In this document: one piece after another, positions 1 to 64,000 of the stretch
Position numbering within the stretch: the stretch's first letter is position 1
Layout of the letters: each line of letters begins with the position of its first letter
Assembly (NCBI GenBank): GCA_964406315.1
Contig: CAYORG010000005.1
Coordinates: 20,802-84,801, forward strand
Direction: 5' to 3'
Origin: an uncultured Bacteroidales bacterium
Lineage (GTDB): Bacteria; Bacteroidota; Bacteroidia; Bacteroidales; UBA10428
Length of the DNA: 64,000 nt
Position numbers and translations under genes: made by a program
Notes under the pieces: model-generated
The model's database searches: none
What the model was told of the DNA's origin: nothing
Seen by the model: the letters and a program-made list of their open reading frames with translations, nothing else

Positions 1-134
1 AAGGTTTTTGTGGTTTTCATGTTTCAGAATTTGGATGTATTTAACATTTTGTGTACGATTAAACCAATTTCTTCTATAAAAGATTGATTAATAGCATATA
101 AGCTTAAAATATCAGTCGTTATTTGGTAATTTCA

Positions 135-3100
135 TCATATTCTGATCCCAATAACCAGAATGTCGTCTACCTGTTCATTTATACCCTTCCAGTCTTCAAT
201 TGTTTCATTTAGTTTCATTTTTTGTTCCGACATGGATAAATTATTGATTTCCAGTAACAATTCCCGGAAGTTTGAGGATTTGAATTTTTTTCCTTCGGAT
301 CCTCCGAATTGATCTGCGTATCCGTCAGAAAACATGTACAGACAATCGCCTTTGATTATATTGATCTTATGAGTAGTAAATTCAGATATTTTTGCCTGGT
401 GATAACCCACCGGCATTTTATCCCCTTTGTATACAATAATTTCACTCTGGCGAATCAGCACAAGAGGATTATAAGCCCCGGCAAATTGCAATCTTTTGTT
501 TTGAAAGTCAATAATGCACAATGAAAGATCCATTCCGTCTTTCGCATCTTCATCTTTTCCTGTTTGCCATAGGGTAGTGGTTAAATGTTTTCTCAGTGTA
601 TCCAGTATTTGCCCGGCATCATAGTTATTCGAAGGATCAGCTACTTCATTTAGTATGGAAATGCCCAACATACTCATAAAAGCACCGGGTACGCCATGTC
701 CAGTGCAATCTGCCGCCACAACAATTGTCTTGTTTTTATACCCGTCAATCCAGTAGAAATCGCCACTTACTATATCTCTTGGTTTGTAAAGAATAAAATA
801 GTCTTTCAACAGTTTGTCTATGTATTCATTGTTTGGCAATACGGCAGACTGGATTTTTTCTGCATACACTATACTGTCTGTAATTTCTTTCTTTTGCAGG
901 GCAATCTGGTCTCTTTGCTTTTCTACTTCAATCGTTCTTTCCTTCACCTTTTGTGCCAGAACTTCCCTGTCGTGCCTGAGTTTTCGTTCCCTGTAGCGGA
1001 TGATCAGGATAAAAAGACTTATTCCGAGAATTGCTTCGATAGCATAGAACCACCAGGTTTTGTAAAAAGGAGGCCTGATTTCGAAACTGAAAGAAGCAGG
1101 CTCTTTGTTCCAGACTCCGTCGCAATTTGAAGCAATGACCTGAAAAGTGTACTTTCCGGGAGGTATTTTTCGGTAAGGTGGAGTTTGAATTTCAGTTGTG
1201 GGTTCAGACCAATAGTTGTCGTAACCTTCAAGTTTATATATGTATCGGTTCTTTTCAACGATTGTATAATGTAAACCTACATAACTGAATACGAGATTGT
1301 TTTTGTTGTATTTCAGTTCCAGGTTAACGGGTAATTGGTGTATACTGTCTTTGCCCGTAGCAAATTTCACTAAGGATGTGGTATCGTTGTACAGATTCAC
1401 TCCGGTAATATATACCAGGGGAGGATCGTTCCTGGTAATATCATTCTGTGGCATATATTTGACTACTCCACCCGCCGTACCAAACCAAATACTGCTATCT
1501 ATCGATTGGGTCACAGCTCCCAGGGAAGTCTCTACCGGCAGGAAGCCCTCCAAGGGACCATAATGTTCCATTGAAAAATCACCCGGACTAATCCTGTCCA
1601 ATCCGTTGTTATGTCCTGCCCAGATATATCCTTTTTCATCAATAGTAATGAGAAAGATATTTTCCGAGAACAAACCATCTTCTTTTAAAATGTTCCTGCA
1701 ATCAATTGACCAGTCTGTGTTTAACCTGATCCTTGAAATACCTTTATCAGTAGCAACCCAGGCAAAACCTTTTTTATCAAATGTTATATCGTGGCAATAA
1801 TTGATGGTCATACCGTCGGAAGTATCGTAATTGTGGAAGAGTTTGCCATCAAATATGGAGAGTCCGTTAATAGTGGCGCACCATATATTTTTATTACTGT
1901 CTATTTCAATACTCCAGATATAGTCATCAGCCAAACCGTCTGACATATTAAACAGTTGATAACGACTTTTACTGTAATTGATCAGTCCTTTACCGGAAGC
2001 ACAAAACAATTGACTATTCCACTTTTCTATATCCCAGGCAGGATACGGGAAATCTCCGGAGAAAACAGAATCTGCATACAGGTAAAAGTTTTTTCCGTTA
2101 AAGAGTGTTAATCCCTCGAAAGTACCGAGCCATATTTCTGATTCAGTAACGGGAAAAATGGAATGCACCGAAGCATTAGATCCCTTCAAACCATTTGCCG
2201 TATTGTATTTTTTTATGATTTTATCGTTTTCTATAATATTCAATCCACTGTAACTGCCTGCATAGATAGTATTTTCATATGACGCAATACTCTGGATGTT
2301 TTTGTCCTCATCCACAAATCCTTCATTGTAAATATGGAATACGATTTTCCCGTATTTGGATAGCCCGTTCCATGTAGTTATCCAGATATTTCCGTTTTCA
2401 TCTTCAAAAAGCTTGGTAGGGCGGTTATGTATCAGATTATTGCTTTCATCTATTCGTTGTAATTTCTCATTTTCTACCAATACCAGTCCGTTTTCATGTG
2501 TTCTTAACCAGATCCTGTTTCTTTTATCTACAAGAATTTGCCGGATAATAAAATCTTTTATATCCTGAGTCCAACTGGTTTTTATTGTGTCGTTCTCAAT
2601 TAAATATAATCCCCCGGGAAATGATGTACCTATAAGTAATTTATTTTTGCTCAACGGTTGCACCGTAATTGAAATATCGCTTTTTAACCCGGTTGAATGA
2701 TTGAATTGTTTTGTTAGCTTATTGTTTTCAATATGCAAAACTCCTTTTTCCTGCGTAGCAAACCAGTACGATCCGGGTTTATCTTCTTTGATATCCCTAA
2801 CGATCAGATTTTTCAGATCAGGTTGTTTATAGATATGAAGTTCCGTATCATAATAGTAAATGCCTTCCATTGTAGTAAGCCAAACCGTTCCGTCAAAGGC
2901 AACATATGTACACAGTATTTCACTTACTATGGGACTATTTGTTTCGTTATAGCTCATGATCGTATCAGGCATGATGATGGAAAAGCCATTGTCTGAAATG
3001 TACCAGATATTTTTCTTTTTATCTTCAAATACTTTAATGGAAATATTAGAAACAAGGCCTCCGGACTGATCTATCACATGAATCTTATTGTTTTTCATAT

Positions 3101-3407
3101 AACCAAGTCCGCCGCTTTCTGTGAAAAACCATATCCTGTTTTTACTGTCAACATAGATGTCCAGTATATAGTTATCAGGCAAACCATCGTTTATTGTATA
3201 AGTTTTAAACCGGTAACCGTCAAATTTCACTGCTCCAACCTGAGTTGCAAGCCAGAGATAACCCAGATGATCCTGCTCAATATCAAAAATTGAGTTCGAT
3301 GGTAAACCATTCTTAACAGTGTAGTTTTGAAAAGGAATAATCTGAGTACTTGCGCTGAGAAAACAAAATAACGCAGACAGGAAGATTATGTACCGTTTTA
3401 AGAACAT
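135..3407 (-). CDS. Sensor protein: periplasmic two-component-regulator beta-propeller repeats + Y_Y_Y-like domain, one TM helix, cytoplasmic PP2C/SpoIIE-type phosphatase
   Basis: 1090-aa ORF with a signal peptide (MFLKRYIIFLSALFCFLSASTQ). About 700 aa of recurring propeller-blade units (W/F-x-x-T-x-x-G-L/V). Y_Y_Y-like segment YIYKLEGYDNYWSEP. TM helix WWFYAIEAILGISLFILII, then a coiled coil. SpoIIE/PP2C motifs SGDFYW, AADCTGHGVPGAFMSMLG, DGMDLSLC and FSDGYADQFGG. Assignment by motif recall. Confidence 0.8.
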   Translation of the reverse strand: MFLKRYIIFLSALFCFLSASTQIIPFQNYTVKNGLPSNSIFDIEQDHLGYLWLATQVGAVKFDGYRFKTYTINDGLPDNYILDIYVDSKNRIWFFTESGGLGYMKNNKIHVIDQSGGLVSNISIKVFEDKKKNIWYISDNGFSIIMPDTIMSYNETNSPIVSEILCTYVAFDGTVWLTTMEGIYYYDTELHIYKQPDLKNLIVRDIKEDKPGSYWFATQEKGVLHIENNKLTKQFNHSTGLKSDISITVQPLSKNKLLIGTSFPGGLYLIENDTIKTSWTQDIKDFIIRQILVDKRNRIWLRTHENGLVLVENEKLQRIDESNNLIHNRPTKLFEDENGNIWITTWNGLSKYGKIVFHIYNEGFVDEDKNIQSIASYENTIYAGSYSGLNIIENDKIIKKYNTANGLKGSNASVHSIFPVTESEIWLGTFEGLTLFNGKNFYLYADSVFSGDFPYPAWDIEKWNSQLFCASGKGLINYSKSRYQLFNMSDGLADDYIWSIEIDSNKNIWCATINGLSIFDGKLFHNYDTSDGMTINYCHDITFDKKGFAWVATDKGISRIRLNTDWSIDCRNILKEDGLFSENIFLITIDEKGYIWAGHNNGLDRISPGDFSMEHYGPLEGFLPVETSLGAVTQSIDSSIWFGTAGGVVKYMPQNDITRNDPPLVYITGVNLYNDTTSLVKFATGKDSIHQLPVNLELKYNKNNLVFSYVGLHYTIVEKNRYIYKLEGYDNYWSEPTTEIQTPPYRKIPPGKYTFQVIASNCDGVWNKEPASFSFEIRPPFYKTWWFYAIEAILGISLFILIIRYRERKLRHDREVLAQKVKERTIEVEKQRDQIALQKKEITDSIVYAEKIQSAVLPNNEYIDKLLKDYFILYKPRDIVSGDFYWIDGYKNKTIVVAADCTGHGVPGAFMSMLGISILNEVADPSNNYDAGQILDTLRKHLTTTLWQTGKDEDAKDGMDLSLCIIDFQNKRLQFAGAYNPLVLIRQSEIIVYKGDKMPVGYHQAKISEFTTHKINIIKGDCLYMFSDGYADQFGGSEGKKFKSSNFRELLLEINNLSMSEQKMKLNETIEDWKGINEQVDDILVIGIRI

Positions 3408-3481
3408 ACATCATGGCTTTGAATAGTAAAGATAAGAAAGGATGCTGTTTAATCAGGTAAGAGTTTCCAACATTTCACAAT

Positions 3482-3508
3482 AAAAAAATCCTGCCCGGGA
3501 GGGCAGGA
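3482..3508 (-). terminator. Rho-independent terminator downstream of the serine-hydrolase gene
   Basis: 8-bp GC-rich stem tcctgccc/gggcagga (3489-3496 / 3501-3508) with loop ggga. On the minus strand it is followed by a 7-nt U-run (A-run 3482-3488). It lies about 30 nt after the stop at 3537. Confidence 0.7.
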
Positions 3509-3536
3509 CTTTCAATACTGTCAAAATGGGATTTCC

Positions 3537-4859
3537 TTATCTGTATGCGTAGGTTTCTTGTGTTGATTCTATTGATTCCGGATTGAACAGGTCATATTCA
3601 GGCCATTCGTCAACACTTCTGAGGGCTCTGAACATAGTGCGTGAAAGCTCGTTATGTATTCTTGATCTTTTTTTGGGAGTAGTGTTCATGAGCACCACCC
3701 AGTTAATTCCATTCGCATGTCTCATTACCAGGGCAGTTGTACCCGAAAGGGTTCCGGTTCTCCACCAGGTACCATAACCGTCTGATCCTCTCCACCCAAT
3801 AAGTTTGCGTGTGTGAGTTTTGGATTTTGTCATGTATTGAATACTTCTTTTTGAAAGAATATCCGGTCTGCTTTCAAAGCCATCTATTGCCACCAGTAGC
3901 TTAGCCAATTCCGGTGCCGAAGCTACCCAACCACCTGCTGCACCGAGAAGTTCTATGTGATTGCCGCCATATTCCACAGGCACCAGATCACCTGAGCCAT
4001 TGTATGACCATATCAACGAATTATCGGGTAAATCGTAATAGCGTACCTCGTAAGGATATCTCTCATCATAGAAGCTTTTGCCAATATGCATATCATAAAT
4101 TCCCAGGGGATGCAAAATTGCAAACTGCACATATTCTTCATACTTCATACCGGTAACTTTCTTAATGATCTCTCCAAGTATGGAATAACCTAGATTAGAA
4201 TAGCTATACTTTTTGCCAGGTGTATAATCAAGTGGCTTATTCAATGCATATTCAATGATTACAGGCATATCGGCAGGAGGTGGAACATCCATTACATGTG
4301 CAACATAAAGGGAATTAAACACAGGATCAGCTTTTTTACCATTCCATCCTGCTGTGTGATTTAAAAGATTATGAACCGTGATAAGTTCATATCTTTTATC
4401 CTGGTAATTCAGATAGACAGGATCGTTTAATAGTCCGTCCGGTCCAAATACTTTGGAATTTATATCCAGCTTTTCATCTTCAACCAGCTTCATGATTGCA
4501 ACAGCTGTAATAAGCTTTGAAACACTGGCAATTCTGAATAAATTTCGTGGTGTCACAGAATCTGCTATTTCACTGTCAGACAACCCAAATCCTTTAGAAT
4601 ATACCAGTTTACCCTTATTTGTGATAGCCAAAGACGCTCCGACAATTTCATTTCTTGTCATAAAATCAGCAAAAATACTGTCCACATTGTGAGTTTCAGG
4701 CAAGTCAGAATATGAATTGGTGATCTTATATGACAAAGGAGTATTGCCGGGCTTTGCATAGGTTTTGTCACTTTCCATTTTGAAAGAAAAAGTAATTGCT
4801 ATTTCTCCCAGAAAGAAAAGTAAAAACAATGCTATAGTTAAAAATACTTTTGGTCTCAT
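3537..4859 (-). CDS. Serine hydrolase, class-C beta-lactamase / penicillin-binding-protein-like family
   Basis: 440-aa ORF with an N-terminal hydrophobic anchor. SxxK motif in FRIASVSKLITAVAIM, YxN motif in YSYSNLGYSILG, and a late RTG triad-like motif (WWRTGTLSGT). Confidence 0.8.
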   Translation of the reverse strand: MRPKVFLTIALFLLFFLGEIAITFSFKMESDKTYAKPGNTPLSYKITNSYSDLPETHNVDSIFADFMTRNEIVGASLAITNKGKLVYSKGFGLSDSEIADSVTPRNLFRIASVSKLITAVAIMKLVEDEKLDINSKVFGPDGLLNDPVYLNYQDKRYELITVHNLLNHTAGWNGKKADPVFNSLYVAHVMDVPPPADMPVIIEYALNKPLDYTPGKKYSYSNLGYSILGEIIKKVTGMKYEEYVQFAILHPLGIYDMHIGKSFYDERYPYEVRYYDLPDNSLIWSYNGSGDLVPVEYGGNHIELLGAAGGWVASAPELAKLLVAIDGFESRPDILSKRSIQYMTKSKTHTRKLIGWRGSDGYGTWWRTGTLSGTTALVMRHANGINWVVLMNTTPKKRSRIHNELSRTMFRALRSVDEWPEYDLFNPESIESTQETYAYR

Positions 4860-5295
4860 ATATCAGTCATTTCGTACTTGAAAACTATTTACACATGCTT
4901 TTCGCATTAGTAAACATTTACTTTTCATTTTTTTTATTCACACGCTTTTTAAACAAATAATATTTTTGCTTTTTATCAATTACCACGCCAAAAGACATTT
5001 ATTACCCAATATATATGTTGATTGTTTGATTAAATACCAGTTTCTTTCCACAAACGCGTTAAAAATATAACCTCCCCAATTCAAGGTCCAAATTTAGTCC
5101 TTTTCGGGCATATTCATCATGTTATTTTTTCAACATAACTGATTATTATTGTTAATAACTGTTTTTTGTTGATGAAAGGAAAATAGATCTTTTTATCGCA
5201 TGTAAGTTATTTTAGACTGAATTTCCTTTCGATTATCCTTATTTTGTATATAAACAAACAAGGTTTTTATTTGTTTAAAGAGTAAAACAAATAAG

Positions 5296-5811
5296 ATGCG
5301 AATACCAATTATTATTTCCTTGTTTTTTCTTCCGATTGTTTGTTGTACATCAAACGGACAGGTTGAAAAAACAAAGCAAAAAGAAACAAGATCTATGTAT
5401 AAGATTGAAAAAAGTGATCAGCAATGGCAGCAGGAGTTGTCTTCCGAAGAATATAAGATATTAAGACAATGTGGTACAGAAGCTCCTGGTACCGGAAAAT
5501 ATTATCATTTCTTTGAAGAAGGAACATATTTATGTGCTGCCTGCGGAAATGAATTGTTCGATTCTGATACAAAATACTCTTCAGGATCAGGATGGCCAAG
5601 CTTCTACGATGTTATTTCTAAAAGTCATGTTGTATTGATTGAAGATACCAGTCATGGTATGCTACGAACTGAGATAAGGTGTGCGAATTGTGGAGGTCAC
5701 CTGGGACATGTTTTTAAAGACGGACCTGAACCTACGGGATTAAGGTATTGTATCAATTCTATTGCGTTAAAATTTAAGGATAATAAAGAACAGGAATCCA
5801 AAAAAGAATAG
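5296..5811 (+). CDS. msrB: Peptide-methionine (R)-S-oxide reductase MsrB, with N-terminal export/lipoprotein-like signal
   Basis: Two zinc CxxC pairs ([21 protein letters not shown]), GWPSF, and the catalytic RYCINS motif. There is an extra ~40-aa N-terminus, [21 protein letters not shown], that looks like a signal peptide with Cys. Confidence 0.9.
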
Positions 5812-5822
5812 TTAAGGGAAAA

Positions 5823-5877
5823 AAGTTGTCTGAAAAGTAGAAAAACTGAAGGCACACTAATACTTTTCAGATAACTT
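5823..5877. terminator. Long hairpin between convergent msrB and the redoxin gene (candidate bidirectional terminator)
   Basis: 17-nt arms aagttgtctgaaaagta (5823-5839) and tacttttcagataactt (5861-5877), complementary with one G-U pair, around a 21-nt loop. An A6 run precedes it, which gives a U-run on the minus strand. Confidence 0.5.
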
Positions 5878-5893
5878 CTTTGTACCTGTTGAA

Positions 5894-6496
5894 CTAGTTT
5901 TTAACCTTTATCGTACATCCAATTGCTTTTGTGAAGGCAGGATCAGGTTCTTTGTCTGCTATCAGGGCGTCCAGTGCATCAGTTAAATAGGTTTGTTTAA
6001 CAGCAGAGGGATCTTCATAATTGTCGTCAATAGTACCGATATATTTTACAATGTATTCTTCTGAGGTATTTTTCTTTAAAAGAAATACGTGCGGCGTACG
6101 CGTTGCCCCGTATTGTTTAAAAACCACCTGTTTTTCATCAAACAAATAGGGAAAAGGGTATTCTTTTTCTTTTGCTCTTTTTTGCATTTCCTTATACGAA
6201 TCTTCCGGAACTATTTCCGGATCGTTCGGATTAATTGCAATGACCGGATAACCTTTCATTTTGTATTTTTTATCAATAGCAATTAATCTGTCCTGGTAGG
6301 CTTTGGCAAAAGGACAATGGTTGCAGGTGAATACAACAACAAATCCTTTGGCATCAGGAAAATCGGAAAGACTGACCATAGAGCCGTCCACATTTCTTAA
6401 TTTGAAATCAGATGCTTTATCACCAACCGAATATCCTTCTCCGGCCGGTAGGGTTAAGACATTAAAAATCAGAATCAGGGAAAATAGTGTTTTCAT
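5894..6496 (-). CDS. Exported thioredoxin-fold protein (AhpC/TSA-redoxin family), CxxC active site
   Basis: CNHCPF motif in VVVFTCNHCPFAKAY. I moved the start to the internal ATG (MKTLFSLILIFNVLTLPA, a signal peptide) at 6496. The ORF-track start at 6526 would overlap the upstream gene. Confidence 0.75.
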   Translation of the reverse strand: MKTLFSLILIFNVLTLPAGEGYSVGDKASDFKLRNVDGSMVSLSDFPDAKGFVVVFTCNHCPFAKAYQDRLIAIDKKYKMKGYPVIAINPNDPEIVPEDSYKEMQKRAKEKEYPFPYLFDEKQVVFKQYGATRTPHVFLLKKNTSEEYIVKYIGTIDDNYEDPSAVKQTYLTDALDALIADKEPDPAFTKAIGCTIKVKN

Positions 6497-6506
6497 ATTA
6501 TTATTT

Positions 6507-7001
6507 TTAAAGATTAGACAATTCATTTACAGTTTTATGAATTAATTCATAACTGAGTTCCATTTCGAAGAATTTTTTCTCAGATTTATTATAGATAACG
6601 GTGGCTGGGAGTGATCCGGACCATGAAGGGTCGACTTTATCTATCCATGCATTGCTGTCTGGATCGTGCAACAGCAGAACTTCTGCAGTAATTCCATTTT
6701 TGTGTAAAAAGGGCAGCAGACTGTTATCAATTCTGGAAGGTGAATCAAGGCTTACAAGCAACACCTTTATCTTTTTGCTTTGATTTTCTTTGTGGATCTT
6801 TTCAAATTCAGGCAATTCTTTCCTGCATGGAATACACCAGGTAGCCCAGAAATTGATCACATAAACAGTGTCATTGCTGAAATTCAAATAAGGTTCGAAT
6901 TCGTTGAAATTAAGAACATGAATATTCTGTTTATCTTTTGCAGAAATAGCATGTGATACAAAAGCTAAAGCAATCGCCACTATTATATATCTGAAACTCA
7001 T
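6507..7001 (-). CDS. Exported TlpA-like thiol:disulfide oxidoreductase
   Basis: Signal peptide MSFRYIIVAIALAFVSHAISA. Thioredoxin motif FWATWCIPCRKELPEF. Confidence 0.8.
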   Translation of the reverse strand: MSFRYIIVAIALAFVSHAISAKDKQNIHVLNFNEFEPYLNFSNDTVYVINFWATWCIPCRKELPEFEKIHKENQSKKIKVLLVSLDSPSRIDNSLLPFLHKNGITAEVLLLHDPDSNAWIDKVDPSWSGSLPATVIYNKSEKKFFEMELSYELIHKTVNELSNL

Positions 7002-7074
7002 TGGTATAATTTTAATTCAGAGATTTTCTCATTACTTTAGTTACTATAACAATTGACTTACTTTAAAGTTTGGT

Positions 7075-8133
7075 ATGAAAGTGAAATATGATCAATTAAG
7101 AAGCTTAAGAAGCTTCGCAAGTGACAACAATTCAGGCATTTCGCCAGAAGTATTAAACAAAATTAAAAAATTGAACCCGGGACATGTAGTGGGTTATGGT
7201 GATGATGAATACACTGCAAAAGCCGTGGAAATACTGAAAGATAACTTTGGACCAGGTTCTTTTCCATACCTGGTTTTTACAGGGACAGGAGCAAATGTAC
7301 TTGGCATTGCGGCTGCCCTTAAACCATTTCATTCAGTGATTTGTGCAGAAACCTCACATATTTATGTTGATGAATGTGGTGCAGTTGAACGATTTACAGG
7401 ATGCAAACTGATTCCTGTCGAGACACCTGATGGTAAGTTAGTCCCTGAAATGTTGAAAAAACATATGGTGGGATTCAATTTTGAGCACCATTCTCAACCC
7501 GGAATAATTTCCATTTCACAGGCTTCTGAAATGGGTACGGTTTATACAATTGATGAAATTAAGGATCTGGTGGATTTTGCCCATAGCTATGGTCTGTTAT
7601 TGCATATGGATGGGGCGCGTCTATCGAATGCTGCAGTTACTTTAAAAAGAAGTTTCAAAGAAATGACTTCAGATACCGGAGTGGATATTCTCTCATTTGG
7701 AGGTACTAAAAATGGACTTATGGCAGCAGAATCGGTTATATTCTTTAAGGAAGCACTAACCGGCGAATTTAAATACATACGCAAACAGGCGATGCAATTG
7801 TCCTCTAAAATGAGATTTATTGCAGCACAGTTTATCGCTTTTTTTGAAAATGAATTATGGAAACGAAATGCTCAGAATGCCAACCTTATGGCCCAAAAAC
7901 TTTATGCTGCTGTTAAAGTTATTCCCGGAATAAAGGTAACACAGAAAGTTGAAGCAAACGGAGTTTTTGCCATTGTACCAAAACCTGCAATTCCCTTGCT
8001 TCAAAAGGAATTCTTTTTTTATCCATGGAATGCAGATACAGGAGAGGTACGATGGATGACTTCATTTGATACCAGGGAAGAGGACATTGTGAAGTTTACT
8101 GTAAGAATAAAAGAAATTTTATCGGGATTATAG
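7075..8133 (+). CDS. Threonine aldolase family PLP enzyme (beta-eliminating lyase fold)
   Basis: 352 aa. FASDNNSGISPEV N-terminus, HMDGARLSNA, and a PLP-lysine region LSFGGTKNG, typical of low-specificity threonine aldolases. Confidence 0.7.
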   Translation: MKVKYDQLRSLRSFASDNNSGISPEVLNKIKKLNPGHVVGYGDDEYTAKAVEILKDNFGPGSFPYLVFTGTGANVLGIAAALKPFHSVICAETSHIYVDECGAVERFTGCKLIPVETPDGKLVPEMLKKHMVGFNFEHHSQPGIISISQASEMGTVYTIDEIKDLVDFAHSYGLLLHMDGARLSNAAVTLKRSFKEMTSDTGVDILSFGGTKNGLMAAESVIFFKEALTGEFKYIRKQAMQLSSKMRFIAAQFIAFFENELWKRNAQNANLMAQKLYAAVKVIPGIKVTQKVEANGVFAIVPKPAIPLLQKEFFFYPWNADTGEVRWMTSFDTREEDIVKFTVRIKEILSGL

Positions 8134-8167
8134 AAATATGAGGCACTAACATTCGATGGAAAGGAAC

Positions 8168-9403
8168 TCAGGTATTCGGGATTTCAGCAGATTTCTTTTT
8201 CCAGAGGATGGAACTATCTCCGTAACTAAGAAAACGAAAATTATGTTCCAATGCATATTGGTATACCCTTGACCAGTCGTCACCAATGAATGCTGCTACC
8301 AACAACAATAAGGTACTGCAGGGCTGATGAAAATTTGTTATCAGTGCATCAGCAACTTTAAAGTCATATCCTGGTATGATCATTATTCCTGTTTCACCTT
8401 CCAGCGAATTGAGCTTTTCTTTTTCCAGCATTTTAATGAGATTTTCAAATACAGTCTGATTGGAATAATTTTCAGGGAGGGATCTGTAGTCCCACTGTTC
8501 AAGTTTAAAGCACAATTCTTGATTGACTATACTTTTAACGCCGAGCCAGTAAAGACTTTCCAGGGTCCGAAGTGTGGTGGTGCCAGTTGCAATAACCGTT
8601 CTGTCTGATTTTGAAAGCATTCTCAGTGATTGTATAGTGACAGAAAATACTTCATTGTGCATAATATGATCTGATGCATCATTTGTTTTTACAGGCTGGA
8701 ATGTTCCTGCAGCAACATGCAGAGTAATCTCTTCCGGGGTAAAATTCTTTTTTCTCAGCTTGTTCAGAACATTTCGAGTGAAATGCAGACCTGCTGTAGG
8801 TGCTGCTACCGAACCCTTTACAATAGAATAAACAGTCTGGTATCGATCTTTATCAATCGTTTCAGAATTACGATTCAGGTATGGAGGTATGGGAATTACA
8901 CCTAAGAAATCCAGAATTTCCCCAAAGGAGAAATTTCCGTTCCAGAAAAACCTAACTATAGTGTACCCTTTTTGAAGTTTGATTTTTTCAGCAGTTAATA
9001 CATAATTTTTATTACCCATACTAAATTCAAGCTGAAGAGGTTCGTCTTTCCATTTCTTCAGATTGCCTACAATACAAGTCCAGGCACACGAATCAGTTCT
9101 TGAAAAGGACAATTGATAATCAACAGGATCATAGGGGGTTAAACAGAATATCTCAATATTTGCACCTGTTTTCTTTGTGAACTTCAGGCGGGCATGAATT
9201 ACACGGGTGTCATTTATATAAAGTTGACATTTTAGGGGAAAAAGATCTGGGAGATATTTAAATTTTGATTCAGAAATTTGTCCGTTCTTATACACGAGCA
9301 ATTTTGATTCATCTCTTTTAGCAAGAGGATATTTCGCTATCCGATCTCCAGGCAAGTTGTAATTGTAATCATTAATAGATATTTTCTCAACCGGGATCAT
9401 CAT
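8168..9403 (-). CDS. queA: S-adenosylmethionine:tRNA ribosyltransferase-isomerase
   Basis: MMIPVEKISINDYNYNLPGDRIAKYPL, IPIPPYLNR, APTAGLHFT, GTTTLRTLES, ITNFHQPCSTLLLLVAAF and LSYGDS are QueA hallmarks. I placed the start at the ATG at 9403; the 83-codon upstream extension in the ORF track has no QueA-like sequence and overlaps the divergent gene. Confidence 0.9.
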   Translation of the reverse strand: MMIPVEKISINDYNYNLPGDRIAKYPLAKRDESKLLVYKNGQISESKFKYLPDLFPLKCQLYINDTRVIHARLKFTKKTGANIEIFCLTPYDPVDYQLSFSRTDSCAWTCIVGNLKKWKDEPLQLEFSMGNKNYVLTAEKIKLQKGYTIVRFFWNGNFSFGEILDFLGVIPIPPYLNRNSETIDKDRYQTVYSIVKGSVAAPTAGLHFTRNVLNKLRKKNFTPEEITLHVAAGTFQPVKTNDASDHIMHNEVFSVTIQSLRMLSKSDRTVIATGTTTLRTLESLYWLGVKSIVNQELCFKLEQWDYRSLPENYSNQTVFENLIKMLEKEKLNSLEGETGIMIIPGYDFKVADALITNFHQPCSTLLLLVAAFIGDDWSRVYQYALEHNFRFLSYGDSSILWKKKSAEIPNT

Positions 9404-9429
9404 AAGTATGCTTTTGCGCCAAAAATAGC

Positions 9430-9437
9430 TAATTTTG
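9430..9437 (+). promoter_or_regulatory. Candidate Bacteroidota -7 promoter element (TAnnTTTG)
   Basis: TAATTTTG lies 19 bp upstream of the ATG at 9456, inside the 52-bp divergent spacer between queA and the Smr gene. It matches the published Bacteroides -7 consensus. Single-site match only. Confidence 0.3.
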
Positions 9438-9455
9438 CAGCGAAAATAACAGGCG

Positions 9456-10502
9456 ATGGACATTAGAATAGGAAGCAAAGTCAAATTTCTGAATGCAGTA
9501 GGTGGAGGAACCGTAAAAGGATTTTCTGATGACAAGACAGCTCTTATCGAGACTGTTGATGGATTTGATATACCTGTTCTGGTGACTGATCTGATACTTG
9601 AGTCTTCTGATTCATATGATCCGGGGAGTGCCGGAAGCCAAACGGAACACAATGAAATTGAATCCGGAATTGAGGAAGTGGAAAAATCAGATGTTTCTTT
9701 TGAAGATAAAAAATATGCTGAATTTACAGGTGAAATTCTTCTGGCCCTTGTACCTGAAAATGATCAGATTTTGCATGTCAGCAATTTGGGATTGTATTTA
9801 ATTAATGATAGCAATTACTATATGAATTATATTGCCAGTCAGAAAGATAAAGGCGTTTTTACTCATATATCAGCGGGAACTGTAGAACCTGATACAAAGT
9901 TGGAAATTGCACAATACAGTCAGTCTGACATAAGCAAGATAAGTGAATTCATGTTGCAGGGGATCTTTTACAAACACGGATTGTACAAACCTGTTGAACC
10001 ATACTATGAAGCTATTAACATTGAAAAAATAAACTTTTATAAGATACAGTTCTTTAAAACAAATGATTATTTTCATCAGAAGGCATTGATTTTTAGAAGG
10101 AAAAACGAACTGGATGATAAACTTGTAGCCAAGAACCTGATAGAAACAAACTGGTCAGATATTATCAATCAGAAGGAGGGAGCTGAAGAAAAAGTAATTA
10201 AGAAATCCCCTGAAAATATCAATCTGACGGAGATTGACCTTCACATAGAAGAATTGGTAGAGACTCATGCCGGGTTGTCAAACAGTGAAATTTTGAATAT
10301 TCAACTTTCAAAATTTAAGGATGCTCTTGAATCAGCATTACAGTTGGAAACACAGAAGATAGTATTTATTCATGGAATTGGAAATGGAATTCTTAAGTAT
10401 GAATTGAGAAAGAAGCTGGATAAAGACTATCCGGAATTAAGGTACCAGGATGCATCTTTTAAAGAATATGGATTTGGTGCAACTATGGTGTATTTGAAAT
10501 AG
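9456..10502 (+). CDS. DUF2027-like protein with C-terminal Smr (MutS2-type small nuclease) domain
   Basis: 348 aa. The C-terminal ~80 aa (IDLHIEEL...KIVFIHGIGNGILKYELRKKL) fits the Smr pattern (DLHG...IHGKGxG). The N-terminal half has no recognisable catalytic motif. Confidence 0.7.
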   Translation: MDIRIGSKVKFLNAVGGGTVKGFSDDKTALIETVDGFDIPVLVTDLILESSDSYDPGSAGSQTEHNEIESGIEEVEKSDVSFEDKKYAEFTGEILLALVPENDQILHVSNLGLYLINDSNYYMNYIASQKDKGVFTHISAGTVEPDTKLEIAQYSQSDISKISEFMLQGIFYKHGLYKPVEPYYEAINIEKINFYKIQFFKTNDYFHQKALIFRRKNELDDKLVAKNLIETNWSDIINQKEGAEEKVIKKSPENINLTEIDLHIEELVETHAGLSNSEILNIQLSKFKDALESALQLETQKIVFIHGIGNGILKYELRKKLDKDYPELRYQDASFKEYGFGATMVYLK

Positions 10503-10631
10503 TCTGAAGTTTAGGGTTTAGAGTTTTGAGATTAAGTTAGTTATTTAGTTGAGGAGTTGAGAAGTTGAGGAGTTGATTGGTTACTGAATACCGAATACTG
10601 ATAACCGATCACGAATAACAAATTACTATAT

Positions 10632-11008
10632 AGCAGTAAACCGTTCTGTCGTGCTGATTTCATAATGAAATCAGTAAGGAAAGTCCGGACAACAAAGGGC
10701 ACCGTACTCTCGTGAGAGAGGTATCTGTGAGGGTACAGAAGCAGGGAAGAAAATAACTTCCTGTTGAAGAATGCTAAGGCTGGCGTAAGTCAACCTTTGC
10801 TATACTTCGACGGGTAAAGGTGAGAAGGTGAGGTAAGAGCTTACCAGTTGTGATGGTGACATTACAAGCTGCCTGCCTTGCGGGTTGCAAGATCGTGTAC
10901 ATCAGCATATGAAGGCTGCCCGCCTGATGCTGAGGGGTAGATCGCAAAGATAAATGACAGAAATCCCGGTTTACCGGGAAACAGAATCCGGCTTACAGGT
11001 TTACTGCT
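10632..11008 (+). ncRNA. rnpB: RNase P RNA, bacterial type A
   Basis: Universal GGAAAGTCCGGAC core (about 10677-10690). 3' ACAGAATCCGGCTTA element (10981-10995). The terminal P1 pairing is agcagtaaacc (10632-) with ggtttactgct (-11008), followed by a T-run. About 377 nt, non-coding, and GC-richer than the flanks. Confidence 0.9.
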
Positions 11009-11113
11009 TTTTTTATAGATTAATTCTAAAATGTCCGTTCAATTTATCCTGTAATTTTAAAGTTAAATTGAATGGGGATTTCCATACAACCATTAAATAT
11101 TAACTTTCTGCTT

Positions 11114-12250
11114 ATGAAGTACTTATTGTTTTATTTCATCCTTTTTACATCTGTTTTTTATTGTTGTCATCCTGATAGTGATCAGCATACAACTTTTAAT
11201 GCGGGATATTTCTCTCCCTCGCATGAATATATCAAATGCATCGGACGTTTTGATACTACCGATCCTTTGAAGTATATATTTTCTCATCCCGCAAGTACTA
11301 TTTCTTTCCGGTTTAAAGGGAAGGAAGCCGGGATCCTGCTGAATGATCTTACTACATCAGCTGCTGATCCGGCTGGAAATCCTATCAGGAATATGTTTAA
11401 CGTTTACGTTGATCAGGAAAAGTATTTTCTTCTGGAGTTAAATAAAATGGATACTGTTCATCAGCTTTTTAGCGGTATTAATGATACCGTACATACTATT
11501 AGAATTGTCAAACGCACTGAGTCTCTTGTAGGCAAGGTTGAGTTTTCTGGTATTCAATTGGAAGAGAATGGAGTGCTTGTTGAGATTCCTTCCATCCCGG
11601 AGAGAAAAATGGAATTTATTGGCAATTCCATCACATGCGGATATGGAAACGAAGCAATAGATCAATACCAGCCGTTTAGCTGTGAGACTGAAAATGCTTC
11701 TCTTGCATATGGTGCAATAACGGCTGATCGTCTCAATGCCCAATATGTTGCAGTAGCCTATTCCGGCAGAGGCATTGTTCAGAATTATGATGGTTCACAG
11801 GTGAATGTGGTTCCTGAGATCTGGAACAGAATATTCCCGGATGAAGACAAACCTTTGTGGGATCATAAGCTTTACACTCCTGATATTGCTGTCATCAATC
11901 TTGGAACCAATGATTTCTCAAGCGGGGTTGATACAGGTCTTTTCAAACAAGCATATGCATCATTTCTTAAACAGGTAAGAAAAGAATATCCAATAACTTC
12001 AATTGTTTGTCTAATTGGCCCAATGCTGAATAACAGTTATCCCGAAAACGCACTGGATATCAGCAGGAACATAGTATCTTCCATTGTCTCCGTAAAACGA
12101 AGAACAGGAGATAATAAAATATATTTTTTTGAATTGACACAACAAACAGGGGAGTACGGATACGGAGCCGATTGGCATCCTTCTGTTGCACAACATGAAT
12201 ACAACGCCGGTGAATTGACTCAATACATTAAAGAAATAACCGGTTGGTAA
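11114..12250 (+). CDS. SGNH/GDSL-type carbohydrate esterase, CE2-like (N-terminal beta-sandwich + esterase domain)
   Basis: Nucleophile block FIGNSITCGYGNE, block III INLGTNDF, and the C-terminal Asp/His block GADWHPSVAQH. I placed the start at MKYLLFYFILF (ATG 11114), which gives a signal peptide. Confidence 0.7.
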   Translation: MKYLLFYFILFTSVFYCCHPDSDQHTTFNAGYFSPSHEYIKCIGRFDTTDPLKYIFSHPASTISFRFKGKEAGILLNDLTTSAADPAGNPIRNMFNVYVDQEKYFLLELNKMDTVHQLFSGINDTVHTIRIVKRTESLVGKVEFSGIQLEENGVLVEIPSIPERKMEFIGNSITCGYGNEAIDQYQPFSCETENASLAYGAITADRLNAQYVAVAYSGRGIVQNYDGSQVNVVPEIWNRIFPDEDKPLWDHKLYTPDIAVINLGTNDFSSGVDTGLFKQAYASFLKQVRKEYPITSIVCLIGPMLNNSYPENALDISRNIVSSIVSVKRRTGDNKIYFFELTQQTGEYGYGADWHPSVAQHEYNAGELTQYIKEITGW

Positions 12251-12398
12251 TCTTCCTGGATTCTGAATCGGTGAATACACTATTTCCTGAAAAAAATGAA
12301 TTGAGATTATGAATAATTTGTATTTTTAACAAAATGACATGAAGTAAGAATAAACCTTGTTATCATTGGGTGTTTCTAATCAAATAAAAATCCTGATT

Positions 12399-14426
12399 AT
12401 GAAAAAACTATCATTTATTTTATTATTAGTTGTTATTATATTGGGCTGCTCATCACCACAATCAGATTTTATTGAACTGCCTTCAATTATTAGTGATGGA
12501 ATGGTTTTTCAACAAAATACAGAGGTAGTATTGTGGGGCAAGACTGTTCCACATCAAAAAGTTGAAATTACGTCAAGCTGGGGTACCCGAAAATCTGTCA
12601 GATCTGATAATACCGGTCTCTGGAAGATAAAAATTTCTACTGTGGATGCAGGAGGCCCATATGAATTGGCATTTCAGACGAAAGATACAAGTGTTGTTAT
12701 TCATGATATTTTATTGGGAGAAGTGTGGCTGGCATCAGGTCAATCCAACATGGAAATGCCACTGACAGGTTGGCCACCGGTCGATACAATTATTAACAGT
12801 ACGGAAGAAATTGCCAGCGCCAATTATCCCGAGATCCGGCTTTTCACTGTTCCAAAAAATGTATCGTTAATAAAATTAAACAATTGTGAAGGTCAATGGA
12901 AACAATGTACACCCGAAACTGTTGCCAATTTTAGTGCAACGGCTTATTTTTTCGGCAGAGAACTTCACAAAGAACTGGATGTTCCCATCGGATTGATTCA
13001 CAGCAGTTGGGGTGGTACACCAGCAGAATCCTGGATTTCAATGGATTATTTAGAAGAAATTCCTTCTTTTGCTACTTTTGAGGATACTTTAGAATTAGCT
13101 GTTCATCAATATGACTCCTTATTGAAATGGATGAATCAGTTGAACACTATTCCTGTTCAGTCAACAAAAGAATTTTATGAAACGTTGGATTTTATTGATG
13201 CACAATTTACAAAGTTAGATTATGACGATTCTTCATGGTCCACAATGAAAGTCCCGTTAGAGTGGTCGGGAACGGAACTGGGTAAATTTGATGGTATAGT
13301 ATGTTATAGAAAAGAATTTATCCTTCCGGAATCGTTTACCGGTAAAGATTTAACATTACACCTCGGACCGATCGATGACATGGACGACACTTATGTTAAT
13401 GGCAAGAGAATTGGTGAAACGTTAGCTCCCGGATTCTGGAAGAAAGAAAGAGTTTATTCAATACCCGCTGATATAGTAAAATCCGGTAAAAATATTCTTA
13501 CGGTGTTTGTTATTGATAATGTGGGAGGTGGTGGTATATATAGTTCATCAGATGTTACTATTTCTGATACGGACAATATGGACTCATTTAGTATAAGCGG
13601 AGATTGGAAATTCTTACCGGTAGCAGAATTAATAAATCTCAACCTGCATTTTTTTGATAGCGATAATACATATGATTCCAGACCTGATCTGAGTATTGCG
13701 ATTAATCAGGATACTCCAACACTGTTATTTAACGGTATGATCTATCCTGTAAAACCATTCACTATAAAAGGTGTAATCTGGTATCAGGGAGAATCAAATG
13801 TTGGCAGAGGTTATCAATACAGAACTCTATTCCCGGCATTAATAGAGAGTTGGAGAGGAGAGTGGGGACAGGGTGATTTTCCATTCTACTTTGTTCAGAT
13901 AGCGCCATGGTATTATGACGGGGATATACCCAGTTCGGCGGCCGAACTCAGGGAAGCGCAACTCATGACGATGAAAATACCCAAAACCGGCATGGTAGTG
14001 ACTACGGATATTGGATCGCTTGAGACTATCCACCCTTCAGATAAACAGGAAACAGGAAGACGTCTGGCGCTTTGGGCACTGGCAAAAGATTACGGATATG
14101 ATTCATTGACCTTTTCAGGACCAATTTACAATTTGTTGGATATTCAGGAAAACAAAGCAATTGTGCACTTTAATTATGCAGATAATGGTTTGATGACTAA
14201 AAATGGGCCGCTTGCTTTTTTTGAAATTGCAGGGAATGACCGGGTATACCATCCTGCAAATGCAGAAATTTCAGGTAACACTGTGATTGTCACGTCCGAA
14301 CTAGTTAAAAAACCTGTTGCCGTAAGATTTGGATGGCGGGATATTGCAGAACCCAATTTGTATAATGTCGAAGGATTGCCTGCATCACCTTTCAGGACAG
14401 ATAGCTGGAAAAGACTTTCGGAGTAA
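12399..14426 (+). CDS. Sialate O-acetylesterase-like (SASA family) carbohydrate acetylesterase
   Basis: LGEVWLASGQSNME motif. A central galactose-binding-like insert (DYDDSSWSTMKVPLEWS...YRKEF). Lipoprotein signal (MKKLSFILLLVVIILGCSS) from the ATG at 12399. Confidence 0.75.
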   Translation: MKKLSFILLLVVIILGCSSPQSDFIELPSIISDGMVFQQNTEVVLWGKTVPHQKVEITSSWGTRKSVRSDNTGLWKIKISTVDAGGPYELAFQTKDTSVVIHDILLGEVWLASGQSNMEMPLTGWPPVDTIINSTEEIASANYPEIRLFTVPKNVSLIKLNNCEGQWKQCTPETVANFSATAYFFGRELHKELDVPIGLIHSSWGGTPAESWISMDYLEEIPSFATFEDTLELAVHQYDSLLKWMNQLNTIPVQSTKEFYETLDFIDAQFTKLDYDDSSWSTMKVPLEWSGTELGKFDGIVCYRKEFILPESFTGKDLTLHLGPIDDMDDTYVNGKRIGETLAPGFWKKERVYSIPADIVKSGKNILTVFVIDNVGGGGIYSSSDVTISDTDNMDSFSISGDWKFLPVAELINLNLHFFDSDNTYDSRPDLSIAINQDTPTLLFNGMIYPVKPFTIKGVIWYQGESNVGRGYQYRTLFPALIESWRGEWGQGDFPFYFVQIAPWYYDGDIPSSAAELREAQLMTMKIPKTGMVVTTDIGSLETIHPSDKQETGRRLALWALAKDYGYDSLTFSGPIYNLLDIQENKAIVHFNYADNGLMTKNGPLAFFEIAGNDRVYHPANAEISGNTVIVTSELVKKPVAVRFGWRDIAEPNLYNVEGLPASPFRTDSWKRLSE

Positions 14427-14435
14427 ATTCTGTTG

Positions 14436-16436
14436 TTATTGAATGACAACAGGCGAAGAGATAGTTTCGCCGTATATTTTCATTGTAATAATATAATATC
14501 CTGAAGCAAGAGAACTTATGTCGAGTCTGTATGTATTTTCCGGGTTGTATTCCGGAAATACAGACAGAATATTTCTGCCCGAGATATCAAGAAATCTTAT
14601 TATCTCATTGCTTTGAGCATCAATATATTTTTTAACAAATACTACTGAATTGCAAGGATTGGGATAAATAATGAAATTGTCTTTTACAGTATTCCGGGGA
14701 TACTCTATCTGGCTGGGTGTTGTGGGATCACTGAATTGAAAATAATTCAGGTTACAGCCTCCATAATCAATATGGGCTGTAAGAGAATGAGTCCCTTTTT
14801 CTAGGATTACATTGGTTTTTGTATAAGTAACCCAGTCAAACCATCCACCTGTATAAGGTACTTCAATTGTACCTGTTATATCAACACCATCAAGTTCAAA
14901 ATGGAGGTTGGTAAGCGCATTATCGCTGGCATATCGAAGTGTGAGAGTATATGCAGCAGAGGAATCTATATGAACTGTATAGTTCATCCATTCACCAACC
15001 GATGTCCATCCAACGTTGTACCCATTGCCTGCAACATTGTCGGTACAGGATTCTATATCTACTCCGTCATTTCTGTACGCGCCCCCGTTGTTCCATGTTT
15101 GCCCTTCACTTATCCTTTGATAATCGATATCTGAGTATGCAATTCCCTGCCGGCCCATATCATAATCTGTGGCATAGATCCGCCCAGGGATAGTATGTTC
15201 ATGAAATGGCACCGAATTCTCATTGTTTACCTGTCGGGTCAAAGCATCAATGACATTAATATTTATTTTGCAGTTTTCCAGTTTCAGTTTTTCAGTGATC
15301 TCCATCAGAGTTGCTTTTGCGAATTCTTCAGATGGTTTGACATGCTGTCCGGGATTATTCCAATAATCAAGAAGTTGTTGGTATCCATCTGTCTTTATTA
15401 TGGTAACCGGGCCTGCTACTGAACTGATTTTTTTCTGAGGCCAGAGAGAATAACCAATTGTATATTCTTCCATAAGCTCTATCATTTCTGTGAACCAGGT
15501 ATTTGAGTTTTCACCGGTTTCTCCCAGCCATAAAGGCACGTTATGCTGATCACGCATAGAAAGCATCCATTGTATCGAAGACGTATTGTTTGGATTCCAG
15601 TATTTATGAAAACTAATTACCAGATTATCATCCCAGGGACCGGGGAATCCGGTATAATCATTGGCCCACCAGTTCCCTTCGGTTATTATTAAGTGGTTGG
15701 TATCAACAGTTCGTATGGAATCGGTTATCCGAATCATTAAATCCCACAGATCCTGGTTATTGTTATCGGAGAGAGGTGGCCACTTGGTTTCGTTTATCAG
15801 GTCATAACCTCCAATCCACTCCTCTTCAGCGTATCTTGCTGCCAGTGTTTTCCACAGATCAGCAGTTCGTGCCTTATTTTCTTCTGATTCCCATAAGGAA
15901 GGTTTTGTCGGATCATAATCGCATATAGCCGCATCATCTCCCTGACCACCTGGCGCTGCATGAAGATCCAATATAAGGTACATTTCATTTTTCGAACACC
16001 AGCTTAATAAACTATCAACCATTACAAATCCTGTATCAATGTATTCTCCAACTGCCAGACTTTGCGGTGTGAAAAGGTTGTAATGCATAGGAAGTCTTAT
16101 GGAATTGAATCCCCAGGAAGCAAGTGAATCAATGTCGATTTTTCGAACATGATTTGCACGCCAGGCACTATAAAAGGTATCTGTATTTTGAGTACCAATT
16201 AATTCTTCAATTTTTGTCCTGATCTCATACTGAGCATTCGCGAAAGAAGATGTTTCAAGCATATATCCCTCCTGTAACATCCAACCACCAAGACCTATCC
16301 CTCTGAGAAAAATTTCTTCTCCCTGACCATTTACAATTTTTTTGTTTTCAGTATGAAGAAATTCCTGAGATACTGAAATGTTTGTTAGGAAAATGTATAA
16401 ACTCAGTATAAAAAGAATATGTTTGTATCCGGTCAT
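14436..16436 (-). CDS. Secreted GH5 glycoside hydrolase + CBM6-like module + T9SS C-terminal sorting domain
   Basis: GH5 signatures GFNSIRLPMHY, DLINETKW (acid/base Glu) and LWLGETGENS (nucleophile Glu). CBM6-like segment GWTSVGEWMNYTV...YTLTLRYA. Terminal ~80 aa (IIYPNPCNSVVFV...ISGRNILSV...LASGYYIITM) match the T9SS CTD pattern. Confidence 0.8.
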   Translation of the reverse strand: MTGYKHILFILSLYIFLTNISVSQEFLHTENKKIVNGQGEEIFLRGIGLGGWMLQEGYMLETSSFANAQYEIRTKIEELIGTQNTDTFYSAWRANHVRKIDIDSLASWGFNSIRLPMHYNLFTPQSLAVGEYIDTGFVMVDSLLSWCSKNEMYLILDLHAAPGGQGDDAAICDYDPTKPSLWESEENKARTADLWKTLAARYAEEEWIGGYDLINETKWPPLSDNNNQDLWDLMIRITDSIRTVDTNHLIITEGNWWANDYTGFPGPWDDNLVISFHKYWNPNNTSSIQWMLSMRDQHNVPLWLGETGENSNTWFTEMIELMEEYTIGYSLWPQKKISSVAGPVTIIKTDGYQQLLDYWNNPGQHVKPSEEFAKATLMEITEKLKLENCKININVIDALTRQVNNENSVPFHEHTIPGRIYATDYDMGRQGIAYSDIDYQRISEGQTWNNGGAYRNDGVDIESCTDNVAGNGYNVGWTSVGEWMNYTVHIDSSAAYTLTLRYASDNALTNLHFELDGVDITGTIEVPYTGGWFDWVTYTKTNVILEKGTHSLTAHIDYGGCNLNYFQFSDPTTPSQIEYPRNTVKDNFIIYPNPCNSVVFVKKYIDAQSNEIIRFLDISGRNILSVFPEYNPENTYRLDISSLASGYYIITMKIYGETISSPVVIQ

Positions 16437-16952
16437 AAATCACTTTGGTTAAAGAACAATTATTAATCGATACTCTATATAAATTCAAACATCAGATCGA
16501 ATAATACCAACATACCTGATCCTATCTCAATATTTAGTTATGCAATTTTATAATATGTCGCATTGTGTTTGGTTTAACTAAAAGAATAAAATCAAGTTAA
16601 CATGGTCCATATATACAAATATACAGTTTTTCAAGATTCAGAAATGATAACGCAAACCTAAGGTATTCAGGTACTGTTAAATGCTCAGCAACTATTCTGA
16701 GAGTTTGTATTTTATATTATATTCAAATGAGTTCATTTTGAAAAGTTAAATATTTTTCTTTACTTGTAACGGAATTTATACAGATTCCGGGTAATCGGTT
16801 GTATATTTATTTCCGATACGATTATTCCGAAGAGAGTTAGAGCCAAAGAGAAGAGAATCTTGGTGAATTTAAAGCATCTAGTGAATGTATGCCTTGATGA
16901 TTTCATAATATTTTTTTAGATAAGTTTGTTGTATTAATTAAACTATGTAACA

Positions 16953-17459
16953 ATGAAAACTAAAGTTTTAATTTCAGCGCTGGTTATCCTGATGGCAGCT
17001 TTTTTTACCGAGTGTAAAAAAGATAGTGATGATTCCGGTCCTTTGTTGGAAGGAGATTTCAGCGGTACTTTCAATTTAGAGGGTGACGTTTTTCCATTTT
17101 ATTTTAATGATGTTGAACAGGATGGTGAGAAACTTTCCGGGAGCTTTGAATTTACTGATGGAAGTGGTTATGCTCCATTTAGTTCATTATCAAAACTGGA
17201 AGATGATGCTCTTAAAATCAATTTTAGTGTAAGTTCAGGAGGTTATACTATTACATTTGATTTTACGGGTGTAGTTAATGCTGAAAGAACTACTATGAAC
17301 GGGTCGAATCTCAAATTAACCATGTCAGGTGTTGGTATTGATTGCGGCGCATGGTCAGCAACCAAAACTTCCACGAAGAGTGCTGATATCGCCGGGGTAA
17401 AATCTGCTTCAAAAGGCAATTTGCAAAAACTGCTGACTTTATTGAAAGACTTGGAATAA
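16953..17459 (+). CDS. Hypothetical lipoprotein
   Basis: 168 aa. Signal plus lipobox (LMAAFFTECKKD). Followed directly by a strong terminator. No recognisable family. Confidence 0.5.
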   Translation: MKTKVLISALVILMAAFFTECKKDSDDSGPLLEGDFSGTFNLEGDVFPFYFNDVEQDGEKLSGSFEFTDGSGYAPFSSLSKLEDDALKINFSVSSGGYTITFDFTGVVNAERTTMNGSNLKLTMSGVGIDCGAWSATKTSTKSADIAGVKSASKGNLQKLLTLLKDLE

Positions 17460-17473
17460 TGCCCTGAAACAAA

Positions 17474-17504
17474 AACTTCCTCCAAAAGAGGAAGTTTTTT
17501 CTTT
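17474..17504. terminator. Bidirectional rho-independent terminator
   Basis: Stem aacttcctc/gaggaagtt (9 bp) with loop caaaa. A T-run follows on the plus strand and an A-run precedes it, giving a U-run on the minus strand. It sits between the convergent lipoprotein gene and the Nudix regulator gene. Confidence 0.7.
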
Positions 17505-17606
17505 TCATATATTTCGAAAACAAATCTGATTTTTCCACCTGCATTTTTTTATAGTGATTCAATAATCTGATATTCGTTTCACCAATTGCATTTGGATTTC
17601 ATGTGT

Positions 17607-18308
17607 TCAGGAATGAGAAGTCTTATTATGCAATTTAACGATTCTGTCGCTTAATGGAAACTCGCTTTTCTTTCTAAAAGAAAAATAGTAGGCCCCTCGT
17701 TTAGACTCTGTTGTATTTTTAAGGTTCAATTTTTTCAGTACCCTGAGTGAAAGGACTTTCTTTCGGAAGTTGCCTGGATCAAAGCTATATTGAAAAATTG
17801 CTTCATAAAGTTTCCGGAGTTGTAACATAGTAAATCTTGATGGTAATAATCGTTCGCCTATCAATTCATAACTCGCCTTCAGTTTTAATTTTTCATGAGC
17901 AGATTCAAGCATCTCATTATGGTCGAATATTAAATCGGGTATTTTATTAAAATTCCACCATTTTGCACCATGTTTTTCCACTAGTTTCTTATCATGCTGG
18001 TCAATCCTTATCATGGCATAAAAAGCAATACTAATTACTCTGCCACCAAAATCCCTCTCAGGATCAGAAAACACATGAACCTGTTCCAGGTAAATATCTT
18101 TTAAACCTGTAAACTGCAAAAGAACTCTGGCGGCTGCTTCTTCAACAGTTTCATTCTTCCTTAGCCAGCCTCCAACCAATGACCATTTTCCTTTTTCGGG
18201 CTCAAAAACTCTTCTTGTTAGCAACAGTTTCAGGGCATTTTTTTCATAGCCAAAAATGATACAATCAACAGCTACGTGGTGTTTTAAGTATTTGTATCCG
18301 CTTGTCAT
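17607..18308 (-). CDS. araR: NrtR/AraR-type transcriptional regulator (Nudix-fold ligand domain + C-terminal winged helix)
   Basis: 233 aa. The Nudix-like box GWLRKNETVEEAAARVLLQFTG lacks the catalytic REUxEE glutamates. wHTH-like C-terminus (FTMLQLRKLYEAIF). It is the last gene of the arabinose cluster, as described for Bacteroides AraR. The symbol is assigned by context. Confidence 0.6.
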   Translation of the reverse strand: MTSGYKYLKHHVAVDCIIFGYEKNALKLLLTRRVFEPEKGKWSLVGGWLRKNETVEEAAARVLLQFTGLKDIYLEQVHVFSDPERDFGGRVISIAFYAMIRIDQHDKKLVEKHGAKWWNFNKIPDLIFDHNEMLESAHEKLKLKASYELIGERLLPSRFTMLQLRKLYEAIFQYSFDPGNFRKKVLSLRVLKKLNLKNTTESKRGAYYFSFRKKSEFPLSDRIVKLHNKTSHS

Positions 18309-18354
18309 TCAATTGATGGTCGATAAATTAAATTTATACCCTTGGTCGTATAAT

Positions 18355-19488
18355 TTAATTATTCATCACACCAAATTTTAATATTACAAGGTGTTCATAT
18401 AATTCACCAGGATTTAATATTGTTGACGGAAAATTAGGATGATTGGGAGAATCCGGGAAATGTTGTGTTTCAAGAGCCAATCCGGATCGATAAACATAAG
18501 GTTTTCCTGATTTTCCGGATATTGAACCATCCATAAAATTGCCACTGTAAAACTGAATTCCGGGTTCTGAAGTAAAGATTTCAATTGACCGGCCCGTTGT
18601 TTCTTCCCATAATCTTGCTGCAAAAGACAATTCATTCGCATTGTCTTTGTTTAGGATCCAGTTATGATCATATCCCTGGCCGTTTTTTAACTGTTCATTA
18701 TCCAGGTTGATTTCGCTGCCGATCTTTTTTCCGGAGGTAAAATCAAAGGGTGATCCTGCAACTTTTGCCAGCTCTCCGGTAGGGATCCATTCGCTATCAA
18801 TGGGTGCATAATAATCAGCATTGATTAAGATATAATGATCGAGTATTGTACTGTCACCTTCTCCTTTTAAATTCCAATAGGTATGGTTTGAAAGGTTAAT
18901 TACCGTTGACTGATCGGTTTCCGCATCATAACGAATATGAAGTTCGTTATTCTCGGTAAGCGTATAGCTTTTTTTGATTATCAGATTTCCAGGATATCCT
19001 TCTTCACCATCGGGTGAGAGGTATGAGAAAATAACTGTATTTCCTTCCTGGGCAGCGTCCCATATTTTTTTATCTAATCCCTCCTTTCCGCCATGTAGAG
19101 TATTTACACCATCATTTTTATAAAGGTTATACTCTTTATCGTTAAGAATGAATTTTGCATTATCAATCCGGTTGGCATAACGTCCTACAATACAACCTAA
19201 ATACATCGGATCTTTCAGATAGCTTTTTATATCGGAATAGCCAAGAGCGATATCTGCCATTGTGCCGTTTTTATCAGGCGTTAAAACTGATACTACCCGT
19301 GCTCCGTAATTTGTAAGTTGAACGGTAAGGTCATTCGCATTCCTTAAAGTAAAAAGACTGATTTGTTTATTATTTATTACAGTATCGAAGTCTTCCTTCT
19401 GAATAGGTTTTACTTGTTCTTTCTTTTTGCAGGGTCCTATACAGGATATGGAAAAAGAAATTAAAATTGCAATTATAAATCTGTTCAT
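18355..19488 (-). CDS. galM: Aldose 1-epimerase (mutarotase), exported
   Basis: 377 aa. Mutarotase motifs LTNYGARV, GRYANRI, NTLHGG, SNHTYWNL, GYDHNW and LETQHFPDSPN. Confidence 0.85.
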   Translation of the reverse strand: MNRFIIAILISFSISCIGPCKKKEQVKPIQKEDFDTVINNKQISLFTLRNANDLTVQLTNYGARVVSVLTPDKNGTMADIALGYSDIKSYLKDPMYLGCIVGRYANRIDNAKFILNDKEYNLYKNDGVNTLHGGKEGLDKKIWDAAQEGNTVIFSYLSPDGEEGYPGNLIIKKSYTLTENNELHIRYDAETDQSTVINLSNHTYWNLKGEGDSTILDHYILINADYYAPIDSEWIPTGELAKVAGSPFDFTSGKKIGSEINLDNEQLKNGQGYDHNWILNKDNANELSFAARLWEETTGRSIEIFTSEPGIQFYSGNFMDGSISGKSGKPYVYRSGLALETQHFPDSPNHPNFPSTILNPGELYEHLVILKFGVMNN

Positions 19489-19494
19489 AGTTCA

Positions 19495-21174
19495 TTATTT
19501 TGTAAGTTCATTTTCTATAAAATTTCCAAGTTTCAGGTAATTTGAATACAATGCTTCATATTTTTTTGACCTTGTAACATTTGGATGGTATTCTTTTTCG
19601 AAACCACTGCCCATGGATTTCTTTGCACCTTCAAAATTCCCGTACACTTTGCCTGCAACTGCTGCAGCCATTGCAGAGCCTAATGCACAAGCCTGTTCAG
19701 AACGTGCTACAAGTATAGGTTTATTCAATACATCGGCCATTACCTGCATAATATAATCTGATTTTTTAGCGACTCCTCCAATGGCTATAATTCCTTCAAT
19801 TTTAACTCCCTCGTTTATGAACCGCTCAACAATTGCTTTTGCACCGAAGGCAGTTGCTTCTACCAGTGTCTTAAAAATCCGCGGAGCATCAGAACCTAAT
19901 GATAAACCTGTAATAGCCCCTTTCAGATTTTGGTTTGCGTCGGGAGTTCTTCTTCCGTTTAGCCAATCAAGGGCAAGTTCTCCTGTTTCTTCAGGTGCAA
20001 GTTTTTCAGCTTCTGTAGTAAGCTGAGGAATTAAACGATCTGAAATTTCCTGAACTATATTGTCTTTGGTACTTTCATCAATTTGATCTGAAAATTTCAG
20101 TAAATTCTGCAGAGGCCATAAAAGAAGTTCTTTAAACCAGGCATACACATCGCCAAAAGCAGATTGTCCGGCTTCAAGACCAATAAGTCCGGGAATAATG
20201 GAACCATCAACCTGTCCGCAAATACCTTTTACTAGTTTATTATTCAGATCTTCTTTTGGAGCAATCAACATATCGCACGTGGAGGTTCCCATTACTTTGC
20301 AGAGGTAATAAGGTTTTATCTCTGCACCCAGGGCTCCCAGGTGAGCATCGAATGCACCAATTCCAACAATTACTTTGTCAGAAAGTCCCAGTTTTTTTGC
20401 CCATTCTTTTGAAATGGTTCCGGCTTGCTTATCTACAGTATAAGTATCCTGGTAAAGTCTTCCCCGAAGACCTTTTAACAAAGGGTCCAGTTTGATAAGA
20501 AATTCTTCTGAAGGCAGACCATTCCAGTTTTCGTGCCACATAGCTTTATGTCCTGCCGCACATCGACTTCGCCTGATATCTTCAGCTGTCGTTACACCGG
20601 TCAACAATGCAGGTATCCAATCACAGTGTTCTACCCATGAATATGCCGCTTCTCGAACTTTCTTGTCTTCACGTAAAACATGTAAGATTTTTGCCCAGAA
20701 CCATTCCGATGAATAGACACCACCTTCATACATAGTATAGTCTATACCTCCCCAGGATTGTGTAATTTTATTTATTTCATCAGCTTCTTTAACTGCGGTA
20801 TGGTCTTTCCACAACAAAAACATTGCATTCGGATTTTCCTTAAATTCTTCAGTCAAAGAAAGAGGTATACCTTTCTCATTTACTGCTACGGGAGTCGATC
20901 CGGTTGTATCGACAGATATGGCTTTCACATGTTCAGCTACTTCGCTGCCTGCACTTTTAATTATTTCATGAATTGTAAATACAAGTCCATCGATGTAGTC
21001 CAGTGGATGCTGTCTAAACTGGTTATTTGCCGGAACACAGAATTTGCCATTTTCCCAGCGTGGATATATAAATACAGATTCAGCCAATTCTTTGCCATCC
21101 GAGGCGTTCACAAGTATTGACCGGACAGAATCCGTACCATAATCAACACCTATTACATACTGCCTCGAATTCAT
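19495..21174 (-). CDS. araB: Ribulokinase (FGGY family)
   Basis: 559 aa. N-terminal IGVDYGTDSVR and FGGY C-terminal motifs (GGVAKKS). Length and neighbourhood are typical of AraB. Confidence 0.9.
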   Translation of the reverse strand: MNSRQYVIGVDYGTDSVRSILVNASDGKELAESVFIYPRWENGKFCVPANNQFRQHPLDYIDGLVFTIHEIIKSAGSEVAEHVKAISVDTTGSTPVAVNEKGIPLSLTEEFKENPNAMFLLWKDHTAVKEADEINKITQSWGGIDYTMYEGGVYSSEWFWAKILHVLREDKKVREAAYSWVEHCDWIPALLTGVTTAEDIRRSRCAAGHKAMWHENWNGLPSEEFLIKLDPLLKGLRGRLYQDTYTVDKQAGTISKEWAKKLGLSDKVIVGIGAFDAHLGALGAEIKPYYLCKVMGTSTCDMLIAPKEDLNNKLVKGICGQVDGSIIPGLIGLEAGQSAFGDVYAWFKELLLWPLQNLLKFSDQIDESTKDNIVQEISDRLIPQLTTEAEKLAPEETGELALDWLNGRRTPDANQNLKGAITGLSLGSDAPRIFKTLVEATAFGAKAIVERFINEGVKIEGIIAIGGVAKKSDYIMQVMADVLNKPILVARSEQACALGSAMAAAVAGKVYGNFEGAKKSMGSGFEKEYHPNVTRSKKYEALYSNYLKLGNFIENELTK

Positions 21175-21183
21175 AAAAAAAGA

Positions 21184-22728
21184 TTATTTTGTTTGAAGTG
21201 TTACTAATACAATTGATTTTGCAGGAAGAGTTGCTGTGATATTTTGATTTTTCTGTTTCAAATCATCGAATTTTTTTAAGCATACTGCTTCTTCTTTGCC
21301 AAAATCATTATAAGCATTCATTTCATTGGCTGTTATTATTTCAGAAGAAATTACTTTATATTCTTCAATACCTTCCAGTGTGAGAATTGTTGCTATTTCT
21401 TTGTTTGGATTTACATTTGTAACCGTGACATGAATTAAACTTTCATTCTTTGAAGCAGAAACAGATAGTGCCGGTATGCTGTTTTCTTTATTTATGTAAT
21501 CTTCACATACAACTTCAGTAGGCAATAGCAGAGCATCATGATGGACTTTATACATCTTAAAAACATAAAATGATGGTGTTTTTACTATCAGGTCACCTTG
21601 TGTAAGAAGCATTGCCTGCAATACGTTTACTGTTTGCGCAATGTTTGCCATTTTCACGCGATCAGCGTGATTATTAAAAATATTAAGGTATATTGAAGCT
21701 GTAATCGCATCCCTCAGTGTGTTCTGCTGATATAGGAGTCCCGGATTGATGCCAGGTTCAGGATCATGCCAGTTTCCCCATTCATCTGCTATAAGTGCTA
21801 TTTTATTGTCCGGATCATATTGTTCGAATAATTCAATATGCCCTTTTAAATTCTCCTCCATTTCCATGTTTTTCCGGATTGTGGAAAACCATTCACTTTC
21901 ATCAAAATCTGTTGCTGATCCTTTTTTATCCCATGTATGGCAAACAGTATAGTGGTGGTAGGAAATGCCCTGAATGAGATGAGTGACATCTTTTGTGCCT
22001 TTCAATAGGGTCTCGGTCCAGTTATAATCATGATTTAATCCTCCGCTTGCCACCTTATAATCTGCCCAGCAATAGGTTGCATAACGTTTATACAGATCCG
22101 TATAATAAGCTGCAGTCATGTTTCCGCCACAACCCCAGTTTTCATTTCCGATTCCCCAAAACTTGACATTCCAGGGGTTCTCACGACCATTCTTTCTCCG
22201 AAGATCGGCCATCGGACTTGCTTTATCGGAATTCACATATTCAATCCAGTCGTATGCATCTTCAATACTACCACTTCCCACATTAATAGCCAGGTAAGGT
22301 TCTGTTTCAAGTATTTCGCAAAGATCAAGAAATTCATGAGTGCCGAAACTATTATCTTCACGAACATCACCCCAAAATTTATTAATTATAGGTGGACGTT
22401 CATCTTTGAGGCCTATACCATCTTTCCATTGGTACAGATCGGCATAACACCCCCCGGGCCACCGCAATACCGGAATATCCAATTCTTTCAATGCATCAAT
22501 TACATCGTTTCGAATACCACGGGTATTTGGAATGTCTGTATCTTCGCCTACCCATATACCATTATATATGCAACGTCCCAGATGTTCAGCAAAATGACCA
22601 TAGATGTACCTGCTAATAGTGTCTTTGGCTTCTTTTGTTTTGATAATGATCTTATTTTCCTGCCCTATGACAAGCGAGAAAAAGAAAATTGAAGCAATAA
22701 GTAAGAGTGTTTTTTTATTAGTTTTCAT
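21184..22728 (-). CDS. Alpha-L-arabinofuranosidase, GH51
   Basis: RWPGGCYAD, the acid/base block FWGIGNENWGCGG and the nucleophile block ALIADEWGNW. I placed the start at MKTNKKTLLLIASIFF (ATG 22728); the ORF-track start at 22881 would overlap araD by 134 nt. Confidence 0.85.
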   Translation of the reverse strand: MKTNKKTLLLIASIFFFSLVIGQENKIIIKTKEAKDTISRYIYGHFAEHLGRCIYNGIWVGEDTDIPNTRGIRNDVIDALKELDIPVLRWPGGCYADLYQWKDGIGLKDERPPIINKFWGDVREDNSFGTHEFLDLCEILETEPYLAINVGSGSIEDAYDWIEYVNSDKASPMADLRRKNGRENPWNVKFWGIGNENWGCGGNMTAAYYTDLYKRYATYCWADYKVASGGLNHDYNWTETLLKGTKDVTHLIQGISYHHYTVCHTWDKKGSATDFDESEWFSTIRKNMEMEENLKGHIELFEQYDPDNKIALIADEWGNWHDPEPGINPGLLYQQNTLRDAITASIYLNIFNNHADRVKMANIAQTVNVLQAMLLTQGDLIVKTPSFYVFKMYKVHHDALLLPTEVVCEDYINKENSIPALSVSASKNESLIHVTVTNVNPNKEIATILTLEGIEEYKVISSEIITANEMNAYNDFGKEEAVCLKKFDDLKQKNQNITATLPAKSIVLVTLQTK

Positions 22729-22747
22729 CGTATTAAATAAGTTTAGA

Positions 22748-23440
22748 TTAGCATTTTTTTTGTCCGTAATATGCATTTTTACCGTGCTTTCGCAGATAGT
22801 GTTTATCAAGCAGGTATTTGTCAACAGGCACTGAATTTCCAAGCATTTCAGTTTGGTACGCCATTTTTGCAACTTCTTCAAGCACTACAGCATTATAAAC
22901 TGCTTCAACAGGATCTTTTCCCCAGGCAAATGGTCCGTGATTGTTAACCAATACTGCCGGTATGGATGCATAATCCAGATCTCTGAATGTTTCTACAATG
23001 ACCTTCCCGGTATTCTTTTCATATTCTTCTTCTGTTTCTTTCTTTGTCAGTTTTCTTGTACAGGGAATTTCACCATAAAAATGATCTGCATGAGTCGTAC
23101 CATAAGGAGGAATGGATTTTCCGGCTTGTGCCCTGCTTGTAGCCCATTCGCTATGGGTATGCACTATTCCTCCTATAGAATCGAAGTTTTTGTATAAAAT
23201 AAGATGTGTAGGTGTATCACTGGAAGGATTTAATTTGCCTTCAACAACTTTACCTTCCAAATCAACCACAACCAGTTTATCAGGTTTCAGATCCTCATAC
23301 AAAATACCACTTGGCTTAATAACTACCAATCCCTGTTCACGGTCGATTCCACTTACATTGCCCCAGGTAAAGATTACCAGTCCATGCTTTACCAGATCCA
23401 TATTTCCCTGATATACCTGTTCTTTTAATTGCTTAAGCAT
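22748..23440 (-). CDS. araD: L-ribulose-5-phosphate 4-epimerase
   Basis: 230 aa, class II aldolase/adducin fold. Motifs [22 protein letters not shown] and VHTHS. Confidence 0.9.
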
Positions 23441-23450
23441 TTTTAAGATA

Positions 23451-25436
23451 TTACCAGAATAGTAAATAGAAAAGGATAATAACTCCTATTATTACAGCGG
23501 TATTGATTATATCCCACTTCGTTATTCCTGATCTGGTTAATGCCTTGTCCTCAGCACTTGCTGCCTTATAAGTATACTTCAGCTGCGTATCTGATGGTTT
23601 TTTGGTAAGAAGACTAATACCAACAGTAGTCAGGATTGATATGAAGAAAAGGATAATACAAAAATGCAACCAATTAATAGCAGCTATTTTATATAAAATT
23701 CCATGATTTGAAATGAACAGTGTTTCATATTGCATCTTAAGATTGGTTAAAATGGAGTTGGACTTATCAATTGCTTCAGGACCGATACTGTTAGAGAGTG
23801 TATTAATCACCTGACCAACTTGTTCCTTAATAGGCTCGACAACTGATGAATTGCCAATTTTCTGAAGTTCGTCTTCCTTGATCATATTTGCAAGTCCCTC
23901 AATTACCTGGCCTCTTCTTGTTTCGTTAACTATTGCAATTTGCTGTCTGAACTTTTCGAGTGAGCTTATTAAGCTGGCCTTGGCACCATAGATGACATTC
24001 AGAGCTAAGCGGAACATTCCTATAGAAAATCCTGTTATCATTCCCCAGAAAGCACCTTTCGCGGTTGTTCTTCTCCAAAAGACACCTAAAAGAAATACCG
24101 ATGCAATAGCCGGTGCCAGTAAACCTTGCACAGCTTGTAAATACTCATAAAGCACCTTGCCCAATCCCATCATTACAGGAATCCATACAACACCCAGAAC
24201 AACAACTGTAGCAGTTGCAATACGACCTACAATTACATAATGCCTTTCTTTAAAATTAGGCCTGTATTTCCGGTAGAAATCTTCAACGAATAGCATAGCA
24301 GAAGAATTGAACAATGATGCCAGGGAACTCATGAGAGCTGCTAATAAACCACAGACAACAATCCCTGTTATTCCGTTAGGCAATAGCTGGGAGACCATTG
24401 ATGCAAAGGCAGCGTCGCTGGTTGGTACTTTCAGAAGAGCAACTCCTGTTTCAGGATCAACCTTTTGAGTAAGCGCAAAAGCAATCATACCAGGAACAAG
24501 AAAAATGAAAACAGGCAATAGTTTAAAATAACCTGCAAGTATGGCTCCTTTACGGGCAACAGCACGATTCTTTCCTGACAACACCCTTTGAACAATGAAC
24601 TGGTCGGTACACCAATACCAAAAACCGATTATGGCAGATCCCAACAAGACACCTGTCCATGGGAATTCAGGATCTGCAGCAGATCTGACCAATTTGAGAT
24701 TCGGGCCAACAATTCTTTCAACTTCTGCCCAGCCGCCGACCTTTACAAGGCCAACGATAAGTATCACAATCGATCCAAAGAGAAGAACCGGTGTCTGTAA
24801 TACGGACGTATACAATACAGCTCTCATCCCACCGAATATGGTGTAAAGACCAGTAATCACAACCAAACCGATTGCAGCTACCCAAAAGAAATCAATATGA
24901 AAAGAATAGCTGAGTGTTTCCATAGCTCCTTGTTCTGCCTGCAATTGCGTAACAATACCCCATCCTTCATTACTGTGAATAAGGTATTCTACATTGAAGA
25001 CTTCTTTGAAAACTACTCCTCCGGCATAGACCGTAACTGCAACTTTTGTCAGTATATAACTAACCAGTGAGATAACAGATAGAATTGTTCTGGAACCCCG
25101 TGAGAATCTTCTTTCAAGAAATTCGGGCATGGTAAAGATCTTGATCCTGTCGTAAAACGGGACAAACACCCATCCCAAAATAAGAATCAACCAGGCATGC
25201 ATTTCCCAGTGCGCCATTGCCATACCAGTTAAAAATCCGGCACCGGCAAGACCAACCAAATGCTCTGAGCCAATATTTGAAGCAAAAATCGATGAGCCGA
25301 TGGAAAGCCATCCTGCTTTTTTGCCTGCAAGAAAATAATCTTTTGTGGTTTCTTCTTTTTGTCTGAGTACCCAGATAATGATACCAATAAGCACGATGAA
25401 GAAGATTCCCAGTACAATCCAATCTAATTGATGCAT
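23451..25436 (-). CDS. Sodium:solute symporter (SSF/SGLT family), probable arabinose transporter
   Basis: 661 aa, about 14 TM helices. SSF N-terminal pattern ([33 protein letters not shown]). It has a long soluble loop before the last helix, as in SGLT-type members. Confidence 0.85.
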
Positions 25437-25469
25437 TTTGTTAAGGTTTTAAATGATTAAGGTTACTAT

Positions 25470-26975
25470 TTATCTAGGTTGAATATGATAATATACATCA
25501 TTCCACCTGATTGTATTTTTAAAATCAATAATATTGGTTTTTTCATCAATAACCAAATGTTCAATTCCAGCCATTTCAGAGAAATCCTGGATCATTTCGG
25601 TTGTAGCTGCCTGACTAAATACTGTGTGATGTGCGCCCCCTGCGTAGATCCATGCTGCTGCCGCAATTTCCAGATTAGGTTTCGGTTCCCATAAAACTCT
25701 TGCTACCGGTAATTTTGGTAAATCCTGTGGTGTTGGTACAACATGAACTTTATTTGTGAGTAATCTGAACCTGTTGCCCATGTCCATAATGGAAACATTA
25801 ATCGCCGGACCCGATGGCACATCGAAAAGCAAGCGTGCCGGATCACTTTTACCTCCAATTCCTAATGGAAAAACATCCAATGAAGGTTTCCCCTTTGCTA
25901 TAGATTCACAAATTTCCAGCATGTGGGCTCCCAATACTTTCATACCTGAAGGATCAAAATGATAGGTATAATCTTCCATGAAGGAAGTACCTCGATCTGC
26001 ACCTTCAGTCATTGCCTTAACAACTCTGACCATCGCTGAAGTTTTCCAATCGCCTTCAGCTCCGAAACCATACCCTTGTTTCATCAATCGCTGAACTGCT
26101 AATCCGGGCAATTGAACAAGTCCGTGCAGATCTTCAAAAGTTGTAGTGAAGGCTTTAAATCCTCCGTCAACGAGAAACTGCTTGATTCCCAGCTCAATTC
26201 TTGCGGCTTCAATTACTGATTGTCTTTTTGTTCCAACTTTAAGCAGCTCTTTATTTATCGTATACTCCGATTCATATTCTTCAAGAAGGGAGTTAATGGC
26301 TTTTTCAGATACACCATTTACCGAGTCTACCAAATCACCAACGCCATAACCATATACTGCACAGCCCAGTTTTATCTGAGCTTCTACTTTATCTCCCTCG
26401 GTTACTGCCACCTCTCGCATATTGTCACCAAAACGTACAATTTTCATTGTATTCATTTCATTCCAGCCAACAGCAACTCTTATCCAATCTGCAAGTTGTT
26501 TCTGAATCTTTTTTTCTTTCCAGAAGCCTACAATAACTTTCCTGTTAATGCCCATCCGGCTCAGTATAAATCCATATTCTCGCCCTCCATGTGCCGATTG
26601 ATTCAAGTTCATAAAGTCCATGTCAATTTCGTTCCATGGAATATCACGGTTGAATTGTGTATGCAAATGTACAATCGGTTTTTGAAGTATTTGAATACCT
26701 GAAATCCACATTTTTGCAGGTGAAAAAGTATGCATCCAGGTAATCAGACCAATGCATTCCTTAGTATTATTTGCTTCCAGACACAGATTATAAATAGAAT
26801 CCGGAGTAGTAACAACAGGTTTAAATACTGTTTTAACAGGGATCGTATCTGATTCATTAAAAGCATTGACTATTGCCTGTGAATCTGATGCAACTTGTTT
26901 TAAGGTTTCCTCACCATATAAATGCTGACTGCCGGTTACAAACCAAATTTCTTTGTTTTTAAAAATTTTATTCAC
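25470..26975 (-). CDS. araA: L-arabinose isomerase
   Basis: 501 aa. The N-terminus [20 protein letters not shown] and overall collinearity match AraA. Confidence 0.95.
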
Positions 26976-27027
26976 TTTTTCGAATTTGTATTAATCATAA
27001 ATAAATAGATTCATTGCCTGCGATATT

Positions 27028-27043
27028 TGTGTTTATAAACACA
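27028..27043. promoter_or_regulatory. Perfect 16-bp palindrome, candidate operator of the ara operon
   Basis: TGTGTTTATAAACACA is its own reverse complement. It lies 53-68 bp upstream of the araA start codon in a 328-bp non-coding region. Function is inferred only. Confidence 0.3.
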
Positions 27044-27303
27044 TTTTAATAAAATCAATTCCGCAGAAGAGTGAATAAAAGTAAAAAATACTTTTTAAAT
27101 TTTATATTTTTCAGAAAATAAAATTTATTTGATAGAGACTAAAACTTGATAATTCCCAGTATAGAGTCATTAAAAAAGGCAGGGAAAATCTTAATTATAA
27201 ACTGATTGCAAGAAAAATACAGAAAAGACACTTCTGAAGATTAAAACAGGATAATCAGAATAATAATGGCTTTAAAATGGGATATACTATCTGATAAAGT
27301 ATT

Positions 27304-30042
27304 CTATTTTTTCTGAAGTTTTTGAATGGTTTTTTTCAATTCAGCTTCTCTTTTTACATATTCAGACCGAAGTTTTTCATTTTCTGCAATCCGTTTGTGG
27401 AGGTCCTCCTGTATTGTCTGCATTTCTTCAAGATTTTGTCTTAATTCTTCCTCCTGGGCCAGCAATTCTTCATTTCTTTGTTTAATTTCCATCTCCATCT
27501 CCATCGATTTTGTCACGTCTTTGGAGATTCCATAAGTGCCAACGATTTCACCTTTCTCGTTGCAAAGTGGCATTTTGGAAGTGCTTACCCATGTAATTCT
27601 TCCGTCAGCATGGGTTTCTTTTTCAATTTTATCAACAATAGGTTTCCCTGTTTTAATGATTTTCATTTCATCTTCGAAAGCAGGTCTTGCATGCTCTTCG
27701 GTGAAGAAATCAAAATCGCTTTTTCCATATAGATCTTCCACTTTTTTCACTTTAAACAGCTTAGCCATAGATTTACTGACTTTGATAAACCTGCTTTCTT
27801 TGTCTTTGAAATAAATCGATTCTTTAGCATTGTTAAGCAAGGTATCCATAAGGGCTTTTTCCTGGACCAATTTGTTTTTTTGTCTTCCCAGTTCTTCCTG
27901 CACTGTCTGCATCTCTTCGAGATTTTGTCTTAATTCTTCCTCCTGGGCTAGCAACTCTTCATTCCTCTGTTTGACTTCCATCTCCATCTCCATCGATTTT
28001 GTAACATCTTTGGAAATTCCGTAAGTACCGACGATTTCACCCTTCTCATTATAAAGAGGCATTTTCGATGTGCTTACCCATGCGATTCTTCCGTCGGCAT
28101 GGGTTTCTTTTTCAAGTTTATCAATGATAGGTTTTCCCGTTTTAATGATGTTCATTTCATCTTCGAAAGCTGGTTTTGCATGCTCTTCGGTGAAAAAATC
28201 AAAATCACTTTTCCCATATAGATCTTCTACTTTTTTGACCTTAAATAGTTTTGCCATGGATTTACTGACTTTGATAAACCTGCTTTCCTTGTCTTTGAAA
28301 TAAATAGTCTCTTTGGCATTGTTGAGCAAGGTATCCATCAGTGCTTTTTCCTGTGCCAACTTGTTCTTTTGTCTTTCCAACTCTTCCTGTACCGTCTGCA
28401 TCTCTTCAAGATTTTGTCGCAACTCCTCATCCTGTGACTGCAGTTCTTCATTCCGTTGTTTAACTTCCTGTTCCATTTCAACGGCGTTGGTTATATCTTT
28501 TGATATTCCAAATGTTCCCACAATCTCACCCTTCTCATTGTATAATGGCATTTTGGAAGTATTCACCCATGTAATTCTTCCGTCGGCATGGGTTTCTTTT
28601 TCTCTTTTATCCAGGATGGGTTTTCCTGTTTTGATGATGTTCATTTCATCTTCAAATGCAGGTTTTGCATGTTCTTCGGTGAAAAAATCAAAATCATTTT
28701 TCCCATATAGATCTTCTACTTTTTTGACCTTAAAAAGTTTTGCCATGGAGTTGCTGGCTTTGATAAATCTGCTTTCCTTGTCTTTAAAATAAATAGATTC
28801 TTTTGCATTGACAAGCAAAGTATCCATGAGGGTCTTTTCCTGCGTCAATTCGTCTTTTTGTCGCTGCAATTCTTCCTGGACACTTTGCATTTCCTCCATA
28901 TTTTGCCTCAATTCTTCCTCCTGTGCATGCAATTCTTCAGTTTGTGCTTCCGACTGTTCTAGCATGAGTTTCATTTTATCTGTTGCAGATTGAATGGCAA
29001 TAGCAGATGCAATATTGTAGGCAAGTTTTTCAATAAATTCAATTTTATAATTTTCCAGTTTATGGAAAGAAGCTATCTCAATAACACCGAGTTTATTTTC
29101 ATCCTGGACGAGGGGTATGAAAACTATATTCTTTGGTGAACTTTTTCCCAAACCGGATTCTATTTTAGTATAGGTATCAGGTATGTTTTCCAACTCCATT
29201 GTCTTTCCTTCATTAAAACACGTTCCAATATATCCTTCCCCTGGTTTGAAGGTACTTTTTATCTTGGTCTGATCTGTTGCATATGAGTTCAGTACCTGCA
29301 AAGTATTTTTATCTTCATTTAAGAGGTAAATTACACCTGAATTGCCACTGATATAGCCTACAAGTTCATAGATAAGATGCTGTCCCAGCTTTTTCAGATC
29401 TTCCTTGTTTTTTGAGATAATATCTGAAAACTTTGACAGACCAACGGCTTGAAATTTAAGTTCTTCTTCTTTTTCAAACTTATCCTTATATTCCAGTTCC
29501 TTTTTTTCAAAGTCCATTTCGCGTTCTTTAAGAAGCGATTGGAGTTCTTTGTTTTGTTTCTTTATTTCTTTCTCACGATCTTTTATTTTTTCAACAATAT
29601 CCAGGTGAAACTTATAGGCAAATGGACTGACAAGTAATATTAGGATAAGTGTGAACCACCATTTTTGATAAAAGCGGATCTTCTTTGCAGTAACAGATTC
29701 TTTTTTTTCTGGTAAAGCAGTTAAATTTGCTTCATCACGAATGGTATCTGCAGTTTTTTTGGTTTCTGTCTGAATAAATCCTGAAGATGAGTCAATAAAA
29801 GCCGTATCCAAAGTCGTCTCAGTTATTACTGCAGATTCGACCTGCAGGTTATAGGAATCTGTTTCTGTGACGTTATCAGAAATTGACACATTCATTTCAT
29901 TGAATGGATCTTCTTCAAAAAGTATAGTATCCTGAAAATCTTGTGCCGATGTTGTATAGCTTATATATAGCAATACATAAAGAAAAATTATTTTAAGAGC
30001 TCTGTGATAAAAAACCATTGCCGGATATGTTTTTTGTTCCAC
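27304..30042 (-). CDS. Membrane-anchored sensor: short extracytoplasmic segment, TM, coiled coil, GAF domain, three coiled-coil+PAS modules; no recognisable output domain
   Basis: 912 aa. Signal/anchor, then a second TM helix (WWFTLILILLVSPFAYKF). GAF-like region around aa 215-350 (GYISGNSGVIYLL...GVIEIASF). Three 163-aa units follow, each EELRQNxEEMQxVQEEL plus a PAS-like core (SIYFKDKESRFIK...HADGRITWV...GEIVGTxGISKD). Confidence 0.75.
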   Translation of the reverse strand: MEQKTYPAMVFYHRALKIIFLYVLLYISYTTSAQDFQDTILFEEDPFNEMNVSISDNVTETDSYNLQVESAVITETTLDTAFIDSSSGFIQTETKKTADTIRDEANLTALPEKKESVTAKKIRFYQKWWFTLILILLVSPFAYKFHLDIVEKIKDREKEIKKQNKELQSLLKEREMDFEKKELEYKDKFEKEEELKFQAVGLSKFSDIISKNKEDLKKLGQHLIYELVGYISGNSGVIYLLNEDKNTLQVLNSYATDQTKIKSTFKPGEGYIGTCFNEGKTMELENIPDTYTKIESGLGKSSPKNIVFIPLVQDENKLGVIEIASFHKLENYKIEFIEKLAYNIASAIAIQSATDKMKLMLEQSEAQTEELHAQEEELRQNMEEMQSVQEELQRQKDELTQEKTLMDTLLVNAKESIYFKDKESRFIKASNSMAKLFKVKKVEDLYGKNDFDFFTEEHAKPAFEDEMNIIKTGKPILDKREKETHADGRITWVNTSKMPLYNEKGEIVGTFGISKDITNAVEMEQEVKQRNEELQSQDEELRQNLEEMQTVQEELERQKNKLAQEKALMDTLLNNAKETIYFKDKESRFIKVSKSMAKLFKVKKVEDLYGKSDFDFFTEEHAKPAFEDEMNIIKTGKPIIDKLEKETHADGRIAWVSTSKMPLYNEKGEIVGTYGISKDVTKSMEMEMEVKQRNEELLAQEEELRQNLEEMQTVQEELGRQKNKLVQEKALMDTLLNNAKESIYFKDKESRFIKVSKSMAKLFKVKKVEDLYGKSDFDFFTEEHARPAFEDEMKIIKTGKPIVDKIEKETHADGRITWVSTSKMPLCNEKGEIVGTYGISKDVTKSMEMEMEIKQRNEELLAQEEELRQNLEEMQTIQEDLHKRIAENEKLRSEYVKREAELKKTIQKLQKK
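27403..28941 (-). repeat. Intragenic tandem repeat, 3 full units of 489 bp plus a partial fourth
   Basis: The EELRQN motif recurs at residues 376, 539, 702 and 865, an exact 163-aa / 489-bp period. The plus-strand shadow ORFs ending at 27535 and 28024 carry the same peptide 489 bp apart. Units are roughly 85-90% identical in DNA by eye. Confidence 0.9.
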
Positions 30043-30173
30043 CTTAAGTTAAATATTTTTTTACTATCATACGGGATGATATGATAACAATTTTTCATTC
30101 TAATTTATAGTTGATGAAGAAACAATTGATATAATTTTGCCTGAAATTTTGAAAAATCATCTTTTCCAGCATA

Positions 30174-32000
30174 TTATCTGTCTAGGAGGTCATCATAAAG
30201 CAACTGATAAAATGCTTTGGCTTCCATTAGTTTTTCTGTTTGTAATTTCCCTTTTCGTACAATAGGTTGATCTGGTTGCCGGTTGTATATGAATTCCAGG
30301 GAATCGGATACAAAACCAAAGCCGTTGTTGATCGTGTAAACTACTTGCATCGGTGGATTTACAGAAAAAATATTTTTACCAAACAAATAGTTATCCGAAT
30401 TTATTTTGAGCTGAGAAAGAAGCGTTTTGGCCAGATCTGTCTGACTGCTAATAACAGATACCAATGTGTCTTTGGTGCATAAGACATCTCCATACCAGAT
30501 CATCGGGATATGATATTTTTGTGCCGAGTTGAAGTCTAAATTTCCAGGCCAGACACTACCGTGATCCGAGATGATGATAACAAGGGTATTTCCAAGATGT
30601 TTTCCATATTCCAGATCATGAATAAATTTACCAAGGAAATGATCGGTGTAGTAAACAGAATTACAGAACTTTATTTCTTCACTTTCCCCTTCCAAATAAG
30701 GTTCCATAGGTATATCGAAGGGGGGGTGACTGCTTAAGGTGAACAAAGAAAGAAGATAGGGTTTCTTAAGTGAACTTATATCCTTCAGTGCTTTAGTGAA
30801 TAAATGCTCGTCAGGAACTCCCCATTTGGAGATATTCTTTGATCCCGGAAAGTCATTTTTTGAAACAAAGGTTTCGAAACCTGCATTCATTAAGTAGGAT
30901 TTATAATTGGCAAAATTGATATCTCCTCCATAATAAAAATACGTGCTATACCCATATTTTTTTAGTGTTTTTGGAAGACCGGGAAGATTTTGAGTTTTGT
31001 TTGGAAATTTGATAATAGAGGTTGTAGGTTGAGACGGATACCCGCTGAAAATGGCCAGCATCCCCTTATCTGTTCTGTCTCCACTGGCATAGACTCTTGA
31101 AAACAGAATACCTTCTTTTGCAAGCAAATCCAGGCTGGGCGTAACCTGAATTTGTCCGTCCAGACAGCCTGTTGCATTAGCTGAAAAACTTTCTAGAACA
31201 ATAAGAATAATATTGGGTTTCCCTTTTTTGATGATCTGCGGGTATGAATTTTCGCTATTAGTAAATGATGAAGCTAATTTTTCAGCATCGTCTACAGGAA
31301 AAAACTGATAAGGATTATCAGAGATTTCAAAATTCGTCAATGAAAACCCAATATTCCAGGGAAGGTTAATCGCTGCATGGTTTGCAAAAGTATTATCACT
31401 GAAATATGCCGAACTGATATTGATTACAGATACTCCCAATCCTCCACGAATGGGAAGAAACAGGAATACAAGAAATAAAAATATTGAGATAAACGACCGA
31501 AGGGATTTTTTTCCTTCAAAAGATTTAGCAGCAAAAGTGATTTGAAAAAGATATACAAAGGCAGCGACCATTGCTGCAGCAATTAATAAATGGCTCAGAA
31601 TGAATAAGAGAGAAACCGATGCAAATGCTTCTTTTGGCTTTGTGATATACAGAAGTGGTGTTGCGTCCATCCTATATCCCCATTCACGATAAAGTGCCAG
31701 ATCAACAACAGCCAGAAAGGAAATAACAACAAGTATCAACCAGGTGTAAATCTTAATGATTCGGTGTGATTGAAGTGGCTGATAAAAATGAAAAATCAAA
31801 ACAGTGAGCAATGGAATCAGCATTATATAAGCCGAGGCAGATAAATCCAGTTTGAAACCATGCAGAAAAATTTTTCCCCACAGATCCGGAATTTCCAATG
31901 ATTTTTCATGATAATAAATAAGGAAAATAATTTTCAGGATGATAAAAAAAAATAGCCAGTACAGATAATATTTTAAGAGATATTTAATTTGTGAGAACAT
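30174..32000 (-). CDS. LTA-synthase-family / sulfatase-superfamily membrane phosphotransferase
   Basis: 608 aa. About five N-terminal TM helices, then an alkaline-phosphatase-superfamily domain (IILIVLESFSAN, SGDRTDKG, IIISDHGS). Confidence 0.75.
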   Translation of the reverse strand: MFSQIKYLLKYYLYWLFFFIILKIIFLIYYHEKSLEIPDLWGKIFLHGFKLDLSASAYIMLIPLLTVLIFHFYQPLQSHRIIKIYTWLILVVISFLAVVDLALYREWGYRMDATPLLYITKPKEAFASVSLLFILSHLLIAAAMVAAFVYLFQITFAAKSFEGKKSLRSFISIFLFLVFLFLPIRGGLGVSVINISSAYFSDNTFANHAAINLPWNIGFSLTNFEISDNPYQFFPVDDAEKLASSFTNSENSYPQIIKKGKPNIILIVLESFSANATGCLDGQIQVTPSLDLLAKEGILFSRVYASGDRTDKGMLAIFSGYPSQPTTSIIKFPNKTQNLPGLPKTLKKYGYSTYFYYGGDINFANYKSYLMNAGFETFVSKNDFPGSKNISKWGVPDEHLFTKALKDISSLKKPYLLSLFTLSSHPPFDIPMEPYLEGESEEIKFCNSVYYTDHFLGKFIHDLEYGKHLGNTLVIIISDHGSVWPGNLDFNSAQKYHIPMIWYGDVLCTKDTLVSVISSQTDLAKTLLSQLKINSDNYLFGKNIFSVNPPMQVVYTINNGFGFVSDSLEFIYNRQPDQPIVRKGKLQTEKLMEAKAFYQLLYDDLLDR

Positions 32001-32147
32001 GAATTATACGATTAATTTGCTTCTGGTATAGCTTCGATAGCAACAGGGATTTTCTTTTTTTTATTGATATAATTTTTAGTGTACTAAGTTGTATAAATAA
32101 TTTTCATTTGCCTAAATTAGTATTAAATCTTTTTATTCGCATTCATT

Positions 32148-32693
32148 ATGAAAAAACATACAAAATTATATAAACATTGGTATCTGCTTACTCTTAGAGG
32201 TCTTTTGATTATCACTATGGGAGTATTTGCATTACTCCTGCCTTCCTACGAAAGTAAAATCAGATTTATCAAAATTTTTGAACTTTTTGCCATTGCAAGT
32301 GGCCTTTTAATGATACAGTCGGCCATTTTTAACAGACATCATTTGAATTGGCAATGGATGCTTGTTGGAGGTTTAATTGATTTTTCATTTGGTATCATGT
32401 TATGGTTAGTACCTGAAATATCATCTAAGTCGGTTGTCCTTGTTTTGGCTGTCTGGTTTTTGTATACCGGAGTATTACAGGCAGTAGAATCCATTGTATT
32501 AATACACGAAAGTATTATAAACTGGTGGTTTGAACTTATTTCCGGCATTTTATCCTTTGTAATGGCATTTCTTCTGATTGCATTAAGGATGCATGAAAAA
32601 AGAGAAGTATTTTTCATTCTGGGCATAATGGCTTGTATGTATGGCCTGTTTATTCTAATCTCATCTCTTATTCTGTTTGAGCCTGAGGACTAA
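32148..32693 (+). CDS. HdeD/DUF308-like small membrane protein
   Basis: 181 aa with six predicted TM helices in the repeating pattern typical of DUF308. Weak, composition-level assignment. Confidence 0.5.
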   Translation: MKKHTKLYKHWYLLTLRGLLIITMGVFALLLPSYESKIRFIKIFELFAIASGLLMIQSAIFNRHHLNWQWMLVGGLIDFSFGIMLWLVPEISSKSVVLVLAVWFLYTGVLQAVESIVLIHESIINWWFELISGILSFVMAFLLIALRMHEKREVFFILGIMACMYGLFILISSLILFEPED

Positions 32694-32843
32694 TCCTGGA
32701 GTAGATATATATCATTCTTTTAATCTGTGAATTCACTATACAAATGATGAATTGATAATAGTTGGATCACGATATAAACATACTTTTACCGGAACTACCT
32801 TATCCGTAAAGGAGGTCTGATTTTCAAAACCAGGATTGTCTTC

Positions 32844-32889
32844 ACCGGATTTTCAGTTTATTTACTCTGAATTTTCCGGTTTTTTTTTA
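32844..32889 (+). terminator. Candidate rho-independent terminator
   Basis: Interrupted stem accgga..ttcag / ctgaa....tccggt (11 bp in total) followed by T9 (32881-32889). It lies about 150 nt after the stop at 32693. Confidence 0.4.
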
Positions 32890-32908
32890 TATCAGGTATT
32901 GAATTTCA

Positions 32909-33199
32909 GTGGATACATTCAATACCACAAAAGAGGGATTGATTGTTATTGCTGAAGATTCTGTAATTGTATTTTATTCAGAGTATAAAATGAAAAATCT
33001 TAACCTTTATCGTTTATCGAAACAAGAAGTTGTCGAATTTTTCAGGGAATTGGTGCCTGAGTACAATAGCAATAATGACAACTGTAAATCTTTGAAAAAA
33101 ACGAGGCGCATTGAGGCTGAAAAATTGCTTGAAACAAGTTTAAACATTAATCTGGCAAAAAAATTGAAACCTTATATTAAAAATAATATACCAAAATAA
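32909..33199 (+). CDS. Hypothetical small protein (uncertain)
   Basis: 96-codon ORF starting with GTG, with an internal ATG at 32990. No recognisable motif. Retained only because the locus is otherwise empty. Confidence 0.25.
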   Translation: MDTFNTTKEGLIVIAEDSVIVFYSEYKMKNLNLYRLSKQEVVEFFRELVPEYNSNNDNCKSLKKTRRIEAEKLLETSLNINLAKKLKPYIKNNIPK

Positions 33200-33433
33200 A
33201 TTGTGCAGTTTTTAATTAATCTATGTTTTAATAAATAACATTATACATTGCTGCCTGTCATAAATAGCTCGCAAATATCAATTTATTTATATGTAAAAAA
33301 TGCTGCTTGAACCGAGGCGGCAATTCCAATTAACGTGTATAATTAATATACCATTCTTCCTCAGTCTTCTCTTCATCCTAAGTAAGATCTCTAGGCCTTA
33401 TTTTCGGTTTTTAGCCGATTTCACCACGACTTC

Positions 33434-34030
33434 CTATGATTTATCTCCTTCTTTTTTTACTTCGGTAAGATTTTTCTTTTCGTCACTTTTGGTTTTAGCT
33501 TTTGGCTTGGTTACAGGCTTTTTTGGTTGTTTTTTATCTTTGACTTTTTTTTCTGCCTTTTTTGCTTTTTCGGACTCTTCTTCTTTTTTTCCGGGCTTTT
33601 CTTCGGATTTATCAGATGCTTTTATTTTTTCTGTGCCGGGTTCTTTTTTTACTATTTCCTTTTCTTCTGCCGGTCTGACTTTTTTTGTATCAGGTTGCTT
33701 ATCTGTTTCTTTCCCTGTTTTTTCTTCTTTCTGCTTTTCACCTACAGGTTTTTCTTCCTGGTTTTTTTCCTGCACTTCTTCCTGCGCTTTCTTTACCTCT
33801 TGTTGCTCCTGTGTTTGCACTTCGTTTACTTCCTCCTGTGCTATAGATTTTTCAATTACAACTTCCTCTTTCTTAGGTGCGGTTTTCCTTGGAGTAACTT
33901 TTTTCCGAGATACTTTATTTGAAGAAATTAATGTTGACTTTTTTGTTTTTGCCTTTTTCCTTCTTCTTCTGACTCCGTAAGAACCATTAATGATTTTACC
34001 TCTTTTTGTTTTTTTATCGCCTTTACCCAT
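33434..34030 (-). CDS. bTHX-like ribosomal protein N-terminus with long K/E-rich low-complexity C-terminal extension
   Basis: The N-terminus MGKGDKKTKRGKIINGSYGVRRRRKK closely parallels Thermus Thx ([20 protein letters not shown]...). The remaining ~170 aa are Lys/Glu/Pro/Thr/Gln-rich with no stop codon. Confidence 0.7.
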   Translation of the reverse strand: MGKGDKKTKRGKIINGSYGVRRRRKKAKTKKSTLISSNKVSRKKVTPRKTAPKKEEVVIEKSIAQEEVNEVQTQEQQEVKKAQEEVQEKNQEEKPVGEKQKEEKTGKETDKQPDTKKVRPAEEKEIVKKEPGTEKIKASDKSEEKPGKKEEESEKAKKAEKKVKDKKQPKKPVTKPKAKTKSDEKKNLTEVKKEGDKS

Positions 34031-34197
34031 TTGTTAACTATTTTGTATTTCAGGTGGCCAAATGTAATACAATTTTTCTTTTGAAGAAAACTTAATTCAT
34101 AAGTGGTACATTTACAGTAATTTATAAACTTACTATTAAAAATCATTACGATTTAGTATATTTAAATAATTCATAACCTTTGAAAATAATTGGATTT

Positions 34198-35307
34198 ATG
34201 GACAGAAGAGATTTTATCAAAACAACAGGTACATTAAGTTCTGGTTTAGTTGCCGGTTTTTCTTTCATCTCTTGTAATCAGCCTGTTAATACTATGGCAA
34301 AATATTCAAAATACCGGGGATTTAATCTTCTTGCCAAATTCAGTGGTATGGGTCCCAGAAAACGATTTCAGGAAGAAGATTTTGAGATTATGGCTGAGTT
34401 GGGATTTGATTTTGCCCGGATACCAATGTCCTATTGGAATTGGGCAAGAGTTGATGACTGGTATGCAATCGATGAAGAAATATTCAAAGACATTGATGAG
34501 GTTGTTGAGTTCGGTAAGCAGTACAAAATACACATTAATTTGAATATGCACAGAGTCCCCGGGTACTGTATTAACAGGGGCGATTTGGAACCATTTGATT
34601 TATTTCATGATAGTGAGGCAAATATGCAAAAAGCTCTGGATGCAGTTGTTCACCATTGGAAGCTTTTTGCCGAAAGATACAAAGGGATATCAAGCGAACG
34701 GTTAAGTTTTGATCTGATCAATGAACCCCCTCATCTGAAAGAGGAAACCCGCTATATTGAAGTGGTTAAAGCACTGGTTGAGGGGATTCGCGAAAAAGAT
34801 CCTGAAAGATTAATTGTTGCTGATGGCAAAGATGTGGGAAGAACCCCTGTGTATGGTATTGTTAATTTGAATGTTGTACAAAGTACAAGGGGATATGATC
34901 CGATGAGTGTAAGTCATTATACTGCCAAATGGGTACCGGAGGATACATTTCAAACATTTAATGTTCCTACGTGGCCTCTTAAAGGTAACGATGGGAAAAT
35001 ATACGATAAAAAATATCTTAAAGAAAACCTGATAAACAGATGGCAACCTTTAGTAGATAAAGGAGTACAGGTTCATGTCGGGGAATGGGGTTGTTATAAT
35101 AAGACACCTCATCATGTTGCCTTGGCATGGATGGAAGATCTGCTTTCCCTTTGGAAAGAAGCAGGGTGGGGGCATGCTTTGTGGAATCTTAAAGGAGATT
35201 TTGGCATAATGAACAGCAATCGTCCGGATGTAAAATATGAAAGTTACAAAGGACATAAGCTGGACAGAAAGATGCTCGAGTTACTGAAAAAATATATGAC
35301 TGACTGA
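34198..35307 (+). CDS. GH5 glycoside hydrolase with twin-arginine (Tat) signal
   Basis: MDRRDFIKTTGTLSSGLVAGFSF is Tat-like. FDFARIPMSYW, the acid/base block DLINEPPH and the nucleophile block HVGEWGCY. I placed the start at ATG 34198 instead of the TTG at 34180. Confidence 0.8.
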   Translation: MDRRDFIKTTGTLSSGLVAGFSFISCNQPVNTMAKYSKYRGFNLLAKFSGMGPRKRFQEEDFEIMAELGFDFARIPMSYWNWARVDDWYAIDEEIFKDIDEVVEFGKQYKIHINLNMHRVPGYCINRGDLEPFDLFHDSEANMQKALDAVVHHWKLFAERYKGISSERLSFDLINEPPHLKEETRYIEVVKALVEGIREKDPERLIVADGKDVGRTPVYGIVNLNVVQSTRGYDPMSVSHYTAKWVPEDTFQTFNVPTWPLKGNDGKIYDKKYLKENLINRWQPLVDKGVQVHVGEWGCYNKTPHHVALAWMEDLLSLWKEAGWGHALWNLKGDFGIMNSNRPDVKYESYKGHKLDRKMLELLKKYMTD

Positions 35308-35376
35308 TAAGTCAACAAAAACACTGTTCAGCTTGCATTCAGATATACGATAACAAACAATAGCAAGAAGAACAGT

Positions 35377-38145
35377 TTACAGGTATTTTTGGATGATATT
35401 CAGTAAAGTATCTTTGCTGATAGGTTTTGCAATATAGTCATCGCAGCCGGCATTCATTGATTTTTGCCTATCAAGCGGAGATACATAAGCAGTTTGGGCT
35501 ATTACCGGCAATTGAGGTTTTAGTTCTTTGATTTTTTTCGTTGCATCATAACCATTCATAAGAGGCATTTTAATATCCATCAATACAAGATCAATATTCA
35601 TGTTTTGTCTGACGATATCAACAGCCTGTTCTCCATTACTGGCAACAAGAGTTTGTATACCCAATTGTTTCATTACTTCTTTTACAAGGAATAAACTGGT
35701 TTGATCATCCTCGACAATTAATACCGTATTTCCTTTTAGTGATCCGGATCCGGGGGATTCATCCTTTTCTTTTGTTTCACCTTCTTCTATTGCTCTGATA
35801 TAGGGCAAAGTAAAATAGAAAGTCGAGCCTTTTCCGGTTTCTGAATTGGCCCATATTTTTCCTTTCAATATTTCAACAAAGGATTTTGAGATCGACAATC
35901 CCAGTCCCGCACCTTCGTATGGTCTGGTATCAGATAAATCGGCTTGTCTGAAACGTTCAAATATCTTGGTAAGCATATTCGGACTGATCCCGATCCCGGT
36001 ATCTTTAACATAGAATTCCAGGTATTTCTTTTTGATTGAGTAACCAAAGTTTATCTGGCCTTCCTCTGTATATTTTACGGAATTTTTAATCAGATTGGAC
36101 AGTATTTGTGTCAATTTTGTTTTATCTGTAATAATTGTTATCTCCTTATCCGATAAATTCCGGTCGAATGCTAAGTTTAATTTTTTGCTATTTGTTTCAG
36201 GGAGAAAGAATGTATACAGGTTGTTAAGCAATTCATTTAAATTTGTTTCTTCCAGTCTGATTTCCATTTGCCCGGCTTCGATCTTTGAAATTTCAATCAG
36301 ATCGTTAATGATATTGACCATACGATCACCACTTTGTTGGATAACATCAATGAACTTCTGTTGTTCAGATTTTGTAAGTTCAGGATTTCTCAACAATTCA
36401 GAAAATCCGATAATGCCATTCATGGGAGTTCGGATTTCATGGCTCATATTCGCAAGGAAAGCAGTTTTTAAACGATCGCTTTCTTCGGCTTTCTCTTTTG
36501 CTTCTTCCAGTTCAGTATTGATCTTGTTTATTCTTTCAAGACTTTCAATCAGTTCCGCGTTTTGCAGCATATAATCTTCACTCAGTGATTGGTAATCTTT
36601 CATTTGGTTTTGCAACATCTTCTCCGTTTTCTTCTTGTCCGTTATATCCTGTATCATTGCCAGGTAGTAAAGTACGTTGCCTTTTTCATTGAGAATAACA
36701 GTGGATATCAGGCTGCCCCAGAGTACCTGTCCGTTCTTTCTGATATATTCTTTTTCAACCTTGATCTGCTTTATTTTTCCCTGCGATAATGCGATGACTT
36801 TTTTTCTGTCATCATTTACTCTGTCGGGATGTGTAATATCTGCAAACGTTTTTGTTCTCAATTCATTCAGCGTATAACCTATCATCTTGCAAAATGCAGG
36901 ATTAGCATCTATAAATTTAAAATCAGGACCGGCAATGGTGATCCCAAATTGTCCTTCTTCAAAGATCCTTCTGAATCGCTCTTCGCTTTCGCGCAATGCT
37001 TCTTCTGATTTTTTACGTGTTGTAATGTCTCTTACAACAGACAGAATATATTGTTTATCCTTGATTTTGATGAGATCTGAGCTGATTTCAACCGGAAAAT
37101 GTTCTCCGGATCTTTTAATGTTTTCTGTTTCAATTACTAAATTTTTACCTTGTTGTAATATTTTATTTTGTTCAGGAAAATTGTTTTTTTTGATGTCATC
37201 TGCCTCAGTAATGTTTTCTATGGTAAGTTTCAGAAAATCTTCTCTGGAATAACCATAACGTTCACAGGCAATATCATTGACTTCAGTGAACTTTTCAATT
37301 TTTCTTTCATTATATGGATACAGGAATATAGCATCATTCTGACTATTCAGCAGAGTACGGAATTTTTCTTCGTTTTCCTTCAGTTCTTTTTCATATTTTT
37401 TACGTTCCGTAATGTCCTTTGAGAATGAGAATGAGATAGTTCGGTTTCCGAACTTAAAAAAATTAATGACTACCTCAGCGGGAAATATACTGCCGTCTTT
37501 TCTTTTTTGTGTTGTTTCTATGATTGTATTGACTTGTTTTCGTGTATGTTCTCGATGTACTTTCCATTTTTCCGTATCAAGATTTGGATCGATATCCCAT
37601 ATTTTGAGCTTGGTAATTTCGTTGTGAGTATATCCAAGATTCTTACATGCCTGATGGTTAGCATAATAAATATTTCCATTGTCGTCCACCTGTGTTATGG
37701 CAATCAGAGAATGATTGATCCCAAAATGAGTTAGTTTTAACTGTTCTTCATGATTTATTCTTGTTGTTATATCCCGAATTGTTGAAAATACCCTGAAAGG
37801 TTTTTGGCTTCCTTTTTTAAACTCAGGTACTGAACATATATTGATCCATTTGTATTGCTTTTGTTTGCTGATGTAAACTTGTATTTCAACATTACTGACT
37901 TTTTTGCCCGTGGTTAATGCTAACAATGCAGGTTGTTCATTCACAGGAAGTATTGTACCGTCTTTTTTCCGGGCTTTAAATTCAGTGGATAAAAAATGAA
38001 TACCAATGAGTTCCTTTTTTACAGATCCAAGGATTTTTTGAGCAGCATGATTTACTTCAATGATATTTCCTTTGTCATCCTGGTATACAACACCCATATC
38101 CATTGTATCAAAAAGATCTTTGTATTTACTGTAATCTTCTTTCAT
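35377..38145 (-). CDS. Hybrid sensor histidine kinase (about 4 PAS domains, HisKA, HATPase_c, receiver)
   Basis: 922 aa, cytoplasmic with no TM helix. H-box FLANMSHEIRTPMNGIIG. N/G boxes (LIKNSVKYT, DTGIGI, GAGLGLSIS). Receiver TVLIVEDD...DLVLMDIKMPLMNG...AQTA. No DNA-binding domain. Confidence 0.9.
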   Translation of the reverse strand: MKEDYSKYKDLFDTMDMGVVYQDDKGNIIEVNHAAQKILGSVKKELIGIHFLSTEFKARKKDGTILPVNEQPALLALTTGKKVSNVEIQVYISKQKQYKWINICSVPEFKKGSQKPFRVFSTIRDITTRINHEEQLKLTHFGINHSLIAITQVDDNGNIYYANHQACKNLGYTHNEITKLKIWDIDPNLDTEKWKVHREHTRKQVNTIIETTQKRKDGSIFPAEVVINFFKFGNRTISFSFSKDITERKKYEKELKENEEKFRTLLNSQNDAIFLYPYNERKIEKFTEVNDIACERYGYSREDFLKLTIENITEADDIKKNNFPEQNKILQQGKNLVIETENIKRSGEHFPVEISSDLIKIKDKQYILSVVRDITTRKKSEEALRESEERFRRIFEEGQFGITIAGPDFKFIDANPAFCKMIGYTLNELRTKTFADITHPDRVNDDRKKVIALSQGKIKQIKVEKEYIRKNGQVLWGSLISTVILNEKGNVLYYLAMIQDITDKKKTEKMLQNQMKDYQSLSEDYMLQNAELIESLERINKINTELEEAKEKAEESDRLKTAFLANMSHEIRTPMNGIIGFSELLRNPELTKSEQQKFIDVIQQSGDRMVNIINDLIEISKIEAGQMEIRLEETNLNELLNNLYTFFLPETNSKKLNLAFDRNLSDKEITIITDKTKLTQILSNLIKNSVKYTEEGQINFGYSIKKKYLEFYVKDTGIGISPNMLTKIFERFRQADLSDTRPYEGAGLGLSISKSFVEILKGKIWANSETGKGSTFYFTLPYIRAIEEGETKEKDESPGSGSLKGNTVLIVEDDQTSLFLVKEVMKQLGIQTLVASNGEQAVDIVRQNMNIDLVLMDIKMPLMNGYDATKKIKELKPQLPVIAQTAYVSPLDRQKSMNAGCDDYIAKPISKDTLLNIIQKYL

Positions 38146-38280
38146 TCAGATATTTGACCTATTTTGAATAAAGCAATTGATGCGACAATATGAATTTACA
38201 AAATCTTTCTCATAATTCTACAGTAAGAAATAGAATTTAGTCAATGGTTTATAAAGTGTCTTTCTCAGATGAACCGATAA

Positions 38281-40398
38281 TCAGTTTTCATTAAAGTGAA
38301 TGTTTTCGAGTTTTTGAAGATTTGGAATTTCACTTGCTAATTTCAAAGATTCAAGGTACAAAGTATTCAGATCCCCAAGCTCGATTTCTGAATTTTCACG
38401 CAGGAAGACGGGGATTTTATAGATTGGCGTTTTGACTTCTAAATATTGTCCGCCATCATATAACCTATTGGTATTCCATGCATCTCTCCATTTGCATCCT
38501 GCCGGAAGATAAACGGATTGTTTTGCAATGCCTTTTTGCCAAATTGCTGATACCAGAATATCGGGGCCATATAAAAATGTCTGCCAGTCGTTCCAGCATT
38601 CTTTTTGTTCCGGAAATTCGAGAAATAATGGCCTTACTATAGGCATTCCTGTTTTATTGGCTTCTTTAGCAAGATTGTGTGAATAATCTGCCAGAGATGT
38701 ATGAATTTTTGCATACAGTCTCCATATAGCGATAAGGGTAGTATCATACCGGGGTTCAGTGTCCATATTCCATGGTGCCCTGTCCTCGGTTGGTCCGAAT
38801 TCCATAATAGGATTAAAGCAACCGAATGCCAGCCAACGGGCACAGATCTCCCGATCCAGATCTCCCTGCCAGTATCCGCCAATATCTGAACCCCAGATGG
38901 GAAATCCAAGAATCGAACTTCGTTGAACAGCTATAATAGCGGCACGCAAACCTTCAGGTGGTGATCCGATATCTCCCCCCCAGAATCCACTATACCGGGA
39001 GCTTCCCGTATACCCGGCCCGCGGAATCAACACAAAATCGTTACCATGTATTTTTTTACAACTTTCATGTACTGTTTTAACATATAGTACAGGATATTCA
39101 TTTCTTACTTCCCGCGATGTTCTGCCATCGTGAAGTACAATATCCCTGGTTTCAGGAACTGTTTCTTCAGATCGGTCAAGTTTAAATCCATCCACACCCT
39201 GTTTTAGCATTTTCTCAATACCATTGATCTGCCACCATTCGCATGCATCAGGATCTGTAAAATCGAGAAGTGCTGCATTTGAGGAATCCACATTATGGTG
39301 TGTGTTTTTCATAGGCAGTGAATATCCTTTTTGTTCTGCTATAGTTTTCATATCTCCTGTTACCCAGGGTGCTATCCACAATAGAAATTTCATATCTTTC
39401 GAATGGATCCATTCTATCATTTTTTCTGCTTCAGGAAATCGATCCGGATCCCATTCAAAATCGGCATAACCATGCGTACCAACGGCCCATGGCCTGTCTA
39501 CCCAATATACGCTGCATGGGATATCAAGGGCTTCCATCATTAAAATATCCTCAACGACCATACTATTGTACGGAGCACCTGCCGGTGTACTGTCGTAATA
39601 GGTATCAAGATTCGTATGATTGTCTCTCCACCTCCAGGGAAGAAATGCCCATTTGGGAGGCACGATGGTTGGTCCAACATGCAAGGAATGTGCTTTAACA
39701 ATTTCTGCAGGCGTATCAGATGTATAAATAACTCCGCTTATGGATGAACCTTCAAATTCAATACTCACCAGATCCGGATTTGATTTGCAAATATCATAGT
39801 GCCCCGGCCAGTAACCATTTATGAACAGAGCGTATCCCAGGGAGGAAAGATAGAAGGGACAGTATAAAGAAAGGGTAGGTTTAATAATCATATCTGCTTC
39901 CTGTCCTCGCAGATCCATAGCCTCGGAAATCCCTTTTTTCCAGGACTCTTTTTGATCTCCATCCACCACTCTCTCAAATAAACCTGTAAAATACTCTTTT
40001 TCTGATGCGGCGATGTTCATTCCCCATTTATATATCCCATCTGCAGGATTGGCCTCAAAACAAAACGTGCACTTTCCGTTGTTTTCCTGAAAACGGACAT
40101 ACACTGTTCTTTCTTCAATTTTCCATACCCCCTGGAAATTATCACTCCCGGAATTGATTTCAAGCGGTTCACCTTTTAACCAGCTTTTTCCCTCAGAAGT
40201 TTCAAAAAATATCGCACCTGTTTTATTTGTATTATCCACTGAAAACAGAACAGGTGTTTCACTATTTTCCGGCAATACGGTCAAAATTACATATCCGTCT
40301 TCCTCGTTTTGAGAAATTTTAACAAGTTCATCTTTCTGGTACCTGTTGAAAAGAAATGACGAACATAACATGATCAAAAAGAAAGCATAGTTTTTCAT
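38281..40398 (-). CDS. GH31 glycoside hydrolase (alpha-xylosidase/alpha-glucosidase-like)
   Basis: 705 aa with a signal peptide. The nucleophile region VDGFKLDRSEE resembles the YicI-type KTDFGE, and the acid/base region is SGFWGGDIGS. Confidence 0.8.
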   Translation of the reverse strand: MKNYAFFLIMLCSSFLFNRYQKDELVKISQNEEDGYVILTVLPENSETPVLFSVDNTNKTGAIFFETSEGKSWLKGEPLEINSGSDNFQGVWKIEERTVYVRFQENNGKCTFCFEANPADGIYKWGMNIAASEKEYFTGLFERVVDGDQKESWKKGISEAMDLRGQEADMIIKPTLSLYCPFYLSSLGYALFINGYWPGHYDICKSNPDLVSIEFEGSSISGVIYTSDTPAEIVKAHSLHVGPTIVPPKWAFLPWRWRDNHTNLDTYYDSTPAGAPYNSMVVEDILMMEALDIPCSVYWVDRPWAVGTHGYADFEWDPDRFPEAEKMIEWIHSKDMKFLLWIAPWVTGDMKTIAEQKGYSLPMKNTHHNVDSSNAALLDFTDPDACEWWQINGIEKMLKQGVDGFKLDRSEETVPETRDIVLHDGRTSREVRNEYPVLYVKTVHESCKKIHGNDFVLIPRAGYTGSSRYSGFWGGDIGSPPEGLRAAIIAVQRSSILGFPIWGSDIGGYWQGDLDREICARWLAFGCFNPIMEFGPTEDRAPWNMDTEPRYDTTLIAIWRLYAKIHTSLADYSHNLAKEANKTGMPIVRPLFLEFPEQKECWNDWQTFLYGPDILVSAIWQKGIAKQSVYLPAGCKWRDAWNTNRLYDGGQYLEVKTPIYKIPVFLRENSEIELGDLNTLYLESLKLASEIPNLQKLENIHFNEN

Positions 40399-40410
40399 AA
40401 CAATCCAGAT

Positions 40411-42687
40411 TTAGTCATTTAAGTGAATAGATAAGAAATTCTCATATTTAACTTCCCACTTACCGTCTTCAGGAAAACCATTACGGATACACATCAGTGC
40501 AATGGCACTTAATAATCCTCCATTGCCGGGAAGGTATATTGTTAGTATTTCATCCTGGTAGTTATGGCCATTTATGAGGTATGTGTTTTTCGGACTATCC
40601 ATCATAAGCAGATCAATTGCCAGTTCGGGTTTGTTTAATTGTGTTGCACACATGGCCGCCAGAGGAAAGTCCCAACCCCAGGTTGTATTCCAGTCCCAAT
40701 CTGCCAGTACTTTATCCAGAGTGTTGCTCAGGATTTCCTTGTCGATCTTTTTCGTTTCGGGCAAAAATCCCAAAACACCCAGCACAATGGGATGATCCGT
40801 CAGGTACTCAGCATTGCGATAAGAATCCCGGGTGTTTTCCGTAAAAAGATACAGACTATCCTGTACGGGTAAGTCGGCGAGTTTTTCCAGAATGTTCTGC
40901 CAGTTTTTGTCTCTTTCCATGTTCAGCCTTTCCCGCCATTTCTGTGCAGTTTGTAGAGCCCAATACCAGTATGCCAGTTCGAATATGGGATTTATTGTAT
41001 TCTCAGGTTCAAAATGCTCCTGTGCAGGAATCAAAGCCGGACCTAAAACATAGCGGTTTTTGCTGCTATCCATTCTTGCATAAGAAGTCATAAAATCGGC
41101 AGTAGCAAATACCAGGCTCTTGTATTTCTGAAGAACCGTTTGGTCCTGGTTATAATAATTGTAAAGCAGCTCTGAGAAGTAGATAATATGAGGTTGCTGC
41201 CAGATCAGGAATGTACCAATAGTGCTGGGACTTTCCCTGCCTTCAGGGCCAATCATTTTTGGCCATCTTACACCATCATAACATTGTCTTTCGGCCATAC
41301 CCTTTGCCTGCTTATAAATGTGGTTATAAAATTCCATCTGTTGTTCCATATGATCTGCCCTGTTCCAGAGAATGAAATGAGCACTGTGCCACCAGTGCAT
41401 TTCCAGGTGGAACTTGCCATACCAGCTGTTGTAAATCAGACCTGTTTCCTGAGGAGGAAGCGAACCGCTGCATTGAATTTTTGTCAGGTATTGAGATAAA
41501 ATGACTCTGCGTTCCAGTTCAAATGCTCTTGGATCGGTACAATCGGAAAAATCTATGGCTGCTCCGTTATTCCAGAATTGCTTCCAGCGAACTTCATTAT
41601 TTTTTTTTGTTTGATCAAATCCGGGAAGCCTGTTGTCTGTTTTTTCTTTTGAAAAATGACAACTGAATTCGAAAATAGTATCATTGTCAACCGGCACAAT
41701 GTAATATTCATGATTTTCTGTTTTCTCAATGGTGGCTTTATTACTCCAATTAAAGTGTGCATAATACCTATCGTTATCCAGTGTCCTTTCAAATAGAACA
41801 CTGTTCCTTGTTTCCTCTGAGATTGCTGTTGTGTGCTTATCGGCTCGAAGCAGATCGCATGCACTGCTGAACTTCTCATGCCTGGCATAAGGGAACCGGA
41901 TTTTTATTTTCATCTTTCCTGTCAGCAATATATCAGATGCGATGCGAAATGAAATCAAATCCATATCCTGGTGACAGTATGTTATAACTTTAACAGGTGT
42001 ATGCTCTATTTTAAATTTGCTGATAATTTCACCCTTCCACAGATTCAATTCCTGAATCGGATCTTCAATATCGGAAATAGCCATTGGAATAGTATCATTT
42101 GCATAGATTTCCAATCCGATCAATCCCAGATGCAACCGGTGAGGATTTTCACGCAGCCATTGAGAAGCTTTGTTCTTTCTTTCTTCATTGGCTGTTGTGA
42201 ATTGATATATGTATGGGACCGAATCATTTCCTGCCCAGTACATTTTAATAACATCCGACAGAGTATAATCATCAGGATTCGGAAATGAATGCCAGCCCCA
42301 TTGTGACTGGGTTCCCAGGGGAATACCTTTCTCATAAAACTCAGGGAAGGTTTGCATGCCTGTAATATCAACTGTATATGCAAATTCGCCATTTCCGACA
42401 GTGAGAGAATTCAGGGGATCAATGTCTGAGTGGATAATATTATGCCTGTTCACAAGTTCAAACCTGTTGATTTTTGAGTTTTCGGATAAATTACATGATC
42501 CAATCAGGCTTGCTTTGTATTCGCAAGCTTTTCCTTCTGAGCTTTTTAGGCTAACTTTTTTATTTCGTTTAAAAATACTTGCCTGACTGGTCTTGTTTAA
42601 TTCATAGTCAATATCCTGATTTGTATATGAGCATAACAGAAAGAATAATACTACCAATAGAGTACATACTTTACACATAAATTTCAT
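40411..42687 (-). CDS. Uncharacterised secreted protein, putative (alpha/alpha)6-type glycoside hydrolase (GH95/GH65-like architecture)
   Basis: 758 aa with a signal peptide. The N-terminal LTVGNGEFAYTVDITG resembles the GNG motif of the GH95 N-domains. A later Trp/His-rich helical region follows (PPQETGLIYNSWYGKFHLEMHWWHSAHFILWN, LIWQQPH). The family is not recognised with confidence. Confidence 0.4.
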   Translation of the reverse strand: MKFMCKVCTLLVVLFFLLCSYTNQDIDYELNKTSQASIFKRNKKVSLKSSEGKACEYKASLIGSCNLSENSKINRFELVNRHNIIHSDIDPLNSLTVGNGEFAYTVDITGMQTFPEFYEKGIPLGTQSQWGWHSFPNPDDYTLSDVIKMYWAGNDSVPYIYQFTTANEERKNKASQWLRENPHRLHLGLIGLEIYANDTIPMAISDIEDPIQELNLWKGEIISKFKIEHTPVKVITYCHQDMDLISFRIASDILLTGKMKIKIRFPYARHEKFSSACDLLRADKHTTAISEETRNSVLFERTLDNDRYYAHFNWSNKATIEKTENHEYYIVPVDNDTIFEFSCHFSKEKTDNRLPGFDQTKKNNEVRWKQFWNNGAAIDFSDCTDPRAFELERRVILSQYLTKIQCSGSLPPQETGLIYNSWYGKFHLEMHWWHSAHFILWNRADHMEQQMEFYNHIYKQAKGMAERQCYDGVRWPKMIGPEGRESPSTIGTFLIWQQPHIIYFSELLYNYYNQDQTVLQKYKSLVFATADFMTSYARMDSSKNRYVLGPALIPAQEHFEPENTINPIFELAYWYWALQTAQKWRERLNMERDKNWQNILEKLADLPVQDSLYLFTENTRDSYRNAEYLTDHPIVLGVLGFLPETKKIDKEILSNTLDKVLADWDWNTTWGWDFPLAAMCATQLNKPELAIDLLMMDSPKNTYLINGHNYQDEILTIYLPGNGGLLSAIALMCIRNGFPEDGKWEVKYENFLSIHLND

Positions 42688-42789
42688 TTACTGTTTATGT
42701 AAAGTAAATTAAATAATTACAGAAAAAGTATTATTAAGTATGATTAAAAGCTGGCGATTCCACTCATTGCGTGATTGTTTCTAATCAGG

Positions 42790-44730
42790 CTAATTATTCA
42801 CCAATACTGCTTTGACATTATCACAGACCGATATTTTATCAAAAAAATTACAAAACTCCTGGTATCTGTTTTTATGATATGTTCCCTTATTTATTTTCAG
42901 GAAACGATAATACCAGATCTGTGAGCCATCCGAATAGACCTTACTACTATATTCTCCAAAATCAGATGTGAATTTATTGTCTTCAGGCAATCCTTCAATG
43001 GAATAATTTTCAGGAATTGTATAAATAACTGTATCAATTTCAATATAATCTCTTCTTACAAATATGTCAGATAATCTTTGCTCTCTTTTTCTGGGAAGAG
43101 GTTCGCTTTTAGTTTGCAAATTTAGTGGTATTAATATATGGTTCCCCATAGAGGTTGTATAATTCATTAATTGAACTTCAATTGTCTCTTCAACACAAGG
43201 GATGCGTTCTCTGATCTGATTATGTTTAAAATGAATTAAATGATACGATGGAATGTTTATTCTTTGGTACATTAATTTTTTTCTATCATGCTCATCATTG
43301 TAAAGTATAGGTAATAAGTCATTATAATATATTCCATGATATTTATTAGAAAGTGTTGCTGAGCCATAACCATCATCAGTCAGAGTGACTTTTGCAGTTC
43401 TGATTTGCTTATTATTACCGGATGTATAGGTTGGTGTGTGAGTTACTTTTCCACCATCTTCAGTTATCAATAAGACATTACGATCGTCAGTAAAAGTCCC
43501 TAAAAAACCACAGGGCAAGTGTTGACTTGTACATTCAAGCCACATTGTATCATTCTCTAATGGTACGCATAGAAATGCATGGTTAAATTGAGAGGAGGGA
43601 AATTTAGTAAACATTCGTGAAGCATCCTTTCCGGCATTGACAAGTGTATAAAAAGAACGAATACCGGCTGCGTTTAAAAGAGCTTTCATATAATTTGTTA
43701 AGGCCTTACAATCTCCGTATTTCAACTTGTCAACTATTTCAGCTTCAAATGGTTGCCATCCTCCAATTCCGACCTGAATACTTACATAACGGGTATTATC
43801 CTGAAGGTATTGATAAACGATTTTAACTTTTTCTTCATCTTCCGCAATATCTTTAACCATATCTTGAATTAAGTTAATCGTTTCGACTGGAAGTTTTTCT
43901 TTACCGGAATTTAACTTATTTACCCAGAGTCCAAAATCCAACCATGTTTCTGCGTTACCATTATATTTATCAAAACTAAAATCATTGGGTGCAGTGTATA
44001 CGATGGGGGCATATTCTCCAAAAGGCAAACAGTAGGGTTCACTTTCTATTGCTTTAAGCTTTTCCGCTTTCCATGTGTAAGTTTTATAGTCAGGGGTATT
44101 TACAATATAGACTGTTGAATGAATATTTTGCTCATAATATCTGAATGAAAGATCAAACGGTACACTGACGGTAAACCTGCTTTTTTCAACAGATATATCA
44201 AAATCATAATTTGGGATCCAGACAGGCAAAAACAGAAGTCCCTTTAAATCCTTTTCATACGTATATTCAACTGTAAAAGGAATTGTTCTGGTTTCAGGAT
44301 CTATATATTTAACACGATTGTCATTATAAACCGTATATTTGGATATGGCGCTATAATCAACAATTTTGTCGTTGGGTATTTTCCTCAGTAATTCTCCGTT
44401 TTCTTGATAGATTTTGCCGCTTATGTGATTAATTTTTGAAAACCTGTCATAATACTCCATGAAATATGATTTTTCAATTGCATTATTATTTAAGATTGTT
44501 ATTGCATAAGTGACTTTCATGGTGGCGCTCTCAATTGATTTCAATTCGAAATCAAGTTCATAGTTTCGGATAACTGCATCAGCATTATTCATTAATTCCT
44601 GAGGAATATCACTTACCCGGTATTTTATTTCTTTGGCATTTAGAGAGGTTCCCAATAATAATAAGAGAAAAAGAGAAACAGATTTTGGTACAGTTACCTT
44701 ATATCTTTTTAAGAATAATAAATTCAGCAT
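42790..44730 (-). CDS. DUF3857-like N-domain + transglutaminase-like cysteine-protease core protein
   Basis: 646 aa with a signal peptide. Core Cys in KYGDCKALTNYMKALL and His in FNHAFLCVPL...WLECT. Confidence 0.7.
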   Translation of the reverse strand: MLNLLFLKRYKVTVPKSVSLFLLLLLGTSLNAKEIKYRVSDIPQELMNNADAVIRNYELDFELKSIESATMKVTYAITILNNNAIEKSYFMEYYDRFSKINHISGKIYQENGELLRKIPNDKIVDYSAISKYTVYNDNRVKYIDPETRTIPFTVEYTYEKDLKGLLFLPVWIPNYDFDISVEKSRFTVSVPFDLSFRYYEQNIHSTVYIVNTPDYKTYTWKAEKLKAIESEPYCLPFGEYAPIVYTAPNDFSFDKYNGNAETWLDFGLWVNKLNSGKEKLPVETINLIQDMVKDIAEDEEKVKIVYQYLQDNTRYVSIQVGIGGWQPFEAEIVDKLKYGDCKALTNYMKALLNAAGIRSFYTLVNAGKDASRMFTKFPSSQFNHAFLCVPLENDTMWLECTSQHLPCGFLGTFTDDRNVLLITEDGGKVTHTPTYTSGNNKQIRTAKVTLTDDGYGSATLSNKYHGIYYNDLLPILYNDEHDRKKLMYQRINIPSYHLIHFKHNQIRERIPCVEETIEVQLMNYTTSMGNHILIPLNLQTKSEPLPRKREQRLSDIFVRRDYIEIDTVIYTIPENYSIEGLPEDNKFTSDFGEYSSKVYSDGSQIWYYRFLKINKGTYHKNRYQEFCNFFDKISVCDNVKAVLVNN

Positions 44731-46552
44731 GTTTCTTAATAAGTTGATTATAAAATTCTTTTAATACTTGATATTCGGTTGAAACAAATATTTCCTTATT
44801 GATGTTGAACCTGTAGAATACTGTAATTTTATTGTCCAAATGTGTAACATTGAAAGTAGCCTGAATAGCTTTACCAGGCAACTTTATAATAACTGATTCC
44901 GGCAATTCAACAATTTCATAACCGTCCGGAATAATAAAATTGTATAAATATGTTTTGTCTTCACACAGTGCGTAATCCACCGGGTATTTTCTTTGATCAA
45001 CCTTGAATGGATTTTCTTTCATTGAATCAAACAATAAAGGATTAAAATAGAGCATATTATTGATCGCAGTAACCGAGTTTACTACTTCGATTTCATATTT
45101 TTCCTTCACAGGCAAAGAAATACTATCAAGATTTTCTATAGTAAAGTCATGTATTCTAAGTCCCGGATTTTCATTTTCAATATTTTCAAGAAAATCGTCT
45201 TCGCTATTGAATTGTTGATAGTCTTTTCTGAAATCAAATGCACAATATTCATGACGTATATACTCGGCATTTCCGGATAAGGTCAAATCATCATTCAGAT
45301 TCAGCATATAGGCAGCTGCTTCCTTTCTTTCACCAGGTGATTTAATTTCAATTTGTGATCCCTTATCATTCTGGATCAAAATACCTCGGTAGTTAAGACA
45401 TCTCTCCGGGAGAAAATCATAAGGCATTAGTTCTTCTGTTGCATCCAGAAAATATGTTTCATCATGCAACTTTGCACAAGCAATAACATAATTAAGCTTT
45501 TCCAATGTGGGATAATAGGGTAATAAACCATTTTTCCGCGTGCTCATTGCAACGGGGAAGGCTGGAATATCCAGCTTATTTAAAAGAGAAACAAGCATCA
45601 AATTTATATCGGCTGAATTGCCAATTTCTTTATTGTATATTAAATACAGATTATTTGAAGTCAATAATCTTTCATCTTCATTCCATTTCACTTTCTTTAT
45701 ACTATCACATGCAGATTTAAGTTTATCAATGTCAGATGTACAGCTTGATTCAATTTCTTTTGCTATTCTATTTAAAAAAATATTGCCATCTATTGCTTTT
45801 CCAAAGTAATCACTTTTATCCAGTAGGTTAGCAACTGCATCCCATGAAGTTGTGAAACTTTTATAATATCCGGGAAAAGAAATTGAAAGTATATCAAATT
45901 CAAATTTTGTTATGTAATTTTCTATCGAATTGGTATACGGTTCTTTTTTAAAAGCAGGCATATTCTTTGCTATCCACCTGGTATCAGTATTGACATCCAG
46001 GTTTTCAAAGCCATAAAAATTCTTACGAAAATCAATATAAGGCGAGCTTTCAATAATCAATTCACTCCATTTTACCGGAATTACTTGCTGAAAATACCAA
46101 ATGAACGGGATACCCGGAAATGTGAACTCAATATCAATTACTGATCCGACTTTCACATTGGGCATTGCAATGCGCATTCTATAATAATCATCTGTAATTC
46201 TCTCTCTGTATATAGATTCGGATTTTAATTTATCGGTAATAATTTCGCCGTTTACAAGATTGTATGTCTTCCCCCGGATGGCTGTTTTTTGCGAACCTGG
46301 AAAAAGTTTATTACCCCAGCTAAATCCTTCTTTTTTAAGGATCTTTATTCGTAAAATCCTAACGAAATCAAAAGTTGTGCTGTTGAATCTGCCATAATCG
46401 CATAATACAATAGCCGGAGCACTTGTATCAAGATCATAAACCTCCATTTTAAGATCTTCAATATCGATTTTACCGAATTTAACAGGAGGCTTTCCAATAA
46501 CAGATAGCAAAAGAACAAAGAAAACAAACAATGTAACAATGGATCTTTTCAT
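44699..46552 (-). CDS. Paralog of the downstream transglutaminase-like protein with substituted catalytic residues (DUF3857/DUF3858-like)
   Basis: 617 aa with a signal peptide. It is collinear with the neighbour, but the aligned positions read GNSADINLMLVSLL (Cys to Ser) and LNYVIACAKL (His to Tyr). Its 3' end overlaps the next gene by 32 nt. Confidence 0.65.
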   Translation of the reverse strand: MKRSIVTLFVFFVLLLSVIGKPPVKFGKIDIEDLKMEVYDLDTSAPAIVLCDYGRFNSTTFDFVRILRIKILKKEGFSWGNKLFPGSQKTAIRGKTYNLVNGEIITDKLKSESIYRERITDDYYRMRIAMPNVKVGSVIDIEFTFPGIPFIWYFQQVIPVKWSELIIESSPYIDFRKNFYGFENLDVNTDTRWIAKNMPAFKKEPYTNSIENYITKFEFDILSISFPGYYKSFTTSWDAVANLLDKSDYFGKAIDGNIFLNRIAKEIESSCTSDIDKLKSACDSIKKVKWNEDERLLTSNNLYLIYNKEIGNSADINLMLVSLLNKLDIPAFPVAMSTRKNGLLPYYPTLEKLNYVIACAKLHDETYFLDATEELMPYDFLPERCLNYRGILIQNDKGSQIEIKSPGERKEAAAYMLNLNDDLTLSGNAEYIRHEYCAFDFRKDYQQFNSEDDFLENIENENPGLRIHDFTIENLDSISLPVKEKYEIEVVNSVTAINNMLYFNPLLFDSMKENPFKVDQRKYPVDYALCEDKTYLYNFIIPDGYEIVELPESVIIKLPGKAIQATFNVTHLDNKITVFYRFNINKEIFVSTEYQVLKEFYNQLIKKHAEFIILKKI

Positions 46553-46902
46553 AATTAGATTTTCAAATAGCGTTTATAGGATGAAAGTTATTTTTACTGA
46601 TAAACATAAGCCGGAGGCTTATTTTAATTAGTGAATATAGGATAAATATAATACTATCTTTTTTTCTGATCAGAATGTATATTTTCTGAATTGCTTTATT
46701 TAACGGAAATGTTGTATGAACGGTTACAATTTCATTTTCAGGTTATGTTTAGTATAAGGATTATTATTTAAAAGCTCTGTAAACAAAAGCATAGTTGTAT
46801 AAAATGACTTTGTATATTATCTGACATTTTGGAATGAAGGATGTTTTGTGATAAAGTTGTTATATTTATTATTTTAACAGTTGTGAAATATACTGGTTTT
46901 TA

Positions 46903-47943
46903 TTGATAATTAATAATTCCTTGGTTTTGAGAATCAATATATATACGTTGGTTGTTTTCATGTTAAATGTCTCGATTATTCATTCTCAACAAAATGACAC
47001 AGTAACAGTTAATCTGCCGGTTTACTACACTTCACTAAAAGACAAATTGTCCCTGTACCTATATGGGATCAATAAGTTCAATGCATTTGAAATGAAAGAT
47101 TCAGAGAAAGAGAATCTGATCCAGTTTAAACCAAATGAGAACTTTAATCTGGGTTTGGGATTTAACTACAAATGGGCCGGCATAGGAGCTGCATTTAATT
47201 TTGGATTCGTAAATAAGGACAATGATATTTACGGCGATACCAGAAGCATTGACTTGCAGGTGGATTTGTATACAAGTCGTATGGTTTTGTTTTTGAGCTT
47301 ATCGGGATATGAAGGATTTTACTGGCAGAATGTGGACGATTATTATTCCGGCTGGAGTATTAAAGACTCTGTTATTATCAGACCAGATATAAGTACCTTT
47401 AATTTCAGTTCCGGGGCCATCTATACCTTCAATCATAAAAAGTTTTCATTCCGGGCAGCCTACGGGAATACCGAGTGGCAAAAACATAGTGCAGGTTCTA
47501 TGCTGGCTGCCGCTTATTTCTCCTTATATGCAGTGAGTGCAGATTCCAGTCTTGTTCCGGATATATTACAAACCACATATCCTTTATTTGATAGTCTGAC
47601 AAATCTTGCAACCTTTAACCTCGGAGGTTCTTTTGGTTATACACATACTTTTGTTATTAAAAAACATGTTTTCATCAATGGTACATTGATGATTGGCGTT
47701 TCAATGCAGGCATTTACCGCGAAGGATTTCCTTGACAATGTTTTGGAAAGTAAAATCAAACCCTCTACACATTCTCATTTGCGATTGGCATTGGGATACA
47801 ACAGTGAAAAATCTTATTTTGGAATTTCCCTGATTGTCGATTCTTATTTAGCCAGGAATGAAATGAATTCTGAGTTTACGCGCAACTATGGCAAATTCCG
47901 CGTTTTTTACGGAAGAAGGTTTACTGTTTCGAAGTCGCATTGA
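46903..47943 (+). CDS. Hypothetical protein, possibly outer-membrane beta-barrel (DUF4421-like)
   Basis: 346 aa. Alternating aromatic/Gly beta-strand-like segments (NFNLGLGFNYKWAGIGAAFNFGF, FNLGGSFGYTHTF). The TTG start is uncertain. Confidence 0.4.
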   Translation: MIINNSLVLRINIYTLVVFMLNVSIIHSQQNDTVTVNLPVYYTSLKDKLSLYLYGINKFNAFEMKDSEKENLIQFKPNENFNLGLGFNYKWAGIGAAFNFGFVNKDNDIYGDTRSIDLQVDLYTSRMVLFLSLSGYEGFYWQNVDDYYSGWSIKDSVIIRPDISTFNFSSGAIYTFNHKKFSFRAAYGNTEWQKHSAGSMLAAAYFSLYAVSADSSLVPDILQTTYPLFDSLTNLATFNLGGSFGYTHTFVIKKHVFINGTLMIGVSMQAFTAKDFLDNVLESKIKPSTHSHLRLALGYNSEKSYFGISLIVDSYLARNEMNSEFTRNYGKFRVFYGRRFTVSKSH

Positions 47944-48102
47944 CTTAGTGGTACTAAAAATGATAAGACCAGTTTATAGAATGGTGTGTGTTCGGTACAA
48001 TTTCAGATTATCAATTCTCTGCAAGGTATGGTTTTCACTGAAATACCGCAAAAATGATAGCTAAGCAATGAAATTATAGATGTTGTATATTTCGAACTCA
48101 GG

Positions 48103-48148
48103 TTAAAATAAGAAAGCTTGCAATGAGTTTAAACAGTGCAAGCTTTCT
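48103..48148 (-). terminator. Candidate terminator downstream of kdsA
   Basis: 12-bp perfect stem agaaagcttgca/tgcaagctttct (48111-48122 / 48137-48148) with a 14-nt loop. A T-rich tract (ttatttta) follows on the minus strand. It lies about 130 nt after the kdsA stop. Confidence 0.5.
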
Positions 48149-48279
48149 GAAAATATGGGCCAAATCGTTAGGGTTACCAGGTGTTAAATATAGTGAAATC
48201 ATTTGATATAGCAATTTTCTTAGGAGGAAATCCTTAAAAACAAGGATGTTATACAATAAATACGTTAGTATCCAACGAT

Positions 48280-49083
48280 TTACAGTTCATTAATTGCCGA
48301 TCTGATTTTTTTCAGTTTCACCAGCAGTTCTCTCACCCGGGACAGGGGAAGCATATTTGCACCATCGGATTTTGCTTTGGAAGGATTTGGGTGTGTTTCC
48401 AAAAAAATTCCATCCGTTCCAACAGCTATACCTGCTTTTGCAATGGTTTCAATCATATCAGGAAGGCCTCCGGCAACGCCGCTGGCCTGATTAGGCTGCT
48501 GCAGTGAATGTGTTATATCCAGTACAACAGGGTATCCGAGTTTTTTCATCTCAACAATCCCTCTGTAATCAACAATAAGGTCACCGTATCCGAACATAGT
48601 TCCCCTGTCGGTAAGAAGAATGTTTTTATTGCCTGATTCTACTACTTTATTGGCTGCAAATATCATAGAGGCAGGTGCCAGGAACTGTCCTTTCTTAATG
48701 TTGACAATTTTGCCTGTTTTTGCAGCCGCAACCAGTATATCAGTCTGTCGACTTAAAAAAGCCGGTATTTGGATTATGTCAACATATTCAGCAGCCATGG
48801 CAGCTTCATTTGCAGAATGAATATCTGTGGTAACCGGAAGCTGGTATTTTTCTTTTATATCTCCGAGTATTTTCAATCCTTTCTCATCTCCGATGCCTGC
48901 AAAAGAATCCAATCGCGATCGATTGGCTTTTCGGTAGGAAGCTTTAAAGACATATTTTATGCCCAGTTCAGATGAAATATTTTTTATTGCTGAAGCCACT
49001 TCGTAACATATATCCTCACTTTCAACAACACAGGGACCTGCAATTAAGAAGAACTGGGAACTTTTTAATTCATTGATATTCAT
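48280..49083 (-). CDS. kdsA: 3-deoxy-8-phosphooctulonate (KDO-8-P) synthase
   Basis: 267 aa. FKASYRKANRSRLDSFAG, QIPAFLSRQTD and DITHSLQQP match KdsA. Confidence 0.9.
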   Translation of the reverse strand: MNINELKSSQFFLIAGPCVVESEDICYEVASAIKNISSELGIKYVFKASYRKANRSRLDSFAGIGDEKGLKILGDIKEKYQLPVTTDIHSANEAAMAAEYVDIIQIPAFLSRQTDILVAAAKTGKIVNIKKGQFLAPASMIFAANKVVESGNKNILLTDRGTMFGYGDLIVDYRGIVEMKKLGYPVVLDITHSLQQPNQASGVAGGLPDMIETIAKAGIAVGTDGIFLETHPNPSKAKSDGANMLPLSRVRELLVKLKKIRSAINEL

Positions 49084-49288
49084 TTCGTGAAAATTGATGA
49101 TTGCAGCAGTGAAATTACTTATTTCATAGCTTATTTAAGTCCATGCAGTAAAGAAAACTATAAAATAATGATAAATTTGTTCTTTCACAGTTGCGTGTGA
49201 CATGAGTATGAAAGGACAATATTTATGCTTCGTTAAGTGCAATTGTAATGATATTTGTATTATAATCAGAACAATTTGAAAAACAGGT

Positions 49289-51460
49289 ATGAAAAAACAT
49301 GTTCCAATTATCACTTGCACGGTAATTTCATTTGCAATGATACTGAATCTCTATTCGCAGGACTATATTATCAACTATATTTCTACTCCATTCAAATATT
49401 TTGCTGCTCAGTCGGAGCCGGATGCCAACTGGTATCTGCCTGGTTATGATGACTCTTCATGGCCGGTTGATACCGGTTTAATAGGTTATGGAAGTACTGA
49501 TTATAATGTCATTATTAGTGATCAGGCACAATCTCTATATCTACGGTATGAATTCGACCTTGCCGATCCGGATGCATTCAATATCATGAGTTTTCTTGCA
49601 GATTACGATGACGGATACATAGCATACCTGAACGGAAAAGAAATCCTCAGGGTGAATGTTGATGATGATCTGAAATATCCCGCTTTCAATGATCTGTCAA
49701 ACCGCGGTCATGAACCTGAATACAACAAGACAGCCCCGATTCTGGGCTGGTATATTGACTCGACTATTCTTGATACATGCCTGGTTTCAGGAACAAACTC
49801 CATGGCAGTGCATGTACTTAATGACAGCATTGGCGGATCGGATCTTTTTTACGTAATGAATGTTTTTGATTTCAGCAATACTGATTATTACAATATTTAC
49901 GATGGCGCCTGCAGATACAAAAGGCAAGTAGATCTTGATTCTACAAAATTACCGATAGTGATTATCGAATCAGACGAACACGGAATCAGGGTATCAAGGA
50001 TCGAAACCATTGCTCACATGGGTATAATTGCAAATACAGAAGGAGCTTACAACAAACCAACTGACTCTTGCAATGTGTATTACGGGCCGGTTGAAATAGA
50101 GGTCAGAGGCCAGTCTTCAGCTTACTTTCCAAAGCGTTCCTATGATTTTGATTTCAGGGATGAATTTGATGAAGATACAAATATAGCCTTGCTTGGTATG
50201 CCCAGTGAGAGTGATTGGATACTATTTGGCCCCTGGGCAGATAAAAGTCAGTTCAGAAATCCTTTGATATATTACCTTAGCAGCCTTACCGGACAATGGG
50301 CACCACGAACTCAATTTTGCGAAGTCATTCTGAATGGTCAATACGTTGGTTTGTATTCTCTGGTGGAAAAGATAAAAAGAGATAACAACAGGGTAGATAT
50401 TGCCCGATTGAATCCTGACGAAATTTCAGGGATCGATTTGACCGGAGGCTATATTTTCAAACATGACAAGCCTGATTCAAGGTATATTCAGATTTCTTAT
50501 CCGAACGAGGATGATTTACAGCCGGAGCAGGAAGCCTATATTACCGAACATTATGATTACTATAAAAGCGTATTGCATTCAAATGCCGGCCTTGATCCGG
50601 AAACGGGTTACAAAAAATATATTGATGAGTCAACCCTTATTGACTATGTAGTAATTACTGAATTTGCTAAAAATTGTGATGCCTATGCCATGAGTTCGTA
50701 CATGTATAAAGACAGGGATGATAACGATCCGAGAATTAAATTCGGTCCCATTTGGGATTTTGACCTGGCATTTGGTAATTCACCATGGCAAAATGGATAT
50801 GTATATGACGAATGGCAATTTGATTACCCTGATAATCATTGGTTTGATATTCAGAGGCTTTTTGAGGATCCGGATCTTGTCGATCGGTTTGAAGACAGGT
50901 GGTTTGAATTGAGGGAAACTGTGCTTAATGAAAATTCGGTTATGGAAATGATTGACTCATTGGCACTTACTCTGGCTGAACCCATTGCCAGGAATTATTA
51001 TATCTGGCCTGTTATCGACAAATATGTTTTTCAGCAATACTGGCCTTACCATGTAACCAATTACGAAGACGAAATTGATTACTTCAAATCATGGCTCTCT
51101 CAGAGAATTGCATGGGTCGATGATAATATTGACAACCTTTATTACCCGGTCACAGAATACCCATCCGACATCGAGGTTCAGCAAATCGACGAGAGTTTTG
51201 CCAGTCTTCATGTATATCCCAATCCATTTGAAAATGAGTTCAAACTTGATATCTATGTACCGGATCATGGAAATTTGAAAATTCAGATTGTCAATATCAA
51301 CGGGCAGGTGGTTGATATTTTCTTTGACAGTTATATGAGAGGGGGCAGTTATAAGCTTCGCTGGACAGATGAAGCAAATTTGCCTGCCGGTTTATATATG
51401 TTGGACGTTTCTATGGATAATAAGTCACTGGGACATATAAAGCTTGTAAAAACAAAGTAA
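49289..51460 (+). CDS. Secreted CotH-family (atypical kinase fold) protein with T9SS C-terminal sorting domain
   Basis: 723 aa with a signal peptide. N-terminal galactose-binding-like module. CotH blocks VEIEVRGQSSAYFPKRSYDFDF, FRNPLIYYLS, GLYSLVEKIKRD and GPIWDFDLAFGN. T9SS CTD (HVYPNPFENEFKLDI...NINGQVVD...LPAGLYMLDV). Confidence 0.8.
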   Translation: MKKHVPIITCTVISFAMILNLYSQDYIINYISTPFKYFAAQSEPDANWYLPGYDDSSWPVDTGLIGYGSTDYNVIISDQAQSLYLRYEFDLADPDAFNIMSFLADYDDGYIAYLNGKEILRVNVDDDLKYPAFNDLSNRGHEPEYNKTAPILGWYIDSTILDTCLVSGTNSMAVHVLNDSIGGSDLFYVMNVFDFSNTDYYNIYDGACRYKRQVDLDSTKLPIVIIESDEHGIRVSRIETIAHMGIIANTEGAYNKPTDSCNVYYGPVEIEVRGQSSAYFPKRSYDFDFRDEFDEDTNIALLGMPSESDWILFGPWADKSQFRNPLIYYLSSLTGQWAPRTQFCEVILNGQYVGLYSLVEKIKRDNNRVDIARLNPDEISGIDLTGGYIFKHDKPDSRYIQISYPNEDDLQPEQEAYITEHYDYYKSVLHSNAGLDPETGYKKYIDESTLIDYVVITEFAKNCDAYAMSSYMYKDRDDNDPRIKFGPIWDFDLAFGNSPWQNGYVYDEWQFDYPDNHWFDIQRLFEDPDLVDRFEDRWFELRETVLNENSVMEMIDSLALTLAEPIARNYYIWPVIDKYVFQQYWPYHVTNYEDEIDYFKSWLSQRIAWVDDNIDNLYYPVTEYPSDIEVQQIDESFASLHVYPNPFENEFKLDIYVPDHGNLKIQIVNINGQVVDIFFDSYMRGGSYKLRWTDEANLPAGLYMLDVSMDNKSLGHIKLVKTK

Positions 51461-51468
51461 GAAGAAGG

Positions 51469-52758
51469 TCAGTATCTGTATCTCTTATTCCATAATTTCT
51501 TCAACCGGTCAAGAAATTTTTGTTCGGCGGGATTTTCCTGTGGATCATATAGTATTTTTCCTGCAAGGTCATCAGGAAGATAATTCTGATCTATGAAGTT
51601 ACTTTCAAACTCATGGGCATACTTGTATTCTTTTCCATATCCCAATTCTTTCATCAGGGATGTGGGTGCATTTCTGAGATGCAAAGGAACAGGAAGGTCT
51701 CCGGTTTCACCCGCCAGTTTTTGAGCTTCATTAATGGCTTTATAAGCAGAATTACTTTTTGGTGAATTTGCCAGGTATATTGCTGCTTCAGAAAGAATGA
51801 TCCGGGATTCCGGCCAACCAATTTTGTTCACTGCTTCAAAACAAGCATTTGCCAATAACAAAGCATTTGGATTTGCAAGCCCGATATCTTCACTTGCCAG
51901 AACTACAAGTCTGCGTGCTATGAATTTCGGATCTTCACCACCTTCTACCATTCGTGCCAGCCAATACACAGCAGCGTTTGGATCACTTCCCCGTATCGAT
52001 TTTATGAAAGCGGATATTATATCATAGTGTTGCTCTCCGTTTTTATCATAAAAAGCGATGTTTTCCTGCAGCTTATCAGTAACAAGCTTATTGGTTATTA
52101 TGATCTTTTTATTTGTGTCAGAACCATTTGATGAAACGACCAACTCCAGAATATTTAACAATTTTCTGCCATCACCACCGGAAAATCGCAAGAGAGCTTC
52201 ATTTTCTTTTATCTGTACATTTAAGTTTTTCAGGAATATGTCTTTTTTTAATGCGTTGTTCAATATTTCCAACAGTTCTGCTTTATTCAGAGGATTTAAA
52301 ATGTAAACCTGACACCTGGAAAGGAGGGGAGAGATGACTTCAAACGAAGGATTTTCTGTCGTGGCGCCAATTAGTGTTACTATACCCTGTTCAACTGCCC
52401 CGAGCAGGCTGTCTTGTTGTGATTTACTGAAACGGTGAATTTCATCAATGAACAAAATTGGATTAGGTGCATCAAAAAATTGCTGTTTTTTGGCCTTATC
52501 TATTGTCTCTCTTACATCTTTTACACCAGAATTTACAGCGCTTAAACCATGAAAAGGACGATCCAACACCTTCGCAATTATTTTAGCCAGGGTAGTTTTA
52601 CCAACGCCGGGCGGTCCCCAAAGTATAAAAGATGGTATTTTTCCGGATTCAATTGACTGCCTCAGGATTGCACCTTTCCCTACCAGGTGATTCTGCCCTG
52701 TGAAATCATCCAGATTAACAGGTCTCATACGGTCTGCAAGAGGCTGATTTGCTAACAT
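51469..52758 (-). CDS. rarA: Replication-associated recombination protein A (AAA+ ATPase)
   Basis: 429 aa. RPVNLDDFTGQNHLVG, Walker A GPPGVGKTTLA, Walker B FIDEIHRF, and an MgsA C-terminal domain (AAVYWLARM, EDIGLANP). Confidence 0.9.
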   Translation of the reverse strand: MLANQPLADRMRPVNLDDFTGQNHLVGKGAILRQSIESGKIPSFILWGPPGVGKTTLAKIIAKVLDRPFHGLSAVNSGVKDVRETIDKAKKQQFFDAPNPILFIDEIHRFSKSQQDSLLGAVEQGIVTLIGATTENPSFEVISPLLSRCQVYILNPLNKAELLEILNNALKKDIFLKNLNVQIKENEALLRFSGGDGRKLLNILELVVSSNGSDTNKKIIITNKLVTDKLQENIAFYDKNGEQHYDIISAFIKSIRGSDPNAAVYWLARMVEGGEDPKFIARRLVVLASEDIGLANPNALLLANACFEAVNKIGWPESRIILSEAAIYLANSPKSNSAYKAINEAQKLAGETGDLPVPLHLRNAPTSLMKELGYGKEYKYAHEFESNFIDQNYLPDDLAGKILYDPQENPAEQKFLDRLKKLWNKRYRY

Positions 52759-53072
52759 TCAATAAGTATTATTTGCCTGTAAACTTATGAACAAAATATG
52801 ATATCTGAAATGAATCAGGAACCTGAAATATGTTTTCATTCGTTTGTATTCTTTTGCATGAAATGTTGTAATAAATTTCTGCTTGAGACAACCCCGTTTG
52901 CGGTTAACTATTTGATGGACTTTTGAGGCAGCCCCACAAAGCCTTTTCAGACAGCCTTGGATCGTTCTTATTTACGAAAATATAATGTTTCAGCTTTTCC
53001 TGTTTGTTTCATAATTTTTTCGTTTACCTTGGAAACTTTATATTTGATCTCATTTCAAATCCTGCAAAAACT

Positions 53073-53879
53073 ATGAAAGATAAAGTGGTTGTTATTACAG
53101 GGGCTTCATCGGGTATAGGTTTGGCATGTGCCAGGGCATTTGCAAAAGAGGGTTCAAAACTTGTACTTGCTGCCCGATCGTTGGATAAGCTTCAATCTAT
53201 AGCAAGAGAACTTGATCCTGCCGGAGAAAACTGTATAGCGGTAAAAACCGATGTTAGCATAGAAGAAGATTGCAAAAACCTTATTGATAAAACAATTGAA
53301 AAATTTGCAAGACTGGATATTCTGGTAAATAATGCAGGCATTTCAATGAGAGCATTATTGGTGGATGTAGAAACAAGTGTTTTGAGAAAAGTGATGGATG
53401 TTAATTTTTGGGGAACAGTGTATTGTACCAAGTATGCAATTCCTCATTTGCAGGAATCGAAAGGAACACTGGTAGGTGTTAGCTCAATTGCAGGATTTCA
53501 TGGTTTGCCAGGCCGGACTGCATATTCTGCTTCAAAATTTGCCATGCATGGATTTTTGGAAAGTGTGCGGATAGAGAATATGAAGCAAGGTATCCATGTG
53601 ATGTTGCTTGCAGCAAGTTTTACAAGCTCCAACATACGAAAAAATGCATTAACTGAGAATGGTCAGCCGCAGGGTGAAACGCCGAGACCTGAAGAAAAGC
53701 TGACATCACCTGAAAAAGTAGCAAAAAACCTGATCCGCTCCATAAAAAAGAAAAAAAGAACAAGGATCATGTCCTTCGAAGGTCAGTATATGGTTTTGTT
53801 TCAACGTATCGTTCCTTTATGGACTGATTTAGTGATCTATAAAAAATTTGCCAGTGAACCCAATTCTCCTTTAAAGTAA
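53073..53879 (+). CDS. Short-chain dehydrogenase/reductase (SDR)
   Basis: Cofactor motif VVVITGASSGIGLA, NNAG, and the catalytic YSASKFA. The start is moved to ATG 53073 (MKDKVVVITG). Confidence 0.85.
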   Translation: MKDKVVVITGASSGIGLACARAFAKEGSKLVLAARSLDKLQSIARELDPAGENCIAVKTDVSIEEDCKNLIDKTIEKFARLDILVNNAGISMRALLVDVETSVLRKVMDVNFWGTVYCTKYAIPHLQESKGTLVGVSSIAGFHGLPGRTAYSASKFAMHGFLESVRIENMKQGIHVMLLAASFTSSNIRKNALTENGQPQGETPRPEEKLTSPEKVAKNLIRSIKKKKRTRIMSFEGQYMVLFQRIVPLWTDLVIYKKFASEPNSPLK

Positions 53880-53886
53880 ATCATCT

Positions 53887-54294
53887 ATGTTATCATCAGA
53901 AATAAGAATTCGTGTCAGGTATGGTGAAGTTGACAGGATGGGATACCTGCACCATGGCAATTATGCCTTGTATTTCGAAGAAGGCAGGACGGAACTTCTA
54001 CGCGGATTTGGGTTGTCGTACAGAAAAATGGAAGATGATGGAATTTTGTTGCCGGTGCGTGAAATGAATATTCAATATTTAAAACCCGTTTTATACGATG
54101 AAGAGGTTGTCGTGAAAACAACACTTACAAAGAAACCGGGTGTAAAACTGGAATTTGAATATAGCATGCATACTATTTCCGGTGATATACTATCAAAGGC
54201 ATCAACTACCCTCGTTTTTACCGATGCTAAAACAAAAAAAGTGATAAGGGCACCTGAATATTTTCTAAAACTTATTTCTCCGTATTTCGAATAA
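53887..54294 (+). CDS. Acyl-CoA thioesterase, 4HBT/YbgC family (hotdog fold)
   Basis: 135 aa. VRYGEVDRMGYLHHGNYALYFEEGRTELLR is the typical YbgC/FadM N-terminal motif. Confidence 0.8.
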   Translation: MLSSEIRIRVRYGEVDRMGYLHHGNYALYFEEGRTELLRGFGLSYRKMEDDGILLPVREMNIQYLKPVLYDEEVVVKTTLTKKPGVKLEFEYSMHTISGDILSKASTTLVFTDAKTKKVIRAPEYFLKLISPYFE

Positions 54295-54356
54295 TTGTTC
54301 TCTCTTTGTTCCGAACGTTTTAATCACTTAAATTTGCATTAAATCAACGTTGGCGA

Positions 54357-56561
54357 ATGTTTGATTATTCAATTGATAGTGTTAATAAAAAATACCTGGA
54401 GTATTATAATGATGTTTTAAAAGGGCTTAATCAATCCACGATTGAAAAACAGAATGAGCTTCTTGAAAAAGCATTTTTATTATTTCATGAAAACAGAAAA
54501 GGTGATAAAACATTTTATAAAAAAGACGTGATCATTTCTGTTCTTGATGCATCGAAAATTGCAGTTAATGAGATCGGATTGGGATATACTTCAATCATTA
54601 GTCTGTTTATTTATCATGCCTGTGTTAAAGAAAAAATTGCAGCGGATACAATAAAAAAGGTTTTTGGTGATGTTGTTGAAACAATTGCTAACGGCCTGGC
54701 GAAGGTTTCAGATATTCAAAAAGAGACAACTTCTTCGCAGGCAGAAAATTTTAGAAGACTCCTGTTAAGTCTGGCAAAAGATGTACGAGTAATTCTTATT
54801 CGGCTTGCAGAGCAGACTGAACTTATGCGTGAGATGGAGCAAATGACTGAAGAAGAGCGGATCCAGGTGGCCGCAGAAGCATCCTATTTGTATGCACCCC
54901 TGGCACATCGTTTGGGATTGTATCTCATCAAGTCGGAAATGGAAGATATTTCTCTGAAATATACCAACAGATCAGAGTACAACATGATAGCAAGAAAACT
55001 TGCTGAAACGATGAAGACACGGAAAAAATTTATCGATGAGTTTATTCAACCTTTAAAGAACACACTCAATAAGCAAGGATTTGTTTATGATATCATAGGT
55101 CGTCCAAAATCTATTTTTTCCATCTGGATCAAAATGAAGCGTAAAGGGGTTGAGTTTGAGGATATTTATGACTTGTTTGCTATCAGGATTATTCTAAAAA
55201 GTGAATTAACAAACGAGAAGGCTGATTGCTGGCAGGCATATTCAGCTGTTACTGATATATATCAGCCGAATCCATTGCGTTTGAGGGACTGGATTTCTAT
55301 TCCCAAAACCAATGGGTATGAGTCACTTCATACTACTGTGATCGGACCGGATGGCAGGTGGGTGGAAGTACAGATACGAACAGAAAGGATGAACGAAATA
55401 GCAGAGAAGGGTGTGGCGGCTCACTGGAAATACAAGGGCCTTGATGGGGAACAGGGACTTGAGGAGTGGCTCAGAAAGATAAGAGAAATACTTGAAACGC
55501 CCGAACCGGATGCAGATAGTTTTATTGACGATTTTAAGTTGAGTCTGTATTCCAAAGAGATTTTTGTTTTTACCCCCAAAGGTGATTTAAAAAAGTTTCC
55601 GGAAGGTGCATCGGTGCTTGATTTTGCGTACGATATTCATACGGATGTCGGTTCAACATGCACGGGAGCAAGAGTGAACAGCAAAACAGTGCCCATCAGG
55701 TACAAACTGCAAAATGGGGATAGGATTGAGATACTCACGGCAAAGAATCAGTTTCCAAAACTGGACTGGTTAAATTTTGTTGTTACCTCCAAAGCGCAAA
55801 AGAAAATTCGTCAGCAACTGAATGAAGATAAAGTTAAAGAGGCTGAGAATGGTAAAGAGATTATAAAAAGAAGGTTTAAAAACTGGAAAATTGATTATAC
55901 GGATGATGCCATCAGAAAGCTTTTAAAACATTATAAATTGCCAAATGCACAGGAATTTTATTGCGATATTTCATTGAACAAGATAGATCTTTCGGAAGTT
56001 AAAGAAGTCGTTTCGGTTCAGACAGAACAGCCGGAAAACGAAACTTCGGTGTTGGAGGATCTGGAAGTAACAAGAAAACCGGCCGGAAAGAAACCACCTC
56101 CGGAAGATTATCTGATCATTGATGAAAAAGTCGCAAATATCGACTTTAAACTGGCCAAATGTTGTTCTCCCATAATGGGAGACCCGATTTTTGGATTTGT
56201 AACGATCAACGAGGGTATAAAGATCCATAGGATCAATTGCCCGAATGCTGTGCAGCTTATTGGCAAATATGGTTACAGAGTGGTAAAAGCCAAATGGACA
56301 AGAAAAGGTCCGGAACCAATATTTCCTGTCAATATAATTGTTACAGGAGAAGACTATTCACGGATATTAAAAAGCGTATCCGAAGTATTAGCCAAGGACC
56401 TGAAGGTGAATGTCAGATCAATAGCAATTGATGAACAGGAAGGCATGTTTATTGGTAAAATCAATTTGCTTGTAAGAAATATTCAACATCTCGATGCATT
56501 AATATCTCAACTGTCTGCAATAAAAGGCATTTATTCGGTAAGTCGGGCTGAAAGAAATTAG
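54357..56561 (+). CDS. RelA/SpoT-family (p)ppGpp synthetase; hydrolase HD motif appears degenerate
   Basis: 734 aa. Synthetase blocks GRPKSIFSIWIKMKRKG, YDLFAIRIIL and YESLHTTV. TGS (IFVFTPKGDLKKFPEGASVLDFAY) and a C-terminal ACT-like domain. Where SpoT has HP and LLHDVIED, this protein has SV and FIYHACVKE. Confidence 0.9.
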   Translation: MFDYSIDSVNKKYLEYYNDVLKGLNQSTIEKQNELLEKAFLLFHENRKGDKTFYKKDVIISVLDASKIAVNEIGLGYTSIISLFIYHACVKEKIAADTIKKVFGDVVETIANGLAKVSDIQKETTSSQAENFRRLLLSLAKDVRVILIRLAEQTELMREMEQMTEEERIQVAAEASYLYAPLAHRLGLYLIKSEMEDISLKYTNRSEYNMIARKLAETMKTRKKFIDEFIQPLKNTLNKQGFVYDIIGRPKSIFSIWIKMKRKGVEFEDIYDLFAIRIILKSELTNEKADCWQAYSAVTDIYQPNPLRLRDWISIPKTNGYESLHTTVIGPDGRWVEVQIRTERMNEIAEKGVAAHWKYKGLDGEQGLEEWLRKIREILETPEPDADSFIDDFKLSLYSKEIFVFTPKGDLKKFPEGASVLDFAYDIHTDVGSTCTGARVNSKTVPIRYKLQNGDRIEILTAKNQFPKLDWLNFVVTSKAQKKIRQQLNEDKVKEAENGKEIIKRRFKNWKIDYTDDAIRKLLKHYKLPNAQEFYCDISLNKIDLSEVKEVVSVQTEQPENETSVLEDLEVTRKPAGKKPPPEDYLIIDEKVANIDFKLAKCCSPIMGDPIFGFVTINEGIKIHRINCPNAVQLIGKYGYRVVKAKWTRKGPEPIFPVNIIVTGEDYSRILKSVSEVLAKDLKVNVRSIAIDEQEGMFIGKINLLVRNIQHLDALISQLSAIKGIYSVSRAERN

Positions 56562-56577
56562 GCATGGAACAAAAACC

Positions 56578-57249
56578 ATGAATTGTTGTATATTTACATT
56601 GAATTTAATGAAGTTTGATATGGTACGATTTTTGGCTCTTCTGTTGATCTTTATGAATTGCTTTTATCAAACGAGCATTGCACAGGAAGATCAGGTTGAA
56701 AATGATCCCGATCAATTGGAAATAATTACTGTTCAGGATGAATCGGCAAACGAACAAAATGATGTAAAACCCGAAAAGAGATTAAAACCTCATCTTGAAG
56801 CAGGTACTTCATTCACTTATTCACCGAATAATTTTTATGGACCTTCATTTTATATAGCACCAAGTCTTACTTACCTCGTTACTCCTCGTTTTGCAGTAAC
56901 AGCAGGTATTGCCGTAGAACGTTCCAATTATTATGTTTTGCCATCATCGGAACTGTATTCAGATGGAATATTACCGATGACTCGTACTTTTCTGTATGCG
57001 AAAGGGTCGTATCTTCTGACATCACGTCTTACCTTAAGCGGAACGGTATACAAAACGATTAACGATGTGCCAAAAACCGAAGGTGTTTCTTACCCATATG
57101 GTTACAACTATCAGGGCATGATGATGGGGCTTGACTTTAAAATAAACGAATCCATTTCCGTTGGATTCCATGTAGGAACCCACAATGGATATTATAATCC
57201 CAACAGCCTTATACCTCCTGCGGGATATGTCTATGTGCCCGGCTTTTAA
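56578..57249 (+). CDS. Hypothetical small outer-membrane beta-barrel-like protein
   Basis: 223 aa. Signal peptide (the start may be the internal ATG at 56608 or 56620, giving MVRFLALLLIFMNCFYQTSIAQ). Alternating beta-strand pattern and a C-terminal aromatic residue (...YVYVPGF). Confidence 0.45.
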   Translation: MNCCIFTLNLMKFDMVRFLALLLIFMNCFYQTSIAQEDQVENDPDQLEIITVQDESANEQNDVKPEKRLKPHLEAGTSFTYSPNNFYGPSFYIAPSLTYLVTPRFAVTAGIAVERSNYYVLPSSELYSDGILPMTRTFLYAKGSYLLTSRLTLSGTVYKTINDVPKTEGVSYPYGYNYQGMMMGLDFKINESISVGFHVGTHNGYYNPNSLIPPAGYVYVPGF

Positions 57250-57328
57250 TTGATCAGCTTTCGTTTTCTTTATTCCTTCTTAGCTTTCTTTGATCGCCGA
57301 AGCAATGCGAAGGAGAACTAAATTCCGA

Positions 57329-58885
57329 TTAGTTTTTTTTGTACAGTGTGGTCGACTCGTCGTTTGATGATTCAACATTTGCTGTGGCACCTGCCAATGC
57401 ATCAATCTGTACATGAATTGAGTCAAAAACAACCATTTCGGGTTCGGAATATGCAATTTCCAATAATTCTTTTTCAGTACATTCAACCTTACCTTCAAGA
57501 AAAACAGGTCTGTTCATATTTGTTAGGCGTGTATAAAATGAAGCAGGTTTTTCAAAAGGTATTACAAACGGTTTATATGCAGTTCCGGTTGAATCAATAT
57601 AGCTTAAAAAAGGAAGTGTGAACATTCCATCTAAGCGTTTGCTGGCAAAAAGAATCCAGCGTCCATTGCCAGACCAGGAAGGAAAACTCTCGGTATATTC
57701 ACTGTTTACAGGCAATTTAATTAACGTATCCTTGCTGAGATCGAGGATATATAAATCGCTGGAAAAATTGTTTATATTAAAATAACCGTAATCGGCCAGA
57801 CAGAAAAGTACATATTTTCCATCAGGCGATACTTGCGGGTAGGAAACACTTCTATTTATTTTTTCTGAAGACACAAGCATTTCAGCTTCTCCCCATCTTT
57901 TATTCTCCTGATCAAATTCAATACGTAACAAATCATATTTTTCAACACTGTCATGCATATGTTTGTATTTATAATCGGCCTGGATGTAATATAAAAAATT
58001 GCCATCGGGAGACCATGAAGGCATATTTTCAAAGTTTTTTGAAGCTATTTCCGGCGTTGTGAATACTTCATTATTATACAGATCGTAAATTACTATATCT
58101 GATGCATCGTCTCTGACATGATTGATCCTTTCCCCGCTTCCAAAGAAATTCTGATGAATCAGGTTGGTAGAAAAAGCTATGTATTGTCCGCCCGGATGCC
58201 ATGCCGGATAAACAAAAGAAGAAAGGGTATAGCGAGTTTTTGTTGATAGCCACAGGGTTTTGTTCTTCGTTTTTATTAATGTTCCGCTTGGCGACCTGCG
58301 CATGTGCAGAATCATGCTGTTCGGATCTCTGTTCTGGAAAGTATGACAATGAATGCAGTTCTTTTCTGTGTTTTGATTGGAGATAATATCTTGTTCAAAA
58401 AAGTTCTCAAGACTCCTTTGTACTATTGCCATATTTTCCCAAAGGACCATTCCCGGATTTATTCTTCGATAGACAATAAAGGGATCAACAGGATCTTTGG
58501 CAATCCGGTTTTCAATGCATTCAAATTGTTTCCAGATGTTGTTGTTATCTTTAACAACGATCTCAATACGAATTGTTTTACCTATATTCTTTTCTACGAG
58601 TTTTTTCCACTTTTTAATGGGTATTTCAATTTCAGGCACACTCGATCTTAATACAAATCCGTAAGGTTTATCAGAATTGAATTTCACCACAAACAGAGTA
58701 CCTGGTTCTTTAATTATAAAATTGATCGGGGCAATGTTTGGAGGCAATACAATGCCTGTATAATCGGGGAAAATTTCAGGCAATGTATTATAATATTCGG
58801 CGGTTTTATAAGAAGAATTTTCACATGAAAGCAAAAAACAAATTATGAATAATAAGATTATATTTAATGTGTTTGCCCGATTCAT
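57329..58885 (-). CDS. Lipoprotein with PD40/TolB-like beta-propeller repeats and a single CxxCH motif
   Basis: 518 aa. Lipobox FLLSC. CIHCH at residues 177-181 (nt 58343-58357). Four PD40-like repeats: PAWHPGGQYIAFS, PSWSPDGNFLYYI, PQVSPDGKYVLFC and PSWSGNGRWILFAS. Confidence 0.6.
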   Translation of the reverse strand: MNRANTLNIILLFIICFLLSCENSSYKTAEYYNTLPEIFPDYTGIVLPPNIAPINFIIKEPGTLFVVKFNSDKPYGFVLRSSVPEIEIPIKKWKKLVEKNIGKTIRIEIVVKDNNNIWKQFECIENRIAKDPVDPFIVYRRINPGMVLWENMAIVQRSLENFFEQDIISNQNTEKNCIHCHTFQNRDPNSMILHMRRSPSGTLIKTKNKTLWLSTKTRYTLSSFVYPAWHPGGQYIAFSTNLIHQNFFGSGERINHVRDDASDIVIYDLYNNEVFTTPEIASKNFENMPSWSPDGNFLYYIQADYKYKHMHDSVEKYDLLRIEFDQENKRWGEAEMLVSSEKINRSVSYPQVSPDGKYVLFCLADYGYFNINNFSSDLYILDLSKDTLIKLPVNSEYTESFPSWSGNGRWILFASKRLDGMFTLPFLSYIDSTGTAYKPFVIPFEKPASFYTRLTNMNRPVFLEGKVECTEKELLEIAYSEPEMVVFDSIHVQIDALAGATANVESSNDESTTLYKKN

Positions 58886-60723
58886 ATTACTTTCTTTTTA
58901 ACTTTTGTTCCGGATACCTTCGGACTAATATACCGAAGATAATACCAATACGTATCACCAAAATTCTTTTGCAGATCTTTTCTTGCCCGTTTTAAATTCA
59001 TGTTATACTCAATCATAGTCTTGTTAAATTCAGAGAATCTGTTCATCACACTTTTATCAATAACAGACATATATTGTTCTGCAGGAGTATTTGTGCTAAG
59101 GTAAAATAATAGCATGGCTTCTTGATATGTTTTTGGGAGCTTTTTGTATCCAAAATTATTTACATATAGGGTTAAATATTTATAAAACCGACCTAAATTG
59201 TTATTAAGTAAATAATAGGACATCAAATACTCGAAAGCCATTTTGTTGTTTTTATCCTTATTCAATATATGAATAAGATCCAGGTCGGGATGATGATTAT
59301 TAATGAATACTATATCATATTTTATTTTCCTCTCTCCAAAAAGATCGTTTTTCAATTCAGAGGCTCCATCTTCATTCAGGTAGCCATACAGATCATTTGC
59401 TGTCTTTTTATAAATGATGGATTTATGCAGGATTTCAAGGTATTTTTTAGCAACGGGGAAATCCTGTAACAGGATTGCACATGTAGCAAGTCTGATTATT
59501 ATTTTAGGTGAATACACCTCATTTGTCTGGGCCTCTAATGCCCAATATTCAGCAGCTTTAACAAACCCTATATTAAAATATAAGTCGCTGTTTTGTAAGG
59601 TGCATTCCCTGTTGAAGATCATTGTCAGCAAAAGCGTATGTTCACCCCATTCCTGAGGAACAATGAATAAATCCTGAGACATATTACCCGTATGATATAG
59701 CGCCTGATTCAACAAAAAGCGGGAAATTCTGTCGTTTAGCCCGACTAGATCTTTGTAATTCAGCACTTCCTTCCAATTGTTCCTGTTTGCATGGTATTCG
59801 ATTTCTGCATTGTACCTGGTATTATTCACATACAGGGTTTGAAAAAAGATAGCCGAAAGACCTGCAAGAACAAAAAACATCCAGGTCCTTCTGATGAATA
59901 ATGGAATTTTAAGCAAAAAGCTTGTAAGTTTTGGTAAATATGAAAACAGGCCAATAAGAAAAACCGCAGCAGCATGAAATATAATAATTTTCCAGAATCC
60001 TGAAATAAGTATCCGTGGATTAGCTGGCGATGCTTCGTAAAATATTACTTTACTTATTTGCAATCCTTTATAATACCAGGAAAGGAAAGCGAATACAAAT
60101 AATAGTATTGGAATGTGCAGGTATCTTTTTGATGTTTTTGAAATAAAAACTGCATCTAAAACATAAACTATCATTAAAGAGAATGCAACAAGTAAATCGA
60201 AAACAAAAAATGCGGCGACGAGCGAAGCAATTTTATAAGCTATACTTATCCATGTTTTTGTTTTGTCCAGTAATTGACTTCCAACAAATAAAATTCCTGA
60301 GATAATAAAAAGCATCAGCGTTTCAAGGCCAGAGGCATATGTTTTAAGTGATATAAGTATGAATAATGCAGGAATGAATTCAATCCCTTTAAGACTTTTA
60401 TTTTCTCTGAGCTTAAATATTTTTCTGTAGATAAAAGAAAGCAGGAGCAAGAGAATCGAAAGGATTATGCTTCCCGTAACCGGGTAATAAAGAAATTGCA
60501 GAAAGAACTCAGATAGAAGAATAATATTGGAATTATGCAAAGTATGGTAATAATCAAAAAAAGAAGTATCAAAGGCAAAAAAAGGTTGTAATTTGAGATA
60601 GATCAGGTCAGGAGAATATACTTTAAAAATGATTGTAAAAAAGAAAATTCCAAAAATCAGATAATAGAGTAAATCAATAAGGGATTCAGAAAGACTTATA
60701 TTTGGTAATAACTTGTGTTTCAT
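58882..60723 (-). CDS. Polytopic membrane protein (about 9-10 TM) with C-terminal helical-repeat domain (DUF6057-like)
   Basis: 613 aa. The first ~300 aa are hydrophobic helices. The last ~300 aa are soluble, helix-rich and TPR-like. The stop overlaps the next start (ATGA). The family name is recalled, not verified. Confidence 0.55.
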   Translation of the reverse strand: MKHKLLPNISLSESLIDLLYYLIFGIFFFTIIFKVYSPDLIYLKLQPFFAFDTSFFDYYHTLHNSNIILLSEFFLQFLYYPVTGSIILSILLLLLSFIYRKIFKLRENKSLKGIEFIPALFILISLKTYASGLETLMLFIISGILFVGSQLLDKTKTWISIAYKIASLVAAFFVFDLLVAFSLMIVYVLDAVFISKTSKRYLHIPILLFVFAFLSWYYKGLQISKVIFYEASPANPRILISGFWKIIIFHAAAVFLIGLFSYLPKLTSFLLKIPLFIRRTWMFFVLAGLSAIFFQTLYVNNTRYNAEIEYHANRNNWKEVLNYKDLVGLNDRISRFLLNQALYHTGNMSQDLFIVPQEWGEHTLLLTMIFNRECTLQNSDLYFNIGFVKAAEYWALEAQTNEVYSPKIIIRLATCAILLQDFPVAKKYLEILHKSIIYKKTANDLYGYLNEDGASELKNDLFGERKIKYDIVFINNHHPDLDLIHILNKDKNNKMAFEYLMSYYLLNNNLGRFYKYLTLYVNNFGYKKLPKTYQEAMLLFYLSTNTPAEQYMSVIDKSVMNRFSEFNKTMIEYNMNLKRARKDLQKNFGDTYWYYLRYISPKVSGTKVKKKVI

Positions 60724-60879
60724 ATTGGCTTATTTCAATAATCGAATATAATTATAATTACTAAAAATCAGGTACTCTTATTGCAAATGTCATTTCTTAA
60801 TTCAATTTTGTAATGAAAAGAAACCTGGATTGTAGTTTAAAAATTTCTGATTAGTGAGATGAATTAATAAATAATAAAA

Positions 60880-61338
60880 ATGAAATATACAGAAACAACT
60901 GAAGGCAGGGTATTTGTCTTAAGATTGGAGGACGGTGAGATAGTTCAGGAGCAGATTGAAAATTTTGCAATGATGAAAGAAATACATTCGGCAAAGATCC
61001 AGATGATTGGAGGTGCAGATAAAGGCAGCAAACTGATTGTTGGCCCAAAGGAAGGGAGATCTTCTAAAATAATTCCGGTTGTTGCAACGCTTGATGAAAT
61101 GCATGAAGCAGTTGGCAATGGTACAATTTTCAGGAATGAACAGGGAATACCTAAATTGCACTGTCATCTTGTGTGCGGAAGAAAGAATAATACTCTATGC
61201 GGAGAGATAAGGGAAGGAGTAAAAGTCTGGCATGTCATGGAGGTGATAATTACAGAGCTTACCGATTGCAAGGCTACCAGAAAACCCGATACCCAAACCG
61301 GTTTTGATCTCTTACAACCAGAGATGAGATACAAGTAA
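60880..61338 (+). CDS. PPC/DUF296-like domain protein
   Basis: 152 aa. GRVFVLRLEDGEIVQEQIENFA...IQMIGG fits the PPC-domain N-terminal pattern. Moderate confidence. Confidence 0.55.
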   Translation: MKYTETTEGRVFVLRLEDGEIVQEQIENFAMMKEIHSAKIQMIGGADKGSKLIVGPKEGRSSKIIPVVATLDEMHEAVGNGTIFRNEQGIPKLHCHLVCGRKNNTLCGEIREGVKVWHVMEVIITELTDCKATRKPDTQTGFDLLQPEMRYK

Positions 61339-61345
61339 ATGTAAG

Positions 61346-61789
61346 TTATTCCTTAAATACACCGTTTTCATAAATCCCTTCCTGTACCGTACCATCAGCC
61401 CAGGTGTATTTTCCTTTTCCGTGGAATTTGTTGTTGACAAAATATCCGGTGTATTTATCTCCATTCGTATAGAAATAAATACCATATCCATCCTGCACCC
61501 CGTTTTTCCATTCTCCGGTATATTTGGAACCATCGGCCCATATATAGGTTCCCTGACCGTGGAAAACATCATTTTCCCACATGCCGTCATATTTGTCGCC
61601 GTCCGGTGTATTCAGAGTGCCAAGGCCACTGCGCTTTCCATCCACAAAATTGCCCTGGTATATATAGCCGTTTTCATAAACATATTTACCAGTTCCGTCA
61701 AGACAAGATCCTGATACACAACCGGTTTCCTGTGCGGGAAGTAATCCGGGCAGCCACAGGATGATCAGTGTAGAAACAAACCATTTCAT
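61346..61789 (-). CDS. Secreted MORN-repeat protein
   Basis: 147 aa with a signal peptide. Four or five tandem MORN units (YxGxxxxGxxxGxG): YQGNFVDGKRSGLGT, YDGMWENDVFHGQGT, YTGEWKNGVQDGYGI and YTGYFVNNKFHGKGK. Confidence 0.8.
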   Translation of the reverse strand: MKWFVSTLIILWLPGLLPAQETGCVSGSCLDGTGKYVYENGYIYQGNFVDGKRSGLGTLNTPDGDKYDGMWENDVFHGQGTYIWADGSKYTGEWKNGVQDGYGIYFYTNGDKYTGYFVNNKFHGKGKYTWADGTVQEGIYENGVFKE

Positions 61790-61949
61790 AGGTGATATTT
61801 TTATGAATTTTTTATTAATCCTACAAGAGGTTAATCATTATAGTAAATGTATAAAGGATAGATTTTGTTTCAAAATCTGATCTGTTGATTTTATTATCAA
61901 TTTTCAGACCACATTTATAAACAGTATATTAAAAATGAAAAATAGCAGA

Positions 61950-63791
61950 CTACTGTGCTTTCTTCAGAGGAAGACTGAAATAGAATGTGCTGCCTTCTCC
62001 GAAATTGCTTTCAGCCCAGATCCTGCCGTTGTGCGATTCAAGGAAGGTCTTACAAATTGAAATACCGAGTCCTGAGCCTCTCTCACCGGATGTTCCGGGC
62101 GATTGAAATACTTCAGGATTTTTAAGCAGTTGATCCAGTACTTTGGGCTCAATACCTATTCCGTCGTCATGGATAGAAACAACAACATAGTCATTTTCGA
62201 TGTTTGAATTCAAATGAACTTCACTTTTCTGATGCGAGAATTTAATTGCATTCGTGAGCAAATTACGCATTATGGAAAGGATCATATTCTTATCTGCCGG
62301 TGCGGTAGTATCTTCCATGTTATTTATTACTGAAATAGATTTTGCTGTTGCAAAGTGATGTGTATGTTCAATGGATTTATCAGCCAGTTGTTTCAGGTTA
62401 ATAGTTTCAAATGATGGTAAGATTTTTTCTTTATTGCACTTTGTCCAGGTAAGCAAATTTTCAAGCAGATCATACGTAGTGTCAGCCACAGGATAAAAAC
62501 TTTCCAGCAAATGTCTGGTATCATCCAGGTTTGTCATTCCTTCGGATATGGCTTTTGCTGCGCTGCGCAACGATCCTACCGAACCTCTCAGATCATGCCC
62601 TATTATTGAAATAAGTTTTTCTTTTGATTCGTTGGCTTGTTGAAGCTCTTTCATCAGCTTTCGATTCAATTTCTGTCGGCGGGTTACCAAAATAAAAGTA
62701 ACAATCATGCTTAGCAACAGGAGTATAGACAGAATTGTAAGGATTATGAACAATTTTTTTTGCTTCTCAAGCAATTTCAGCTTGTTTTCCTGTTCTTTCA
62801 CTTTGTATTTTGTTTCCAGACCGTGTATGAGTGATTGTTTTGTTTTTTCGCGGAGAGTATCCTTCATTTCACTATACAATAAGGCATAATCAAAAGCTTT
62901 TTCATAGTCTCCTTCAGCCCGGAATATTTTATACATCACTTCATAGTTATCTATATTAATATCGTATGCGTCGAGTTCTTCTGCCAGTGCTATTGATTTA
63001 AAAGCATAGCTTCTTGCTTTATCATATTTCTTCATTTTTAAGTATGTATCTGAAATGTATTGCTGATCAAGACACATCAGATATTTCTGATCATGAATTG
63101 AATCGCATTTATATGCCTCAAGGTGATAATAGAGGGCAGAATCATAGTCTCCGGTCTCAAGAAAAACATTTCCGATATTACTCAGAGAATAAGGATCAGG
63201 TTTTCCGGTTTTGGAGATTTCATACTCATTGGTTTTACGCAGGTAGTATAATGCCGAATCATACATTTCCAGGTTGATATAAACCAGCCCGACATTATGC
63301 ATATCCACAATAATATAGGCGGAATCGCCTGATTTTGAACTGTTGTAAAGCGATTTTTTATTGTGATAGAGTGTTTTCCCAAAATTGTTAAGTGAAGCAT
63401 GGACTGTTCCGATACGGTTATGACACAAAGAAATTAATTTGTAATCTTCTCCGGCAATTTCCAGTGCATCGTATGCCATTTCAAGCGATGTGGTATATTC
63501 ACCGATCAGTGAATAGAAGTCGCAATGCCTTAAAATGCTTAAAACAATAAGTTTTTTATCCTGTATTTTTTCTGCTATTTTTTTTGCTTCTACTGCATAA
63601 GAAAAAGCTTCAACAGGTTTATTGGTCCGCAACAATCCATTGATATCCAGACACAGATTGATCTTGCCGGTATCTGATGTTTCGTTTTCAAGGATACGTA
63701 TTAAACTATCTGCTTCTGCACGCCAACCTTTTGCCTGCATAGGTAGTGTAAACACAATCAATATGAAGAGTGAGACTATTGGCCTTAACAT
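61950..63791 (-). CDS. TPR-repeat sensor histidine kinase
   Basis: Periplasmic TPR-like repeats, a TM helix (LFIILTILSILLLLSMIVTFILV), H-box LISIIGHDLRGS, and N/G boxes (NLLTNAIKFS, DDGIGI, GSGLGISIC). I placed the start at MLRPIVSLFILIVF (ATG 63791). The longer ORF would overlap the upstream gene end. Confidence 0.85.
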   Translation of the reverse strand: MLRPIVSLFILIVFTLPMQAKGWRAEADSLIRILENETSDTGKINLCLDINGLLRTNKPVEAFSYAVEAKKIAEKIQDKKLIVLSILRHCDFYSLIGEYTTSLEMAYDALEIAGEDYKLISLCHNRIGTVHASLNNFGKTLYHNKKSLYNSSKSGDSAYIIVDMHNVGLVYINLEMYDSALYYLRKTNEYEISKTGKPDPYSLSNIGNVFLETGDYDSALYYHLEAYKCDSIHDQKYLMCLDQQYISDTYLKMKKYDKARSYAFKSIALAEELDAYDINIDNYEVMYKIFRAEGDYEKAFDYALLYSEMKDTLREKTKQSLIHGLETKYKVKEQENKLKLLEKQKKLFIILTILSILLLLSMIVTFILVTRRQKLNRKLMKELQQANESKEKLISIIGHDLRGSVGSLRSAAKAISEGMTNLDDTRHLLESFYPVADTTYDLLENLLTWTKCNKEKILPSFETINLKQLADKSIEHTHHFATAKSISVINNMEDTTAPADKNMILSIMRNLLTNAIKFSHQKSEVHLNSNIENDYVVVSIHDDGIGIEPKVLDQLLKNPEVFQSPGTSGERGSGLGISICKTFLESHNGRIWAESNFGEGSTFYFSLPLKKAQ

Positions 63792-63864
63792 CCTGGTTGA
63801 ATTTTCAGATGCAAATAAACAAAGAATTATTAAAACTACCACATTCTTACTGGTTTTGATGCAT

Positions 63865-64000
63865 TCTTTTCTTTTCAATAACGCGGATCCTTAACAAGTG
63901 GTAACTTGGCCATTTTTTGAACTTCAATGCTCGTAAAGCCGAATTCTTCTACAATTTTGCCAAGTATAAGATAAATGCCATAGCCTCTGAAAGGGTATTT
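63865..64000 (-). CDS. 3' end of a gene truncated by the window edge, possibly a GNAT acetyltransferase
   Basis: The minus-strand frame reads ...KYPFRGYGIYLILGKIVEEFGFTSIEVQKMAKLPLVKDPRY*. The RGxGIxxxL segment resembles GNAT motif A. Only 45 codons are visible. Confidence 0.3.

Follow-up and report, generated by a model that had tools for sequence, protein, structure and literature searches.

bTHX is usually described as a 26-residue peptide of thermophiles. In the head of the 30S subunit, the protein is seated in an rRNA cavity and touches h41 and h42 (PMC5737520). Chloroplast bTHXc has 47 aa compared with 27 aa in Thermus bTHX, and its C-terminal extension has been found to reach uS13c (PMC5737520) or uS7c (preprint 10.64898/2026.07.03.736309). 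The same 2026 preprint reports that the bTHXc extension is conserved among land plants and states that it is absent from bacteria (10.64898/2026.07.03.736309). Here, we describe a bacterial bTHX with a C-terminal tail and compare it with these systems and with its own relatives.

The window analysed is a stretch of 64,000 nucleotides from an uncultured Bacteroidales bacterium. Its minus strand carries a reading frame of 198 residues that starts with MGKGDKKTKRGK... and also holds the K/E-rich peptide quoted in the original prediction (Table 1). The NCBIfam equivalog model TIGR04560 (ribo_THX; cut-off 26 bits) matches residues 1–26 across all 26 of its profile positions, scoring 48.5 bits with the full protein and 53.1 bits when residues 1–30 are used alone. 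The Pfam family Thx (PF17070) gives 27.0 bits (E = 4.4e-6, profile positions 1–26 of 27), marginally below its gathering score of 29.7, and this Pfam match is precomputed for many long-tailed homologs. The Thermus-specific model NF011339 (PRK14753) gives 25.4 bits against a cut-off of 58. In a PDB sequence search, residues 1–26 pair with Thermus Thx over its whole length, 17 of the 26 being identical; the plant mitochondrial and chloroplast bTHX chains align more weakly to the same core. The signature MGKGD...RGK...G.YG...R.KK is shared over these residues with Thx of Thermus thermophilus (PDB 1FJG chain V). The original prediction had read the first ~27 residues as essentially the whole of bTHX, and both the profile match and the end-to-end alignment bear this out. 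Only one in-frame codon lies 5′ of the ATG before a stop (open frame 199), which makes the ATG at 34030 the start codon. The whole genome, which is 98% complete, contains one bTHX match. The gene is a genuine bTHX and the sole copy in the organism.

Table 1. Features of the bTHX locus (window positions) and charged extensions on other translation proteins of the same genome, G000 (contig positions).
Feature	Position	Strand	Basis and remarks
Complete bTHX gene	33434..34030	-	198 codons + TAG stop; gene identical in 6 independent assemblies
bTHX core, residues 1–26, presumed rRNA-buried peptide of the 30S head	33953..34030	-	TIGR04560 match, Thermus Thx alignment
Basic linker, K/R/S/T-rich, residues 27–54, net ~+12	33869..33952	-	Charge profile; conserved with the closest congener
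Acidic E/Q/V-rich segment, residues 54–92, predicted single long helix	33755..33871	-	AlphaFold2
Mixed K/E/P/T polyampholyte, residues 93–160, predicted disordered	33551..33754	-	Charge profile, AlphaFold2
Basic K/P-rich, histone-H1-like stretch, residues 161–180, net +9	33491..33550	-	Charge profile
Mirror ORFs, F/S/L-rich	33300..33980 (226 aa), 33527-33922 (131 aa), 33685-33846 (53 aa)	+	Antisense by-products, not genes
Candidate Bacteroidota-type -7 promoter box, TAcaTTTG	34059..34066	-	Read by eye; ends 28 nt before the ATG
Weak terminator-like imperfect hairpin, then U6	33295..33379	-	RNA fold; ~55 to ~140 nt past the stop codon
96-aa ORF	32909-33199	+	GTG start
GH5 cellulase-family gene	34180-35307	+
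912-aa protein	27304-30042	-
bS16 (L130)	G000:C22:349-1209		287-aa open frame, core ~70 aa; charged extension
bL17 (L131)	C10:30074-30895		274 aa; charged extension
uS2 (L132)	C1:35259-36128		290 aa; charged extension
bS1 (L133)	C81:4116-6386		757 aa; N-terminal charged extension

A major difference from Thermus lies beyond the core. Thermus Thx (26–27 aa) ends where the tail starts here, and in our protein 172 further residues follow residues 1–26. The uninterrupted extension of ~170 residues that had been claimed is present: the reading frame runs through 198 codons with 0 stops, where the two alternative sense frames contain 11 and 16. When the tail is shuffled by mononucleotides 100,000 times, the frame is left open in only 5 cases. 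G occupies 37% of first codon positions and 10% and 17% of second and third positions. Purines make up 75% of the coding strand (54% A, 21% G), and the AT skew of the + strand reaches -0.76. This strand skew and the large mirror ORFs had both been noted beforehand, and the latter appear on the + strand because the coding strand is purine-rich; in public assemblies, the gene called is the 198-aa one only. An assembly indel or a lost stop could in principle have joined a short bTHX to non-coding purine-rich DNA, and the strong purine skew does somewhat lower the frequency of stops; however, stops are abundant in the other sense frames and the codon periodicity is clear. A protein identical over all 198 aa is recorded on 21 contigs, which come from different JGI metagenomes and from Logan assemblies of different runs. 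Six of these loci were examined, and each has the gene DNA of the window without a change, together with the same neighbouring genes. This agreement among six independent assemblies, which differ in sample and assembler, excludes an indel or frameshift artefact for practical purposes. Tails equally long are found in many other genomes, and the orthologs do not show a stop after 30–40 codons. In 62 distinct long-tailed homologs, with tails of 73–209 codons, the alternative frames contain 5.5 and 9.4 stops per 100 codons. The artefact reading is already largely refuted, and its remaining chance is negligible; the tail is coding sequence, and its frame is open beyond what composition leads one to expect.

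The tail is dominated by charged residues (K 29%, E 19%). Residues 28–198 contain 52 K+R and 38 D+E, giving a net charge of +14, and only 21 of these 171 residues are hydrophobic. The charge profile places the acidic block at residues 55 to ~100. AlphaFold2 on the single sequence predicts a helix at residues 54–92 with a pLDDT of 90–95 and coil elsewhere with a pLDDT of ~50–60; the tail is thus predicted to be disordered apart from one helix. Helix over-prediction is frequent for charged E/K/Q stretches. Judged as a single α-helix of the ER/K type, in which alternating E and K/R stabilise a long isolated helix, the predicted helix is net acidic, and the corresponding segment of the closest congener contains a proline. 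Searches of the protein against Pfam and NCBIfam return no family except Thx and RPS31 up to E = 1, and the tail is unmatched. A profile of histone H1-like or bacterial H1-like nucleoid proteins does not match the lysine-rich region, the likeness of which is compositional only. We also looked for tandem repeats as a source of the tail and found no array, just weak micro-repeats of 7–13 nt.

We compared the protein with the bTHX systems of known structure. The binding site on the 30S head is presumably the same as that of Thermus Thx. Plant bTHXc (PSRP4) and bTHXm likewise consist of a bTHX core and a C-terminal extension; in addition, the plant mitochondrial chains match at internal residues (~45–74 of 94–98 aa) and therefore carry extra N-terminal sequence as well. 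The chloroplast extension is ordered on the ribosome, conserved and ~20 residues long, whereas the tail here is ~8 times longer, unconserved and predicted to be disordered. No Bacteroidota bTHX chain is among the PDB matches, the F. johnsoniae 70S paper leaves THX unmentioned, and no structure or paper was found that shows bTHX residing on the ribosome in this phylum, so that ribosomal residence in Bacteroidota is proposed by homology. On these grounds, we infer that the protein is incorporated into the 30S subunit. The 26-residue basic core would bind the rRNA cavity atop the head (h41/h42), as in Thermus and plant organelles, the C-terminus would leave the cavity near uS13/uS7, and the tail would extend into the solvent in the order basic linker, acidic helix, mixed K/E/P/T segment and H1-like basic K/P stretch. 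A tail projecting from the 30S head, as originally proposed, is consistent with what has been published on the structures of bTHX in Thermus and of bTHXc in chloroplasts. The protein could instead be non-ribosomal, such as a nucleoid-associated, H1-like or other RNA- or DNA-binding protein with a THX-like N-terminus. The K/P-rich basic blocks, which resemble histone-H1-type tails, and the missing Bacteroidota ribosome structure with bTHX would agree with this; however, the core is the genome's single, full-length and well-scoring bTHX, and it is far better conserved than the tail, as expected of a buried rRNA-binding peptide. We therefore regard a non-ribosomal role as highly improbable.

We then compared the length of bTHX among relatives. 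In the same genus, 17 of 24 genomes have a bTHX match, and the 12 complete congener genes extracted encode 37–183 aa. In other families of the order, bTHX ranges from 38 to 168 aa. Of 401 genomes sampled evenly across the phylum, 78 have a match; their open frames are mostly 37–97 aa long, and five exceed 100. The species-representative genomes, a sample biased toward tail-like matches, include many MAGs labelled Bacteroidales, Lentimicrobiaceae or Rikenellaceae with forms of 100–236 aa. A size of ~26–50 aa might be taken as typical of bTHX; here the protein has 198 aa, and the family in Bacteroidota spans 33–236 aa, the range of the 114 complete genes from the fetched loci. A core-only search of 1.84 billion representatives gave lengths of mostly 40–125 aa, with few >150. 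Its top match, the 485-aa P0013, was rejected as spurious, being part of a kinase in which glycine loops recur. A word-indexed homolog search yielded no more than 11 proteins, as no words are common to the tails, and the genome searches told more. The long-tailed bTHX proteins of uncultured Bacteroidales-type MAGs are alike in the core, in the K/E/A/P/T-rich disordered tail and in being encoded by a stand-alone single gene, but their tails cannot be aligned between genomes; the one described here is near the upper end in length and poorer in alanine (5%) than most. Long forms in JGI records are annotated as 'bTHX' or '30S ribosomal protein S31'. The original statement that bTHX is normally tiny thus holds for Thermus and fails for this Bacteroidota lineage. 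Since forms of 37–236 aa are common in relatives, the 198-aa protein lies at the long end of a continuum and is not a one-off fusion; it is extreme in length yet ordinary for its lineage. As a separate observation, the genus contains two core subtypes: cores ending in GSYGKTRP.K belong to proteins of 37–39 aa (loci L006, L007, L010 and L012), and cores ending in GSYGVRRR(R/K)KK, with one GSYGILRPRKK, are followed by tails in proteins of 44–198 aa (L001, L008, L011 and L014–L019). This association could be plain phylogenetic signal.

The behaviour of the tail was followed against the closest congener (G010), the bTHX of which has 183 aa. The upstream neighbours share 85–91% protein identity between the two genomes. 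Codons 1–68 of bTHX are 91% identical at the DNA level and show 5 synonymous and 8 non-synonymous differences, all 8 of the latter in residues 27–68. From ~codon 68 on, the identity of the tail DNA falls to 0.60, compared with 0.58 for shuffled sequence, although both tails are open, similar in length and the same in composition. The homology (L128; G010:C1, 8449-8800 against window 33434-33840) ends within bTHX at ~codon 63–68 and is not resumed downstream, where glycosyltransferase-like genes in G010 replace the genes for the 96-aa ORF, DUF308 and the sulfatase family. The variable tail thus starts at a break in synteny. With flanks ~90% identical and a tail that cannot be aligned, the tail and the downstream synteny must have been replaced or scrambled between two genomes that are still close in evolution. 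Across the genus alignment, nothing is conserved past ~residue 30. Constraint on composition and not on sequence is our best reading of these comparisons.

Two other readings of this behaviour have to be weighed. The main rival is nearly neutral expansion, in which an exposed C-terminus and slippage-prone A-rich DNA would give a tolerated, functionless low-complexity tail that runs away in length and wanders by expansion and truncation. Such a dispensable tail would account equally well for the sequence that cannot be aligned and for the spread of 37–198 aa inside a single genus, the short-tailed congeners evidently fare well, and the excess of non-synonymous over synonymous differences in codons 1–68, with all 8 confined to linker residues 27–68, points the same way. 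Against this, a frameshift would meet a stop within ~10–18 codons, and yet all 62 distinct long-tailed genes keep tails of the same composition; the tail also has no tandem-repeat array that would indicate recent slippage. Neutral expansion is thus possible, though we do not consider it probable. The second reading is a specific regulatory appendage, which might recruit mRNA (in the Shine–Dalgarno-independent initiation of Bacteroidia) or factors, promote condensation or hibernation clustering, or tether the ribosome to the nucleoid by way of the H1-like basic blocks. Basic blocks at residues 27–54 and 161–180 do flank the acidic helix, and the chloroplast extension contacts uS13c or uS7c near the inter-subunit/tRNA side of the head. 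There is also a precedent in the disordered region of Bacteroides thetaiotaomicron Rho, which phase-separates and changes activity (PMC10284900, PMC13269538); the phase-separation role is demonstrated for Rho and is only an analogy for the ribosomal tails here. However, the genus shares no motif past ~residue 30, and close relatives lack the tail (37–44 aa forms). The original prediction had suggested that the tail could affect mRNA or factor recruitment, condensates or nucleoid association. The extreme turnover in sequence and variation in length argue against any sequence-specific role, and a dedicated regulatory function seems quite unlikely. Conservation of composition without sequence instead favours a generic role, and from these comparisons the tail is most likely a generic flexible charged appendage on the ribosome surface.

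Charged extensions are also found on other translation proteins. We scanned the genome for K/E-rich windows, and bS16, bL17, uS2 and bS1 were each confirmed by Pfam (Table 1). Their extensions are, like the bTHX tail, low-complexity and K/E-rich, and are attached to conserved RNA-binding cores in the same genome. The scan also returned a 958-aa ORF with a K/E-rich N-terminal region, which we take to be IF2. In every relative with a match, the bS16 open frame is long (163–330 aa). The frame lengths of bS16 and bTHX are correlated with a Spearman coefficient of 0.58 (n = 21), uncorrected for phylogeny; this covariation suggests a lineage-level pressure and so speaks against purely neutral expansion, but a shared mutational bias could also cause it. 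The bTHX and bS16 tails of the same genome show no similarity (E = 0.42) that would point to a shared origin. Charged, disordered extensions are thus a habit of this lineage's translation apparatus. One could go further and regard the co-varying tails on bTHX, bS16, bL17, uS2 and bS1 as jointly forming a lineage-specific polyampholyte 'brush' on the ribosome surface that would tune ribosome–ribosome or ribosome–RNA interactions (condensation, hibernation clustering, cytoplasmic fluidity, or capture of A-rich leaders in Shine–Dalgarno-independent initiation), with the bTHX tail as its longest element relative to the core; we hold this collective function to be rather doubtful. Two other charged proteins were seen in the genome. 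One is a 229-aa frame (L136, G000:C47:13321-14007) that has no Pfam family and is H1-like and very rich in lysine (KKxK) in its C-terminal half, and the other is a DUF5606/DUF6852 protein with a K/E tail (L135, C98:1561-2145).

The bTHX gene stands alone among unrelated genes, with a GH5 cellulase upstream and the 96-aa ORF, a DUF308 gene and a sulfatase-family gene downstream. The consensus of the -7 motif of Bacteroidetes promoters is established, and a candidate box of this type precedes the gene (Table 1); the leader that follows it is A-rich and lacks a Shine–Dalgarno sequence. A sigma-70 promoter scan gave nothing exceeding the shuffled expectation. Past the stop codon, the terminator-like hairpin lies in a region with an RNA fold z-score of just -1.2 for the whole 161 nt, and no minus-strand terminator was found inside the bTHX gene. 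Among known RNA elements, the 1.4 kb around the gene contain no r-protein leader, and a sub-threshold snoRNA match was judged to be chance. The 96-aa ORF is convergent with bTHX and has no recorded Pfam match; gene calling includes it, and independent assemblies carry it unchanged, but it is absent from the G010 locus. The GH5 gene is divergent from bTHX, and its N-terminus resembles a twin-arginine or lipoprotein signal (RRDFIK...SC); the G010 homolog is apparently shortened to 270 aa. Elsewhere in the window, a 912-aa protein has an N-terminal membrane segment, a GAF-like region and three near-identical tandem modules, each composed of a coiled-coil-like EELRQNLEEMQ stretch and then a PAS-like domain; no obvious output domain is seen.

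Considering these comparisons together, the bTHX tail is probably a ribosome-anchored, fast-evolving disordered polyampholyte that projects from the 30S head as a generic charged appendage constrained in composition. Selection would act on the existence of the tail and on its charge-rich, hydrophobe-poor composition and not on its sequence, and the tail would therefore turn over very fast by substitutions, indels and replacement, with its length drifting over ~10–200 residues among relatives. The basic blocks may touch RNA weakly and non-specifically, and the whole chain may act as a steric and electrostatic brush.

We found no paper that describes long bacterial bTHX tails, and long-tailed bTHX is already in public databases under that name. 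In many uncultured Bacteroidota, bTHX carries extensions as much as eight times as large as the core, and the one described here is among the longest. Several translation proteins of the same genome share the habit of charged extensions. Taken singly, the case is ordinary within its lineage, and it is of value for the wider question of charged tails on Bacteroidota ribosomes. If these tails sit on ribosomes, the 30S head would have an altered surface chemistry in a large group of bacteria in which translation initiation is already unusual.
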